From Minutocellus sp. GHC0000111 (Eukaryota), in the NCBI GenBank assembly GCA_977018835.1, contig OZ361261.1, forward strand, positions 806,001-870,000: a stretch of 64,000 bases of DNA, written 5' to 3'. Positions within the stretch are counted from its first letter, which is position 1. Every line of letters begins with the position of its first letter. The position numbers and the translations under genes were made by a program. Below are positions 1-64,000 of the stretch, in pieces. The notes below the pieces were generated by a model. The model was not told where the DNA came from and searched no databases. It saw nothing but the letters and a program-made list of their open reading frames with translations.

Positions 1-191
1 TCTTCCACACGGAGCCATCGCGTATGGCCCTGTTGAATTATGGAAACACCAGTTCCTCGTCCATCTGGTATGAGCTCGAATATATCCAGGAGCACCAAAA
101 GACCAATCCCCTCAAGAAGGGACATCGGATCATGCAGGTTGCATTTGGATCCGGATTCAAGTGCACGTCGGGCGTCTGGTTGAAGTTGTGA
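1..191 (+). CDS. KCS: 3' end of FAE1-type 3-ketoacyl-CoA synthase (very-long-chain fatty acid elongase condensing enzyme), partial
   Basis: Frame 3 reads ...EPSRMALLNYGNTSSSSIWYELEY...MQVAFGSGFKCTSGVWLKL*, matching the KCS C-terminal motifs GNTSSSSxWYEL and AFGSGFKC. Confidence 0.9.
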   Translation, partial: FHTEPSRMALLNYGNTSSSSIWYELEYIQEHQKTNPLKKGHRIMQVAFGSGFKCTSGVWLKL

Positions 192-510
192 GCAGCAGCT
201 GAAAAGAAATGTGATGAGTGAGAGATGAATGATGCGAGAAGCTAATAGATCTAGCTCGACTAGATAAGAAGCAGGTAAATCCCTCTATAAAGATTGAGTT
301 ATTCCAAAGGACGGCTTGTAGATCTACCGTGGTGGCAGTGGTTGGTTGCTGTTCCATTTCTCTTTTCCATGCTCGCTCGTTGACGATTTCGTCCTCTCGT
401 CTCGCTCGACTGGCTCTTCGATTAGGCTCATAACCTAATAAACCAGATCTTCATCGGCTGACTTGCTTCGTTCGTCATCGGCGCCGCCATATTCCAACGA
501 AAATTCAACG

Positions 511-2178
511 ATGTTCCTCAAGAAGCTCGCTTGTGCCGCCCTATTTGCGGCAGCACCATCTGCTGCCTTCACGGGCATGCCCACTGTTGCCAGGGTGAGT
601 CCTCGACCGTTCTCTGCATCGGGAATTTCCGAGTGGCGCAACTTGATTTTGGCGACAGAATTGGCACATAGCAAACTGGAGGATTGGATCGTCGGATGAT
701 GTGTTGATTTGGAGTTCTCATCGTCCGGCTCCAATCTCGCGTGTATCTGAAATTCATTTCACTGACCCTCTTTGATTTTTCTCCCTCCATTTTGATGTGT
801 GACTGCGATGGTGGTGCAGAGAACTTCCTCTTTGTCGATGGCACGTGCGGCCCCGACGACCATCAAGGTTGGTATCTTTGGCGGTGGCACAGTCGGTGGT
901 GGCATCGTCGACATTCTCGACAAGAAGGCAGACTACTTCACCAGCCTCACCGGTCACAAGATCGAGGTCCGAAAGATCTGCGTGCGCGATGCCTCCAAGC
1001 CCCGTGACTTTGAGGTCCCCTCCCACGCCTCCATCGTCACTTCGTACGATGACATTTTGGACGATCCCGAGATCGATATGGTCGTCGAGGTGATGGGCGG
1101 TACTACCGATGCCAAGGATGTGGTGTATGATGCCCTCCGAAAGGGCAAGGATGTCGTCACGGCCAACAAGGCCCTGATTGCTGCCCACCTGCCCGAGATT
1201 GAGGGAGTTTTGGACGAGGTCAACGACGGCAAGAGTCCGGAAGATGAAGTTGAGTTCCGTTACGAGGCTGCCGTATGCGGTGGCATTCCCATCATCCGAT
1301 CGCTCCAATCCGATTTCGTCGGTGATGAGATTACCATGATGAGCGGCATTATCAACGGATGTACCAACTTCATGCTCACGGCCATGGACCGCGATGGCAA
1401 GAGCTACGAGGAGGCTCTCGCCGAGGCATCTGAACTGGGTTATGCCGAGGCCGATCCCACTCTCGACGTTGGAGGTTTCGATGCCCGATCCAAGCTTCGT
1501 ATCTTGATGAGACTTGCCTTTGGTGTGGAGGTCGATGAGGATGTCATCTCGTGCCGTGGTATTACGGAGCTTACCAAGGTCGACTTTGAATACGCAAAGA
1601 TGCTCGGAGGTACCATCAAGCTTTTGGGCGTTACCAAGCGTGTTTCCGAGGGCAAGGTCACTGCCTTCGTTTCGCCCTGCTATGTTACCGCCGATGACTC
1701 CCTTTCGTCGGTGAACGATGCCACCAATGCCGTGGAGGTCATTTCCAACAACCTCATCTCCTCCACCTACATTGGACAGGGCGCTGGTCGGTACCCCACT
1801 GCCAACAGTTGCATCAATGATGTCATCGCCTTGGCAAAGAACGACCAGACTCCCCTCCCCTTCAACCCCGGTAGCGATGATGAGATGGTGGGCAACTTTG
1901 AGTCCGTCTTCTACCTTCGTCTGAAGTACAAGGACATGTTGGGTATTACTCGTCAATGCGGTGAGGTCTGCGAAAAGCACGGCGTCAGCATCCACTCCAT
2001 CCTTCAAAACCCCGTGACCAAGAGGGACGACGCTGCGTTCGCCATCATCACGGAAAAGGTTGAGCTCAATGCCATCAAGGCCGTCTGCGAGGACATTCAG
2101 GGACTCGAGTGGTGCGCGGAGGATGTGTTCTACATGCCCGTCCTTCGGGAGGATTGGGTTTCCGGTTTGACCAACTAA
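511..2178 (+). CDS. Homoserine dehydrogenase with C-terminal ACT domain, plastid-targeted; intron 595-819
   Basis: Motifs GxGTVG, VVEVMGG, VVTANK, YEAAVCGGIPII, GIINGCTNF, GYAEADPTLDVGGFDA; exon 1 MFLKKLACAALFAAAPSAAF is a signal peptide with ASAF-like site; phase-0 GTGAGT..CAG intron keeps frame. Confidence 0.93.
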
Positions 2179-2667
2179 GAGGTGTCACAGAAAAGATGAC
2201 TGGATGACTTTACCGGTACTTGCGGAAGTGATAGATATAGCGCGAATGCAGTGGAGTACCGTAAAACCATTAAATAGGTGAATGCATTGCTCGTTGGTTA
2301 TTGCTTTGGAAAGAATTGATAATTGATTGTGCCAGTATTGTTCGAGCTATTGTTCGGCCTGTGGCACTTCGATGCTTCGATGCCCTATTGAAGTACGTAG
2401 AATGCCCCGTAACGGGACTAGGATTTCTCCCGTCCACCTCCCATCGAGAGCCACGGGGTGCCAGCCATCCCCAGCAGCAGCCGTTTCACACCTTACTCCA
2501 GTAGCGCACGGTCTGGTCGCCGAGTGCCTCGAAAAACAAGCCTTCTTGGTGTCACCGGACTGGCCCACGTACCTCGTCAACATCTGGCTGATAGCCACGC
2601 GCCTTGCCGAGCCTGAGATCCGCCGGGCACACGAGACGGCAACTGAGTTGGACCTGAGCAGTGCACT

Positions 2668-3597
2668 GTGCCGACTACCACGGGCAGACGGAGGCGTCGT
2701 GGTTCAACAGTGTCGGGGGCGAAGGTGTCCGGAGGCATCGGTAGCAGCAGCGCGGCAACACCATTGCATTTGGCCCCAGCTCTGCCGGCTCACGCAGTGC
2801 ATCCTCCACTGCCAGGCCGACCGAAAAGAAAGACGGCGCATCGCGGCCAGAGAGAGGGCAGACCTCTAGAGCCGACACCGTACGCTTGCATAGGTTCACG
2901 GGGGAGCGAGCTTCCACCAACGCTGCCGCTCACTCATTTCGAGTGGGAGGTAAGGCCACTCTTCTGCCCACGTGACGCACACGACCGAACCGAGCGGGCT
3001 GGCGTCAGTGTGGCATTGGAGCGAGGAGATCTCATCGGCCCTTTCGCCCTGATCACCCAGTTCCCGCTGGATTCGCCGTACCCGTTCCAGAGACGGCAGC
3101 ACCTACGACCGGACCAACTCACTGAAGCTACTATCAACTGGGACAGTGGATTCGAGAGCCTCACCAGCGCTCGACTCCGACACACTCGGCCTGACAGCAA
3201 TCCTCTTGGACACCGAGTGGAGGTCAACCCGCACGAACACTGGGGAAGGCTGGCAGACCTAACGGCGTCCCCCTCACACCGCTGGGTGGGCACCCACCAT
3301 CGAGTCTGTCCGAGGTGGCTAGACGATGCGGCCGATCCAAATCGCTGGGAGGGTGCCCACTGCCGCGTCTGGCCAAGAGCATCAATTCACCGGCGCCCCG
3401 ACGATCTCGAGGCACCTGTCCGCCTGCGAGATGTCACCGCCGATATTTTGGTGTCAGAGCCACCGCGTCAGGCATTCAACATCCTTCTATCCGCCTTTGG
3501 AGAGCCCGACATCGCCGACCGCATCCTCACCCTCACGGCCGATCTGAACCACATCCAGCGCCGAGAGGACCGACGCCGAAGGCGACAGGCAAGGTGA
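2668..3597 (+). CDS. Upstream ORF of unknown function, probably part of the element
   Basis: 309-codon open frame ending 16 nt before the gag ATG (3614); same high-GC composition; starts at GTG. Confidence 0.4.
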   Translation: MPTTTGRRRRRGSTVSGAKVSGGIGSSSAATPLHLAPALPAHAVHPPLPGRPKRKTAHRGQREGRPLEPTPYACIGSRGSELPPTLPLTHFEWEVRPLFCPRDAHDRTERAGVSVALERGDLIGPFALITQFPLDSPYPFQRRQHLRPDQLTEATINWDSGFESLTSARLRHTRPDSNPLGHRVEVNPHEHWGRLADLTASPSHRWVGTHHRVCPRWLDDAADPNRWEGAHCRVWPRASIHRRPDDLEAPVRLRDVTADILVSEPPRQAFNILLSAFGEPDIADRILTLTADLNHIQRREDRRRRRQAR

Positions 3598-3613
3598 TCG
3601 AGCATTGATCACC

Positions 3614-5665
3614 ATGGCTTCATCTTTCAACACCTGGAAGTCAGTCCTACTGGCACAAGAAACACCGGCCGGGGCCGACGCCGCCGTAGCTCGAGATTTC
3701 CAGAGATTCCTCGCCGACAACGTCTGTGAAACCGACCCCACGGCCGCTGTGGTCCAGAGCCATGCCCGAGCGATCCAGCAGCAAATCCGCGACGCCGAGG
3801 GTTTGTCCATGCTGGCCCACCATCCAGAAGGGAAAGTCGTGGTGATTCACCATGCCGTGGCTCAGGGAGGCACCACCATGCAGCCCGACCTCAGGTTGGG
3901 TGGGCTCCTCGGGATCGACGATGTAGCCCCGGCAATGTCGTTGGCCCAACCTAGTTTCTTGCGGCACAAGGAGGTCCTAGCCCCATCGGTGGAAGCCATG
4001 CTGGGGGCACCATCAGAAGCCGCCCTAACCGGTCTCACCCAGGAAGGCTCCAACACCCGCCACCGGAGTGCCTCCACGAAGTTTAAGTCCCTTGTGCTGC
4101 TGCCACCTTCGATTCTGCAGAGTGTTCTGGAAGAGCACGAGGCATCGCCTTGGGCCATCCTGTCCGCCATCAAACGTCGGCTGGATGAGGACGCCGGCAG
4201 CGACGACGCATCAGACAGCAGTGACGACGAGGGTCATGGCGCAGCAGGTCTTCGCTCCAATGAGGCTGTTCAACACGTCGTCAAGTGGCTGTGGTTCGTC
4301 GCCACGTCCGAGCAAGGTGACGTCCCGGCCGTCAGCTTGCACCCAACGACGGACCCGGCTCTCAAGACATGCGCCCGTGAGATGCACGCTCTGCACATCA
4401 CTGGCGCCAGAGGCGACGGACCACCAGCCGGTGGCGCCCCGACCGACTCTGCAGTTGCTGCCGCGGCCAACGCCATGACTAGGGCCGCGTCCGAAGCATC
4501 CTCCCTCACCGGCGCAGTCATGGCCTACACTGACAAGGTCGACAAGAAGCACTCGATGAATGGCGCCATCCTCAAGGCCTGTGCCGCTTTCTGCCGGGTC
4601 TCGACCGAGCATGACGATGATGTAGCAGCGATCGACTCGAATCTTCCCGAAGGATTGAAAGCACTGCTGGAAGAGTCAAACCTCACGCAAGCAGCCGTCG
4701 GCCTCGAGCTGCATGTAAAGGGCAAGACCGGAGTCAGGACATCTCTCCAGGGCCTCACCACTTACGTCCGCCTCTTTGGCTTCGGGAAGAGCGACAAGAA
4801 AATCTACGATGGCTTCTCTGTCTTCGCCTTTAGCCCGGCAAACTCCAGCAGCAGCAATGCGCCCCTGTGCCTCGCCGCCTCTCAAAAGAAAGGATGCACC
4901 TCGACTCAGGTGAAGGCTCTTCTGAAGCAGAACTGCCGGTCCCCAACCGAGCACGACGGTGCCAAACGTCACATCTCGGCCTTCGGCGCTGGCATTTCCT
5001 TCCTTGCCGGAGAGGATTCCGAGCCCGCTCGCTACGTCGCCAGGGTCCTCAGTCACATGAAGACACACGAGGACCAGTGCCGCGACATCGCCGAGAGCCA
5101 TGGCGAGAAGTTCTGGCTGGCGATGTTCCACAACATCGACGCCTCCATCCATGCATTCTGGAAAGCTTGTCTCCGTTCCCCCGACGACGCCGGCAACGAC
5201 CTCTCTTGCTTCTCAATGGCCGACGAGTCCAAAAAGACAATGAAGACTCAGAATCCTTTCGTCTACCCCAGCCACATCAAGCTCGTCCAATCGGCCGACG
5301 CTCCCACCCCTTCCTCGGATTCCGACTCCGACAAATCAGAGCCAAGAACCAGTCCGAAAAAGAAGCAAAAGACGGGCGGCGCCAGCGGCAGAGCCCACCA
5401 GTGCGAACACTTCGTCACGTTCGACATCAACCCCGGCAACTTTGCAAAACGGCATGGCAAGAAATCCGAGCCCTGTACAGACCTGAAATTAATGGCTGTA
5501 AATTCTGCCCTCCATTCATCCTGACAGGCAGGTGTCTGCGGCGCCGGATCCTCGTGTAAGCTCAAGAAGTCGCATGTCAAGAGGCCTCTTAAGGCATCGG
5601 AGAGAGGACCCGTCGAGCAGCACGTCGAGAAATGCGATCGGAAAAACGAGGAGGCGGAGGAATGA
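3614..5665 (+). pseudogene. Gag-like ORF1 of the YR retrotransposon; frameshifted at the C-terminal Cys/His knuckle
   Basis: Long ORF 3614-5524 upstream of pol; fragments NGCKFCPPFILTGRC and SSCKLKKSH continue in shifted frames. Confidence 0.7.
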
Positions 5666-6260
5666 CGGATCGGGTGGGCACGGAGGCGTGGCCCACCCTC
5701 GGAGGATGCTGGAGAAACATCTCGGCCAGCCGGCCGAGCTCGTCCCTCCAAGCGCCGTCGAGTGCAGCCAGATGCGTCGGCGTCGATCCGCCCCGGTGGC
5801 TCCAGCCGCCCAAGGTTGTCCGGCACCCCAAAGTCCGGCGTGTGCGGTCGCAACGACATCAGCAACCAATCCAGGCTCTCCGGTGCCCCTAACACCGGAG
5901 CAGAAGGCCGAGGCGTTAGCAGTGACCTTCGGTCGGGTCCTGGTCCCCCTAACACCAGCGGTGATGCCTGCGCCGACAACAGCATCTCAGGCTCTGGCTC
6001 CAGCACCACTAACGCTGGCGGTGCGGAAGCCACCGACAACCTCTTCGACCGGCTAGGCCAGCGAGAGAAGGATCTCCTAGGCAAGCAGCCCCAACCCGAA
6101 GCACAGTCTCCCTCTGGTTCCCCTACGCACAGCAAGGAAGCAGAACCGATGCGCCAAAATGGCAAGTGAGACCAACAGGTGAAGAAACACCTGCAACAAA
6201 CGGGGCAGCCCAGCGCCCACCACGGTCGGACAGACCCGTGCATGCTCGTGAACGTGCAGC

Positions 6261-8861
6261 ATGCACATGTCTCACCTTTTTCTCGCCTTGTGCAACTCCA
6301 CGTGGGAACTAGAGCCCATCTTCGATGTTTCCACCTTGGTGCAGTGCGTCCGACGAGCAGTCGAGTCCCCGTCGGCCACACCGAAGCCCACGGAGTTCAG
6401 ATTTGAGCTCTTGACGGAGGCCGCCGCTCACAATTGGTCGGTCCTCAAGAAATGCGATCGTTCTCTGAGCAGGGCACTCGAGGCGCAGGGCGGGTCGCCA
6501 CTCCAACCGGGATCGGAGTTCAGAGACCTGAGTCTTCTGGAGCCGATTCTTGGCCGGCACCCGCTGTGGCCCCGCTTCCGCTCCACCATTCTCGACAGTG
6601 GATCCGACTGGGCCCTCGATCCGGTGAGCGACGAAAGCAGACTGGACAGCGTGATAAAGAACATCGGCCGAGGCAACCACAAATCGGCCAGGGACAGGCC
6701 GGAGGTGCTCAAGGACCAAGTTCTCGACGACGTGACCCGCGATTTCGCCCTCCCTCTGCCAGCAAAGGTCGCGCCCCTCATTCCTGGAGCGGAGGTGGCC
6801 CCGATGGGTTTGGCAGCACAGAACACGATCAGCGAGGCTGGCGAGATCATGCCCAAGGACCGCCTGACTCACGACCAATCCTTCGAGATCGGCACCGCAC
6901 GGTCCGTCAACAACAGAGCACGCATGGAGGACCACCAGCCAGTGGTGTTCGGCCATGCCCTCCGGCGAGTGATCCACTACATCGCAGACGCCCGTCACAA
7001 GCATCCCCGTGCTCCCATCCTCCTGCAGAAGGTCGATTTCAAGGCTGCGTGTCGCCGGGCCCACTTGGCTCCCAGCACGGCCGTCAAAACGATCACCACC
7101 CTGGATGGCATTGCCCTCATGTCCCTCCGGCTGACTTTCGGCGGCCGCCCTTGCCCGAGCGAATGGTGCAACATGTCCGAATCGGCGGCCGACCTGGCCA
7201 GGGCCCTCCTGCAATGCTCGGACTGGGACCCGTCAGAGCTCCACAGCCCCCAGCAGAAGCACTTGGGTCGCCCCAAGGTGGAGGGCGACGATGTGCCGTT
7301 CGCGCCGGCCCTGGACATGATCGCAACCCTTCCCGACAACAAGGATGGCATCGTCGAGCCGCACATCGATGACCTCATCGCCGCAGCCCCTGACCTGGGC
7401 GACAACAAGGATCGGATGTCCGCTGCCACCCTCCTCGCCATCCACGCACTTGGCCGACCGGCATCCGACAGAGAGCCACTGCCCAGAGATGACCTTGCCT
7501 CCATCAAGAAGCTGCTGCTCGCCGAGGGGACGCCTTCCGAAGTGCTGTGTCTCTTGGGGTGGGATGCTGATGCCCGGCGGCTCCTGTTGAGGCTCCCTTG
7601 GAGCAAGCACCTGGCCTGGCGCGATGACATGCTTCGGCTCCTCAGAGCCCGCGGCGCCACCAGATCAGAGCTGGACACCTTGGTCGGAAGGCTAAACCAC
7701 GTCGGACACATCATTCCAGCCGCACGACACTTCCTCAGCCGCCTTCGGGATCGGCTCTGGAAGGCCCGCCGCCACGGCCGCCAACGGTTCGACTCTGAGG
7801 ATGCAGAAGACCTCAACCTGTGGCTCCGCTTCCTCCGAAGGGCCGCCGATGGCATGAGCATGAACCTCCTCACGCACCGTTGCCCCACCCATGAGCACAT
7901 AAGTGACGCCTGCGAGCACGGCATCGGCGGATGGTCCTCATCCGGCAGAGCGTGGAGACTTGCCCTCCCCGAGGAGCTGTGGGGCCGGTTCACCCTCAAT
8001 TGCCTGGAACTCCTCGCCGCCGTCATCGGCCCATGGATCGACCACATCGAGGGCAACCTACCAACCCTCTCCTGCGTGCTGTCGGGGACCGACAGCACCA
8101 CGGCCGAGGGATGGCTCAGGAAGTCGAACTTCGTGTCTCACGGCGAGAAGGATGCCGACGTAGCGGTCAAGCTGGCCACGGCGCGGAAACTAGCCGACAT
8201 GCTCATCGAGACCAACACCATGCTGTGCTCACAGTGGTTCCAGGGGAAGCGCAATCCGGAGGCCGACTCTCTTTCTCGTGGTGCCGATCTCTCTGATGCT
8301 GACCTCACGAAATTGCTTCTGTCATCTCCCGAATGTCAGCTTCACTCAAATTTCAGGATTGCACCACTGCCCAACGAGATTGCTTCCTGGATTGTCTCGC
8401 AGGCGCGGACGCTGCCCGTCAGGAAGCAGTTACAACGGCCACTGCCGAGAAGCACGCTCTCGCGTGGAGCCGCTGGACTGAGTTCCTGCTGCAGCTCATC
8501 GGGACCGGGGACGACGTCTTCCTCGACAAGGTGTCACCCCGAGACCGAACAGTCATTCTCGGCGCCTTTGCCCACGCCGTCCGACAGGCCAGCTTTTCGG
8601 GGCCAAAATTTTCGCGACTGGCTGCGTCGACAGTCCGAGACGCCGTCTCACATGCATGCTCGTCCTTCCGGCACAACCAGCGCAGCAGGGACCCAGGGAA
8701 AGACGACATCGGCCAGCCTTCATTCCTTCTACAGCGGCAGTTCCGAGGATGCAGCCAGTCCGACCCGGCCGAGCGGCCGGAGAAGGCGATCACCTGCCGG
8801 CTCCTCCGAGAGATCGCCTCCGTCAGGGAAACGGAAGAGGACCGTGCAGTCGGGCAACTAG
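6261..8861 (+). pseudogene. Reverse transcriptase/RNase H of DIRS/Ngaro type, catalytically mutated
   Basis: Motifs KDRLTHDQS, KVDFKAAcRR, LRLTFGGRPCP, hIDD in place of YxDD, LLGW; RNase H motifs SDAC..GIGG, NCLEL, TDSTTAEGW, NPEADSLSR. Confidence 0.9.
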
Positions 8862-9560
8862 CCGTCGGCGCGCCTTCTTCTTCGCGATGAGGTCTTGCGA
8901 ACACTCCAGAGTCAGCGGTGAGCGCAGGACCAAGCTGCTGCTCCGCCTCCGCAACATCCAGTTCTGCCGCGGCCGACGGCGCATGTGTCACAACGACCGG
9001 TCCCTCTTCTCAGCAGACTCTGTCTCCGTCACCTTTGAGTTCCAGAAGAACGACGAGCGTGACGTCACGATTGCGCAACACTGCACCCCCACGACGCCAC
9101 CCTCTGCCCAGTTCGAGCTTGGGCTGCCCTGGTGAAACGAGTCCTAGGGTGCCCTAGCACCAACAGCGACACGCCGGTAAATGCCTTCGTGGTCAACGGC
9201 GTGTTAAAACACATTCCTGCCACCCGAACAGTTGACAAGATCCGAGCGTCGGCCACAGTGATTGGAGAGGACGTCCTCCTGGGCTGCCATCATCCCCCTC
9301 TGAATTTGGATCACACTCCATTCGCAGCGGAGCAGCAATGGCAATGTGTCTAAATGATGTTCCCACGTACACAATCATGCTGGTAGGGCGGTGGTCCAGT
9401 GACGCCTTCCTCAAGTACATCCGTCGCCAGGTCCAAGAATTTACATCCGGAGTCTCCACACGCATGATCCAACGAGGTTCCTTCTTCAACCACCAACGTG
9501 CCCCACGCACACTCGACGAGCCATCGCGAAGACCCAAGGACCCCAAATTGCCGCCAATCC
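8333..9560 (+). pseudogene. Tyrosine recombinase of the element, several frameshifts; end approximate
   Basis: AFFFAMRSCE (catalytic R), FEFQKND, HSIRSGAAMA (HxxR at 9314), GRWSSDAFLKYIR (W and catalytic Y); overlaps 3' end of RT ORF in another frame. Confidence 0.88.
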
Positions 9561-9706
9561 TTCGCCGGCATCAACAGTGTTGGCCGAAATGCCGGCTTCG
9601 GGACTCCAATGCCCCCCTTCGCCCTGTTCACCTAAGCACGACACACATCATTGGCCGATCTGTGCTGCTACGGAAAAAGGAGGAGGGGGGGAGAGGGACC
9701 TCACTC

Positions 9707-9834
9707 TCTAAGAAGTTTCATTTACCGCCAATGCCAGCTCCAGTTCACGTAGTTAAACTGCATTTCATGTTCTACTAAGTTGCATAGAGTTGGGAGAATC
9801 AGCGGAGGGAGGCACTGTGTTCGATGTGTCATCG
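9707..9834 (+). repeat. Terminal direct repeat copy 1 (B1-like)
   Basis: tctaagaagtttcatttacc...gggaggcactgtgttcgatgtgtcatcg is nearly identical to 10077-10195. Confidence 0.92.
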
Positions 9835-10076
9835 TTGTGGGTGCCGCACGGTGGGCATGAGCTGGCGACGGTGGTTAGCAGCAGGCACTAAAACTGCATT
9901 CCTGTAGTGCCCAGTTTTTCTGCTGACCACCACCTTCGCCTCCTCTCGTCTCAACTGACCAAGCCACAACCATCTGCGATTGCTGCCGTTGCAATTGCTA
10001 AGTCAGCTTACAGTGCCGGCTCCCAGAGCCTGTCTCTCTCTCTCTCAGTAGTTAGTTTTAAATTCCCTCAAACCCG

Positions 10077-10195
10077 TCTAAGAAGTTTCATTTACCCCGC
10101 CGCCTTCACGTAGTTAAACTGCATTTCATGTTCTACTAAGTTGCATAGAGTTGGGAGAATCAGCGGAGGGAGGTGCTGTGTTCGATGTATCATCG
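10077..10195 (+). repeat. Terminal direct repeat copy 2 (B2-like), marks the element's 3' end
   Basis: tctaagaagtttcatttacc...gggaggtgctgtgttcgatgtatcatcg. Confidence 0.92.
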
Positions 10196-10508
10196 CTCGG
10201 ACATCTCGGACGGCAAGGAGCCAAAGTTGCTAGGCTGGGATCTGACCCGCCGCCGCCTCGATGCGCCAGTGGCCGGAGCAGTAACGCGGACAGGCAGCGA
10301 GTGCGTAGTCGAGGAGCACGAAGCGTAGCACAGTGTGTTCGTTGCGTTTTTGCATCACAAGCAAGAAAGTCAGGCAAACCGAACGAACTATCGGGTCGGC
10401 CTATGCCTGCAGATCGATCCCTCGGCCCCTTCCGCCGGTTGCTGACAGAGACCATACCAGAGACTCACTCGGGACCGCTACCGCCTTCCGCCACAGACGG
10501 ACGACACG

Positions 10509-12997
10509 ATGCTCATCGGCGACGACTCGGCCAACGAGGACCCGCGGCTGTCCAGCGCGGCCAGTCTCCTCCGCCTCGGTCATTTGGGTGCGACCTTTGG
10601 ACCCACCTACACGCACCAGTGCTTCGACGACGAGCGCGTTCGTGGATTTCAGCCGTACGACGACGCCATTCGAGAGACGGAGCGGCGGTACGCCACGTCT
10701 CCCCTGGCGCTGATGAATGATGTCAATGCTGGTGCTGGAGCTGGTCGGTTGGCCGTGTCGCGCCAGGCCAGCAAAGGACTGCGCGAATCGCTGGTCAGGT
10801 CTCACGATCTGCCTCACAAGTCCTTCCAGCATCACGAGACGGCGACGCATCGACTGTCGCTGGAGGTCGTGCTGGCTCCCAGCTGTCAATCCTGTGCGGT
10901 GATCATTCGAACGGAGGCCAAGAAGAGGGATCGGGCGGGAAGTACCGCCAGCGAGGCTTCGTTGGTGTCGGCGTCGTCGGCCTCCTCATCATCGGTCCCA
11001 TCGTCCAGATCGGTGTCACCGTATTTCGATCTGCAGGTCCAGCCGACCAATGATAATACTGCTGCTGCTGCTGCTGCTGCTGCTAGTGGTGGTGGTGGCG
11101 GTGGTGCTGGAGGTCGTGGTGGCAAGCGACGTCGGGTGGGGCGCAATGACAGTGACTGTGAGAACAATGATCGCAAGTCACCCCCTCTGGCCGTTGGTGC
11201 TGCACCGATGAGCGTATTGGAGCAGCTGGACAGCATTGCCGACGGTAATGGTATCGGTACCAACGCCAACAATGCTACTACTGCTGGTCCCAAGATTGTG
11301 TTCAGCAGCAAGAGTACCACCGGCATCCCCCTCGCGCCCGGTGCCAATACCATGGTCGTCCATCCCCTCTCCACGTACGCTGCCGCCAACAGCACTGGTG
11401 GTGGTGGCCGTGCCGGCAGGACGCGCCGTCGCCGGATGGAGATCGACGAGGTGCTGGAGAGGATCAGCCGGACCCTCCCTCCCGTGGTTCGGTGCGATCA
11501 CATTCGTACCGACGAGTTGGGGGGTGGTGATGATGATAGTGGCGGCGGTAGTGCAGGATTGCAACTGCCATTGGTCCAGGTGGGAGGTGCAACCATCGAT
11601 GAGGTACGTGGGGCCTACCTATCGCACCCACTTGGTACCGTGCTCAAGAAATATCAGCGACCCATTCGCAATGCCAATGCCACACTCACGTCATCGGCCA
11701 AGATCAATGACAACGAGTCGATGGGAGACTTTGTCCTGTGTCTGGCCGATGGGAGAGATGAGGGTGTTGCTGCATACCACAATCGCGTGCAGAGATTGGC
11801 CCTCTGGTACATCGAGAACGACAGCGAGGTCGATCTAGCATCGACCGACAGCGGCGGGTATTGGAAGGTCCTCTACGTGTTCCGCAGGCATAAAGTCGCC
11901 GGTGCTGGCGATGATAACCATGGTGATGACGCCAAAATGCCTTTGGTGGCTGCTGAAGAGACTGAGGATGGAAAAGATAGTGACGACGTCAAGCCTGCAG
12001 CCAGTAGCAGTAGCGATCAGACATCGCACAGGCCATCTCATCAGTCATCTCCCTTGGTCAAGCGTGCCGTCAAATCCTTTTACTCGACGTGCGATAGTCT
12101 CGTGTCGTTGTTCTCTGGACGCCATAATCAAGGCAGTGATAATAGTCGCAGCGCGTTCGAGGAGAGGGTGAATGCAGAGCCACTCGATCTACCTCTGCCA
12201 TCATCGCAGTCCTTAGATAGGACCATTGACGACGGCTATGGTGATGACGAGGACTCTTCGTCGAACACAGTCAAGTACGAGTACTCCCTCGTTGGTTTAT
12301 GACGCTGTTTCACTGCTATTCTCAGTACAAGAAGCCATCTGCTGGGACCATATGCCGCATGTGTCAGGCTGTAGTCCTTCCCTCGTTCCAGCGCGCCGGT
12401 CATGGGAAAATGATGATGATTGGCGCTCACGAGGTGGCAAAGGGCAGATACGCGGATATGCTCCCGCCATCTATTGGGCAGAGGGGTGACATCGTTGAGG
12501 TCGATGTGGAAGATCCGGCGATTGAATTTACCGCTCTGAGAGATCGAGTTGACTACGAGATGGTGAAAGATGCCATCGCTAGTGACCCTCGGTCGGTACT
12601 TGGGGTCAACGTGGCCGACGTGGCCGTTTCTCAAGAGGATTACTACCTTCCCCTCAGTGGACAAGAGCTGGTCGAGGCATCCTCAATTCTCAAGATCACA
12701 CCGGATCAAGTCCAAATTGCTCTCGAGTTGTACAAACGCAATGCGTTGGATGACGAAATTTCGCATCAAATGAGAGAAAAGAAGAAGAAACCCGCCACCA
12801 AGAGGCAGGCTGTTGCCAAGCTGGAGGGTATGTACGAATCTATGGTCAAGAAGCGTCTGTCGAAGGTGTACCGGGAGGATATCAGTGGTTGCGGTGGTGG
12901 AAAGGCTGAGAAGGATGCCGTACTTGATTATCTATATGATGAAACTATGGCTCACTATCGCTCGATCTTGGGGGAAAGAAAGAGCGCTCGCAGTTAG
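10509..12997 (+). pseudogene. HAT1: HAT1-like histone acetyltransferase with a frameshift at ~12296-12299
   Basis: PTYTHQCF..E.VRGF, YHNRVQRLALWYIE, YWKVLYVF, then MTLFH...RMCQAVVLPSFQRAGHG and VEDPAIEFTALRD in another frame; junction ggtttatgacg. Confidence 0.75.
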
Positions 12998-13534
12998 GGC
13001 CAGGTTTCTCGGAAATGAAAAGTAGATCGATTGGCATTGGACTGGATGGAGGGGGGAAGGAGGAGGAGGAGGGATTTGACCGAGAGAGAGAAAGACTCAA
13101 TCAATCAAAGCACGGAATTGATTGATCCAAAACGTGGTCTCTTGGATACGGATAAATTAGGGCTGAATACTATCATTTTTTGGGTTGCCTATCTACGATC
13201 TACCGTTGATTTGGGAGGGCTGCGGAAGCCTCAAAGCAAGGGCTCCTCTCACCACCGTTGGGTTCGCACCGCCGCCAAGGGTTCGCTGGGACCTTTCCGC
13301 ACACGTACGTCACCACGTTCTCTGGTCCGGCCCTCGAGAGTACATTTCTCGCCACTGGCTTTCTTCAACTTCCCTCAAGATCGAGGGAACCAAATGCTTT
13401 GGCTTCCATCATTCACTGGATTGGATTCGAAGCTAACTCTCTTGCGCTTTCCAGCTATGTAGTTGTAGGAAGCACCCACACCATATCTTTTAGTTGTGTC
13501 ACCGCTGAATCATCATTCCTCTCAGACTGAAACG

Positions 13535-14607
13535 ATGGCGATGCATCACGTATCTTGCTCTCCCTCGGATGAGACATCCGCATGCAATCTGCCACCGACC
13601 AGGCAGCGTCATTCAACACGACGAAGAAAAGATGTTTCGTCTACAATCATAATTGCATGTCTTTTATCAATAATGGCTTTTCCAGGCGTCGCATTGGGAT
13701 TCGCACCAGTCCACAACGGCGCACTCCGATGGAACGAAATAAAATACCAACCGCCAACATTTCCAACAGAACAACGACAACGATCACATTCCAACATCGT
13801 TCGACAAAGTCAAAGAGATGCATCATTCAAAACAAGCCACCACATGAGCAGTGTTGCTGTGGCCGGTATGGAATCCCAAGGGAGAAGGCGGAGCAGTTTC
13901 AAGGACAGGATGCGAAATATTGTTGTGAAGGATCGATTACGGTCGGCAGAGGCCAAAGTAGGAGGTAAGAATGGTCGGCCATCCAACGTCAAGGTCGTGC
14001 ATACGCTCGAAGATTACAAAATGGCTGTAGGCGATGAGAATGAAAAGCTTGTTGTTGTTCGATTTTATGCAACATGGTGCAAGGTAAGTGCAATAGAGTG
14101 ATTCGGGAAAAAGAGTGTTCAAAACTGTTCAACTGTTTTACTGTTCGATTTTCTCAATCGTGAGCTGCTCTTCGCGGTGTGATCACTCTAATGGAAGGGA
14201 GATGACGAATACTAATTTGAATTCTCTTGGGTGCAATTATTTCTAACGAATACTTTTTGCTATTCTTGCATTCACAGGCATGTCGCGCTATGGCACCGTA
14301 TTTTTACAAGCTTGCACAAACATACAAAGACATACAATTCGTTGAAGTACCAGTAACCGATAAGAACGCCAACCTGCACCAGGGTTTGGGCGTGCCCTCT
14401 CTGCCATATGGCCATATTTATCATGCTCAAGGGGGTCTGGTGGAAGAGTTGAAAATCAACAGGAAACACTTTTCAAAGTTTGCCAAGGTTGTGCATTCTT
14501 ATGCACAGACCACTTGTGATCTGATTGATGGTGAGACAACAAATCCCTATCCTGATCCGGACGAAGAATCTGTTGCGGCCAGCCGTTCAGCAGAAGTTTC
14601 GGCATAG
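13535..14607 (+). CDS. Thioredoxin-like protein (WCKAC), probably plastid-targeted; intron 14084-14277
   Basis: VVVRFYATWCK|ACRAM spliced across GTAAGT..CAG; hydrophobic segment ending ALGFAP. Confidence 0.85.
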
Positions 14608-14764
14608 AGATATCCAATGCATAAAACTCTATTGGTACTGGAATGATATCATCAGCTACGCTACATCCAAACCGTTTGCTAGGTTAATACATATCTGCAT
14701 ATAAATACATTAGATCATTATTGTAAAAGAAATAGCAAGTGTTGCTACTTATAAATTGAGAAGA

Positions 14765-16817
14765 TTACTTGCGAAACAACATGGCTCTCCAGGAGTGTGT
14801 CGGATATTGCCGCTTCGTGCTGGAATTGTTGATTAGAACGGCAGGAATAAAGCTAAGCATGGTTGCTGCAAGTAAGAGACCATAGTGCTTCCATCCAAAT
14901 TGGCCGCTTGCGAGAAGAATGGATGCCGCACCAGCAGGGGGGTGTAACACCCCGAGTTTTCCCATCATTGCTATCGCCAAGGATGATGCAATCGCCTGCC
15001 GAAGCCAAACTGCCATCGGGATGTAGGTAAATGCTAAAGATATGGAACCGCTGACCACTTGGCCATAAAACGCCGAACGAGGTTGTGATGCCGGCGCAGC
15101 AGTGAGACCGAATTCAAGTGCCATTAGAGCTCCGATGGGAGCCATGAAGAAGAATTGTTCACCTTCTGACTTGCTGTGGATTGCCTCACTTACAGAACCA
15201 AGAAGCAATAACGTACAGAGACATCCTGACATGGAAAAGATCGTCTGACTCCAAGTCACTGTCGGCGGGACTTGTAGAGAGCCGCCGCCAACGCACTTTC
15301 GCGACCATGTTGTTATCCTGCGCTTTGTGTTGGACCAAAAATCGTCGGAATGAATGTCGTCTTTCCCGTCACTTACTGCCTCATTCTCGGCACCCATTGA
15401 ACCGTCGGGTCTAACTGCCATCGCCGCCTTACGAGCCCCATTTGCCGCGATAACGGCACCAATTGCCTCTGCATTCCGTACCATGCAAATCTGGTTGTAA
15501 TAATCTATGAGCTGTTCAGCATCTTTCTGGAGTTGGGTCAAAAATATGAGAATTCCTTTTTGATTACCTGCATGAAAGGTAACGCTGGCGGCATGATTCA
15601 ATCCAGCATTATGAATGGCATTTAGACGCGGTGTCTTGGCTGTATCGGGATCGTCAACAAGCGAGCTGATATCTCTCCAATTCAATAAAACTTGGGGTAA
15701 GTGGAGATGATCCTCGTTGTCCTGGTCAGCCCTGGCGCCTTTTTGCGCACCAAACTTGGGGAGCCGTAATCTATTTCGGGGGTCAAAACTTCGCGAAAAG
15801 GAACCCCAGGTACTGCTCCTCCGATGTGTGGGTTTCTTTTGGGGCTTTGTAGGAGTACTACTGCGAGTGGCACTATCGTTTTCACCCTCAACATCAGCAC
15901 CATCCTTCTCATCACCATCATTTCGATCGATCGGATCATCCTCCTTTTCGCTTTGAGTGCTCGCCTTTCCCATTGCGTGAGATAAGGCAGCAAAGACGTC
16001 ACCACCCTTCAGTGACCCTCCAGAAAATACTTTACCTCTCCTTCCAGAATTTGAGCTGTCAAAGCTTCCCATTCGTTGGCGATTGCCAAAGAAATTTCCC
16101 CCGTGGTTTGAACCAGATGGTGTCGGTGGTTTGCTATTCAAATGACCAAATAAGTTTCCACCCCTCCTCGATGAATTGAAAATGCCATCATGATGATTAC
16201 CACCAATCCCACGAACGCCTTCTGATGATTCCATCCACAAAATCCCAGGCAAATCCACCCCTACAAGAACAGGCTCGGCGGGTACGTACATTGGATTGGA
16301 CTTGTCTTCTAACCTAGATAAGAATTCGTCAAGCTGCATATCTGGATTCCGCCAATATCCTCCATCTGCTCGCACCAGCCGACCAGAGTGGTCCGATTCC
16401 AGCAACCATACCTCTACTGCATCAATTCCCCACGCATCCTCTCCCGTTTCTGAAACTATGCGACTCAATCTCTTCTCTTCTACTGATCGATTGTCCACGG
16501 CTGGGACGGCAGATAAATAAATGTTCGTTCGGTAGCTTTCGTCGAGGCCCGCCCAGTATCGATGTAGACATGGAACGCAAATACGAGGCTCCTGTGGTTG
16601 TTATTCTGCGACGTTGGTTACTATTGACGCCGGCCTCATGAGAGCCTGTCCCTGTTGGCACCGATGAGTGAAGACGGGTGTTGGATGGAGAAAGAGGTGG
16701 TCGACTGTGGTTTGCTTTCTTGGGTGTGACACCAAGATCTTCTTTCGTTGGCAGGGAAAGACGTCCAGCCTGTGGCGGCGGCTCTTCGCCGCTGTTGGAG
16801 CTCGTCGACATGTCCAT
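14765..16817 (-). CDS. HPP-family membrane protein with long N-terminal region; frame break near 16514-16521 (4-bp duplication or intron)
   Basis: C-terminal TM helices with APIGA, AAPASQPR and HPPAGA. Confidence 0.8.
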
Positions 16818-17194
16818 TTTTCTTCAATCTTACGAATTGTGCGTGGTGGCATTACTGAAGCGGGTTGCATTGCATAGCAACTACGTAGCTAGGAACTTCC
16901 TACCCCGAATGCTCGCTGCTCCATTGTGGCTCGGCGCATTTCGCGGATTGGACTGTAGAGTTTCTCATGTGTCACTATGACGCAAAGAAGTAGCCTGCGC
17001 GTCGTCGCGTCCGTCTTGAGGAGCCCGAGCAAAGCAGCGCCGCCGCCCACTTGCGTTCCGGTAGCATCGGTGCTCGAAGACAGCCAACAGCTCATCGGCT
17101 CTTTCTGGCTAGAGATCTACTACCTGCATATGTAGAAAAAAAATATCTCGTCTAATAAGCGCTACTCTACGGTAGATCTACTTAAAATTCATCA

Positions 17195-18934
17195 TCAACG
17201 AGGTTCAAACACAAGAGCAGGGATGATAGGTTCAACACTCGTCCTTTGCTCGTACTTGACATCATCCAACGAATTGGTGCCATCAAGCATGCTAATTTTC
17301 CAGTCCAATACAAGCTGAGACAACAATGCAAGCATCTCGTTCGTTGCAACACGCGAACCTGGGCATTTCCTTGGACCCTGTGAGAAGGCATCTTTGTAAT
17401 AAACATGATCCATAATTTCTGATGGTGTTCCCTTTCGCCTTTCGACCTGCTCTTCTGACCATCGATCGGGATTGAATGTCTTGGGATCGTCCACCAGATT
17501 GGGGTCATGCGAGGCCGAAAGGCCTTCCATGGCAACAACAGAGCCGGGTGCCAGGGTTTCGCTGTGGATCGATACTGGCTCTGATCCCATGATCCGCTTA
17601 AAGACATAAATGGGAGCACTGGGAGTCAAGCGATGAGTTTCCCGGATAAAGGAGTGCAAGTAAGGGGATTTCTTGCGGTCCAGAATCGATGCCGTGAGCT
17701 CTCCACTGCCTTCCGAAACGATATTTGCCTTGAGCTCGTCATACAACTCCTCTTGAACATTGGGATTGAGAGCCATGTGGACCATATTCCAGCCAACTGC
17801 CGTCATTGTAGTATCAACTGCCGCGAAGAGCTGAGTAAAGCATATGTCTTGGAGTTCCTTATCCGTAATATCGCATCCCTCTTCCTGCTGCCTTTCAATT
17901 GCCCTGGCCAAGTACGAGTTCGATTCGTATTCGTCCAATTCTCCCCGCCCCTTCTTTTCAATGAATTGTGCAATCTTTCGCTTACCAATGCTGTACGATT
18001 TTGTGAAACCTTCGTCCATTACCCCATATCGCTTGGATTTGAGTCCAAGGACATTCCCAACAATGTTTTCGAAGGGATCTACCAGCATTTGAATCGAGGT
18101 AGACAGCCCAAGCTTGGTACTTTCCACAAATTCAACATTTTCTGCATCCGTGGGTGTGCTGGTATCGGCAGTATCGGTGAGCTGGCCAAACATGAGTGCC
18201 GAAAACATGTCGAAAGATGCTCGAGCGAAGAAGTGGTTGAGCGCTTCTTCCTTTTGCCCACTGGACTGCTCCAAGGAAACATGGGCAGCACCCTTGCTGG
18301 CCAACTGAGCCGCACGGATGATACCTGGAACATATCTCTTGGCCGATGCCGGATGGAGCAGATCGGTCTGCAGAAAGGTGCGAATGCGCTTCCATTCTTC
18401 CCCTTGGCCGAACAGTCCCAAATCATGCGCGCCGGCCAGGACGCCGTTCTCCATAGACCAGCGTTTGTTGGGCCACAGATGCTGCGCGAGGCCCGAGGGG
18501 TAGGCGCCACCGCCACGGACCACCTTCATCATTTCCGTGGGATCGCGAATGACGTACAGCGTGGCATGAGTATAATCGGGATTGCCGATCGACGGCAGTC
18601 CCATGGAGTAAAATCCACCGAACTTTTTTGCCATTGCAGGGAAGAATTTGTAGGGATCCGTCGCCAAATTCGGAATGCCCGAATGGAACGGCAGGAGGCT
18701 GCCAATGTAAGGCAATGATGGGACACGAACGAGCTTGGGATGGCCAGCCGCTGCTGATGCTCGGTTTGAGTCGCCATGTTGGTGATGGACAGGACATCCT
18801 TGCGGCGGGGGCGCGGAGGAAGATGACGAAAGCGCTTCGCTCGACTTGTGACGTACCAGCGCTGGGGCTGACCATGCTAGCGCAAAATCAGCACATGCTG
18901 CTCTTAGCTTCCGCCGCGAAGCAGCAAGGAACAT
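17195..18934 (-). CDS. Cytochrome P450
   Basis: I-helix FAAVDTT, ExxR (ETHR), FNPDRW, heme motif FSQGPRKCPG; Arg/Ser-rich N-terminus. Confidence 0.95.
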   Translation of the reverse strand: MFLAASRRKLRAACADFALAWSAPALVRHKSSEALSSSSSAPPPQGCPVHHQHGDSNRASAAAGHPKLVRVPSLPYIGSLLPFHSGIPNLATDPYKFFPAMAKKFGGFYSMGLPSIGNPDYTHATLYVIRDPTEMMKVVRGGGAYPSGLAQHLWPNKRWSMENGVLAGAHDLGLFGQGEEWKRIRTFLQTDLLHPASAKRYVPGIIRAAQLASKGAAHVSLEQSSGQKEEALNHFFARASFDMFSALMFGQLTDTADTSTPTDAENVEFVESTKLGLSTSIQMLVDPFENIVGNVLGLKSKRYGVMDEGFTKSYSIGKRKIAQFIEKKGRGELDEYESNSYLARAIERQQEEGCDITDKELQDICFTQLFAAVDTTMTAVGWNMVHMALNPNVQEELYDELKANIVSEGSGELTASILDRKKSPYLHSFIRETHRLTPSAPIYVFKRIMGSEPVSIHSETLAPGSVVAMEGLSASHDPNLVDDPKTFNPDRWSEEQVERRKGTPSEIMDHVYYKDAFSQGPRKCPGSRVATNEMLALLSQLVLDWKISMLDGTNSLDDVKYEQRTSVEPIIPALVFEPR

Positions 18935-19133
18935 CTTTCGCGCTTCCGGCGTACGCGTTCGTCAAAAAGCAGCCAAATCGCTTCAAAATAGCGTTCTGTA
19001 AATTTTCGACTCGTTTTATTTTTCAATTTCGCATGTTGCCAATTGATGTATGTTGCTGCTCTGCTTTGGCGTTTGGCGTTGCTGGTTGCTGGCCTTGCCT
19101 TCATTTTTGCTCCTTGTCCTTGCATCTGGTTGC

Positions 19134-20356
19134 ATGGCCGGTGGTGTCGAAGAAGCCGGGCCGGCCACCAGTATGAGCAATATGGCCGAGACCAAGCCAG
19201 CCGCAGCCGATGTGAGCAAGGCGGCCATCATCCCGAAGCGTGCTCTCAAGACGGTCGACCTATCCCCGGCTGCGATCCTGGGGCTCATCGCCGAGAACGG
19301 CTGGTTCCGTTGGCACTTTGGTCCGGAACACTCGAACCTCCGACTCGTCAATCATCAGATCAAGAGTCTCGTCGATGAACCTTCCCGGGGTGGACCTGAC
19401 TTTCCTGCCATCGTTGAGCTTCTAAACAATCGCAATCGATTTGATTTGGGCGAGGGGATTTGCGTGTACTGTCGTGAGCACTACAATATGTATGAGAAAG
19501 ACTTCCCCGTGGAATTGAAATGCAATGCCTGCGCTGCAAACAAGGGGAGATGGTGGACGGACTGCGAATGCACAAAGAGCCATCGCTATGGCTCTGTAGT
19601 CGTAGAAAAGGACCCTCGATTGAACGAGAACGATCAGGAGTTCTTCGATCTTCCCGTGAGAGAGCAGGCTAAGAGGCTTCTTACCTTCCATCGATGGTGT
19701 GTGGGCAACTTTATCAATCAAGAACAGGGGGGAAACCAGGACCTGACCATGGTTGAGCCCGACATGTTCTACGGTGACGGCTTCATGAAGGAACTTGGCG
19801 TTCATAACGCTCACATTTACAACTTTCTGCATCATCTCCTGTTTACTGGGTGGGCACACAAGGAGCTTTCTCTTTCGTCCTGTGCCCCTGGTACCTATTC
19901 CCCCTATCGCGAAAGTTTCCTTGGTGGTAATCACATTGACTGGGATGGTGGGCACAGGGAAACTTTTTTGAGATTTCCCAGAGCTTTCTTGGGGCCCACA
20001 CGCCCAACGAAGGAGAGGTGAAGACCATTCGTGTTTTCCGTTTCGTCGGCAACGATTATACCTTGTCGCAAATACAGCGAATCCCTGAGACTATTCGTCG
20101 GTGCATTGAGTTTTCTATTGATACCGAGGCTGTGGCTCTGTTGGGTGAAGGCATTGCCGAATCAATCGACGTGTATCGTGTCTTGCGAGAGACATACAAG
20201 AACAATGCGAAAGAGCTGGGATTTTTGGAGTGGATGCCATGCTTCGGTGGGTCGGAGGATGACTTCGAACCATTGACAGATTTCTCAGACTACAATCCTG
20301 GAGAGACGAAGCACATTCTTGGCACAGGTCTTGCTCTCACAAGCGATTGTGAATGA
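19134..20356 (+). CDS. Hypothetical protein with Cys clusters, apparently frameshifted near 19960-20020
   Basis: Two overlapping ORFs (to 20021, and 20018-20356 starting at GTG); CVYC, CNAC and CEC clusters. Confidence 0.5.
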
Positions 20357-20448
20357 ATGAGCTTGTTCCTACGTATGTATGTGCAAAAATAAGCATAGAT
20401 TTTTTTGTTCGATCTGCTCGAAACGCTGTAATTTTTACGCCTACTAAT

Positions 20449-21665
20449 CTAATCAAGAGAATCCAAACTGCTGTGATACATAGTCCGTTCCATTCCCTCT
20501 AGAAATTCCTCTCCCTTTGGTGTAAGAGCCTTCGCAATCAGTGGATCAAAATACAGTTCGACACTGTCATCATCGTCATCTTCAGAATCAATATCGGTCT
20601 CTAACCCCAGGACAACATCGCTCGTCCCCAACAGCTTTGCAGTTTGATCTTGAACAGTCGAGTTCGGCGTTGCCGTTACCACCACAAATTTCATATCTGC
20701 CCGCGCCTTTTTGATGAGATCGACAAAATCCGCGTCTTCCGATGCTATCACGAGACATCCATATGGCTGTACTGGAGCCATGTCATTCCCCTTACGTTGG
20801 TTACGCGCACCCTTCATCCACTTGGTTGCTGCCTTGATGAGCGATTTGTCCACATCGAGTACCTCCACGACATTGACATTCTCTTCTCGTAGTACACGGA
20901 CCAGATCTGTCTTTGGAGGTTCATTATTGCCGCCGTTCTTCTTTACCCTAAGGGCGGGTTTGCGGTGCAGACCAATCTGCGCCGCGTCGTACTTGGCAAG
21001 CCGAGCCATTTCCTTTGTCGAAAGTTTGGCCCAACTGGGTTTCTCCCGTCCCTTCTTGGTCTTGTGATGGAGCCTGGTCCGGCGCTTCTCTTGTTCTCGA
21101 TCGTGAAGCATCCGCATATGTCGGTCTAGCTTTCCCCATAAATCTATTCCTGCCTACCTGTCCTTTTTGGTGAGCTTCATTTTGGCACCACAGACACCAC
21201 ATCGGAGCATTTCCTGATCGTCAAAGCCAGAGACCGGCGCATCCCTGTCCCATTGTTCCATTTGTTCTTCCAGGGGTACCTCTCGACGTTCCCTCTCCTC
21301 GTCCCCGACGTACGTGAGGGTGTGCTTGTTGGCAAATGCTCGAAAGGTGCTCAGCTCTCCAGCTGCCTCGGCGAATTGACGGAGCGGCCGAACAAACCTG
21401 GCGGCCTCCTCTCGAGTGTGAGTTGAGAAGGTTTTCGTTTCTTGAGCAATGTTGTCGAGATCAACAAATATACCCACCGGCAGCGGTGCTGCTGCTACCA
21501 CGGGTGGTTGCCTGGGCAGGACGTACTAGTATTGGAGAAGGACGTTGCCACCGCTCCTTGATGATAATAATGAGGAGCCACTGCGGCAGCTCTCCGAACA
21601 CGAACGACGCCGCCCAAACTCAATGATGTCGACACGTATCGGGATACGGCGACTGCCGGCACCAT
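20449..21665 (-). pseudogene. NYN/PIN-like domain plus C2H2 zinc-finger protein, disrupted
   Basis: IFVDLDNI, CGVC..RHMRMLH, ASEDADF; in-frame TAG at 21154-21156 inside the finger and a frameshift near 21500-21530. Confidence 0.7.
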
Positions 21666-21990
21666 TGACTTGCTCCTGAATATATCCAAAGGTTGGCGTA
21701 TTGTCACGAAGAAGCGGGCAGCAACTTCGTGCGAAAGTGTTGCTGCAAAACGCTCCGCCGAGAGAAAAATGAGGCGGATTGTTTGAGGTCAGGGAGGGTC
21801 TATTTCTGTGACGATGCACTGACGTTTTGTCCGATGCCGATGCCGGGATGGGCGGGATCGGGATAGCATAGGCGGATGGCGACGCGACGCCGACTCGACT
21901 CCTCCCGAGATAGCCCACCGGGCCCAAAAGGGCAAGCTCTATGCTTTCATGTTGTCACTGTCCTACCTCACTAACTAAGCGCTTTTGATC

Positions 21991-23964
21991 ATGGACTTCT
22001 CCTTGTCGTCATCGGACGACGATCTGCCCTTTGGCGACACCGTATCTTCGTCCACCGCTGTGGCCAGGAGCCGGAAGCGGAGTCGACCGCCGCCGGCGCA
22101 AGCCGCCTCTTCGGCCGATGCCAATGCCAATGCCAATGATGAGGTTGTGGTCCTGGACTCGTCGTCGGATTCGGAGGACGACTTTGGTGTCGGCAGGGGT
22201 GATAACAATGGCAGCGATGATGATGGATTGCCGTCGCCGGCGTTTGGTGGTGACGCAAAATCGTCGGCACGTGCTGGAAGCAGTGACGGTACGAATAGTC
22301 GAGCTGGTACTGCCACTGCCACTGCATCATCGGCATCATATGCATCCAAGAGGGCTGCGTCTGCCACCAGCAAGGGCTATTCAGATTCGGATTCGTCCGA
22401 CGACGATGATCTCCTGGCGGGAGGACCGACCTTTGCCTCGCGTACCGGAAGCGGCAGTGCCTCCGCTGATCAAAGCAATGACGCCACCGAGAAGCTCAAG
22501 CGAACGCTCAGTCGATTGGAAAGTTTGTCCTCTGTGGCTTCGTCCACGGGCATGTCATCCAATTCTGCAAGTGGCAAGCCTCGGAAGCGCACTGCCGAGG
22601 AGCGGGCCGCGGAGGCAGCCGCCAAGAAACGTCAGAAGGCCCGGGAGGTGGAGGCACGGAAACGTGCGAGGGAGGCCGAACGTGCCGCCAAGGCAAAGCA
22701 GAAGGAGGAGGCGAAGGCGACCAAGGCCCGCCAGGTATTGGAGGACAAGCAGGCTAGTGGCAAGTTTGCGGCCGAGGAGATATGTGCATTAGTTGACGCT
22801 AGCTTGGCCAGGGCGGGGGCCGATGATGACAGCGATGCCGCTGCCTTTGCTGCTGCCGCGGCCGCTTCTGCTGCTGGGGAGGACAATGCACCGTTACCAA
22901 CTGGCTTGGGTCCATTTACCCTCGCATCATTGGAGGCCAAGAATTATAGGGCTGTAATTGAAGGCCAGACCACCATGTCCAATCGTCTCGGTGAGTCAGG
23001 CAGCATGGACAATGTGGCACCCGTCCGTTGGGATGGCCTTCCTGTTGGCCGTGGTGCGGGGTGCATCCGTTGGATTCGAAGGGATCACATTGCCGGTGGG
23101 TCGGCCGGCATTGCCTCGGCGCCGTCTAATGACGACAATGTCCAGCGCACCGATATGGTGGCAGTGGTATTTCACAATCCCAAGGCCTTTCTGAAGTTGT
23201 TGGAGAGGGACGCAGCCGCCGAGGCTCGAGACGACTATCCGGAATTGCGAATGTGGTTGCGGAATGTACGAGCGTCGATGGTGTCGCGATGGGAAACACG
23301 GTGGAAGAGCGATCCAAGTACTGGCGGAGGTAGGAAAGGGCGCGGCACGACAAGTGCTGCTAGAACTGCTGGTGCGTCGGGTAATACTGGCGATGACGAT
23401 CCGCAGTCTACCACACGAATTGTTCTGGTCCTGCACAAGGTTCAGGAAGAGCTACAGCGGCAGTGGAACCAGGGAGGGAGACGGAGGCGATCCTTTGCCC
23501 CAACATCCGAGGCAGAACTGAATGATGCGACCGTATGGTTGCTAATCGAGCAGCACGTAGAGTGCACGCTGACATCCACGGACGAAGAAAGTGCCGAATA
23601 CTCAGTGAATCTAACCCGAGCGCTGTCCGAGGCTCCGTATTATGATGACGTGACGGAGCTCCATTGTGTCGCCAAGCTCAAGGCGGACAGTGCTGCAACG
23701 ACGGCCGAAGAGAAGGCCAAATGTGCATGGATGAGGCAGGTGCAACAACTGCCGGGCTTGAGCGAAGCCAAGGCACGGAAACTTGTAGAGCATTATCCAA
23801 CCTTGATGAGTCTTTTTGATGAGTATGAAGATCCAACCCTCACCAATGACGAGAAGAAATGTCTCTTGGAGGACTGCCTGGTAGAGGGACGAAAGGCCAG
23901 GAAGCTCTCGGAATCGATGTACCGTCTTATGACTAGCAATGATCCCAATGAATTGATTGCATAA
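21991..23964 (+). CDS. EME1: EME1-like crossover junction endonuclease subunit (ERCC4 + HhH)
   Basis: Low-complexity and coiled N-terminus; TRALSEAPY; WMRQVQQLPGLSEAKA..HYPTLMSL; RKLSESMYRLMTSNDP. Confidence 0.75.
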   Translation: MDFSLSSSDDDLPFGDTVSSSTAVARSRKRSRPPPAQAASSADANANANDEVVVLDSSSDSEDDFGVGRGDNNGSDDDGLPSPAFGGDAKSSARAGSSDGTNSRAGTATATASSASYASKRAASATSKGYSDSDSSDDDDLLAGGPTFASRTGSGSASADQSNDATEKLKRTLSRLESLSSVASSTGMSSNSASGKPRKRTAEERAAEAAAKKRQKAREVEARKRAREAERAAKAKQKEEAKATKARQVLEDKQASGKFAAEEICALVDASLARAGADDDSDAAAFAAAAAASAAGEDNAPLPTGLGPFTLASLEAKNYRAVIEGQTTMSNRLGESGSMDNVAPVRWDGLPVGRGAGCIRWIRRDHIAGGSAGIASAPSNDDNVQRTDMVAVVFHNPKAFLKLLERDAAAEARDDYPELRMWLRNVRASMVSRWETRWKSDPSTGGGRKGRGTTSAARTAGASGNTGDDDPQSTTRIVLVLHKVQEELQRQWNQGGRRRRSFAPTSEAELNDATVWLLIEQHVECTLTSTDEESAEYSVNLTRALSEAPYYDDVTELHCVAKLKADSAATTAEEKAKCAWMRQVQQLPGLSEAKARKLVEHYPTLMSLFDEYEDPTLTNDEKKCLLEDCLVEGRKARKLSESMYRLMTSNDPNELIA

Positions 23965-24393
23965 GGCAGGTTGTAAGATATTATTAGAAAAATCTGTTTC
24001 CGAGCCAATGTTGAAAACTCTCAATGTTGCTACACTCGTGTGTAAATGCAAGCTTAGCTCTATTTCTTAGCTGTTCTATTTATATGCTAGGAGATGGGGA
24101 AAATATTCAATGTGCACCATACCTTCACGGACCAAGCACCGACGAAATAGCGCCAAAAACTTGGTTCATACCATACCAATGACGGATGGCGGCATTGCCT
24201 TGTCCGATCCGACATCGAATCTTCTTCCCATCTCCATTTCATTATCAGCCCATTGTATCATATATTCAAATTTACCAGCCACCTCCTCAATTCAATCAAA
24301 AATCATTCGCCTCTACTTGCCAATTTCATAGCATAATAGTACCGAAGTACCCAATCCATACCGTCAATTCAAATAACCAACTTCAATCATCCT

Positions 24394-25318
24394 CTATTCG
24401 TCCATGGAGTACTTGCGTCGCTTGGACGGATGGAGGAGGGCCTCCTCGTCATCAATGGCATCAGTGCCGAACAGCCGATCACCGGCATCGCCCAAGCCGG
24501 GAAGGACCTGGCCCTGCTCATCAAGCTTGTCGTCAACGGTGCCGACGCTGACACAAATGTCGGGATGGGCGTCCACGAGCTTCTTGAGACCGTCGCGGCT
24601 GGCAATGACGCTCAAAACGTGAATTTTGGGGACGCCCCACTGCGCTCCGACGAATGAGATTGCAACAGACATATGTTAGCGGTGTAATGACGCGGTTGGG
24701 GGGGCAAGCGAGATGAATTCACAAGATGCAATAGATTCGGAAATGCAATGCCAATTGCAACGTGTCAATTGAAGAAAAAGAATTCTGTTGGGATCTTACC
24801 TTCTTGAGCATTTTCACAACGCTCATAATGGTATTGCCAGTGGCCATGACGGGGTCCAGGACGTAGGCGACGTCGCTTTCGCATTTCTTCGGGAGGCGGT
24901 TGTAGTACTGGACCGGCACCAATCCCTGGCGGTACATTCCAATGTGATGGACGCCGGCATTCGGCAGAAGCTCGAGCATCGACTCGCACATTCCGAGGCC
25001 GGAGCGGAGGATGGGGATGATGGCGATGCGCTCGGCAATCTTGGTGCCGGTGGAATCGATGTGGTCTTGGCCCAGAGGGACGTTGAGTGCCACCGGCTTG
25101 GTGGTCAGGGTCGACGTGGCCTCATACCCAAGGTGGAAGGTAATCTCTCGGAGTGCACGACGGAATTCGCCCGGATTTGTGGATGACGATCGGAGAACGC
25201 TGATTTTGTGCGAGAGGACGGGGTGCTTGGAGATGTGGACGTTGGGGCCGAATGACGCAACGTCGGTGGTGATTGCCGCTACTGCCTCGCTGGAGCTGGT
25301 GCCGTTGGTGGTTGCCAT
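24394..25318 (-). CDS. UPRT: Uracil phosphoribosyltransferase; intron 24640-24799
   Basis: HPVLSHK, IPILRSGLGM, LDPVMATGNT, PGLGDAGDRLFGT. Confidence 0.95.
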
Positions 25319-25602
25319 TGTATTCTGTTGTTGAAGTCAGATCAATCGAAAGTGATGATGGATCGAGAATTCTTTGGCCAACTTGCCGACGCACGCATTC
25401 TCTGTGGCGGCGGCGGGGGCCAGTATCTTTTCGTGCGTACGTAGATAGTACGTAGTACGAATGACGACGGTCGGTCCTTCATTCTGCAGCTCTCTGCAGA
25501 TGCATTTGATGTACATGTAGATAGTAATGCACCTCTATGTGCCTGACTTTTTCTTAGATACTGTAGAAATAGAGCTTGAATTCATAAATGTATCTCATTA
25601 TT

Positions 25603-27648
25603 TTAAAGCAAACTCATCAACACAGTAGAAGCTGCGAGCACACATGCTCCCGCTGAAGTGCCAACTCCAGTCCAAGAGCCCATCGAAGTATCATCCTCAA
25701 CAAGATCTGTTGGTTCCATGCCATTGTCAATTTCTTCCATCTTGCCATCATTTTCTTCGGGCGCAGTTTCCTTTTCCGTATCATCATCTATCATCCCCAT
25801 CTTCTCCTTGGCATCTTTGGAGGATATAAAGGGTCCGAACCATTCCTGAAAGAGATCTGGTAGTACCCCCGCCTCACGGGCCTCGTGCACCCAACCATCA
25901 AGGCGCACATAGTGGCTTGGTGGAAGGTCAGATCTGAGAGGGAGTGAGCTGAAGAATGTCCTATCAAAAATATTCTCGAATGTAGCTGTCACAGTAATAT
26001 TGGGAACGGCGGTGGCTGCATTGACGAAGCCATCCGGGATGATGTCCGGCACAAAGTCGCACTCTCCGTTGGCAAGCTTGGTATAGCACTCGTCAAAAGA
26101 GGCACAATCAACCAAGGTGTTGCTGATGGCCAAGTAGTCTTCCCTCGAGAAGGCGGTGCCGTCCTTGAAGCACACGGATCCTCCAGCTTCATTCGCCTCT
26201 TCGAGTGTAGCGAAGGGGCTGCTATCGAGCTTGAATAGAGTGATGAAATAGGATGCATATCGGTAAGGGAAGGTCACAATTTGCTGACGGTTGGGAGTTG
26301 CCGTGAAGTCACCAATGAGAATCTGCAGCAAGTGCAAGGAAGAAAAGAACGTGCAATAAAGGACTGTGCTGTCAATATTGATTGATTCAATAAGAATTCA
26401 TGTTAAAAATGCAATACATGTATGGAGAGACAGACACATTTTGAGAAGAGCACTCACGTCGAATGGGGAAGCACCGAGACCTTCGATAGCCCCGTTGTAA
26501 GTGCCAGGTGGGTTGAATATATTGCCGTTATCGCTGAAGACTCTGTCCGAGTTATCGGTCCCCTCTATAACAACATTGAGCTTTCCATCCGATATCTCCT
26601 CCAGACTTTTGACATAATCAATGAGCAAGCCCTTAATCTCGCCTGTCGCCCCATCCTCAAAGACATACGGGAAATGCTCGTAAAGGGCTGCATTGAGAGT
26701 AATCACAGCATCATCGGCAATTTCATCGACCTCGGCAAGTAAATTCAGTGTATCTTGCCCAAAATATTCCTCCATTAGCTCCGGGATGATGTCGGCAGCC
26801 ATATCGGACCACAGATTGAGATTTTGGAGGATGTTTGGGTCAAGAGACGAACGCAGAGGTGTAGCAATGTACGATAGTTCAGTGGGTGCTGCACCCTTGT
26901 TGGCAAGAGGGGGTCCAGTAAACTCGATCTCCTCCAGTGTTTGGGCAGCGAAGCCAACGTAAACCGCTCCACCCACGCCGAAGTTACAACCGCCATCGGC
27001 GAGAAGCTTAGCACAGGCAGCTGTCGTCGGACCACATGGTACCTGATTGTCTACAAATGGGCCGTATTCAGCATCAATCGCTGAGTCTTCTAGGAGACAC
27101 ACCGTGCCATTCGCAGCGTTGACGTCTTCAATAGAGTTCAAGTTGGCATTCGATCCAAGGCGATATCCTGTCACAAAAGTTGCACTGAATGGCTGGGGAG
27201 GGAAGGTGACGATCTGAGTGCGCTCCTCGGTAATGAAATAATCACCAGCAATCATATCAAGACAGCCGGTAGCTACGTTTTCACATTCGTCGGTGAGGGT
27301 GGCAAGCGCACCATTGAATGTGGACAGATCACCCTCTAGCGCAACAAAGTCAAACTGCAAATCATAACGCAACCCGTCATCGGATGCTCCTGGTATGACT
27401 TCGGCAACGCACTGCAACTCCTTCAGCCAGTCGGCAAGATATCCACTATAGAGGTTGTCGTCGAGAAAGACTGGAGCTGCACCGGGAACGATTCCAACTC
27501 GAAGCGTCAGTGGGACAGGGGTACTCGTAGACAAGTCGTTTACTCCCTCAGCTTCAACGAGACGACGGGAGCGTTTGAGACAAGCGTTGCAAAGGGGAAC
27601 CAAACCCACAACGTTGAGGATAAGAATGGCAATTCTGGGGGGGGTCAT
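25603..27648 (-). CDS. Secreted protein with two tandem type-II periplasmic-binding (SBP family 3/iGluR-LBD-like) domains and hydrophobic C-tail; intron 26323-26457
   Basis: Repeated motifs GYLADWL / GLLIDYV and DMIAGDYFITEERTQIVTF / DILIGDFTATPNRQQIVTF; signal peptide; C-terminal hydrophobic stretch. Confidence 0.75.
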
Positions 27649-28078
27649 CTTTCTTTTCGATTTTCTATCCAGTCCAATATCTGGTTGCTACGAGTGAAAC
27701 AAGGTAGAAAGATAATCATCAAGTCCGGCCTGGTGCCACGGCCGGTGCAGTCCGTTTTGTCTTAGATCTGCCTCGCGGTCTTTTCGCTCCTTGCTTGCAT
27801 GTATGTATGTGTGGACGGTATCTTTTTTCGAGGTTTTACGTACGTACGTTCTTGGAAGGTTCGCGAACCGGTACAACCCTAATTTCAGCCGTAGCCCTTT
27901 CAGAATGTGATGTGCGAACCGTTCGCCTTCCGTTCCACGACAGCCGAGAAAGTTGACTGCGTGAGATTCGATTCCAGCGATACCAAATGGTACACATAAA
28001 AAGAAAGAAGGGACCAAGCAGGAGTTCTGAATGTAATAACATAAACACAGGATCTCTAACCATAATCAAAGCGCAGCC

Positions 28079-30439
28079 ATGTTGTTCGAGAGCAACAATG
28101 AAGACGGAGACGACGAGCTCTACTACGGCTACGTGGAAACAACGCGCGATGCAGGAAATATTCCTCTCATACTTTCGCTGGTGATCTGTCTCATCACTTT
28201 GCTAACCCTGCCCCTCACGGTGACCATCGTTCGAAGGTACCAGCGTCGCTCGCGCTCGGGTGATAGTTGCGCCCAAACCGAACGGAGCGACCATGACAGT
28301 GGCCATGTCGACGAAGGGCAACACGAAGCATCTGCTTCGGTCCCACCAACTAGCCAGCGGTCACCCGAAGCGTTCGACGTCTTTCCTTCCATTCCACTCG
28401 TAGGAACGTTGTCAGAGGACATGAGTGAGCTCAACCCTCTAGACGCTGGGATTCGAAGGAGACGCCGTGGCGCAACACGCGCCGACAATGTTGGAAAGAG
28501 GCGACTCCAGGTCCAGCGCGGCATAGCGGAGGAGGGCCGAGTGTCGGTCATTCGACACCAAATGGAAGGAGGGAAAGTGGCAGGTGGAGTTTCCATAGTC
28601 ATCCGTGAAGATGGCATCGAAGCAAGTCGACACTCACCGCCACCCAGCGCTCGGCGAGCGGTCAAACGTCCGCTAGAATCTCCGGGGCAACATTTCGAAA
28701 GGAGGAAAGGGGGTGAACAGGACAACGATGAATCAACCAAGAAGGAAACTTTGCGAGAAAGAGTTTCTCAGTCAGTCGACTTTTTCCTCGACTTGGTATC
28801 GTATGACAATGAGACCAAAAGAATACTTCGACTCGCCGTGCCCTTCACCATCAGTGCTTTGCTTGAAACTGTTGTGGATCTTGTCGAGTTGGCGATAGTG
28901 AGTTTCTACCTCGGCACCGAAGCCATGGTAGCCTGGGCACTTGTAGATATCATAGTTGGTATCAGCAGTGAATTCTTGGGAGGCTTCATCGAAAGCGTCT
29001 CCTCGTTGACTCCCATGGCATCTGGGGCTGGCAATAACCGCTTGTGCGGAGAGTACTTTCAAATCATAACGTGGTTCTATGTCCTCTGTCAGATTCCCTT
29101 TGTCTTAATTTGGACTTTTTCGATGGAGTCCATCATGCTGCTCATGGGTTTTGATGAGTACACCTCGTTGCTGGCCAAAGATTTTGCCCGCGTTGCGATA
29201 TTCGTTGATATTGTAGAAGGAGTTTCGGAGGGATTCTACGATTTTCTGGAAGTCATCGGGCGTGAGACATATTCCAATGTTTTGGGCTGCATCGAAGCAC
29301 TAGTTGAATTGGGTCTGATTGCTCTATTCGCGATCAAAACCGACGCAGATCTAGTTATTCTTGGTCTAATCATGATCGTGAATATCAGCTTCTTCTTGTT
29401 CTTGAACATTGCAATCACCGTTTACAAGGGCTGGTTAAAAGCCTTCGAATATGGTCTCATTGGTGGGTGTGCATTCCGCAACCGCACCGCGGTAAGACAG
29501 GTTATCAAAACATCAGTCCCTCTCGCATTTGGCAGTCTAATGGCATATGCTGAGTGGGAGATTTTGACAGTCTTTGCAGCTTTCTTGGGACCTGCAGAGG
29601 CTGCATCCTGGGCAACTTTAAGCTTCGTATGGGATACTTTTGAAGCAACTACGGAGGGAATAGGTGATGCTGCTGAAGTGCGGTGCGCATATCATCTCGG
29701 TAAGAATCGGCCAGACATGGCCAAAAGGACGAGCTACAAAAGTATTCATCTCGCGGCTATTCTCGCTCTCATTGCCACATCAATATTTCTCATCATGGGG
29801 GAAGACCTTCCTACTTGGCTCACTAGTGACCCGACACTTCAGCACATGTTGGCACAACAGATTCCGCTTGTTGGTATCGGGGTGAGTTATACATATGACA
29901 TCTTTATGAACGTCCAAAGCATTTGCATGCATTTTCTAATTACTATTCTGCCTTAATTTTCCTCATCATCATCACATCTCTAAATGCAGAACATCACCAT
30001 GAACATGGGAATGGTGGCGTGGGCATTAATTGGGGCTCAAGCACGGTATCGACTGGCTACTTCCATTGCTCTGGCCTGCTCTTGGTTTATTACAATCCCA
30101 TTAGCAGCTGTGATGACTTATGGGCTCAATATTGACTTGCGAGGTCTTACCTTTTCCGTCGTTATTGGGTATGCTGTCGCTGCTAATCTACTATCTTCAG
30201 TCTTGCTGCTCTCTGATTGGGAAACGATGGCTCGAAAAATCAGAGACATCCATGCTATTACTGGAGAGGTTGATAGCTCCGACTCGGATTCCGATGATGA
30301 CAGTAGCGTTTCGTCCTCCTCGTCAACGAGTTCATCGTCGAGTTCGTCGTCCTCCTCGTCATCGAGTTCGTCGAGCAGTTCATCCCCGAGTGACTCAAAC
30401 CCAGATCAGGTGGGATTGCATTGTACAAATTGCACATAG
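28079..30439 (+). CDS. MATE-family transporter; intron 29882-29989
   Basis: RILRLAVP, multiple TM segments, EWEILTVFAAFLG, VRCAYHLG; poly-Ser tail. Confidence 0.88.
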
Positions 30440-30545
30440 AAAACACTAGCTCTAGGTTTACATAATCGAGTAAATATACATTCGATACGTGCTTCTTTTG
30501 TCTCTGACTTTTGTCTCTACTCTCTGTCAGAATTCTAATTTCTGT

Positions 30546-32369
30546 TTATTGGTTGGTTGCAGTTGAAGCAGCCGTATCATCTACAAGCTCAAAGAGGTTT
30601 GCATTGAGGAGGATTTCATTCACTTCATCGCCAAGCGCCCACTTCTTATCCGCAAGAATCTCCTTTATTTCCTCGTCTTGTAGCAATTTAGCGGCTTTAT
30701 CTGGATCTGAATAAATGCCTTCAGCATCCACCTCACAACATCATCTTGGCCATACGAAATCGCATGGTGGAAAGGAGTGTGTCCTGTCGAGTCTGGTTCG
30801 TAAAAATCTACTCCTTGCTCATATAAATAATTACATACATCGACATCTCCGCCCGCGGTCGCCCAATGAGCTGTATGGCATCCTTTGTGATTGACATGAT
30901 GTGGATCCGCACCGTAAGATATGAGAAGTTTCGCAACGTCGAGGCTTTTTGCCCATACTGCAAACATTAGTGGAGTATTGTTCGTCCAGCTCTTTGTATT
31001 GGCCAGATCAGCAGCACACTCTCCGGCCTCTTCCAGCAGATGACGACAAATGCTTTCATGACCTTGAATCGAAAGAGATGGTATCAAAAGCGATGAGATA
31101 GGGTGAGCGAAAGCTAAGCGAGTTCGTTCGTTTATTACAGATCAGATACAATCGTTTCCGATTCAATCCCTCAGCATGTTTTAACTTACCTCCAGAGCCA
31201 AATTTGTTGTCATCGATTCCACAGGCTGCCCAATGCAATGGTGTAGCTCCATCTTTTGAGTTTTGAGTGCTTAGAACGACCTCTGCTTCGGGGCAAGCCA
31301 GATCACGGTAGGATTGGCTCTTCAATTTCAACACAAAGATTTCACTGCGGGCAAATTTCCTCGCCCACACGCCCATGCCAGTGGCGAGGCACCGTGTCGA
31401 TCTGGCTCGAGATGGTTGGCGCCATGACTCACTAGAAGATCAACAAATTGTCCGGGAGTAGAACCAAGTAATGCGTACAAATCCTCGCGCTCACGCTTGG
31501 CAGCTGCCAACAACCCTCCTCGGAAGGCTTCTTCAAATTGTTCCACTCGAGACGCGCTATGAGCAGCAGCGCCAAATACACTGCTTCCGCTCATAACACG
31601 CTGTGAATCTGCTGCCCATTTCATGGCAAGCATCGCAAATTCTGCGGGAGGTGCGTTGCACGCTCCCAGAAACTGCTTCAATCGTTTGCCCTTGGCCATG
31701 AGCAATTCCTTTCCGCTTGGAAGACCAAAATGTTGCTGGCCCAAAGAATTCAGGAGGAATAGATGATTTTGCCTTGTCTGATATTCTCAAAGTGTGTGGA
31801 CTGTCAATTTCTTTGATATCACATTCTTCCTCTTCATTGTGAAAGGTCTCTTCTTCCGCCCAGATCAGGTCGCCGTCACCTCCGCCGAGTGTCTTAACAA
31901 TGAACTGCATCTTGGGCGCGAGCTGCGAGTGTACGTCCAGAGATAGTAGCTGAGGGTATACTTCAGACATTTCATCAATTTCGGCTTCGGTATATCCGCA
32001 GGAAAGGAGAAACTCGCGAGGTTCAGCACATCGAAGCCAACATTCGACGCTGATGTCTTCGTTGTGGCGAAACAGATGTTTGAAGACTTGGGGCTTTTGC
32101 TTTCGACGCTGCAGTTTTCTTTGGACGCTCCTTTCACTCTTGGGCAGATGATCAGTCGATGAAACCACATTGATCGGAGAGGGGTCTGCACTTTCACCAA
32201 TCGTAATGTCTGGTGTGGGGAGGGGCGCGTCGTGTCGACATGTCAAAGGCGTTCTCCTACTTTGCTTCAGTGATTGATGCAGTAGATCCAGCGGTGGGGG
32301 GGAGAAGGATGACACCACCGAGCGCGAGAGAATCGATATCAGAAGGAGGAGGGGATACATCCAAACCAT
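30546..32369 (-). pseudogene. mTERF-like plus ankyrin-repeat protein with three frameshifts; intron 31063-31189
   Basis: YPQLLSLDVHSQLAPKMQF; ankyrin motifs GASPLAWAC, GATPLHWAA, TPLMFA, TAHWA; frame breaks at ~31741, ~31333 and ~30716. Confidence 0.78.
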
Positions 32370-32688
32370 CTTTGTCTAGCTAGCTACCTAGTTGGCGGCT
32401 ATTAGATGTGGATTTTCTACTTCAGTTGGAGCATTGTGGCAGCTCTCGGCTCTTCGGAGGGAAAATGCACCGGCCACGCATCACTTGCTTGGTTGACAGC
32501 ATGGTTCGCATCTCGCATCTCAGGAGGATTGAAGGATGCCCGCATACCTTGGTTGTGGCTTTGTGCTGCCGCTGCAGCAAGGCAGTCGGAAGGCAGAAGG
32601 GGCGCGCGCGCATGCGCAATGAGCGTCATTCTCGGCATCGTACGTTCGGGTGGTAAGCACTTCGACTTGCCATTCCTCCGGCCAAAGC

Positions 32689-33504
32689 ATGAAAGCTGCA
32701 CCCTCGCTTGCACCACTCGCGTTTGTCGCGTCACTCCTGTCGATTGGTCTGGTCGAATCATTTGCGCCAAAAGCAGTGGCATCAGCAGCTCGTGCCTCCG
32801 GTACCAGTACCGTACCTCACCTATCCGCCACGGCACCAACCAATGACGGCAATGACGCATCAGGAACAGCGGTAGCAAGGCCGAAAGCAATCGTCTTCGA
32901 CCTTGATGGATGCTTATGGCGGCCAGAGATGTACGAACTCGTGTGGTTCAGCAAGGGTCAGGGCGCACCCTTCTCGCCACATCCTGATGAGCCCGGCTCA
33001 TTAATATCAGTTGCTGGCGAGCCAATTCGTCTCCTGGGAGATGTACGAGAAGTCATGAGAGAATTGCTTCAAGATCCAAAGTGGGAGGATTGTCATATTG
33101 GCATTAGCAGTCGAACTGATGAACCCAATTGGGCACGAGAATTGCTGCAAAAGTTTACAATTGATGAGCAGCCTGATCCTGACGATGAGCGGCCAACCGT
33201 GCTGCAGGATGTATTTGAGAATAGTCCCATCATCGAGATTGCCAAAGATGGCAAGGTTCAACACTTTCAGAGAATAGCAAATACACTCGGGATATCATTC
33301 GGAGATATGCTCTTCTTTGACAATGAAAGTGGAAATTGCAGAGAGGTTGCGAGGCTGGGAGTCACGGTGGCATACTGTCCCGATGGTATCGATCGACGAG
33401 TTTTTGAAGTGGCACTTGAGGCATTTCCACAAACTGGCGGTGATGTTGTCGGCCTTGATGTTTATGGATATGACAGTCTGGAGGGAGCCGAGAGGTTTTA
33501 CTAG
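32689..33504 (+). CDS. MDP1: Magnesium-dependent phosphatase 1 (HAD IIIC), plastid-type presequence
   Basis: VFDLDGCLW, SSRTDEP, K..HF, MLFFDNE..N; signal ending VESFAP. Confidence 0.88.
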   Translation: MKAAPSLAPLAFVASLLSIGLVESFAPKAVASAARASGTSTVPHLSATAPTNDGNDASGTAVARPKAIVFDLDGCLWRPEMYELVWFSKGQGAPFSPHPDEPGSLISVAGEPIRLLGDVREVMRELLQDPKWEDCHIGISSRTDEPNWARELLQKFTIDEQPDPDDERPTVLQDVFENSPIIEIAKDGKVQHFQRIANTLGISFGDMLFFDNESGNCREVARLGVTVAYCPDGIDRRVFEVALEAFPQTGGDVVGLDVYGYDSLEGAERFY

Positions 33505-35051
33505 CTAGATTTTACGTAGTACATGTATGGATGAAGGGGTATTTTGTCTAATCTATGATAATTCCTGGCCTGTTCCTTTTTATTTTGAACGGTGATTAAT
33601 AACGCCCAGATACCTGCGCAAACAATTCCCATTACTGCAAATACCCAGCACACTTTCTCAGCTGAGAAATATGCCTGGTCTTGTAATAGGCCAGCTAGGA
33701 GAGCAGATAATGCTTCAAAAGAAACTGACAGAGAGTCATCAAGGGCCGATACGCGTCCCAGAAACTGATTCTTTGAGTGACTCAGTATGAGCAGATCAGA
33801 ATCTAGCCACAGGATTTCCGCTCCAAGGGAAGAAAACGCCATCAAGATGCATATACCAACAAATGAGTCAATGAGTGCAAGACCACCCCATGACAATGCA
33901 ATCAGTGCAAATGATGCTGCCGAGGCAAACATCAATGTCCTTGGGCGCTCAATGTCAGTGCAAAGATTCGAGACGAACGGGCCAAAGACACAACCGAGGC
34001 CATAAGATGTATAAATGATACCCAATCGTTGGCTGCTTTCATCGGGGCCGCTGTTCTGTTCGGAAAATGCCACGGCGATGACTTCCACTGCTCCATACAA
34101 CAGCATTCCCGTTGCTTTTATGAAAACAAAGGGAAAGACCGAGCCATTCCAAATGTATTTGAATCCAGAGACCATCATTGAACAGTAGCTTGGCTCGGCA
34201 CCTTCATTGCTGCTGTTTGGTAGAGCAATACTTTGATTGTCTTCTTCGATGCATTCGCTGTCATCTTCATCTTCACTGTCTGCCGTCCATTCTCCGGACA
34301 TGAGCCATAACAGTAACGCGCTTATCAAACCCGTGCAACAGTCGAGAACAAAGCAAAATTGAAGACCGAACCAAGCGACGCAAAATCCTCCCAAGCCAGC
34401 ACCAAATGCCGACATCACTGCATATGCTGTCTCCGTCCAGACGCACCCCTGCTCCATGAGTTTAGCTGTTGGAGTCAATTGCGGATACATGGCCTCACTA
34501 CTGGGGAGATAGAGAGCCGCGATGATTTCTTGGCCGAAAACAATCGCATACATGAGAAGTAGCGAGTTAGAACTTATGGCGCCAAGATAGCCAAGTGACA
34601 TCAAGGCTGAAACAGTATCCAAACAAATCATTGTGCGTTTGCGATCGGTGGAATCGGACAATAGCCCGCCGAGGGCCGAGAAGAATACCTTGGGAAGGAG
34701 ACGTAAGATCACCAGCATCGATATGGCCAAAGCAGAAGAAGAAACTTCGCTGCCATCTCCATCACCACTTTTGTTGGCATTGCCACCAGCTTTATCTTCG
34801 TTGGAAATGTCTTCAATGAAGCGAACACAGGCAATGTATGCAAACCATTCGCCGGCGTGTGAAATCAGTCCGGATAGAATGTAGAGACGGAAATTTCTGT
34901 CTGAGCAAAAGAAGGCCCAGATTGACTCTTCATTGTCGCTTTTGTCGGCAGCATCTGCCGAAGAAGAATTAACTCTAACTAAAGGGCTTTGTTCGGTAGT
35001 ACTGGCATCTAATGCCGGTGTCGTGTCTGGTCCTTTTTGGGCGTCTCCCAT
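33501..35051 (-). CDS. MFS transporter
   Basis: About 12 hydrophobic segments, GLLSDSTDRKR (motif A-like), LGRVSAL. Confidence 0.88.
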   Translation of the reverse strand: MGDAQKGPDTTPALDASTTEQSPLVRVNSSSADAADKSDNEESIWAFFCSDRNFRLYILSGLISHAGEWFAYIACVRFIEDISNEDKAGGNANKSGDGDGSEVSSSALAISMLVILRLLPKVFFSALGGLLSDSTDRKRTMICLDTVSALMSLGYLGAISSNSLLLMYAIVFGQEIIAALYLPSSEAMYPQLTPTAKLMEQGCVWTETAYAVMSAFGAGLGGFCVAWFGLQFCFVLDCCTGLISALLLWLMSGEWTADSEDEDDSECIEEDNQSIALPNSSNEGAEPSYCSMMVSGFKYIWNGSVFPFVFIKATGMLLYGAVEVIAVAFSEQNSGPDESSQRLGIIYTSYGLGCVFGPFVSNLCTDIERPRTLMFASAASFALIALSWGGLALIDSFVGICILMAFSSLGAEILWLDSDLLILSHSKNQFLGRVSALDDSLSVSFEALSALLAGLLQDQAYFSAEKVCWVFAVMGIVCAGIWALLITVQNKKEQARNYHRLDKIPLHPYMYYVKSS

Positions 35052-35271
35052 GGGGCGTTGCAGCGGCGTATCTTTCAGGTTGGCTGCTTGTGGTGAAGCC
35101 GAAGCTGCATGATACGATTACGAACGTACTCGTACGATTTTGGTACTCGGTTCGTCCGTCGTCCGGTCCACCATTAGCGGCCGGCCCCGGCCCCCGGCCC
35201 GGCCATACTGGTCCTACGAGTAGAGTACAAACCGGCCTCCTGGCCTCCTGGACCCTGCCTGCTGGTATTTC

Positions 35272-36702
35272 ATGCATGGCACAATGAGTGATAAAAATGC
35301 CTCTCTCTCAACGTCGGTGACGCCAAGGAGCGATAGATCAGAGACCTCGCCATCTGTGGAGTCCCTGCAATTGCTGCAGCAAATACTCAAAGATGACAGG
35401 CCACTTTCAGGTCGCAAAGTGATGGTGCCCGTCACGCGCCAGGCATTCATGGAGGGACATTTGCAGCCACCGCCGACCGATGGTGATGCTACCGCAGCGA
35501 CAGAGAGTCAATCTATAAGTGAAGAGAAGGTTCTGGCGAATCTGGGAGGTGGTCAACTGGCTGAGATGTCGCGAGCAGACGCTGCAGCTTTCATTCAGAG
35601 GCGAATAGATGCCGTTACTTCTCAATCGTCAACGGCTTCAAAGATGAGTGCAGCCAAAACCAGCGCAAGCAAGAAGAAACAGCCCAAGAAATCAGCACTG
35701 AAGCCTTCTTCCAAACAATCTGCAAAGCCACAATCGCAACCACAGCCACATACCATCCTGCCATTCTTTGAGATTCGTGAAGAATACGATTCCAGTGGAC
35801 AAGAGGTCAAGGCCGAGGCGGTCAACGTGGCAAATGAGATGAAGGCTCTCAAGGATGCACTGCGGTCTCAAAATACTGGCGCTGGTGGCGATGGAGATGA
35901 TGCAAAGCAAATTCGTGAGCTGATTGAAACCATTGATATCGGCGGGGGCGATGATGGCGGCGATGTGGGTCAGCAACAAGCATCGGGCGATGATGACGCT
36001 GAAGATGAAGCAATGTATGAGGAGGAGTCAGAACAGCAAGAGCCTGTATCAGATGAGCAATACGTTTCGCTATCTGCAAGACTTGATGAGCTTGCAAAGA
36101 TGGAGGAGGATGCCGAAAAGAACAAGAATCAGGGACAAAGCTCGAGACAGCGACTGCAGGGCAAGGCATGGGGCAAGGGCTTTCTGTCGTCCAATGGCGG
36201 TGGTGCTGCTGCCCAAAGTCAAAAACAAAAGACAAAGACGGGCAAAAAGAAGAAGAATGGTGGCTCTGGTGGTTGGAATACTGGCTTTCTCAATGCAGAA
36301 CCAAAGAAGAAGGGTTCGGCCTCTGTAGGGACCAAGGTGGCGACCAGGATTGCGGATGGACCCGAACGCCAACGAAAGGTTGCATTTGGGGCGGATGAGG
36401 TCAAGGAAATTCCGCGCATTGGGAATACATCGATCAAGGCGGTGCAGCAGATGCAAAAGGCGGGTAGATCGCTGCCGCAACCGCCGCAACAACAACCTGT
36501 CGTTGCTCCACAAGAGCAAGAGACGGAACCTATATCCAAGGAAGTATTTTCGGGCGTCGTTAAGGAACGGGGTGCTGCTGCCGGTACCGGTACCTCGGTG
36601 GTAATATCAGAGCAGCCGCCACAGCAGCAGCAGCAGCAACAGCCGAAGAAGAAGCTTTCTCGTTTCGCGCAGCAGCGATTGGAGCAGCGAGGTGGCCTTT
36701 GA
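35272..36702 (+). CDS. URI/Bud27-like unconventional prefoldin (RPB5 interactor)
   Basis: VMVPVTRQAFMEGHL, VLANLGGG..EMS..A..FIQRR, FEIREEYD, C-terminal KKLSRFAQQR. Confidence 0.7.
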   Translation: MHGTMSDKNASLSTSVTPRSDRSETSPSVESLQLLQQILKDDRPLSGRKVMVPVTRQAFMEGHLQPPPTDGDATAATESQSISEEKVLANLGGGQLAEMSRADAAAFIQRRIDAVTSQSSTASKMSAAKTSASKKKQPKKSALKPSSKQSAKPQSQPQPHTILPFFEIREEYDSSGQEVKAEAVNVANEMKALKDALRSQNTGAGGDGDDAKQIRELIETIDIGGGDDGGDVGQQQASGDDDAEDEAMYEEESEQQEPVSDEQYVSLSARLDELAKMEEDAEKNKNQGQSSRQRLQGKAWGKGFLSSNGGGAAAQSQKQKTKTGKKKKNGGSGGWNTGFLNAEPKKKGSASVGTKVATRIADGPERQRKVAFGADEVKEIPRIGNTSIKAVQQMQKAGRSLPQPPQQQPVVAPQEQETEPISKEVFSGVVKERGAAAGTGTSVVISEQPPQQQQQQQPKKKLSRFAQQRLEQRGGL

Positions 36703-36775
36703 TAAATAATATAAATGCAAAGTCAATAAAGGATCAATTTATGTGCTATACTGTACTCCGCTTTCATCCATCTAA

Positions 36776-37441
36776 CTAAAGTAGACTTGAACCGAGCTCC
36801 AAACCCAATGCAAACAAATACAGACCCATAATCGGCTGGCCCTGTCCCTCTTCCAGTACTTGCTTCAAACCAGCATTCAGTTCCACCCTCCTGACCGTCA
36901 CATGCTCTCCATCGTCAAGCTCTGGCTTGGGCGTACCATGATTGTATGGGTTGTTGAGATCCACCTCCACAACTACAACGTGAACTGTCTCGTCGGTCAA
37001 ACCTGGTGACATGTTCACCTGACGGCTGACCTGCGGTACCACACGGCACTTCTCGCCGACGTATCCAGTCTCTTCCCGAAGTTCTCTCAACGCGGCATCC
37101 TCCGGCGTTTCGCCCTCGTCGATGAGACCGGCTGGAAACTCCACGGTGACTTGACCCACCGGGGGTCGGAATTGTTCGACAAGGAGCGTGTCAATTTGTT
37201 GCTTTGGTGCATCGCCGCCGACATTGTGATGCTTCAATAGGGGAATGATGACCACGGCATCGGCCTTATCGGACGATTGCTTGGTGGTTCGAGTCACTAC
37301 ATCCCACTTTCGTGCCGCCCCTTCCTGGTCGGTGTAGTTGATCGTGTTGAGTTGAAGCCACCGAGTGGAGGCCACGGTCTCTGTTGAGTCTATTCGAGGT
37401 ACCGAAGGCTGTTCGGGTGGGTTGTCGGTGCTGCTGCTCAT
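36776..37441 (-). CDS. NUDIX hydrolase, ADP-ribose pyrophosphatase (NUDT5/YSA1-like)
   Basis: QFRPP..VEFPAGLIDEGETPEDAALRELREETGY, MSPGLTDE. Confidence 0.92.
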   Translation of the reverse strand: MSSSTDNPPEQPSVPRIDSTETVASTRWLQLNTINYTDQEGAARKWDVVTRTTKQSSDKADAVVIIPLLKHHNVGGDAPKQQIDTLLVEQFRPPVGQVTVEFPAGLIDEGETPEDAALRELREETGYVGEKCRVVPQVSRQVNMSPGLTDETVHVVVVEVDLNNPYNHGTPKPELDDGEHVTVRRVELNAGLKQVLEEGQGQPIMGLYLFALGLELGSSLL

Positions 37442-37648
37442 CGCGAAGGCAAGGAGGGTCAGAGGTGTTGGTAGGAGCATGAGTTGGATATCGAAAAATG
37501 AGCGCGGATTGCAGGAAATGGTGCAGCAAGGCGACTCGACTCGACTCGACTCACTCGAATAACATGAAGGATCACTCATCTCTCGCTTTTACGGCTCGTA
37601 GAGTTTTTCAGACCCACCTCATTTTGAACTGAGATACAATACCCTTCA

Positions 37649-39551
37649 ATGAAGCTTCTCTCTGCCCTCTCCATCCTTCTGGCGGTACCCTTCATCTCTT
37701 CTACTGCCAGCGGTACCGGTGCGACCAGCCGTAGCCTTGCCGGCGGTCGTGCTGGTCGTCTCGTCAGTGACTCGACAACGACGACGACGACGACGACGAC
37801 AACGGCCATCGACGACGGTGATGACGACGATGATCACACACCCCTCTAAGGTGGCGGTACCAGCCAAACTCTGGTCTCGTCCTCCTCCTCCTCCTCCGAG
37901 GACTATCGCTCCATCCGACCTCACGGCTCCTGGAACGAGAATGGAGACGACGACGACGACGATGCCATCACCGGCGGGTCTGAGCTGGCTACAATCGCAA
38001 CCGTCGTCACCACTCCTACCACCCTCCTTCGCGGAGCTGGTACTGGCGGTGCAGTCAGCGATGGACGCGTCCTCAAGGCCGGCGTTGGCGGCGGCAGCGA
38101 CAAGGTGTGTATGGTGGGCGGGTGGTGAATAGGGATGAGAATGATTTTTCGATTTGATCCAGTGAAAGTTTCGTGTCTCAACTCAATCATATCTAACTAT
38201 CTATCCATCTATCTTTATCCTACGATAGGTCAAGCCAACCCCATCCCTCGCCAGCTCCTCTAAGTCCAGCAAAGTTGCTAACCTGCCTTCGTCCGATTCC
38301 GCCACCACTGTGATATCCGTCAGCAGCACTTTCTCCTCCTCATCCAATGACAGCCCTTCTCCCTCTCATCGAGGAGCTGATGCTACCTTGGCCAAGGTCG
38401 GCGCCAAAACATCCCCTTCGCGCCTCAAGGGCAAATCCCAAAAGGTGGCTACGCTGTCTTCGTCGACATCAACAACCAAATTGGCCAAGTCGTCATTGTC
38501 ATCGTCATCGGTCAGCGCCGACAATATTCGTGGCTCCACCGATGCGTCGGCCTCGCACGCTGCCGCCTTGCCCCAGTACGTCCGTGGCAAGGACGACGAT
38601 GAATCGGCTTCTTCTGCTTCAGTGCGCGTCAAGAGCTCCAAGTCCAGCAAGGTGGCCACTTTGCCGTCCTCTGGATCCGCCACCTCATCCGATACCAGCA
38701 TGACGTCCTCAGATTCGGCCCACAGCCACAGTAGCCGCGGCAGTAGCTATGGAAGTGGCGGACGTGCCTTGCGCCACGATCCTGGTAGGAACAATACCGT
38801 TACTGCTAGTAGCAGCGGCGGCATGCGACCAGGCGGTGGCTCTGGGCTGTCCTTGGACGTCGACGCCTGCGACTGCCTTGAGCTGTGTGACGAAGAATTC
38901 GTTTTGGCGTTCGAGGCAGCAGCAGCTGCGAACAACACGACCTTGGAAGTCGGCAAGGAAAGTGCGTCGGCTAAGAAGGGGGCAGCTTTGGCCACCTCGC
39001 AGACCAGTACTAGTAGCCGCAGCATCAGCAGCGCCTCGTTCACCGAACCTGAAGGGAATGGAAGCAAGAACGAGACCGAGACCATGACGGCCTATTCGCC
39101 TGATGAGTTAGATGATATTTCGAAGAGCAAGGACGGAAAAGGACGTCTCCCCGAGAGAACCAGATCTTCTAGCGGCGCCAGGAAGAAAAGTCAAAGCGCC
39201 GTGCCCGTTGGTGTAGACGGTAGAGATGAGCCTTCGTCATTGAAGAGCAACGGTGACAGGGCTGGCTCCACAACCAAGAGCTCGACATCGTCGACCACCA
39301 CGAGCAGCCGGACCGGCAGTAGCAGCGGCCGGAGCCGCACCAGCAGCAAGTCTGCCAAGGCCGGAAAATCTAGCAAATCCGGCAAGACTGGCAAGGCTGG
39401 CAAGAGTGGCAGGGGGCTGATGCATGAGGAAATCGGCAAGGCAGCCAAGAAGTCCAAAGCTGGCAATTTTGACTGCGAGAGCTTCTGCGGATGCACCATC
39501 GAACCCGACGAAGATCCTGTCGATGATCAGCTCCTCGGAATTCTTGCTTGA
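37649..39551 (+). pseudogene. Silaffin-like secreted Ser/Lys-rich protein with premature TAA (37847-37849); intron 38105-38228
   Basis: Signal peptide; RXL sites (RSL, RVL, RAL, RGL); KXXK arrays (KSAKAGKSSKSGKTGKAGK); frame continues past the TAA to a GT donor and splices in frame. Confidence 0.75.
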
Positions 39552-39610
39552 TTCTTGCGGGATATTAGGCGCAGCACCATAATAAATAGTCAAAATGAAT
39601 ACCCATATCA

Positions 39611-42600
39611 TCACAGAATGATACGAATCCTTTTCTCGTTCTCCCGCCTCTTGTGTCTGGTATCGTATTTCACACACTCGACCTGGAGCAAGCTCTCGTG
39701 TTGGTTTGCTAGAATTCGCATCATGGCGGTTTCTTTTTTGCTTCGGCCTTCCTTGCCCTTGATGTAGGAATTGTAAGATGTCTCGTTCGGCTCGACTCCT
39801 TCCTTGTTCATGGCATAAGCCAATCTCAGAGCAATGTCGGGGCGTCCGGCCTTGCCACAGACGTAGAGCAACCCATTGTACGCTGCGACGAGATTCTTCT
39901 TCCGCTTCTTTGGAAAGGATTCGGAAGATTTCGGTTTCTTTCGATTCTCATGGGCTAGAACTGCCGATCGCATTTCATTCTTCCACGCCAATAGGGCCTT
40001 GTCGACTTGATCTCCGTAGCACCTGATACACGCATTGACAAGGCGGCCGTCAGGGGCAGCCCCAGATGCAAGTGCGTCTCGAAATATGACTACATTGTCT
40101 GGGCTCGTACCGACGTGAAACATTGCAGTCGCAACAAGACAATAGCTCTGCGAATCCGGCGAAGGATATTCTTCGGAGGCTGTCATCTGGTCGAGAATAT
40201 AGCGGCCCGCCTGGGCACAATCCATACCCATGATTTGTGACATGATGTCAGTAGCTTTCCTTGCACTGTCGCTTTTTGTGCCTCCTCTTTTACCTGGCTC
40301 ATCAACGACGCGTTCAAGCCCCAATGCAGCTACCGATGAGAAGACATCAAGCTCATCTGCCCCTCTGTTTCGGCTCCCATTCGACAGTGATCCAAGAAAA
40401 ATGTTCCAGCTTTTCCGCCATCCGCCTTGGCTTTGTATGGAAAGAAATTTGTAGAAGGCCCACGCGGCCGACGACGGATCCCCGACCTTGCCGTAGGCAG
40501 TGATGAAGGCATTGTAAATGATGGGAGTCATTCTGACCTGGAATTCAGTGATAGATCGAGCCCAAAGCTTTGACAGCCCAACCGAATCCTTCTGCAAACC
40601 CACCATTGATGTGACGGTGTAAGCGTCAGGGCAGATGCCTCGAGCAATCATCATATCAAACAGATCGAAGGCACTTTGTCGAGGGTCAACGGAATTTTTT
40701 CGTCCGTTCGCCAGGATATTACTAGTACTGTTCTCATTGATAATATCGTCATCGACCTCGGTGGAATGTTCGGCAAGGTAGCTATTGAAGCGACGGTACC
40801 CTTCGATCATTGTGTTGAAATGAACGGTAAAGGCCGCTAGGCGACGAGATTCTGCTGTCTTGATCTTGCCAATCGGCACAGGCTCCGATTCCGAATCCGC
40901 CGGATTTGATGGCTCCTCGGGAATGAGTGGTAGAACATAGGAATCGAACAATGTCCTAGCGAATTCCAATTCGTTTGCTTTGACCAATGTGGTCAGAAAG
41001 CATCCCAATGCATCAATGTATCGGTCCCGGACGACTCGATTTGTCGCCTCGAGAGACTCAAACTCAGTCAGCAGCTCCAGGACCTTTCCCAACTTCCCGG
41101 CACGAACTAGAGGAACAAGGGCAAGGTCAATGGTGTACACATCCGGTCTGATATTTGGGCTGGACATTATTTGTTCGACAAGTCTCAATGCTTCATTGTC
41201 ATCGGTATTGGTGTTGTCTCCGGTCGTTATCGCCAGACGTAGGCGAGCGTTGTACGTGTAAATGTCGCCTTCGAAGCCATTTCGTTGCATCAACTCCAAC
41301 ACTTGGTCTGCAATTGACGATTGTTTGATTCGTGCCGCACACGCGAGGATGGTATTGTAGGGAACCAAATCTGGATCCGATTTCAGGCAAAACCTTTCCT
41401 TTGCAACTCCAGATTCCAAGAGGTTGACGGCATCCGACAAGAAATCGCTGAACGATCGACTATCGGCGTCGGCCATCTTCCTTTGGCTCTCTGGCACTGT
41501 TGATTGCAACCTCCGTGGTCTTGATGTTTCGTATGCCTCGACTGCTGCATCGCAAAGTGCCGCCACATATGTATTGAATGCAATAATATCGATTCCGCCA
41601 TTCTCACTATCGTCCTTGTTCGATTGATATGCCTCCGTAAGCTTATTCAACAAGGATTCCATGTCTTGTACCCTACCAGACCGCCTCAGTCCATTCAGCA
41701 GCGCCGTGTAAGCCATGTGAGAGGGAATGACAGCACTCTCATTGAGGATGTTTTCAAGTAGTCGCATCGACAATGATAGCAACCCACCCTGAGCTGTGGC
41801 CTTCATTATTCGTTCCTGCACATCCAACGATGTCGTCTCAGCAATATTGAGCGATTCCAACTTGGTACCGGCATCGGCAATGTCCCTCGGCGTTTTCGCT
41901 GTGGTATTGGTATACAAGTTGAAGTAAATTGGAAGGAATGAGCAATATGTCGATGAAAGATGAAAATTTATATATAAAATCCAGCAATGCAACAAGTGTT
42001 TCCAAACATTGAATTGAATTCAAGCTCAACTCACCCCAACACAACTCCCAAAGGGCATCCACCAGTTGCAAATCCTGCTCCTTCCAGTCACATAGAGCAT
42101 CACTCTAATCTTCCAAATGACTGCTGTATTCACTACGATATCCTTTCTCGTTGCAAAGGCACGTCTCTACGCTCTCCACTACCCATTTCAGGCTGGTCCG
42201 TTTGTTGGGTGGTGGTCGGCGCTTGCCATTGCCCTTGGTCGTTCTGGTCCGTCTTTTGTCGATGGATGTATCTCCGCTTAACGAATCTCTTGTATTGCAA
42301 CGATTATCATCAGTTGGTATCTTTGCTTCGCCTTGTCCTTCATCGGTGGACAGTGTCGCCAAATTCAAATGCTGTATGTTGCTGGTTGTGGCCGATGACG
42401 AACGGTATCGGGATGCAACCCACGCTGGCACATGATGTGTTGGTTTAGTGCCAGGATGGTTGTGAAACGGCTGCACCAGAGGCACAAACCCTCCATAACG
42501 CTGACGTCTATACATAGAAACACCATTCCTTGCACCATTGGCACCGCTCGTAAAGGCGTGGCATGTTGATGGCAAACTGGGGCCGCATCCGCTACCGACA

Positions 42601-42716
42601 AGGAGGAGGAGAGCAGCAGCCGAGCTGCTCACGAGAGGACGGCGCGAACGGAGACCACCGCATGATGGTGGATGGCAGGTCGCCATCCCGTCGGCTTGGC
42701 ACCTTGGCCGCTTCAT
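39611..42716 (-). pseudogene. Plastid-targeted PPR protein with in-frame TAG at 42105-42107; intron 41899-42034
   Basis: PPR motifs AYTALLNGL, YNTILACA, FNTMIEGY, YNAFITAYGKVG, YNGLLYVCGKAG; presequence CHAF. Confidence 0.8.
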
Positions 42717-43066
42717 TTGTGCTGCGTGGTATGGTGTGGTCGTCGATTGGCTTTCCCTTTTAGAGCAACGTTGGCAATCTGGATCGTCATCGTTGGCAAG
42801 TCAAGTCCGCGCAACAGGTTCAACATCGTTCAATAGACTCACTCGACTTGAATACCATGGTACTCGACTCACTCGACGAAAAACGGAAGCATGCAAGACG
42901 ATGAAATCGACGATCGACGCGACGACAGCCCATGAAATCGAAAATCTGCGAATCTGCGAATCAGTCAAGCAAAGAAAGTCCAAGGAAGAAGAGCAAGTGG
43001 TCCAAGGCAGGCAAGTTAAGTTACGTTTGGGGCACAAATCTACCATTGGCCGGTAAAGAAAGAAAG

Positions 43067-45025
43067 ATGGCATCCCAACAGCAGTACCCTCCACCCCTCC
43101 TGGTCGTGACGTCGTCCCGTCCACCGCCGCCATCCTCGGCGTCGGCCTCGACCTCGAGCACATCCAGCGGCGCCGTTATCGACCCGCTCACCGGCGCCAT
43201 CCTCCCCAGCATCCGTACCGGCGCCGGCATCGGTCTGTCCAGCCTGCATCGATACCCCACCCACAACAAGTTTGCGTCGACGGCGGTGTCATCCAGTCTG
43301 AGTGGGGTGGATGTGTACTACGGCCACGGCACGGGCGGGGGCGTCGCCACGGGATCGGGACGGAAGGCGTCGGCCAAGGACGAGAACATTTATCTGTTTG
43401 CTCATCGGTCTTATGCCTCGTCGTCGAGTGGGGGAACCGGTAGTGGCGACAAGTCGTCCATGGCTGCCACAGGTCAGAGATGGAGGACCATGCCTCCCGA
43501 ACCCCTCTCGTCCAATGTTTGCGTGAGTCCCTGTGGGACTTTCGTTCTGGCTGGTGCCAAAAGTGGACGGTGCTACGTGTGGAATGCACTGGGCAGCAGT
43601 GGTAGCAGCGGTGGTGGTGGTGCATCATCAAGAGCATCCTCTTCGTCGTCCTCCGCCTCATCTTCTTCGGGTGGAGAGCTGATTCGCATCTGGACGGCGC
43701 ACAACCGTCCCGTCACGTGCATCTCCTTTTCGTCCGATGGATCCCTCGTTCTGACGGCCGGTCAGGATGGCATCGTCAATGCCTTTGCCCTTTTGGATGT
43801 CGTTTCCTCCTCGTCCGATGGTACTACAGATGCCGTCGACAATTCCATCCGACCCGTACGGACTTTTTCGGAACATCATCTACCGATATCATCCCTGATC
43901 GCCCTCCCATCCAACCGAGCGGTCTCGGTCTCCTCCGATCGGCAGGCCATTGTGATAGAGCTGTGTTCTGGTAACACCTTGGCACGCATCGTTCTACCGG
44001 CATCCATCCGTTGCGTCACGTCAGATGAGGCCGGTAGACGATTGTACGCCGGTGGAGATGATGGGGTGGTGTACTGCGTCGACTTGGACGTGGTGGCTGT
44101 GAAGGAGACTGCGGAGAGTGGAACGATTGTTAGCATCGGAGGTGGAGGTGGTGCTTCTTCAGGCGCTTCCAAATCGTCCGCTGCTGCCTCGCTCTCTCTA
44201 TCGGGATCCAAGCTCGGTGAAACGATATTGGGGATGAAAGGTGGTCGTTCGTCTGCGGGCGATTCCAGTGGCAGTGCAGATGGTAGGAACGGCGGTGTCT
44301 CGGAGCTGCGAGGACATTCCAGGGCCATTACTGCTCTTGCTGTGGTCGATGGTGTTGGAGGGAGGGGTATGCTTGTAAGTGGATCGGAAGAGGGATCTTT
44401 GCGTGTTTGGGATCTGCGTACGCGTGCCTGCGCTCGGGTCGTCCAGCCCTGGGGTGGTGGGGCAGGAGATGCTTTCTCCGGCTGTCCTGTTTCATCCATT
44501 CTTGTCGTGCCTTGTGGGAAAAATTACACATCCACCGCGTCAGGACCATTTGGCCTTCGTTCTGCGTCACACTCGCGGGGTCGAGGGGGAGGATCAGGAA
44601 CTGATGCACTTGACCTGTTTCGCCCGCTCCAGCGATTCCCCAATGACAAGCCGATCGGATGTGTCATTCCTATATTGGCATCAAACAAGAACACAGCACT
44701 CGTGCGTCGCTGGGAAGGAGACGAAAATGCTGAAGCACCAACAATACAAGCTCAAAAGAGGCCGAGAACAACCCCAGCATCTAATACCGGCACAATGAGT
44801 CCTGTTGTAGCAGAAAAGCCAGCTCAAGATGAAGACGAGAACGACGGGGATGACGGTTTCCTTGCAATGGACTCTGACGCACCCAGCAAAAATGACAATG
44901 AAGACGAGGAAAAGGCTGCGCTGCGAAAAGAGTTGGAGGAGGCAAGAGCTACGATAGCACGTTGGGAGAAGGTGAACAATAAGCTTGCGAAAAAGCTGGA
45001 GAAAGCAAAGGGAGCTGGAAAATAA
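43067..45025 (+). CDS. WD40 protein, IPI3/WDR18-like pre-rRNA processing factor
   Basis: GELIRIWTAHNRPVTCISFS, FSEHHLPISSL, GHSRAITAL..LRVWD; C-terminal coiled coil ending WEKVNNKL. Confidence 0.8.
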   Translation: MASQQQYPPPLLVVTSSRPPPPSSASASTSSTSSGAVIDPLTGAILPSIRTGAGIGLSSLHRYPTHNKFASTAVSSSLSGVDVYYGHGTGGGVATGSGRKASAKDENIYLFAHRSYASSSSGGTGSGDKSSMAATGQRWRTMPPEPLSSNVCVSPCGTFVLAGAKSGRCYVWNALGSSGSSGGGGASSRASSSSSSASSSSGGELIRIWTAHNRPVTCISFSSDGSLVLTAGQDGIVNAFALLDVVSSSSDGTTDAVDNSIRPVRTFSEHHLPISSLIALPSNRAVSVSSDRQAIVIELCSGNTLARIVLPASIRCVTSDEAGRRLYAGGDDGVVYCVDLDVVAVKETAESGTIVSIGGGGGASSGASKSSAAASLSLSGSKLGETILGMKGGRSSAGDSSGSADGRNGGVSELRGHSRAITALAVVDGVGGRGMLVSGSEEGSLRVWDLRTRACARVVQPWGGGAGDAFSGCPVSSILVVPCGKNYTSTASGPFGLRSASHSRGRGGGSGTDALDLFRPLQRFPNDKPIGCVIPILASNKNTALVRRWEGDENAEAPTIQAQKRPRTTPASNTGTMSPVVAEKPAQDEDENDGDDGFLAMDSDAPSKNDNEDEEKAALRKELEEARATIARWEKVNNKLAKKLEKAKGAGK

Positions 45026-45121
45026 AGGATACGCCTCTGACCGATTTGGTCGGTACCAAGGTCGTACTATTATTATAAAATTTGCAATGCTGAAATCGTT
45101 ATTGATGTGTATATATTGCTT

Positions 45122-47934
45122 TCAATTAAGCTGAACTGCCTGCTGTTGCATCATTGCGTGAGGTCCGTGACCAACGCCTCCGGCAGCATAACCACCAGCG
45201 TCCAGGTCGTTGTGAACATGGAAGAAGAGCAAGAAGAGTGCCCACAGATGAAGCAGAACCAAATAAAGAAGGAATACGCCGCGAGCCAACGGATCAGTCC
45301 GTAGATATGCGCCCGTTTCGACAGACCATCTATCGAGGGCGTCAATTGCCATGCCAACAGCTTCATGTGCCTCACTTCCGCCCCTCCCAGGATCGAGTTT
45401 CATCGCGGAGCGAATACTGGAAGATCTGGACTTCGGACTCGGCCTTCCCCTTCGTCGTCTCATTTTGCTCGTATAAGTGCCTCCTCTTTCGAGCTCAGAT
45501 AGATCGGTCGCATTTCCAGACATTGTCATGGCCTTCTCCGCGGCTTCGGCGCGAGATGTCGCGGTCCGGAGGCGACTGCGAAGAGTCGATATCTCAACCT
45601 TGCTATCGTCGATCTTGCTCTGATGTTGCACGACGAGCTGCGATAAAGTTGCAACGCGTTTCTTAAGTTCCGACACTTCGCTCGCCGAAGTACCGTCTGA
45701 ATTGCCGCCATCTCCCATCGACGAAGGCGTCCTCTTCAGATCCCTCAGGGAAGTTTGCAAACGAGAAATTTCCGCAGTCATATCCGCAACCTGACGATCG
45801 TACTGCTTTTGTTTTGCTTGAATGGCAGAGGCCTCCTCTGTGCGTTCTTGAGTGATTTCCTGCAGCTCTTGTTGGAAAGTCTCGCACTGTGTTCGTGTGT
45901 TGAGGGTTTATAAGAACATACGGGCATACAATGTGAGTCTTGGTTAAGTATGAGAGAACAAACGAGCACGTCCAATGACCGAAAAGGAAGAGAAAACTCA
46001 CCCTCTGCTGTTCCAGCATAAGCTGCGTTTTCAACGTTTCGATCTCTTCTTCGGCAGTTTCAAGCTGTGCTCTCAACGAAGAGTTCTGATTGCCGCCATC
46101 ATCAGAAGCAGTACCAGTAGACCCGATACCACTTGGGCCGCCAATTCCTCGGGCCTGCTCCTTCTGCCTTGCAACGGCCAGAGCTGCACCGAGTTCGGCG
46201 ACAGTTCGTTCCAGTTCGGCTTCGCGGGCTTGTCGCTGGCTCAGCTGACGTGCATGCAGAGACAGGGCTGCGTCGAGCCGATCATCTGCCTCTCGCTCAC
46301 GTTCCGTCGCAGTCTCCGAAAGTTCGGCGACAGAGCCCAGCCGCGTTTCCAGCGCCGTCATTTGGGTCTGCAGAGTCGATACTTGATTGGTGAGGGTTTC
46401 CTTCTCCTCCTCTAACTCCATCATCTTCTTCACGACGTCTCGTTCCCTCTCCAGTGCATCCTCGAGCTTCTTGTTCCAGTCACCACCCTCCTGTTCCCGG
46501 GCCTCGTTGGCCCGACGAACCTGCTCCTCCATATCAGCGATGCGCTCGGCATGCCTCGCGGCCATGGCATCCAACGCCGCCTTGTGTTCGGCCGCGGCCG
46601 CCTCCCTCTCCTCCTTGCGCTCTCTCGCCACCCGCTCCTTCTCTTCCTTGTTCCGAGTCCGATCCCTCTCCATCCGCTCGGCGGCCCGTTCCAGCTCGGT
46701 CCGTTGTGCATCGACCTCGGATTCGGCCGCCTCCAGCTCGGAGTTGAGCTTGACGACGTGCCGACGGAGCTTCCGCAACTCTTTCTCGGCCTCCTGTGAC
46801 TGCTGTGCGGCCCTCTTGGCCTCGTTGGCCTGATGAAACATCTGGGCCTCCATCTCCTCTACTCTAGCCCGAGCCTCGGCCGACTCCACTGCCTTGGAGA
46901 CGGCCGCCGCTGCCAGATCGATGCTCGGTGGAGTAGCCTTTGCACCTGCAGCAGGTGCTAGTACTGGTGCTGATGCTGATGAGGGATCCAAGTCGGACGA
47001 ATCATCCTCTTCTCCGTCGGTGGAATCTACCACAACAGCCGATGAAAAGCCGCCATCGTCGGTGGTATCTCCACCCCTTCCATCGTCAACGTTGTCAAGA
47101 TCGGCAAAGTCATTGCCATCATCTTCCCATCCCGACGGGTCCGACGATATGGCACCGGCATTGGCACCAGTCGGGCTGCTCTCGTCCTCCTCGGTCGACG
47201 ACGACGGCGGTTCCAGCCCCGTCGCAAGTGCAGCTGGCGGTGCCGATTGTGCCGTCTGCTGCTGCGTCACCGACGACATGCCCGACAGAGGCGCCGCCCC
47301 TGGACTTGGCTGAGTGCCGAAATCATTGCCACCATCGGCAATATCGCCGCCCATTGCCTTTGCTGCAACCTCGTCTTGATCTCCGCCTCCGCCTCCTTCC
47401 TCTTCATCCTCTTCGTCGTCATCACCCAGCAGACCCCTCCGCGCCAATATGTCATTCACCGAGCTCTTGCTGGCCAATCCCCTCACGCCGGGACTGGCCA
47501 CGGCACCGGCAAAGGTGGAAACCGCCGCGGCAGCACGAGCCCCCGACGCCGATAGGTCGCCGACGCCTACTCCTAGACCGGACGAGGTCGGGGCCGACCC
47601 AGTGCCCGCGGACGACCCGCTGTACTCATAGGCGGCCTCCTCGAGCCGTTCCTCGGCCTGCTCGACGGCGTCGCCGACTTGGTCGTCGAGGTTCTCCAGG
47701 AGGTTGTTGACTTGTTTCAACCACCTGGTTTGGTTTGGTTTGGTTTGGTGCGGGTGGTAGCAACAACAAGTGAGAGGGGGAGCATACATGGCAGCACGAG
47801 TGAGAACGAGGAGGTTTGGCACAGAGCACGAGCGAGACAAAAGATACGCAATGAATTGACGAGTAGATTGGTCTGATCGTGAGATCACAACATGCAACAC
47901 GAGCTAGTTAGAGATGGTTGACTTACCTTGACAT
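45122..47934 (-). CDS. Golgin-84/GOLGA5-like coiled-coil Golgi membrane protein; introns 47725-47926 and 45887-46001
   Basis: MSR|WLKQVNNLLENLD start, long coiled coil, C-terminal TM PLARGVFLLYLVLLHLWALF. Confidence 0.78.
47727..47748. repeat. (GGTTT)n microsatellite at the intron acceptor
   Basis: ggtttggtttggtttggtttgg. Confidence 0.8.
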
Positions 47935-48098
47935 CTTGGGTGTGTGTTAATTAAGCAAGTGGCGGGGGGATACAACAAACGACGCCGGTACTAGTATGGG
48001 CGGGGGCGGCGGTTCGCCATTTTTGTGCCGGTTTTTGACATGACGCTGCTGTGGGATAACCCGGAAGCTTCTTGAAGTTCTGTGAGCTGTGAGAGCCG

Positions 48099-48212
48099 TC
48101 CATTTTTCGGCCTCGAAGATGATCGGCGCATCTCTCCTTCCATTTTCTGCCTCGAAGACGATCGTCCATTCTTCTGCTTTCTCGAAAATGATCGGCGCGC
48201 CTCTCCTTCTGC
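48099..48212 (+). repeat. Imperfect tandem duplication spanning the start region of the downstream gene
   Basis: ctcgaagatgatcggcgcatctctcctt / ctcgaagacgatcg / ctcgaaaatgatcggcgcgcctctcctt. Confidence 0.7.
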
Positions 48213-49198
48213 TTTTCGCCCTTGGCGTTGATTGTGGCAGCGCCCTCTCTCTTCCGCCAACGCCTGCCTTCAAGGCAGCAAGTGGCAAGCCAGTTGCACG
48301 ATATGGCCTTGGAGGTGCCGCGAGAAGCACGCAGCCTTCGACTCTACCCTCGTTGTATGTCAACGAATTGACAAGCAACAGTGGTGACAATGATGCCGGT
48401 GCCCCGTTTTTATTCTATTACAATCCTCACCGCTATCCAGACTTCATGTCGGGCATCAAGGAACTAACAACCAGCAAGGACGGACCTGCCAGAGAAGATC
48501 TCTTCATTGCTGGGGGAGGTACCGATCGAAGTCCCGCAGAGCTCGATAAGCGACTCAACGATTGTTTGGAGTACAGCGGCGGAAAATATTTGGATTGCTT
48601 CGTTTTGGAGTACGTGTGTCCCGAAGAATTGGCCGTGGATGTTCTGGCGCCGTGGAATCCCGATCCCATCAAACGATTGATGCCCCATCCGGATTTGGAG
48701 GCGGCCATATCTCACGTTCGCGGATGGATCGAGGAGGGCAAGGTGCGATATTGCGGCATATCGACCCATTCGCATGTGGTGGGGGCTGTGTTGGCCGGTG
48801 TTGCGAATGTGGATGCACTCATAATTCGATACAATTTGGCGCACAAGGATGCAGCCGAGGAAGTGACCTTTGCAGCAGCACGAGAGAATTACAAGCCAGT
48901 CATTGCATTCACAACGACGAGGTGGAATACTTTGCAAGAAGGTGGGCCAAATGCTCCCACCACAGCCGAATGTCTGTCGTTTGCCTTGGGGAAGAAAGCA
49001 TCGCCGCCGGTGGAAGCGGTGCTTCATTCGGCGAGGGACGAAGATGAGCTGAGAGAGGCGATGGAGGGCATACAGATGGGATTGGAAGAGGAGGAGGAAG
49101 CCAAATTGAGACTGTATGGCGAACCAATCGAGGCTGCAAATGAGGACTATTACGATGAGTATCCGGAAGAGAGATACTTGAAGGTTTCCTCCGCATGA
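48188..49198 (+). CDS. Aldo/keto-reductase-like protein with signal peptide
   Basis: YLDCFVLEY, EEGKVRYCGISTHS, IRYNLAH, AECLSFAL. Confidence 0.75.
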   Translation: MIGAPLLLLFALGVDCGSALSLPPTPAFKAASGKPVARYGLGGAARSTQPSTLPSLYVNELTSNSGDNDAGAPFLFYYNPHRYPDFMSGIKELTTSKDGPAREDLFIAGGGTDRSPAELDKRLNDCLEYSGGKYLDCFVLEYVCPEELAVDVLAPWNPDPIKRLMPHPDLEAAISHVRGWIEEGKVRYCGISTHSHVVGAVLAGVANVDALIIRYNLAHKDAAEEVTFAAARENYKPVIAFTTTRWNTLQEGGPNAPTTAECLSFALGKKASPPVEAVLHSARDEDELREAMEGIQMGLEEEEEAKLRLYGEPIEAANEDYYDEYPEERYLKVSSA

Positions 49199-49323
49199 TA
49201 AAGCCAAACTAAGTCGATTGAATTGGCCAGTTATGTAACAAAGAGATATGTGACTTTGTAGAAAACAGATATTACTATGAAAGAAACATACAAAACCTTT
49301 GAGAAATGGAAGATGTAGCGCCA

Positions 49324-51699
49324 CTATCCAGTGGCACTCTTTTTTCTGTGAAAAAGATTCCCAATAGAGTGAGCAACTGCGCCCACACCAATGCGACAGG
49401 AAAGTCCTATTAAGGAGAACATCGTGAGAGCCCCACGCCATCCTCTCTCAGCCTGCCGGTGCAAGTGAGATCGCAATAATAGCCAAAAGACTTTTCTCCG
49501 AAATCGGGCCTGGCGTTTGTGAATTGCAGTACTCTCTTCGCTTTCTGGCCGAATGTTTGCAACCGACATCTGCTGATCTGTGTGCTTTCTCTTCCATACC
49601 TTGACACTCGGTAAAGATAGAGCACCACCAGACGCCCGGGCTGCCGCTTGCCTCATTGGCTTGGCATCTTTGCTTGCTAATCTCGCAATCAAATCTTCAG
49701 AATCCAAGTCTCGGATGACACGCCGAAGCGTCTTTCCCTCGGTCGAGCCCAAAACTTCGGCAAGCGCATCGCCAACAGAATGTTGCTTGGACTTCTTGCT
49801 GTTCTTTTTGCTACTTTCTTGGTCGATATCAACTAGCTCTGGGTCTTCGGTCAGTTCCCTATTATCACCTTCCTTTGCATCGTTCTCTCGAAGCAATTCC
49901 ATCAGCCGATTCCATTGTATTCTATTGTCTTCCGTCAGCAAAGTGGAACGGAATGCCTCGATGCCATCCTCTGTCATTGGCGACAACGCCCGTCGCATAG
50001 CCCAAGGCATTGCCGTTTCATAAATGTTGAAATCAGGATCCACTTTTGCTGCAATGCCCTCCAGTGTGAGGAATGTGCGAATCAGAAGCAAAACATATGG
50101 AGGAGTGAACATCAACCATCGTGGAGATAGGTCTCGGTTGAGAACTGTTGCAATTGCTCCAAATCTACTCGTTCCGCCTTCAGCCGCCTTCATCGCATCG
50201 CCGAGCTCTTTGGTAAGCTGTGCCAGGCCCAAATCTTCGCCAGTATTTTCATCAATGCCAAAGGCGTGCCACTTGTCATTGGGGGTAGCTCGGAACGATA
50301 TGGGGTCTGTGATGAATCCAGAGTCTTTGAATGCCTTGGTCACCTGCAACCAATCTTCTGCGAGAGTGCCCTGGATGCCACGAGCAAAGGCCTCCATGAT
50401 AAATGAGTCAACGGCACTCATCAGACCAAAGTCCAAAAATACAATCTTACCGTCATCTGCGAGCATGAGGTTGCCCTCATGAGGGTCTGCATGGACAAAG
50501 CCTGTAAGTACAAGCGATGCGGTCACGGCCTCGACTGCCATGCGAGTCATTGCCAACCCTTCGTCCAGACTGAGCTGATCAAGGTGTTTGCATTTCACCC
50601 ATTCAGTGGTCAACACGCGCTTGCTCGAGTATTTGGGAACCAGAGTTGGCGTAGTAACAAATCCCAAAAAGGAAAGAGACTCTTGGAATCTTCTATTGTT
50701 GTCCGCCTCCTCTTCATAGTCAATTTCTCGCAAAATATCCCGAGCAACTCTACTAATCACAGTTCCGATATCCTGCTTCTTTCGAACCTTTTCATCATCG
50801 GTCATGGAATTCGTGATTGTTCGAATAAAGTCGCGGGTGGCCAGCAAAACACGAAAGCACATGGCGTCCTTGGCCAGAATCGACATTGCATCTGGCCGCT
50901 GCACCTTGACGGCCACATCGATGCCCTCGTGAGTGGTAGCCCTAAAAACTGTTCCAAGTGAAGCCGACGCTACTGGATTGGGCGTGATGCTCGCAAACAG
51001 CGTCGGCCCATCAGGATCATCGTCAGCATCGACGCCAACCCCCGGTGCTATCGGACCCTTCCACTGAAGCGACTCCTTGATAACTGCCCATGCCAACTCA
51101 TCGGCGAAGGGAGTATTGGCCGTTTGCAATGTCTTGAACGAATCTGCCGCCTCTTTGCCGATCAGATCGGGACGCTGACTCAGGGTCTGGCCTATCTTCA
51201 CGGCAACCGGACCCAGAGAGGATATTTTCTCGCACAGTTTGATGCCCCGGTCTGAAAATGGTTCTGCGTCGTCCCACTCTGCCTTGGCCTTTTGCAATGT
51301 CTGCGCAACTTGTATTAATCGTCCAACTATCAAATATGGTCGGGTGGAAAAGAAAGGCCTGATGTACCTATCCTTCAAACCGCTGGTTCGAAGATGATCG
51401 TAATCTCTCCACTGATCCAATTCGGGACGCTGTGTGCTTATTGTTGCTGATTCTTTCACAAGCGTTGGTGTACTAGTACTTGTTGGCTCAATTGACAACA
51501 CATCTGCTGCTGCCGGAACAGCTGCCGCCGATGACGTACGTGTCGGTGTTGCTACAGAAAACGCATCGCAAACGGAGGATGTGCCGGCTGAAGCGACCAG
51601 AAATACCAGCAGGAATAATCTCATCCTAGTGTAGTGCATGCAGCAAATCAGGGGGTCGGGAGATACGCTTCTACCACCGTTTCGACAGGTGGTATCCAT
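49324..51699 (-). CDS. ABC1/UbiB atypical kinase, plastid-targeted
   Basis: LGPVAVKIGQTLSQRPD, PVASASLG, VAVKVQRP, HADPHEGN, LDFGL; presequence CDAF. Confidence 0.93.
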   Translation of the reverse strand: MDTTCRNGGRSVSPDPLICCMHYTRMRLFLLVFLVASAGTSSVCDAFSVATPTRTSSAAAVPAAADVLSIEPTSTSTPTLVKESATISTQRPELDQWRDYDHLRTSGLKDRYIRPFFSTRPYLIVGRLIQVAQTLQKAKAEWDDAEPFSDRGIKLCEKISSLGPVAVKIGQTLSQRPDLIGKEAADSFKTLQTANTPFADELAWAVIKESLQWKGPIAPGVGVDADDDPDGPTLFASITPNPVASASLGTVFRATTHEGIDVAVKVQRPDAMSILAKDAMCFRVLLATRDFIRTITNSMTDDEKVRKKQDIGTVISRVARDILREIDYEEEADNNRRFQESLSFLGFVTTPTLVPKYSSKRVLTTEWVKCKHLDQLSLDEGLAMTRMAVEAVTASLVLTGFVHADPHEGNLMLADDGKIVFLDFGLMSAVDSFIMEAFARGIQGTLAEDWLQVTKAFKDSGFITDPISFRATPNDKWHAFGIDENTGEDLGLAQLTKELGDAMKAAEGGTSRFGAIATVLNRDLSPRWLMFTPPYVLLLIRTFLTLEGIAAKVDPDFNIYETAMPWAMRRALSPMTEDGIEAFRSTLLTEDNRIQWNRLMELLRENDAKEGDNRELTEDPELVDIDQESSKKNSKKSKQHSVGDALAEVLGSTEGKTLRRVIRDLDSEDLIARLASKDAKPMRQAAARASGGALSLPSVKVWKRKHTDQQMSVANIRPESEESTAIHKRQARFRRKVFWLLLRSHLHRQAERGWRGALTMFSLIGLSCRIGVGAVAHSIGNLFHRKKSATG

Positions 51700-51767
51700 T
51701 ACTTATCCATGCCGTTGATGTTTTGAGATGTTCTTCAGTTGAAGCTGATGATTACATGTATGGCCGT

Positions 51768-51828
51768 GTGCCACCTGCCGACAAGCCTGCCGTGCCTGCC
51801 GTGCCTGCCGACAAGCCTGCCGTGCCCG
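51768..51828. repeat. Short GC-rich tandem repeat in a divergent intergenic region
   Basis: cctgccgacaagcctgccgtgcctgccgtgcctgccgacaagcctgccgtgcc. Confidence 0.75.
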
Positions 51829-52205
51829 TAAAAACCGAAGGACCGCCTCATTATTTTCCAGCTCGAACTCCGCCGTCAACGTCGATAGGACCTGACTGGA
51901 GTTGAGTTCATCTGCGCGTTACTTTACATTTTGGGAGCTATCATTAGGCACTATTGCATACTCGTATCTTGCTTGTGCACAAGTTGTGCTTCGAGCGCTG
52001 CCTTCGCCGCCGTTCTCTTACCTACCTCCAGCCAATCACTTTCGTGTCGGGTAGCGGTACCGCCAAAAGCAAGGACCGCTTCGGGTTTGCTGTTGTGCGT
52101 TGTGGGACGGTCTCTTTGTGGCAGGGCTGAGTAGTGGTTGGGCAATCGATCACTCATAAATTCACCTTTCAATCGCCTCTTTCTGGCGCTCCGGCGTCTG
52201 CCAAA

Positions 52206-55200
52206 ATGTCGACCACGAATAATAAGCGCAAGGCTGATGCATCATCTGGCAAGCAAGGCAGCGGAGGCGACAGTCGGAATGCTGGTACTTTCACGGATAG
52301 CAAGGGTGTTCTCATCACTTCAGTGGGGTACACCTTCGAGAAGTACTTCGTCGGACATGGCTGGTTCAAGGGCACGGTCGTGGAGATCCGTCCGGGTGCG
52401 GCCAACGACAAGAACCGCAGATGCAAATACGAAGATGGCGACGTGGAGGATTTGAGTATGAGTCAGCTCCACTATCTGTACCACCAGGCGCAAAAGAGGA
52501 AGCAGCAGGGCAAGGTTAAAGCATCGACTTCGTCTACCGCAGGCACTTCTGCTCGGGGTGGAGCTGATAACAACAGCAACAACAGACCCAAGAAGAAACC
52601 GAGGAAGCAAACGTCGGGTGTCGGTGGTGCCAAGAAGAAGCAGGCCAAGGGCCATGCCAGTACGAAGCAATCCAGTCGTCAGCACGAGCAACCGGACGAC
52701 ATTTTTGCTAATTTGGAATCATTTTGCCCAGAAGATCAGGGCGCTGAGGCCACTCTGGCGTTGAAATCGAGTGCTCGTGCTTCGTCGGGGGCTGCCTCAG
52801 AGAGCGGAGGCGGCGAAACCGACGATGGCGCCAAGGAGGAGACTGAAACTGGGGCATGGCTTGCCAAGGTAGCCGTTGCTCTTGGGGCGAGCAGTCATGG
52901 TGGTGGAAACAGCAAAGGAGGCGGCGGTGGTGGTCGGAAACGCTCGTCCAACCAAACATCTCCCAGCGCCAGCGCTCGGTCGATGTCTCCTCCGCCTCCT
53001 CAGTTCGCTGGAGCTGCAACTACTGGTGCTAACGGTGGTGCATCAGCTGCTGCGTCTGCGTCTGGGTCGGCGTCAAGGACCAATACTCCCATACCATTTG
53101 CGAGTGGTGTCGTAACGACAAGGGGCGGCGGTACAGGAAAATTTGTTGTTCCGACGAGCTCATCTCCATCCTCGTCTGTGTCCATGGAATGCCTAACATC
53201 GCTGGCAGATATTGTCCAAGGAAAGCGGCATAATACGCGTGTCTTCCGTGCCAATGATAGGAAACGCATTATTGGAGAGGTCATCATGGAGCATGGCGGC
53301 GGCTACGTCGAGGTCATTATTGACAATTGTCAGGAGAAGGGACGACTGAGAGCTTATGTCGTGGCACCGGAGAAGTTCAAAGTCGGCGATAAGGTGCCGG
53401 CTCATCTTCCGCTTCCCGAACGGCCTGTCAGTGGGAAGAGCAAAAAAAGTGGACGATCAAAGGCAAATGACGGTGCGTTTCCACAGCTTTGTCAACAAAT
53501 TAATCCAAATGCCTCGATGTCGCGGAGTAGCAGTGTGGGCGCAGAGACACCATCCAAGAGATCATCCATAACTTCCACTTCTGCAGCTTCTCTGAGAGCC
53601 AAGACGGCTTCGCCGAGCGGCAGCCCGAGAAAGGAGAAGATCAGCGTGGATGATCTATTCTATTGGGGCTGTGGTGACTGCACGATGGCGAATCCCTATA
53701 ACAAGCCCAACTGCTCTATCTGTGGAGAAAAGAGAAAAGCTGAGGTAACTCAATCACCTCTCCTCGAGGTTGCCGCCAACGCGGTGGGAGAGGCTACTAG
53801 CGTTGACGAGGCCAAGGATTGCATACCTACTTTCAACGCCTATGCCATCCCTGATGTTGTTTTATCCTACCTACTGTCCTCAAAAGCGGAGGATGGAAAG
53901 GTCGGCTCGTCGTCTGATTCTTCTCGAAAGGCGTGTGAGCCTCCGTCGACGAATTTGAACGATTACTTTTATTGGATTTGCGGGTATTGCTCATTGAAGA
54001 ATCGATTTTGGCACAACAAGTGCAGCGTCTGCAAGAAGAAGAGAAGTGTAGAGAACGCGAGCGCCTCGTCGTCAGTGCTTGACATTGCACTCAAGGCATC
54101 AGAAAAGGCCCACACGGTATCCGAGGCTATGAATTCAATTCCCATCAGCCAACGCCGATCTATTCCCGAGTCTGTTCTCCGTAACCTCGTCACTTGCATA
54201 GCCGTTGTTGGGGGATCGCATTCCAAAGGGCAGCAACGGTGTCGCAATACCAAGGCTCCTGGCTTGGACTATTGCACCTACCACTGCAATGATCCTCTCT
54301 TGCTTTCAGCAGGTGAGGAATATGGTGATCAAGGTAGCACCGACCGAAAAATGGCCCCTGACGTAAAAAATGCCGAAGAAACAAATGAAGCCACCGCACC
54401 TGACAATTTTGAGGCCATGTCCGCCAACTTCTCGCAATATCTTCAACGTTCGTCCTCGATACATCATATCAATAAGCGTCGATGGGACATTCGAGGAGCG
54501 GAGGATTCGATTCTGTCCCAGACGACTGGGCCTTTCCCGCTGGGCCTCATGGTCCGCAAGTTCTGGGTTGGCCATGGTTTCCATGATGGTCGAATCATCA
54601 AAGTTATAAGGCAGAATCTTAATATCAACGACGAGGAAGTTCGCCCGGTACTGATCTACAGGGTCCTCTATAATGATGTGAGTATCTTGAGATCACAAAC
54701 AAGTCTTGTTGGAATTCTTCTCTTTCAATTGTGTTCTCATATCTTAGTTTTGTGCCTCTGCTTTTCCCCTTCCAACCGTAGGGAGACTGTGAAGACCTCT
54801 TGGTGCACGAAGTCAACAGCCTTCGACAGATTTATGACCGCTGTAACATAGATTCCACGGCGCTGCCTTCGGTACAAATTCCAAAGGGGTCCTTATTCGA
54901 GATGTACCATCAAGAAACACCTTTCGTCATGGTCGAGGGGCATCAAACGCCTTCTACTATTCAAAATATTCGTCCGGATGAAGGTGGCCTCGTGGACATC
55001 AAGGTCTGCAAAGCGCTCGGACAACCATGGTTGACTATCAATCAGTCTGATCTTGTTAAGTTCCAACTCAGTATTCACCGGATGCTGCCTCCCAATGAGT
55101 CGATTACAGTCGGACCTGCAAAAGCATCGAGCCTTGTCAGTGATGAGTCGGTACAGGAATACAACGACAAACTCTGCATGAGGACAAATAGCAATTATGC

Positions 55201-57215
55201 GGAGGCATTTCCTTCGTGTACAGCTCACCGTATTCGTCCAGACTCTTTGAATGAAGACGACAGTAGAAAACTAGCACCTGTATTGGAATGGCCGGGCCCC
55301 CAACCATCTGAAGGAGCAACTGCAGCCGTCAACCAAGGGAGCGAAAGCGAAGTACAAAGAATCGGAAGCGCCGGAAAGGATAATGAGTGCGAAATCACAT
55401 CGTCACTATGGCTGGTCAACAATGTCGAGGACGACGCTCATGTTGCTTGTGAGGATATTGGCAAAGACAGCTTCCAATATATGGATGACACAGACTGTGT
55501 TCGCAAGTGCATTTCCCGGCCGCAGACAGGCTGGGATCCAGCTAATGCCTCCCCATACATTCGTTGGGATCCATACAGAAACATCGTTTGTGTGAGTTTT
55601 CTTTCGTCGCGATTTCCCCCCTGGATTTATGTTCAAAAATTGATTCGAATGATCTTTCGTCCACCACGCTAATTTTGGTCTTCTTTTCTCCGCTCCCGGG
55701 AATATAATCTTGTCCTTGACTTTGTAATAACTTCATCAAAACCTCATTCAAAAACAGAGCCGGTGCAACATAGAAGAAAATGACCACCAGGTCGTAATCT
55801 GTGATGGTTGCAACATAGGCATTCACACCTATTGCATGCGCCCGGTGATGAATAATGTGCCAACTGGGGATTGGTACTGTGATCGCTGCAAGAGTGTTCA
55901 TGATGCTGCCCGGCAACCCTATTCGTCGCTCCTTGCAGAGCTCAAGAAAGACCCCGCTGTGGCATTAGCATTTCTTGGCCATAGTGTTGACGCTACAACA
56001 TTTTACGAAAAACACAATGAAGGCTTGACGCTCTTTGGCCCCGAAACCGCGCCACACATTCGCCGCAAACGACTCGGCAGTAGCAAGTCCACGGCAACGG
56101 CAAAGATTGGGGTAAGAAAGTTCGCGGTGTAATTGCACTGACCTGAATGGTTACCACAACCTGCTCAAAGAACCTAACGACTTCATTGCTGGATTTATTT
56201 TATCTCATTTGTTTTCGTCATTCTACATTCTACAGGATCTTTACTTTTCGTGGTAAGTACCAGTGTGCCAATTGACTGTAGCGGGGAGGACGAAAAATAC
56301 CGCGCACACCACCCTCGTTCTGATTCCCTCGTACAATTTGTTTTTTCAATTACCTATTCCCCAGGAACATCAAGCCGGACGACCTGGTTCTCCCTCGTCC
56401 ACCCCTCTCGGTGGAGGGATACAATACCGTCACTTTAAGCTGGGTTGCTGCCATGAAGTATGTAGGCATGTCAAAGTACAGCGAAGAATTGACATATTCG
56501 GCCGATGTGCCCGAGAATATGAACGATGCTTCTCTTGAGGATGGCGTCGTTGAGCCTCTACCAAGACGGGTGGAAGAAATCTTTAGAGAGTTCAAGATGA
56601 ATTTATCACAAGGAGCGGTAAGAAGAAAGCCTGTGCTTCTATTTCAAATCACATCTTTTACTGTTCCCGATCATTTTTCTTTGCTTTGATTGATTCTCTT
56701 GTGAAGGATTCGCTGCTAATCACACAAGTTTTTTCCGAATCCATTTTATTATCTTGCCAACTCGGTTGCAGTTCCCGCCTCTTCAGATTGTACATGACCC
56801 CAATGTTGGTTTTACTACAGTTGCCTTGGAGGACATGAAAAAGCACACTGTCATCACTGAGTATGTTGGCGAGGTGACGACCGTTGAGCACACTGCAGGA
56901 TCAAGCAGCGATAGCTTGATGTTTCTACTCAGCACCGGCGATGACAGCACATCGCTCATGATCGATCCAACGACGACGGGCAACATAGCCCGCTTCCTGA
57001 GCGGCATCAACAATCGGAGCAATCTCAGCAAGAAGAATGCCAACGTACGAACAAGACGTTTTGTGCTGGATGGACAATGCCGCGTCGCTCTGTTCACGTC
57101 AAGAAAGATCACCGCTGGGGAAATTCTCCACTATGACTACAATGCCGGTATCGAGGGCAAATCGGTTGATGAGTGGAAAGACACTGGATTTTATGATACC
57201 TCGAATTTCTTTTAA
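52206..57215 (+). CDS. ATXR5/6-like SET histone methyltransferase with PHD, RanBP2-type zinc fingers and Tudor-like domains; 5 introns
   Basis: SET motifs EYVGEV, GNIARFLSGINN, LHYDYN; spliced PHD CSRC..ICDGC..HTYC..WYCDRC; WGCGDC..N..CSIC and WICGYC..N..CSVC; two KxFxGHGxxxGxV modules. Confidence 0.85.
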
Positions 57216-57357
57216 TTCGAAAGAATGCAGATAACTGCCTTTATTTTTCGAAGCTCTATGATTCTACTTTTATTCATTTCTTATACATTGTAGTTTGTAT
57301 ACCCCGCCCAGGCCATGTCGTTCTGTCTCTCTATTGAAAAAGAGTCGTCTCGATTCA

Positions 57358-58707
57358 TCATTCTTTTCTTCTCTTGCTTCTTCTTCGCTTCTTTGCGGCA
57401 TGTTTCGTTTCCTCTTTGCAGCTTGAGGATTCTATTTCAATTTCAACCATCAAATCGCCTCGTCCTTTACGACCGGGCCAGCCCCTTCCCTTGACGATTT
57501 TGACGCAGTGGTCACCAGAGGAAGTAGCATCTGGATCAACCTCTCCAGGTTGCAAATTGATCTTGATCGGCAGCTCGTGCTCCGATGATAACGGCTCGAC
57601 TAAAATCTGACAACCCTTCCTCGCCTTTGCCTTACTGATGGCAACTTTAGTGCGCAAATTATTTCCCTCCCGCACATACCTCTCGTGCTTCCCCTCCTTG
57701 ACAACAAACACAACCTCGCAGAATCCCGTTTCCTCGTTGGCGGCATATTTTATCTTTGTGCCTCCTTTCCAACCCGGGCGAATTTGGGTTGGATATACAT
57801 TCCGAGAGGGTCGAGGCAGACCGATGGAAAAGCACACCACAAATGCGAGGGCAGTTAGAGGAGTCGACGTACGAAAAATGAGCGGCAAACTGGAAACTGC
57901 AGCTTGAAACGCCACACGCTTGGCGGATCCTCCACGAAAGGCAGCCACGAATCGTTTCCAAATATTATCCTGAAGCCTCAAGAACTTGTTGTCCACTCCC
58001 CAGTACAGTTCTTCCAAAGGCACTGTGATCTTTTCAACGTATGTAGATTTGGGCATGTCTTCATCTGCTGCCCGCCCAGAAGAACCCATTGATGGATTGC
58101 CAAAGAAGGGAAAGTTCATTGGGAACCCTCCCGAAAAGAAATCCGATACATCAACCCCATTGACATAAATGGCCGTTCTCCGCCGTCGCGGAGGCCTTCT
58201 GTTGTAGTACGACGAGTAGGCACCGAACGGATCTCCCTGGTAGGGATTGTACGATGCACCATACGGCGATCCCGATGGAACTGCTCCTGCACCGAACGTC
58301 CCACCAAAGGCCGACTGACGGTCGTACCGGCTTCGTGCTTCTTCTTCACCAATGAGCTCGTTGGCACGTTGGACCTTTTTGAATGCCTCCTCGCATTGTT
58401 TTCGCTCGGACTCTGGTCGATCGACGTTCTTATCCGGGTGTAACTTGAGGCAAAGCTTCTTGTACTGTCTTCGGATGGCGGCCTGGTCAGCTGACTTTGG
58501 GAGTCCGAGCGTTTTGTATGGGTTGAGCGTTGATGATGAGGTGGAGGCAGAGGCAGAGGTGCTGACGATGGTTGATGTGACCAGGATCAGGACAAAGATG
58601 ATGGGGTGAAAGGCCAGGACGCATCTAAGTCGACGGGTCATCATAGCCACCGCTCGAGCTGTTGAGCACCCCCCAGCGGCCTGTCCTTGCTTGCAATGGC
58701 ACAACAA
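57358..58707 (-). CDS. DnaJ (class B) co-chaperone with N-terminal signal; start uncertain
   Basis: J domain NPYKTLG..LHPDKN; C-terminal PLEELYWG, PGWKGGTKI, GRGWP..GDL. Confidence 0.92.
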   Translation of the reverse strand: MLCHCKQGQAAGGCSTARAVAMMTRRLRCVLAFHPIIFVLILVTSTIVSTSASASTSSSTLNPYKTLGLPKSADQAAIRRQYKKLCLKLHPDKNVDRPESERKQCEEAFKKVQRANELIGEEEARSRYDRQSAFGGTFGAGAVPSGSPYGASYNPYQGDPFGAYSSYYNRRPPRRRRTAIYVNGVDVSDFFSGGFPMNFPFFGNPSMGSSGRAADEDMPKSTYVEKITVPLEELYWGVDNKFLRLQDNIWKRFVAAFRGGSAKRVAFQAAVSSLPLIFRTSTPLTALAFVVCFSIGLPRPSRNVYPTQIRPGWKGGTKIKYAANEETGFCEVVFVVKEGKHERYVREGNNLRTKVAISKAKARKGCQILVEPLSSEHELPIKINLQPGEVDPDATSSGDHCVKIVKGRGWPGRKGRGDLMVEIEIESSSCKEETKHAAKKRRRSKRRKE

Positions 58708-58938
58708 CGCCGGTCAACTACCGGTACCTACGCTACCGATACCGGCCGGTAAAGCAGCACCTGCATATGCCATCATCATCAAAACTGACTTTGCTTCGAC
58801 GGAAAGACGACGTGCCGGTCATGTGGCAAATTTTGGCGGCCAACTTGCTTCTACTTGCTTTTTTCGTTAGTTTGCCCAAGGCGCGTGGCCGCTTCTGTAT
58901 CATTCCGCACATGGTGTACCAAAGAACGGCACCAGCAA

Positions 58939-61900
58939 ATGGGCCTCGAAATGGAAGAACTGGAGCCGCTAACGGCGTCGGCGGCCGCCAGTGCCTCGTC
59001 GTCGGTGGCTTCGGCCGATCCGCCGGCGCACACCCGCATTCCGCCGCCGCGCAAGCAAATGGCATCGTTTGGGAATGGCACAGCGGCGAGCCGGGGTAAC
59101 GGGAATGGCGTTGGTGGTGCGCATGCAGCGAATGGTGCCGGGCCAAGGCCACCCAACGCAGCAGCATCGGGCCAATCATCGGCCACGAGCCGGAAATCCC
59201 GTCTGCTGGCCGCCCTGTTCCTTCTGCTGGGCCTGGCGGTGCTCTTGGTGATGCGTGGCGAAGAAGAAGTCGAGATGGAGCAGGCCTCCTCGGGCTCGGG
59301 AATGCCGGCCAATCCCAATGGTCTGCCGGAACCACCGCTGGAGCCCGTGCCGGAGGCTCCTGATGTTATTGCCACTCCTTCCAACGATGCAAAAGATTAC
59401 GAGGTTGAGCAACCACCACCGAAAGAACCAGAACCAGAGCAACCGAAAGAAGAACCAAAGCCCGCTGAAGAGGAACCGAAAGAGGAAGAGCCAAAGGAAC
59501 CACAGACCAAGGAGGAGAAGGAGGCAGCCCTCCTCGAAAAGTATGGCGAATGGCACTTTTGGGATGGGGAGCCGGAGATCCGTCCCAAGGACGACTATGC
59601 CTCCAAGTTTACCAACCGTGACATTCTCGAGGATGATTTTCCCGAAAATGCCTGGCAGGTCGATGCCGTATACGTCAACCATTTCCTCAATGATGCGTCC
59701 AACCTGATCTCGCGCGCCGAAGAGGCCATCTACGAGGAGTACGGACATGGCAAACCCTTGCCGTCCGAGCAGATAATGGAGCGGTCGAAAATGACCAAGC
59801 TGAACAAGATCGATCTGTCCGATACCAATGCCCAACCTCCCGCGGATTACATGGACAACAGTGGTTGGACGACGAAGCGGAGTTTCGAGGGTTTGGTACG
59901 GCGTCTCCTCCACGCTGTCATGTCCAACGATGTGTTTACCGTGGTCATCCTTGGTGATGGGCCGATGGCATCCGGTGCCGGCAATCACTTTGCCCAAACA
60001 TATGGCATGCAATTCGAATCCATCATGACACCCATTTTTGCCAGGCTCAATACCAAGTTTGTGGTGCGACACATGACCAGAGAAGGCATGGGCGGTGGTC
60101 CCCTTCTCGATGGACTGGGATTTACTGATCTCATCAGTGGTAGTGGTGATGGTGCTCCTGGTGTAGATTTGTTGATTTGGGATTCGTCCGGTCTGGACAC
60201 TGCCCAGGCCGCTCCCAATTGCAATGCCGAATTGGACCTGATGATCCGTCAGGCGGCATTGGGAGGCGGTGATGATCGCATCCCCTACATCATGGACGGA
60301 GGTGGATTGTCGCTGGAGGTTCTTAGATCCCTGCATGAAAAGGGTGGCATGGATGTTGGTGGTCTTGGCATGGGCTGGGCCGGAATTGCCGAGACGGAAT
60401 CTGATGAGCAGGCCGCAACGCTTCCCTGGGCTGCTCGGTATCTTCGATGCAAGGATGGAAAGGAAGATTTATGCGAAAAGGCGGAGAACAAGTATCTCAA
60501 TACATGCTGGGTTGATCGAAAGGGAGTCAATCCGCCGACAAAGCAGGACGAGCATATTGCTGGAGCCGACAAGGCCCATCCAGGATGGAGATATCATCAG
60601 CTCAAGGGCCGAATGCTGGCGGTGACTGTTTTGGAGGCTCTGCAGGAGGCAATCAATACTTGGAGTGTTGTTACAATCACTGCCGGCCATCCTCTGCCAG
60701 ATGAATACTGGCATGTTACGGACTACTACAAGGATATTCGCGAAAAGATGACCAATCTTGATGCGGACGTGGGATCATGCGGGAAGCTCAAGGATTATCT
60801 ACCCGAACGAATGTGCAAGGTAGCCGTTCGCAGTCGGACAGAGCACACTCCTCGCCTCAATCCGGACGAAACCAGCATTTCCAGCATGATCAAGCCCGCC
60901 GGTGAGAGCCAATATGTACCCAAGGTGGAAGACAAGATGGTTTATGATGGACCAGACGAGCCCAACCCCGTCCTTGCATTGCCAGAGGATGCCTTTGATG
61001 TTCGCTTCATCGTTAGTGCGGGCATTAGAAGGTTGCGACGTCTTGATGACGAAGCGATTGTTCCTGGTTTGGGCTGGCAAATCCACGGGGAGCTACCGGG
61101 ACAATGCGATGGTAGCTCCAGCGGCATTTGCGGTCGACAAGAAACGTCTTCTTGTCTGCTCGATGGTCACATGGCTTCCAAGGGTGGTGTTTTGGGTAAC
61201 GAATTCAGCGGCTGGCTCGTCTTCACGGTTAAGAATGTGAAGGAGGGGTTGATTGCACTGGTATTGGACACATCACACGAACCTAACGAGAGCACCAGGA
61301 CCGAGGGTTGGATCGAGGCTAGAACCTCCGAGAAGCAGGAGGAGGAAAAGAAGGAAGAACAGGAGGAAGAGAAAGAAGAGCAAGCTGAGGAGGAAGGTGA
61401 TGGCACCGGTGAGGAGGAAGGCGATGCCGCTGGGGACGATCAGAAGAAGGATGAGACAGAGCAAGAGGGTGGAGACAACGAGGATAATGACAAGGAAGCA
61501 GAGGGCGATGGTGATAAGTTGAGGCGATTGCGTCGAAGGAGGCAATTGCAGAATACTGAACAAGCCTCATCGGCTCCTCATGGCGGCCGACGATTGCTGC
61601 CGGATGAATTCAAGTGAGTATTTATTTTTTCATGTTGGGGAGATATCCTCTCGTCCTGATCGCCAGCATATTCCTAAGCTCATTACCTTTTTCGTTTTTA
61701 CTTCTGTGATTCTATTCTTCTTCTTGCTGCAGATTTGACTACGCTATTGGTGGCGAGATTACCACGCTCGACAAGGCATCGTTTGAGGACAGATTAAAGA
61801 GCCCATGGGTTCCCTTGGGCCTCCTCACAATTCTTGACGATGCATCCCTAAAGGACGGGAAGGAGATTGAGGTTGCGATTCGAATGCGAGACTGTGGCCG

Positions 61901-61940
61901 AGATTGTACCTTTGCCTTGACGCATGTGTTCTGGGCTTAA
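58939..61940 (+). CDS. Large type-II membrane protein of unknown function (possible SGNH-like core); intron 61614-61731
   Basis: Single N-terminal TM, PKEE linker, FTVVILGDG..AG.GNHF, HPGW..H; last exon splices in frame to ..THVFWA*. Confidence 0.75.
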
Positions 61941-62594
61941 ATCGAATATGCTTAGAAGCAATAATTTGTAAATCAATAGTAAAATCTATCGGTTATGAAT
62001 TCAATTGAGCTAATGTATCAGTGCAGTGGGCTGATGAGCAATTAATTATTTATTTTTTGAAAAGTATCGGCATCGCCTGCATGCGTCACACCACACACCG
62101 CAGCGAAACCAAGCCAAGCCAAGCTGAGGCAGGATACAAAGGGCCCCAGACTTCGAGAGCAAGGTGAGTTGAATATCTTTCTTCTTTGCCTGCCTTTTTA
62201 CACTGCCTTCCGAAACGCCGAAGCAGAGCTGAGATGATGCCTGTTAGTCAACGCACACGAGTGCTGGAGTACGTGTACGAGTCTACTCGGCTCGCATCAT
62301 ACTTCAATAGGGACAGTAACCCTTGCTGCATGGTTATCACTCAGCCGAATAGTAGGAGCGCATATCGTATATTCCACCTTGCACATCGTATTCAAAAACA
62401 GTTGTACTTACCGACGTTGCTCTTCTTTCCTTTCGTTTCCTATCCCACACCTCATCGAGTTCGTTGGACCTTGTCAGGGCACTACTAGCTAGATCTAGCT
62501 ACTAGAGTACGGTGCATCTCACGGTTAGCTCGAAAACCAAGCAACGCAGCAACTCCGGTGCAATGGACTCTCGCAAGGGCGGTGGATCTCAATA

Positions 62595-64000
62595 ATGGAT
62601 CGCCCCGACCACTACCACCACCAATACAAACAGAGGCTCTACGAATGTCTAGCATCATCTCCTGAGCTCTCGCCATCAAACATTGTCATCGAAGACCTCA
62701 GTCGCTGGTATGCCGCAAGGTTTCTCCTCGGTCCCAGGCACCACTCCGTTCGCATCGTCAAGAGGGTGGATGGCACTACCTCGAGCGCTGCCATCCCTGC
62801 CCGCTTCAGACTTCGAACCGGCAACGCATACTCGGCAGAGATCTTTGACGTTGACGCCCAACCCGGCAAGATTGTCAAAACGCCAGTGGGCTACTACGCC
62901 AGTGCGATCCAAGCCCATAAAGCATGCCAGAAAGCTCAAAATGCAAGAGATGAGAGGCTTTTCGATACCACCAAACCGCCGACCCACGTGAAAGTCAAGA
63001 TCATCAGCGATTCCTTGAAAGGTCTGAATCATTTACAACGCATAGAGATGGTTTTTCGAATTCTACTGAATGAGTACAGCCGTCCATCTATCGGGGGGTC
63101 GGCACAGAACCTACTCACAGACCTTCCCTTTGAGCTATTATTGGAGCTACGCGAGGACAAGGTCGACGCAGTGCCAGCGGGCGTCCTGACTGAGCTGCAT
63201 GTTCCCAGCTCGGTCCAGATTGCTACTAGGGCCAACACCACGAATAGCAAGGACCCAATTCTTCATGGAATGAGCCAACAACTCCGACAGCTTGCAATGA
63301 GCGAGTACCAAAAGAGCACGGCCTTGGCTACGGGTAGACCAGAAATGGCAAAGACGAGAAGCAAGATCAACCCAAGGACTAACAGTAGCAGTGAGAGTAT
63401 GCCGGAATTAGCCATTCCAAAGAAGATCAAGAATCCGAACAAGAATCCATTACGTCGACGCCAGCAGAATGCAGTGGAAACAGAGGTATCGGCAAAGCTG
63501 GCCATTTCAGCTCTCAAGCTTGGCGAGAGTGCTATGCATATGCAGAGGATGTGGCGACGGCGTCAGTTGCCTCGCATGCAAAAGCGGTGGACCAAGCTAA
63601 ACCGAGCCGCACTAGATATCCAGCGCGTATTCCGTGCTTCTCGAGGACGTCAAAAGGTTCGAGACTGGCGCAGGTCCAGAGATCTGGCCGTTGTCACCCT
63701 TCAACGCCGATTTCGGCGACACCAGCTGACTCGTCTCGCCACTTTGACCCAAACCGCCGCCAGAGGATGGTTCGCGCGTAGGCATTTGTATTGGGTGGTG
63801 GCCAATGCCGACACGGCAATTACAATTCAGAAAATGGCAAGAGGCTTCCTTGGTAGGCGCACTTTCCGCCAGGTTCTGCACAAAAGGGAAATTATGCTGA
63901 GGAACGAGGCTGCCACCCACATTGCAAGGCGTACTCGAACATACATCCAGAGGTGTCGGTACTTGGTCATGCTTCGTGATATGTATCACGAGACTGTAGA
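62595..64000 (+). CDS. IQ-motif (calmodulin-binding) protein, runs off the window end; start uncertain
   Basis: Open frame from 62529 to the end with MQRMWR, IQRVFRASRGR, LQRRFR, TQTAARGWFAR, IQKMARGFLGR. Confidence 0.75.
   Translation, partial: MDRPDHYHHQYKQRLYECLASSPELSPSNIVIEDLSRWYAARFLLGPRHHSVRIVKRVDGTTSSAAIPARFRLRTGNAYSAEIFDVDAQPGKIVKTPVGYYASAIQAHKACQKAQNARDERLFDTTKPPTHVKVKIISDSLKGLNHLQRIEMVFRILLNEYSRPSIGGSAQNLLTDLPFELLLELREDKVDAVPAGVLTELHVPSSVQIATRANTTNSKDPILHGMSQQLRQLAMSEYQKSTALATGRPEMAKTRSKINPRTNSSSESMPELAIPKKIKNPNKNPLRRRQQNAVETEVSAKLAISALKLGESAMHMQRMWRRRQLPRMQKRWTKLNRAALDIQRVFRASRGRQKVRDWRRSRDLAVVTLQRRFRRHQLTRLATLTQTAARGWFARRHLYWVVANADTAITIQKMARGFLGRRTFRQVLHKREIMLRNEAATHIARRTRTYIQRCRYLVMLRDMYHETV

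Follow-up and report, generated by a model that had tools for sequence, protein, structure and literature searches.

The locus analysed here raises the question of why the core of one diatom transposon is almost devoid of TA in the context RTAY, while the genes beside it are not. The window, i.e. the whole stretch of DNA that was analysed, covers 64,000 nt of the diatom Minutocellus sp. GHC0000111 (GCA_977018835.1, contig OZ361261.1, positions 806,001–870,000, forward strand), and all coordinates refer to it. A sequence-only reading had proposed that TA was changed to TG or CA at RTAY sites of a retrotransposon, and its counts hold on recounting. Between 3447 and 9366 there are 45 TA but a single RTAY, the GTAC at 5475, as had been claimed for a core of about 5.9 kb. 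At the RTAY share of the host, at most one RTAY among 45 TA has a probability of 4.5e-8, and host windows of 5,920 bp each contain at least 52 (median 67). The stretch 6601–8400 has seven TA, none of them between 6981 and 7692. The observed/expected ratio (o/e) of TA is 0.06–0.26 in the kilobase windows of 4001–9000 versus 0.34–0.77 in all 54 kilobase windows from 10001 on. CpG remains abundant, as the earlier reading had also noted, with an o/e of 0.81–1.04 in kilobase windows.

The neighbouring genes serve as host controls. To the left lies the homoserine dehydrogenase exon (821..2178, plus strand, Pfam PF00742), which has normal TA and, with 14 RTAY in 1,358 bp, exactly the number stated earlier, a normal RTAY o/e of 0.83; every match to this exon that carries an organism name is from a diatom. 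To the right of the insertion, a HAT1-like gene (10446..12302, plus strand, Hat1_N E=4.5e-6) has a normal RTAY o/e of 1.06–1.16 at a GC content of 0.57–0.60. All 15 host windows of 1.5 kb with GC of at least 0.57 keep 9–18 RTAY, so that the depletion is not shared by GC-matched host DNA. Within the 64-kb window the change is therefore confined to the element, as proposed.

The converted element is larger than first flagged and extends over 2437..10201 on the plus strand. It is a 5'-truncated copy of a Ngaro-like tyrosine-recombinase retrotransposon, and its insertion is polymorphic. The left edge is seen at 2436/2437 as a stepwise rise in contig depth (runs X6 and X9), upstream of which other copies run on with different letters. 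A single X6 contig links 2435 to the letters found at 10202 and represents the empty site. In X6, the element is about 27 times as deep as its flank, which is a ratio of contig depths and not a copy number. Contigs of RNA runs also contain the element; as these runs may contain DNA, we make no claim of transcription. The region 2380–2900 was considered as a separate recombinase fragment on the minus strand; however, six-frame searches against 77 loci were empty, and the depth places the region within the element.

The element contains several reading frames, all on the plus strand. Its 5' part (2437..3613) is partly converted, with four RTAY kept at 2569, 2880, 3078 and 3443, and here other copies still show TA alleles. 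Neither this part nor the 316-aa open frame within it (2647–3597) has a Pfam match. ORF1 (3614..5662), a member of a 57-member cluster (P0170), is in a gag-like position and its frame is broken near 5477–5527 in the window copy. One ORF1 relative (P0190) has a C-terminal CCCH-type finger (zf-CCCH E=3e-4, below the Pfam cut-off). The RT/RNase H frame (6267..8861) runs from stop to stop over 6252–8861, giving 869 aa, and the two tyrosines counted in it are correct. No RTAY is left in this frame (o/e 0.0), and its YIDD motif now reads HIDD. It escaped sequence searches of Pfam, whose RT models are too remote from the diatom clade, and of PDB, but a structure predicted for the intact relative P0007 (pLDDT 86.5) is matched by those of reverse transcriptases (best E=2e-10). 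The overlapping tyrosine recombinase frame (8333..9635) is frameshifted by small insertions and retains the tyrosine codon of its C-terminal LKYIRR. It matches the relative L029 at 76% on the DNA level, where the frame is intact (423 aa) and its Atlas structure matches are named Phage_integrase (TM 0.64–0.67). The recombinase of the relative L008 gives a Pfam match of E=0.07 only.

Two terminal repeats, B1 (9707..9834) and B2 (10077..10195), follow on the plus strand and are 88% identical across 128 bases. The earlier assignment to DIRS-type elements has to be replaced, as ORF1, an RT/RH frame and an overlapping YR frame without a detectable methyltransferase domain are like Ngaro (PMC3783388, as far as accessible). 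The complete A-ORFs-B-A-B repeat set of Ngaro is present in the distant relative L008, while the window copy shows B1 and B2 and has lost the 5' A by truncation. Inverted terminal repeats as in DIRS1 were not found in the window element, nor was a Dam match to the DIRS1 adenine methyltransferase domain in a Pfam search that is insensitive for this clade.

The core, where TpA has become TpG or CpA on either strand, is saturated over 3447..9360, and the ends are less fully converted. A simple model in which the ends are spared does not hold, since conversion has reached part of the terminal repeats and, in the window copy, several YTAY sites of the 5' region. The lone GTAC at 5475 is probably not a survivor but a new site, since, judged from the proteins of other copies, it sits on the junction of a 4-base deletion in the window copy.

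To follow the conversion across the family we used proteins of the copies, up to 47 for the RT frame and 19 for ORF1, from one family and one subfamily (P0003). The copies probably originate from the assembly of the window itself, and one is a 100% match. Most spectra are read from proteins and not from DNA, which misses sites fixed for one outcome. Two duplicate proteins (P0166 and P0167) were dropped from the RTAY-site tally and the motif model; 12 overlapping or ambiguous sites were dropped from the ancestry and strand analysis and eight from the motif model. At the 24 fully resolved RTAY sites, 438 of 446 calls are converted (210 TG, 228 CA and no CG). Paired TG/CA differences are also present at the DNA level, in contigs of four runs from up to three studies. 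The copies carry many short duplications as well.

Outgroups favour TA as the ancestral state at 28 of 37 sites and CG at two. In an unmutated sister at 88% (P0173), nine tyrosines are encoded at RTAY, and 98 of the 99 Y, H or C calls in the copies are H or C. Compared with the 76% relative L029, the window copy keeps 1 of 14 TA versus 52–75% for the other 15 dinucleotides. Relatives that natively lack RTAY, named earlier as a result that would speak against the proposal, were not seen: all 77 keep it (o/e median 0.63, minimum 0.23). These comparisons show that TA was, on the sequence evidence, ancestral at the converted sites, and hence that the change is not CpG decay. The proposed direction, from TA to TG or CA on both strands and opposite in polarity to RIP, is thereby upheld, and the excess in TA context dominates the polarised spectrum. 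The predicted Tyr to Cys or His and Ile to Met replacements are borne out in the copies, together with Ile to Thr.

Each copy mixes TG and CA, with a TG share of 0.53 among 682 calls. There are no strand runs within copies (p=0.26) and no strand bias per copy (p=0.73); in the motif model a strand term of -0.07 to -0.09 reflects a slight excess of CA. It is shown by these patterns, as far as sequences can, that sites within a copy were converted independently and on both strands, which argues against conversion in a single pass, be it on RNA, on cDNA or on a duplex before replication.

The motif model shows that a pyrimidine 3' of the A raises conversion about 10-fold, T being as good as C directly 3' of the target A, and a purine 5' of the T about 4-fold. 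The proposed action on both strands stands, while the strict RTAY palindrome suggested earlier gives way to what the fitted sequences show as a graded single-strand motif, (R)TA*Y. The dose at RTA*Y is 2.0–2.7 per A versus 0.02 at AAY and 0.001 at AAR, a gap of at least 100-fold. Off-target A>G changes follow the same 3'-pyrimidine rule (32/5,892 at RAY vs 4/6,607 at RAR, p=2e-7) and are highest after A (AAY 24/1,212). In their 5' order A stands above G, and C is ambiguous; the CAY counts were set aside for their overlap with skewed TA-derived sites. Rates vary from site to site by more than the motif predicts, for example at the GTAC kept at 9367 and 9415. The copies also show about 3-fold CpG decay (C>T 35/7,482 at CpG vs 20/13,233 elsewhere), and RTAY conversion is about 1,300-fold above non-CpG C>T, a rough estimate from accumulated changes.

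The polymorphic insertion is saturated inside and its flanks are normal. B1 and B2 have three mismatches in a 91-base core, all at two TpA-type sites. From these differences between the terminal repeats, and from the lack of strand runs or bias within copies, it is likely that conversion followed insertion and extended across many cell divisions; the data fit repeated hits on chromosomal DNA.

Could the pattern have arisen without any special process, by CpG decay, an inherently GC-rich composition or an artefact of assembly? TG/CA dimorphism also marks CpG decay, two of the 37 sites lean to a CG ancestor, and the GC-rich relative L029 has a low TA o/e of 0.31. However, CpG is not depleted (element o/e 0.91–0.93), the ancestor had Tyr and not Arg, RTAY is kept in all relatives, and the same pairs occur in short-read contigs from separate studies, so we regard such an origin as very improbable. 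Editing during retrotransposition, i.e. A-to-I on the element RNA and again on the minus-strand cDNA, would deliver copies already mutated. It would explain a saturated polymorphic insertion with normal flanks, and copies would likewise be independent. It would, however, require that RNA and DNA be edited at nearly the same rate and in one motif, given the balanced TG share and a strand term near zero, and the terminal repeats differ at TpA sites. The 3' preference is also for pyrimidine and not the UAG of ADAR (PMC10661471, as far as accessible), and in Bigelowiella natans a similar change is reported to arise in resident DNA (bioRxiv 10.64898/2026.01.13.699255). This origin is doubtful indeed.

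Repair synthesis that is error-prone in the manner of polymerase eta and focused on repeats also seems a poor candidate. This polymerase causes A>G at WA, with TA and AA only a few-fold apart, and both the off-target peak after A and the many short duplications, suggestive of sloppy synthesis or nick repair, would suit it. The gap between RTA*Y and AAY or AAR is, however, at least 100-fold, and the changes are not clustered along a strand. A miscoding base modification targeted to repeats is unlikely, though the likeliest of these alternatives. Either the thymine of R-T-A would pair with G after oxidation or alkylation, or the adenine would first be methylated and then lost as G. On the opposite strand these counts yield a clean motif, R-T*-A-(Y), and a modified thymine fits equally well because A>G and the complementary T>C look alike in sequence alone. 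To our knowledge no enzyme writes such a TpA mark with comparable mutagenic yield, while deamination needs just one known chemical step. The CpG decay indicates that the copies probably lie in chromatin that carries methylation, a setting in which a writer enzyme could work; transposons of diatoms are described as CG-methylated islands (PMC9998398, in the part accessible).

We lean, at somewhat better than even confidence, towards a host mutator that converted TpA in each copy and that is probably an adenine deaminase of DNA, directed to silenced repeats. The A of one strand would become inosine and be copied as G, and this first hit would destroy the TpA, so that the end states would be TG or CA but never CG. 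A low rate per round over many replications could then give the mixed TG/CA pattern. CpG methylation or small RNA are candidate targeting signals. Copies that have lost conserved tyrosines, among them those of YIDD and RSCEY, would be crippled, and the mutator may serve in defence.

The process, of which the earlier reading knew no description, has a published precedent. In Bigelowiella natans, integrated DNA of NCLDVs and virophages has been reported to be hypermutated from TpA to TpG/CpA on both strands, in foreign DNA only and about 1000-fold over background, and an ADAT2-like adenine deaminase was proposed as the candidate (Mettrop et al., bioRxiv 10.64898/2026.01.13.699255, as far as accessible). 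New mutations were measured directly there, arising in chromosomal DNA and in some lines only, and TpA-poor coding sequences were enriched for RT and DDE domains. The diatom element likewise shows A:T>G:C transitions concentrated on TpA on both strands, confined within the window to mobile DNA and of a similar fold. However, B. natans is a rhizarian and the diatom a stramenopile, the target is a multi-copy retrotransposon and not single-copy viral DNA, the family is 98% saturated at RTAY with the flanking motif resolved, and our data are accumulated changes instead of new mutations. The accessible main text of the preprint contains no mention of a diatom, stramenopile, retrotransposon, or flanking or trinucleotide context, and our literature search found this describing paper and none further. 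What the diatom case adds is a retrotransposon family that is nearly saturated, and a motif defined on a single strand which the off-target changes also follow. It further provides evidence that the rounds of conversion were many and independent, and a polymorphic insertion whose flanks are clean.

Among other systems, RIP in ascomycetes is similar in that both-strand, dinucleotide-specific transitions confined to repeats cripple the copies. However, RIP is C>T and creates TpA (as stated in the same preprint), while the diatom change is A:T>G:C, erases TpA and stop codons, and leaves no strand runs. RIP is further known to be triggered by the pairing of repeats during the sexual cycle and to depend on RID. 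In TadA/ADAT2-3, ADAR and TadA-derived editors, A is also read as G and T is preferred before the A, and the derived editors favour C after it (PMC8989541, as far as accessible). The natural substrates of TadA/ADAT2-3 and ADAR are RNA, whereas chromosomal DNA appears to be hit on both strands in the diatom. TadA editors are least active after A (PMC8989541), whereas A stands above G in the diatom off-target changes, and ADAR-type editing would affect the sense strand only, with G after the A.

The known mutational defences (RIP, APOBEC and methyl-CpG decay) act on cytosine, and the adenine/thymine route was so far described in one preprint on a rhizarian alga. Saturation in a diatom makes this the second major SAR lineage for the process, and since this lineage includes genetically tractable species, enzyme and targeting become testable, with the motif as a fingerprint for assays. 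For annotation, the process raises the GC content of repeats to high values, removes Tyr, TAA and TAG codons and leaves long dead reading frames, and both the consensus and the estimated age of a transposon are distorted by it. If the enzyme is indeed an adenine deaminase that acts naturally on DNA, it would be of interest for base editing. It can be speculated, though we would put this at rather less than an even chance, that diatoms and chlorarachniophytes have in common a hitherto undescribed enzyme of genome defence, a natural adenine deaminase that targets (R)TA*Y in the chromosomal DNA of silenced mobile elements and can erase an entire family of retrotransposons. Such an enzyme would do at A:T what RIP and APOBEC do at cytosine, and would be the first adenine base editor known from nature to act on chromosomes in defence.

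The TA depletion of the element is real and strong. Window positions 3447-9366 contain 45 TA dinucleotides and, as the sequence-only reading had counted by hand, one RTAY; the probability of at most one RTAY among 45 TA by chance is 4.5e-8; the lone GTAC sits at a deletion junction specific to the window copy. Per kilobase, the observed/expected ratio (o/e) of TA is 0.06-0.26 in the element core compared to 0.34-0.77 elsewhere in the window, and CpG is normal. RTAY o/e is 0.0 in the RT frame and 0.83 in the neighbouring homoserine dehydrogenase exon (821-2178, + strand), while 15 GC-matched host windows range from 0.58 to 1.16, i.e., host DNA is not equally depleted. TAA and TAG occur at about half their host-DNA frequency in 3614-9360, which partly accounts for the element's numerous shadow frames that overlap one another. 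Two host frames, 45663-47903 (-) and 58789-61617 (+), encode 746 and 942 aa with normal RTAY, and neither matched Pfam at E 0.01.

All homoserine dehydrogenase matches with an organism name are diatoms, the nearest being Odontella aurita (80%). The element (2437-10201, +) contains ORF1 and frames for RT/RNase H and, overlapping, a tyrosine recombinase, together with a pair of direct terminal repeats. The predicted fold of an intact relative at 65% identity resembles those of reverse transcriptases, supporting the RT assignment, and a distant relative, L008, has the A-ORFs-B-A-B order that defines Ngaro. Upstream of ORF1, a 316-aa open frame inside the element (2647-3597, +) has no match in Pfam. 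Contig depth steps upward at 2437, other copies extend farther upstream, and the site 2435/10202 is empty in run X6 and filled in run X9; thus, the window copy is 5'-truncated and insertion-polymorphic. About 12 target bases are replaced at this site, unlike the clean junction that a recombinase would be expected to leave. Compared with other copies or L029, a relative with 76% DNA identity, the window copy also contains numerous 2-7-base duplications (at 6583, 7511, 8486, 8682, 8868, 2849 and 8930-9500), in the RT frame about one per two non-TA substitutions. A copy in run X17 has different ones. An insertion bias acting across the genome might explain such duplications, as might nick repair, of which they would be a by-product.

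Protein searches listed at least 49 RT-frame and at least 18 ORF1 proteins of the family, the RT-frame copies mostly 91-98% identical and nearly all on ENA contigs of 0.1-5.3 Mb, including the window's own; we infer that all come from one assembly. Two clusters are represented by 15 of 31 and 15 of 57 members among the matches listed, so an intact copy may exist among the rest. Conserved positions are dimorphic: of 41 copies, 35 have H at the YIDD tyrosine, five have C and one has Y. TA remains in 8/446 calls at 24 fully resolved RTAY sites, at most two per listed copy, in 19/60 calls at three RTAR sites and in 76/126 at eight YTAY sites, both also fully resolved; at nine partly resolved YTAR sites 2/140 calls differ. 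Paired TG/CA differences are visible at the DNA level in contigs of four runs, and in P0003, an 82% subfamily member, 11 of 12 RTAY sites are converted.

The proposed direction, from TA to TG/CA, is borne out. An origin of the dimorphism from CG is ruled out by outgroups, which across 37 sites favour TA 28 times and CG twice, by L029, of whose TA only 1/14 is kept in 7900-9360 (other dinucleotides, 52-75%), and by P0173, an 88% ORF1 sister on a 2-kb contig that has kept all its tyrosines. Its nine RTAY-context tyrosines are H or C in 98/99 family calls and its seven YTAY-context tyrosines in 27/84. That P0173 is unconverted points to a close lineage without the mutator or with active copies. 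Relatives do not natively lack RTAY, and most carry no His/Cys: RTAY is kept in 77/77 metagenome relatives, whose contigs are consensus sequences that could mask partial conversion, and 169/188 relatives have no H or C across eight tyrosine columns. P0015, a 49% relative on a 6.5-kb contig, is the only one of the 188 with C or H at three of the eight, possibly a partial conversion in another organism.

Both strands are affected, as had been claimed, with a TG share of 0.53 in 682 RTAY calls, but the motif is graded rather than a strict palindrome. In a strand-symmetric competing-risk model fitted to 74 sites, a pyrimidine 3' of A contributes about 10-fold and a purine 5' of T about 4-fold, with a small strand term (-0.07 to -0.09). 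Off-target A>G obeys the same 3' rule (32/5,892 versus 4/6,607), and, relative to non-CpG C>T, the dose at RTAY is about 1,300-fold. Within a copy, adjacent sites are uncorrelated (p=0.26) and there is no strand bias (p=0.73); between copies, pattern sharing is at chance level, a few duplicates excepted.

These mixed, independent TG/CA states would be explained by many low-rate rounds in replicating DNA, since one saturating duplex pass gives each daughter one strand's changes and an RNA pass gives only TG. Among known chemistries, adenine deamination to inosine would be the most direct route. TadA-derived editors are described in PMC8989541 as preferring T before and C after, in common with the element's motif. 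A miscoding thymine or adenine mark would fit the sequence equally well. A polymerase eta route failed on A>G context and strand data, and an ADAR-type route on the TG share and 3' preference. CpG decay in the copies, about 3-fold, suggests that they are methylated, as PMC9998398 describes for diatom transposons, and methylation might be the targeting signal.

Within the window, conversion is restricted to repeat DNA, as first proposed: the flanks of the insertion are normal, so targeting tracks the element and not its chromosomal location. The terminal repeats differ only at TpA-type sites within their 91-base core. Conversion is less complete at the ends, where seven of the element's eight residual RTAY lie outside 3447-9360. 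The window copy keeps GTAC at 9367 and 9415, in the recombinase C-terminus, compared with survival in about 2% of calls for core RTAY; the corresponding tyrosines (9368, 9416) likewise survive in P0125 and P0133, both of the other copies with proteins reaching there, and P0125 keeps three further tyrosines upstream.

The sequence-only reading knew of no description of the process, and a literature search covering few subscription journals found no paper on such TpA conversion in diatoms. However, TpA->TpG/CpA hypermutation has been published for Bigelowiella natans, where 231/302 mutations in mutation-accumulation lines mapped to two viral regions and were nearly all of this type, with a rate near 6e-7 per site and generation, and an ADAT2 homologue was proposed without test (Mettrop et al., bioRxiv 10.64898/2026.01.13.699255). 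The main text of that preprint, as far as available, mentions neither diatoms nor flanking context. The window case represents a new form of this process, whose first report dates from 2026, and differs from B. natans in lineage, in target class, in its near-complete conversion and in the usable motif in the element.

Follow-up and report, generated by a model that had tools for sequence, protein, structure and literature searches.

Our study concerns a window of 64,000 nucleotides, by which we mean the whole stretch of DNA that was analysed, and a retrotransposon copy of 7.8 kb that lies in it among host genes. The copy carries two long open reading frames (ORF1 and ORF2), the remnant of a tyrosine recombinase gene and a tail in which a direct repeat stands on either side of a further segment (Table 1). 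The rest of the window consists of host genes only (P450, MatE, MFS, PPR, WD40, DnaJ and others) with long intact ORFs; for a homoserine dehydrogenase encoded there the nearest eukaryotic match is a diatom-rich cluster. Contigs from four runs of the organism's own DNA (X1-X4) match the right-hand flank from 10202 onward, and ahead of that flank they have a loose end. Its first 18 letters are those of window positions 2418-2435, and 12 further letters are found nowhere in the window; the inserted segment is absent from this other allele. At 10286-10368 the flank, too, has two alleles, which differ at 6 of 83 nt; this, together with the allele free of the insertion, indicates that the organism is highly heterozygous.

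Table 1. Parts of the retrotransposon copy and its variable sites, in window coordinates.
Feature	Position	Strand	Remarks
Inserted segment (retrotransposon copy)	2436..10201	+	relative to insertion-free allele in the organism's own DNA runs
ORF1, 658 aa	3548..5524	+	no family match; in the gag position of Ngaro elements, putative function by position only
ORF2, 869 aa, RT and RNase H region	6252..8861	+	by predicted fold; YXDD tyrosine changed to His at codon 7362
Tyrosine recombinase remnant	8303..9706	+	interrupted by in-frame stops or frame changes
Polymorphic TA site, GTAT type	9578..9579		TG in window copy; CA and TA in family
Polymorphic TA site, TTAT type	9649..9650		CA, TA and TG all present in family
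Repeat B1, internal copy of split direct repeat	9707..9834	+	repeat finder and self-blastn
Site 1 in B1, CA	9813..9814		GTAC-type site, likely hit on lower strand
Site 2 in B1, G (GTGT)	9828		likely derived from GTAT; run unitigs break at 9828
Repeat A2	9835..10076	+	without A1 partner in window copy
GTAC site in A2	10015		G in window copy, A in 96-100% of family depth; rare A>G in window copy
Repeat B2, terminal copy	10077..10195	+	repeat finder and self-blastn
Indel region, B2 side	10097..10104		uncommon in family
Site 1 in B2, TG	10174..10175		likely hit on upper strand
Site 2 in B2, A (GTAT)	10189		one of only 8 RTAY remaining in 7.8-kb element

In the order of its parts, with a tyrosine recombinase ORF downstream of the one for RT and RNase H, and a B1-A2-B2 tail, the copy resembles the Ngaro elements of the DIRS order, for which two published accounts give the repeat order A1-...-B1-A2-B2 (PMC8547959, PMC9210276). 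The direct repeats of the window are the B1 and B2 of a Ngaro-type tyrosine-recombinase retrotransposon. A related locus (L035) shows the full arrangement A1-[ORFs]-B1-A2-B2, with A1 at its start and B1-A2-B2 at its end. Unlike Ngaro elements, the window copy is without A1 and its recombinase ORF is broken. Neither blastn nor local alignment found A1 in the window copy (best score 40, against 37.9 +/- 5.1 for shuffled sequence); in another genomic copy, seen in the contigs of the DNA runs among the matches listed, an unrelated flank is followed by A. The recombinase frame of the window copy holds 3 stops. This third gene is broken by frame changes besides the stops, its frame being lost and then regained at 8862-9235, and plausible recombinase text stands in the frame of 8482-9135.

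A further difference from Ngaro elements is that the reverse transcriptase and recombinase of this clade escape the sequence profiles of Pfam and PDB, and both were recognisable by predicted fold only. Pfam returned nothing for ORF1, ORF2 or the recombinase pieces, even at E = 10 for the three ORFs that were re-scanned, and nothing at E <= 0.01 for seven relatives of 40-64% identity; in the related locus L035 its Phage_integrase profile reached an E of only 0.073. Among PDB sequence profiles, a profile of 25 family members found none for the RT, and the recombinase gave chance GFP matches only. As to a methyltransferase, the ORFs hold no Pfam domain of any kind, although Pfam is blind to the whole clade. 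The AlphaFold model of ORF2 (pLDDT 78.3) is matched in Foldseek by the reverse transcriptases of MMLV, CaMV, Ty3 and foamy virus at the top (E 3e-8 to 4e-7, best 3.3e-8), and RT chains including that of HIV account for 64 matches at E<=1e-3. For the recombinase, the ORF3 of a relative was modelled (pLDDT 71.9), and its fold resembles those of Cre (E 4.7e-7), XerH and integron integrase. The recombinase block H-x-x-R ... GRW ... Y is present in the window (HSIRSG...GRWSSDAFLKY) and is common to 38 ORFs of 80 related loci.

Among 7,994 scored candidates ORF2 has 290 relatives at E <= 1e-3, including copies of 94-97% identity on megabase contigs. This RT/RNase H clade (290 matches; proteins P0001-P0120) and its recombinase partner occur widely in metagenomes from the sea and from fresh water, on contigs of 3-8 kb. 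At least 12 of 80 related metagenome contigs (L002, L004, L008, L011, L017, L018, L024, L029, L034, L042, L064 and L067) start and finish with the same 64-306 nt and so close on themselves, with a unit of about 6.1-7.9 kb. Assemblers have probably merged A1 with A2 and B1 with B2 into a circle in such contigs, the alternative being circular DNA forms. The B1/B2 pairs of the 80 metagenome loci were considered as a test of the repeat differences described below and proved unusable, the repeats having collapsed in assembly; in related metagenome loci at about 40% protein identity the repeats are unrelated to the B repeats of the window. Twelve field runs from 2015-2024 (X5-X16), comprising marine and sponge-associated metatranscriptomes and metagenomes, contain 18-44% of the sampled words of 9000-11000, which indicates near-identical DNA or RNA of the element or the organism in field samples.

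The repeat finder and self-blastn agree on the direct repeats, which are 128 nt (B1) and 119 nt (B2) long and 88.3% identical over 128 columns. No third similar copy of the repeat exists in the 64-kb window, where the next-best blastn match has E = 0.13. One indel region (9727-9743 against 10097-10104) separates the two copies. In the runs the bin over its B2 version (10089-10119) has a depth of 17-918, against 4,665-12,634 for the bin over its B1 version (9717-9747); since the B2 version is thus rare in the family and the B1 version common, B2 holds the derived form. The last 91 nt of the repeats (9744-9834 against 10105-10195) are gap-free and 97% identical, and the alignment agrees exactly with the preliminary description that, the indel region apart, they differ only at ggCActg in B1 against ggTGctg in B2 (site 1; 9813-14 and 10174-75) and at atgTGtc against atgTAtc (site 2; 9828 and 10189). 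Within this tail, 7 of the 91 possible single transitions touch the T or A of an RTAY, and of the 90 double transitions possible at adjacent bases 7 pass through an RTAY, which puts the chance that both loci suit RTAY at about 0.6%, provided that the motif was fixed beforehand.

The states of these sites in the family were read from k=31 contigs of the four DNA runs of the organism; they follow from unitig start coordinates, mismatch counts, depths and de Bruijn logic rather than from letters read out. The family is a high-copy one, for depth runs into the thousands on contigs of the element and is only about 100-390 on the single-copy flank. Among the matches listed, with B1 as the reference, three unitigs lie over site 1 in each run: one at 9783-9827 with 0 mismatches (CA; depth 2573, 1525, 1850 and 2887 in the four runs), one from 9784 with 1 mismatch (TA; 3143, 2068, 2000 and 3379) and one from 9784 with 2 mismatches (TG; 3121, 1821, 1945 and 3114). 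As the CA unitig starts one base earlier, C at 9813 has A as its sole successor; the two unitigs starting at 9784 have a common base other than C at 9813 and split at 9814, and thus represent TA and TG. The resulting shares among the matches listed are 28-32% for CA, 35-38% for TA and 33-35% for TG. The summed depth of the forms is no lower than that of the unbranched upstream B unitig, for which the three jointly account. In three of the four runs the unitigs over site 1 end at 9827, so that site 2, with G or A, is variable on several backgrounds; exceptions are the CA form of X2, which reaches 9834, and in X3 the forms TA and TG, which end a few bases earlier than 9827. Within 9500-10200 three further places, at 9578-79, 9649-50 and 10015, vary in the family in the same TA/TG/CA manner (Table 1). 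The GTAT sites are opposed to one another, 9578-79 being mostly CA while site 2 has TG and no CA, and the motif alone therefore cannot foretell which strand is hit. Exact-pattern scans for the B repeat gave 0 matches in metagenome, prokaryote-genome and viral collections, and a protein search with a 50-aa minus-strand ORF across B1 and A2, in which the states of site 1 would read Cys, Tyr, His or Arg, gave no candidate.

The preliminary description had derived the CA and TG of site 1 from a TA (RTAY) ancestor, and the contigs of the four runs, an indirect view of the other copies, bear this out, with CA, TA and TG at about a third each in the family and no CG consensus. It had also cautioned that the pair could come from methyl-CpG deamination, in which a CG at site 1 would have become CA in one repeat and TG in the other, with an unrelated transition at site 2. 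CA against TG is indeed the classic product pair of such decay. The family nevertheless offers no path through CG: CG is not on the main path at site 1 in any of the four runs, where, among the matches listed, C at 9813 is followed by A only and TA accounts for 35-38%. Moreover, the CpG observed/expected ratio (o/e) of the element is 0.91, like that of host DNA, the other CpGs of B lie within an unbranched unitig of 108-114 nt, and the outgroup polarity reported below runs from AT to GC. The caveat is thus largely refuted, and we find CpG decay hardly credible as the source of these differences.

Depletion of TpA sets the whole element apart from its surroundings. TpA o/e is 0.31 in the element, 0.24 in ORF1 and 0.12 in ORF2. 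When the window is cut into 2-kb bins, those within the element core (4001-10000) have values of 0.13-0.33 and all others 0.43-0.72, and a 500-nt profile agrees with this. The loss of TpA is restricted to the element, and host DNA is spared. Sorting the sites by context shows that in the core (3548-9706) RTAY is observed 3 times against 57 expected, TAY on one strand 24 times against 114, and YTAR 23 times against 57. In host DNA, RTAY, observed 609 times against 763 expected, is the commonest TA class, the counts being 880 against 1526 for one-strand TAY and 209 against 763 for YTAR. This graded loss, greatest where two strands carry the motif, less where one does and none where neither does, indicates that a single strand reading T-A-Y is the unit recognised; in RTAY, which is palindromic, both strands qualify as TAY. 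Across 62 related loci of at least 3 kb, RTAY o/e ranges from 0.35 to 0.95.

The first 1.1 kb of the insert (2436-3547) is far less depleted, with RTAY at 4 of 10 expected and a TpA o/e of 0.47. It shows no likeness to A2, and may be unique to the window copy.

The coding region of the family was surveyed by comparing the DNA of ORF2 with eight family proteins of 94-97% identity, from which single-base changes were inferred; the spectrum therefore covers the nonsynonymous changes that proteins reveal. There are 163 distinct differences, of which 95 have a unique one-step route and 28 of these 95 are transversions. Among 1389 possible unique nonsynonymous transitions 56 are seen, and they are concentrated in a pyrimidine context, with Y[A/G]Y at 36 of 274 and all other contexts at 20 of 1115 (p = 1e-13). 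The contrast is sharpest after T: T[A/G]Y has 16 of 65 against 40 of 1324 for the remainder, with T[A/G]C at 13 of 52, T[A/G]T at 3 of 13 and G[A/G]C at 0 of 194. A>G after C is seen as well (C[A/G]Y 20 of 209, for instance at 6825, 7017 and 7677) and creates CpG; such sites are perhaps hit by this activity too, as a second target of lower preference. The order of the base before A is thus T > C > A > G, while position -2 shows no purine preference (6 of 15 T[A/G]Y events). Swaps between Ala and Val occur at 23 of 175 codons of the GTA/GCA and GTG/GCG kinds against 2 of 266 of the GTC/GCC and GTT/GCT kinds, and as they depend in this way on the next base, the context is mutational rather than selective.

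Nine outgroup proteins gave polarity to 40 events, 29 of which run from AT to GC and 11 from GC to AT (p 9e-6 given 37% A+T); by context the ratio of AT>GC to GC>AT is 10:4 at T[A/G]N and 12:4 at C[A/G]N. This polarity agrees with the near erasure of RTAY from the element, and both support the motif that had been put forward from the repeat pair. The 29 AT>GC events divide on the coding strand into 14 A>G and 15 T>C, which fits the earlier claim of hits on opposite strands and argues against editing of the sense RNA alone. ADAR-type RNA editing is accordingly rejected. RIP is rejected as well, the element having a TpA/ApT ratio of 0.32, a (CpA+TpG)/(ApC+GpT) ratio of 1.30 and AT>GC polarity, which is the opposite chemistry. 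Selection against a GTAC-type restriction site was also discarded as unlikely, for the changes seen are confined to T>C and A>G in the central TA and spare the outer bases. In a four-gamete test, 88 of 221 site pairs carry all four gametes, which amounts to high homoplasy among the copies.

The effect of these changes on the protein is most visible in its tyrosines. At each of 5 positions where the outgroups conserve Tyr, no family copy has it; in 34 of 34 observations it is replaced, by Cys (11), His (17) or Trp (6). One of the five is the tyrosine of YXDD, where all 24 aligned relatives have Tyr or Phe and all 9 sampled family copies lack the tyrosine. Two of the five positions and three further codons are dimorphic for Cys and His or trimorphic for Cys, His and Tyr, the codon-level equivalents of TG, CA and TA. 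Two Tyr codons of the RTAY type have a single product, 7050 being Cys throughout (7/7) and 7896 His throughout (6/6); inheritance from an already mutated ancestor fits such uniformity better than independent 50:50 hits. The Tyr content of ORF2 has fallen to 0-0.27% in the family, whereas outgroups have 0.96-2.4% and host proteins 1.8-2.9%.

A pattern in which CA and TG are about equally frequent, TA stands alongside and CG never occurs is also what strand-specific miscalls would produce, if a modified base at TAY in silenced repeats led to A being called as G; the technology of X1-X4 and of the assembly is not on record. We regard such a sequencing artefact as very doubtful. The share of TA varies by site, from 96-100% at 10015 through about 36% at site 1 to none at the five Tyr codons, one high-depth unitig of X2 has CA at site 1 phased with TG at site 2, and the host genes of the window keep their ORFs intact. 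The closest published parallel, in Bigelowiella natans, was moreover obtained with Illumina sequencing (bioRxiv 10.64898/2026.01.13.699255).

The changes might instead arise during retrotransposition, through RT errors or the editing of RNA or single-stranded cDNA, and not in integrated DNA. DIRS-1 makes abundant single-stranded cDNA intermediates (PMC7192593), and where a site has the same product in every copy, copies that were already mutated may have served as templates for new ones. The balance of 14 to 15 between the strands would then require RNA and cDNA to be hit equally, the loss of the YXDD tyrosine from all sampled copies makes them poor sources of RT, and the B. natans signature is described as arising in a single-copy integrated region during clonal growth. 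On these grounds we consider an origin in retrotransposition improbable.

More standing belongs to the possibility that the same TpA process made the variants elsewhere than in the window copy, and that B1 and B2 were already unequal at insertion, either because another family member was the template on which the terminal repeat was rebuilt, by template switching or gene conversion, or because the two repeats are inherited separately. That the two repeats are equal at insertion is a model assumption for Ngaro elements, made by analogy with DIRS-1 (PMC7192593). The B copies of the family divide into rough thirds with CA, TA and TG, and site 2 is polymorphic as well, so that B1 and B2 were possibly unequal when they arrived. 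The two RTAY codons that have one product throughout the sampled copies point in the same direction, as does an insertion that is missing from the other allele and yet already almost without RTAY, and the four-gamete failures fit recombination too. Near-equal CA and TG at a palindromic site are, on the other hand, what independent hits on either strand predict, and the window copy has rare hits of its own, at 10015 (where G has 0-4% of the depth) and at 9578-79, where its TG is absent from the other contigs. We judge inequality at insertion rather unlikely on balance. It bears directly on the suggestion in the preliminary description that the mutation acted on integrated double-stranded DNA if the repeats were identical at insertion: strand symmetry does speak against editing restricted to sense RNA, whereas the pair does not place the hits after integration, and the difference between B1 and B2 may be inherited or recombinant rather than made in the window copy.

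For the repeat pair itself, we consider it probable that the three base differences between B1 and B2 lie at two RTAY sites whose ancestor was likely TA, and that they were produced by a process which likely changes A to G at 5'-T-A-Y-3' on either strand. In the model that we propose, the process would convert A to G in 5'-TAY of either strand, with less effect where C precedes the A and next to none where G does, a hit on one strand leaving TG and a hit on the other CA. A palindromic RTAY that has been hit once would presumably be a poor target from then on, and the absence of CG would follow from this. The analogy with B. natans, the strand symmetry and the homoplasy suggest that the agent would act on double-stranded, probably integrated DNA, and an adenine deaminase of the ADAT/TadA type is a candidate for it, as the authors of the B. 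natans study themselves suggest for theirs. Our wider proposal is a tentative one, to which we would give slightly less than an even chance: that a genome defence in this diatom-like alga deaminates the adenine of double-stranded integrated mobile DNA at 5'-TAY-3', chance deciding whether an RTAY becomes TG or CA, with CG never the outcome, and that it has erased nearly every RTAY and every conserved Tyr codon, the catalytic one of YXDD included, of the whole Ngaro family.

The one precedent that we found is the 2026 preprint on the chlorarachniophyte B. natans, which presents the process as a defence against invading DNA. It followed mutation-accumulation lines and found 231 new mutations in two viral regions integrated in the genome; 230 of these were A>G or T>C, each at a TpA, and Mettrop et al. 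suggest an ADAT2-like deaminase (bioRxiv 10.64898/2026.01.13.699255). Both systems have A:T>G:C changes at TpA that yield TpG or CpA according to the strand (there in integrated giant-virus and virophage DNA), are limited to foreign or mobile DNA, leave a depletion of TpA and are biased in the direction opposite to the usual GC>AT. Domains of reverse transcriptase are enriched among the TpA-depleted genes of B. natans, and the target in our window is an RT-bearing element. The hosts differ, B. natans belonging to Rhizaria and the organism of the window being a diatom-like stramenopile. There, viral inserts were caught in real time; here, a multicopy tyrosine-recombinase retrotransposon bears a fossil pattern only. 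The B. natans changes are almost exclusively A>G or T>C, whereas ours are enriched without being exclusive (AT>GC 29 against GC>AT 11, with the transversions noted above); old copies also carry ordinary mutations. Finally, the 3' pyrimidine rule, the double target RTAY and the weaker hits after C are features of our element, while the main text of the preprint is without discussion of flanking bases and does not contain the words 'flank', 'context' or 'trinucleotide', and A>G after C (20 of 209 at C[A/G]Y, 12:4 at C[A/G]N) lies outside the published TpA-only rule.

The pattern also resembles two better-known processes in part. RIP in ascomycete fungi is likewise a dinucleotide-specific transition hypermutation that inactivates repeated mobile DNA on both strands; it consists of C>T at CpA and raises TpA. 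The fossils of ADAR-edited retroelements in animals share with our element the change A>G, a preference for 5' U or T and a disfavour of 5' G. RNA editing puts A>G on the sense strand only, whereas here both strands are hit equally. ADAR prefers a 3' G; in our element the favoured 3' base is C or T, and the best survival is that of YTAR, a class to which TAG belongs.

Literature searches, judged by the titles and opening lines of abstracts, listed no report of TpA hypermutation in diatoms. What is new here is the TpA footprint in another supergroup, on a tyrosine-recombinase retrotransposon and with a readable flank rule. The differences between the end repeats are not a neutral clock, and dating such insertions by repeat divergence would mislead. 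Elements that are hit lose tyrosine codons and their detectability by sequence profiles. The flank rule (T > C > A > G before A, C or T after it, RTAY as a double target and no CG) provides a fingerprint against which ADAT2/TadA-like candidates can be tested. If our reading is true, the immune principle of Bigelowiella would extend to another supergroup of eukaryotes, where the sequence rule of its enzyme can be read, and a process that leaves its footprint also on the retrotransposons of a diatom-like stramenopile would be widespread and no mere curiosity.
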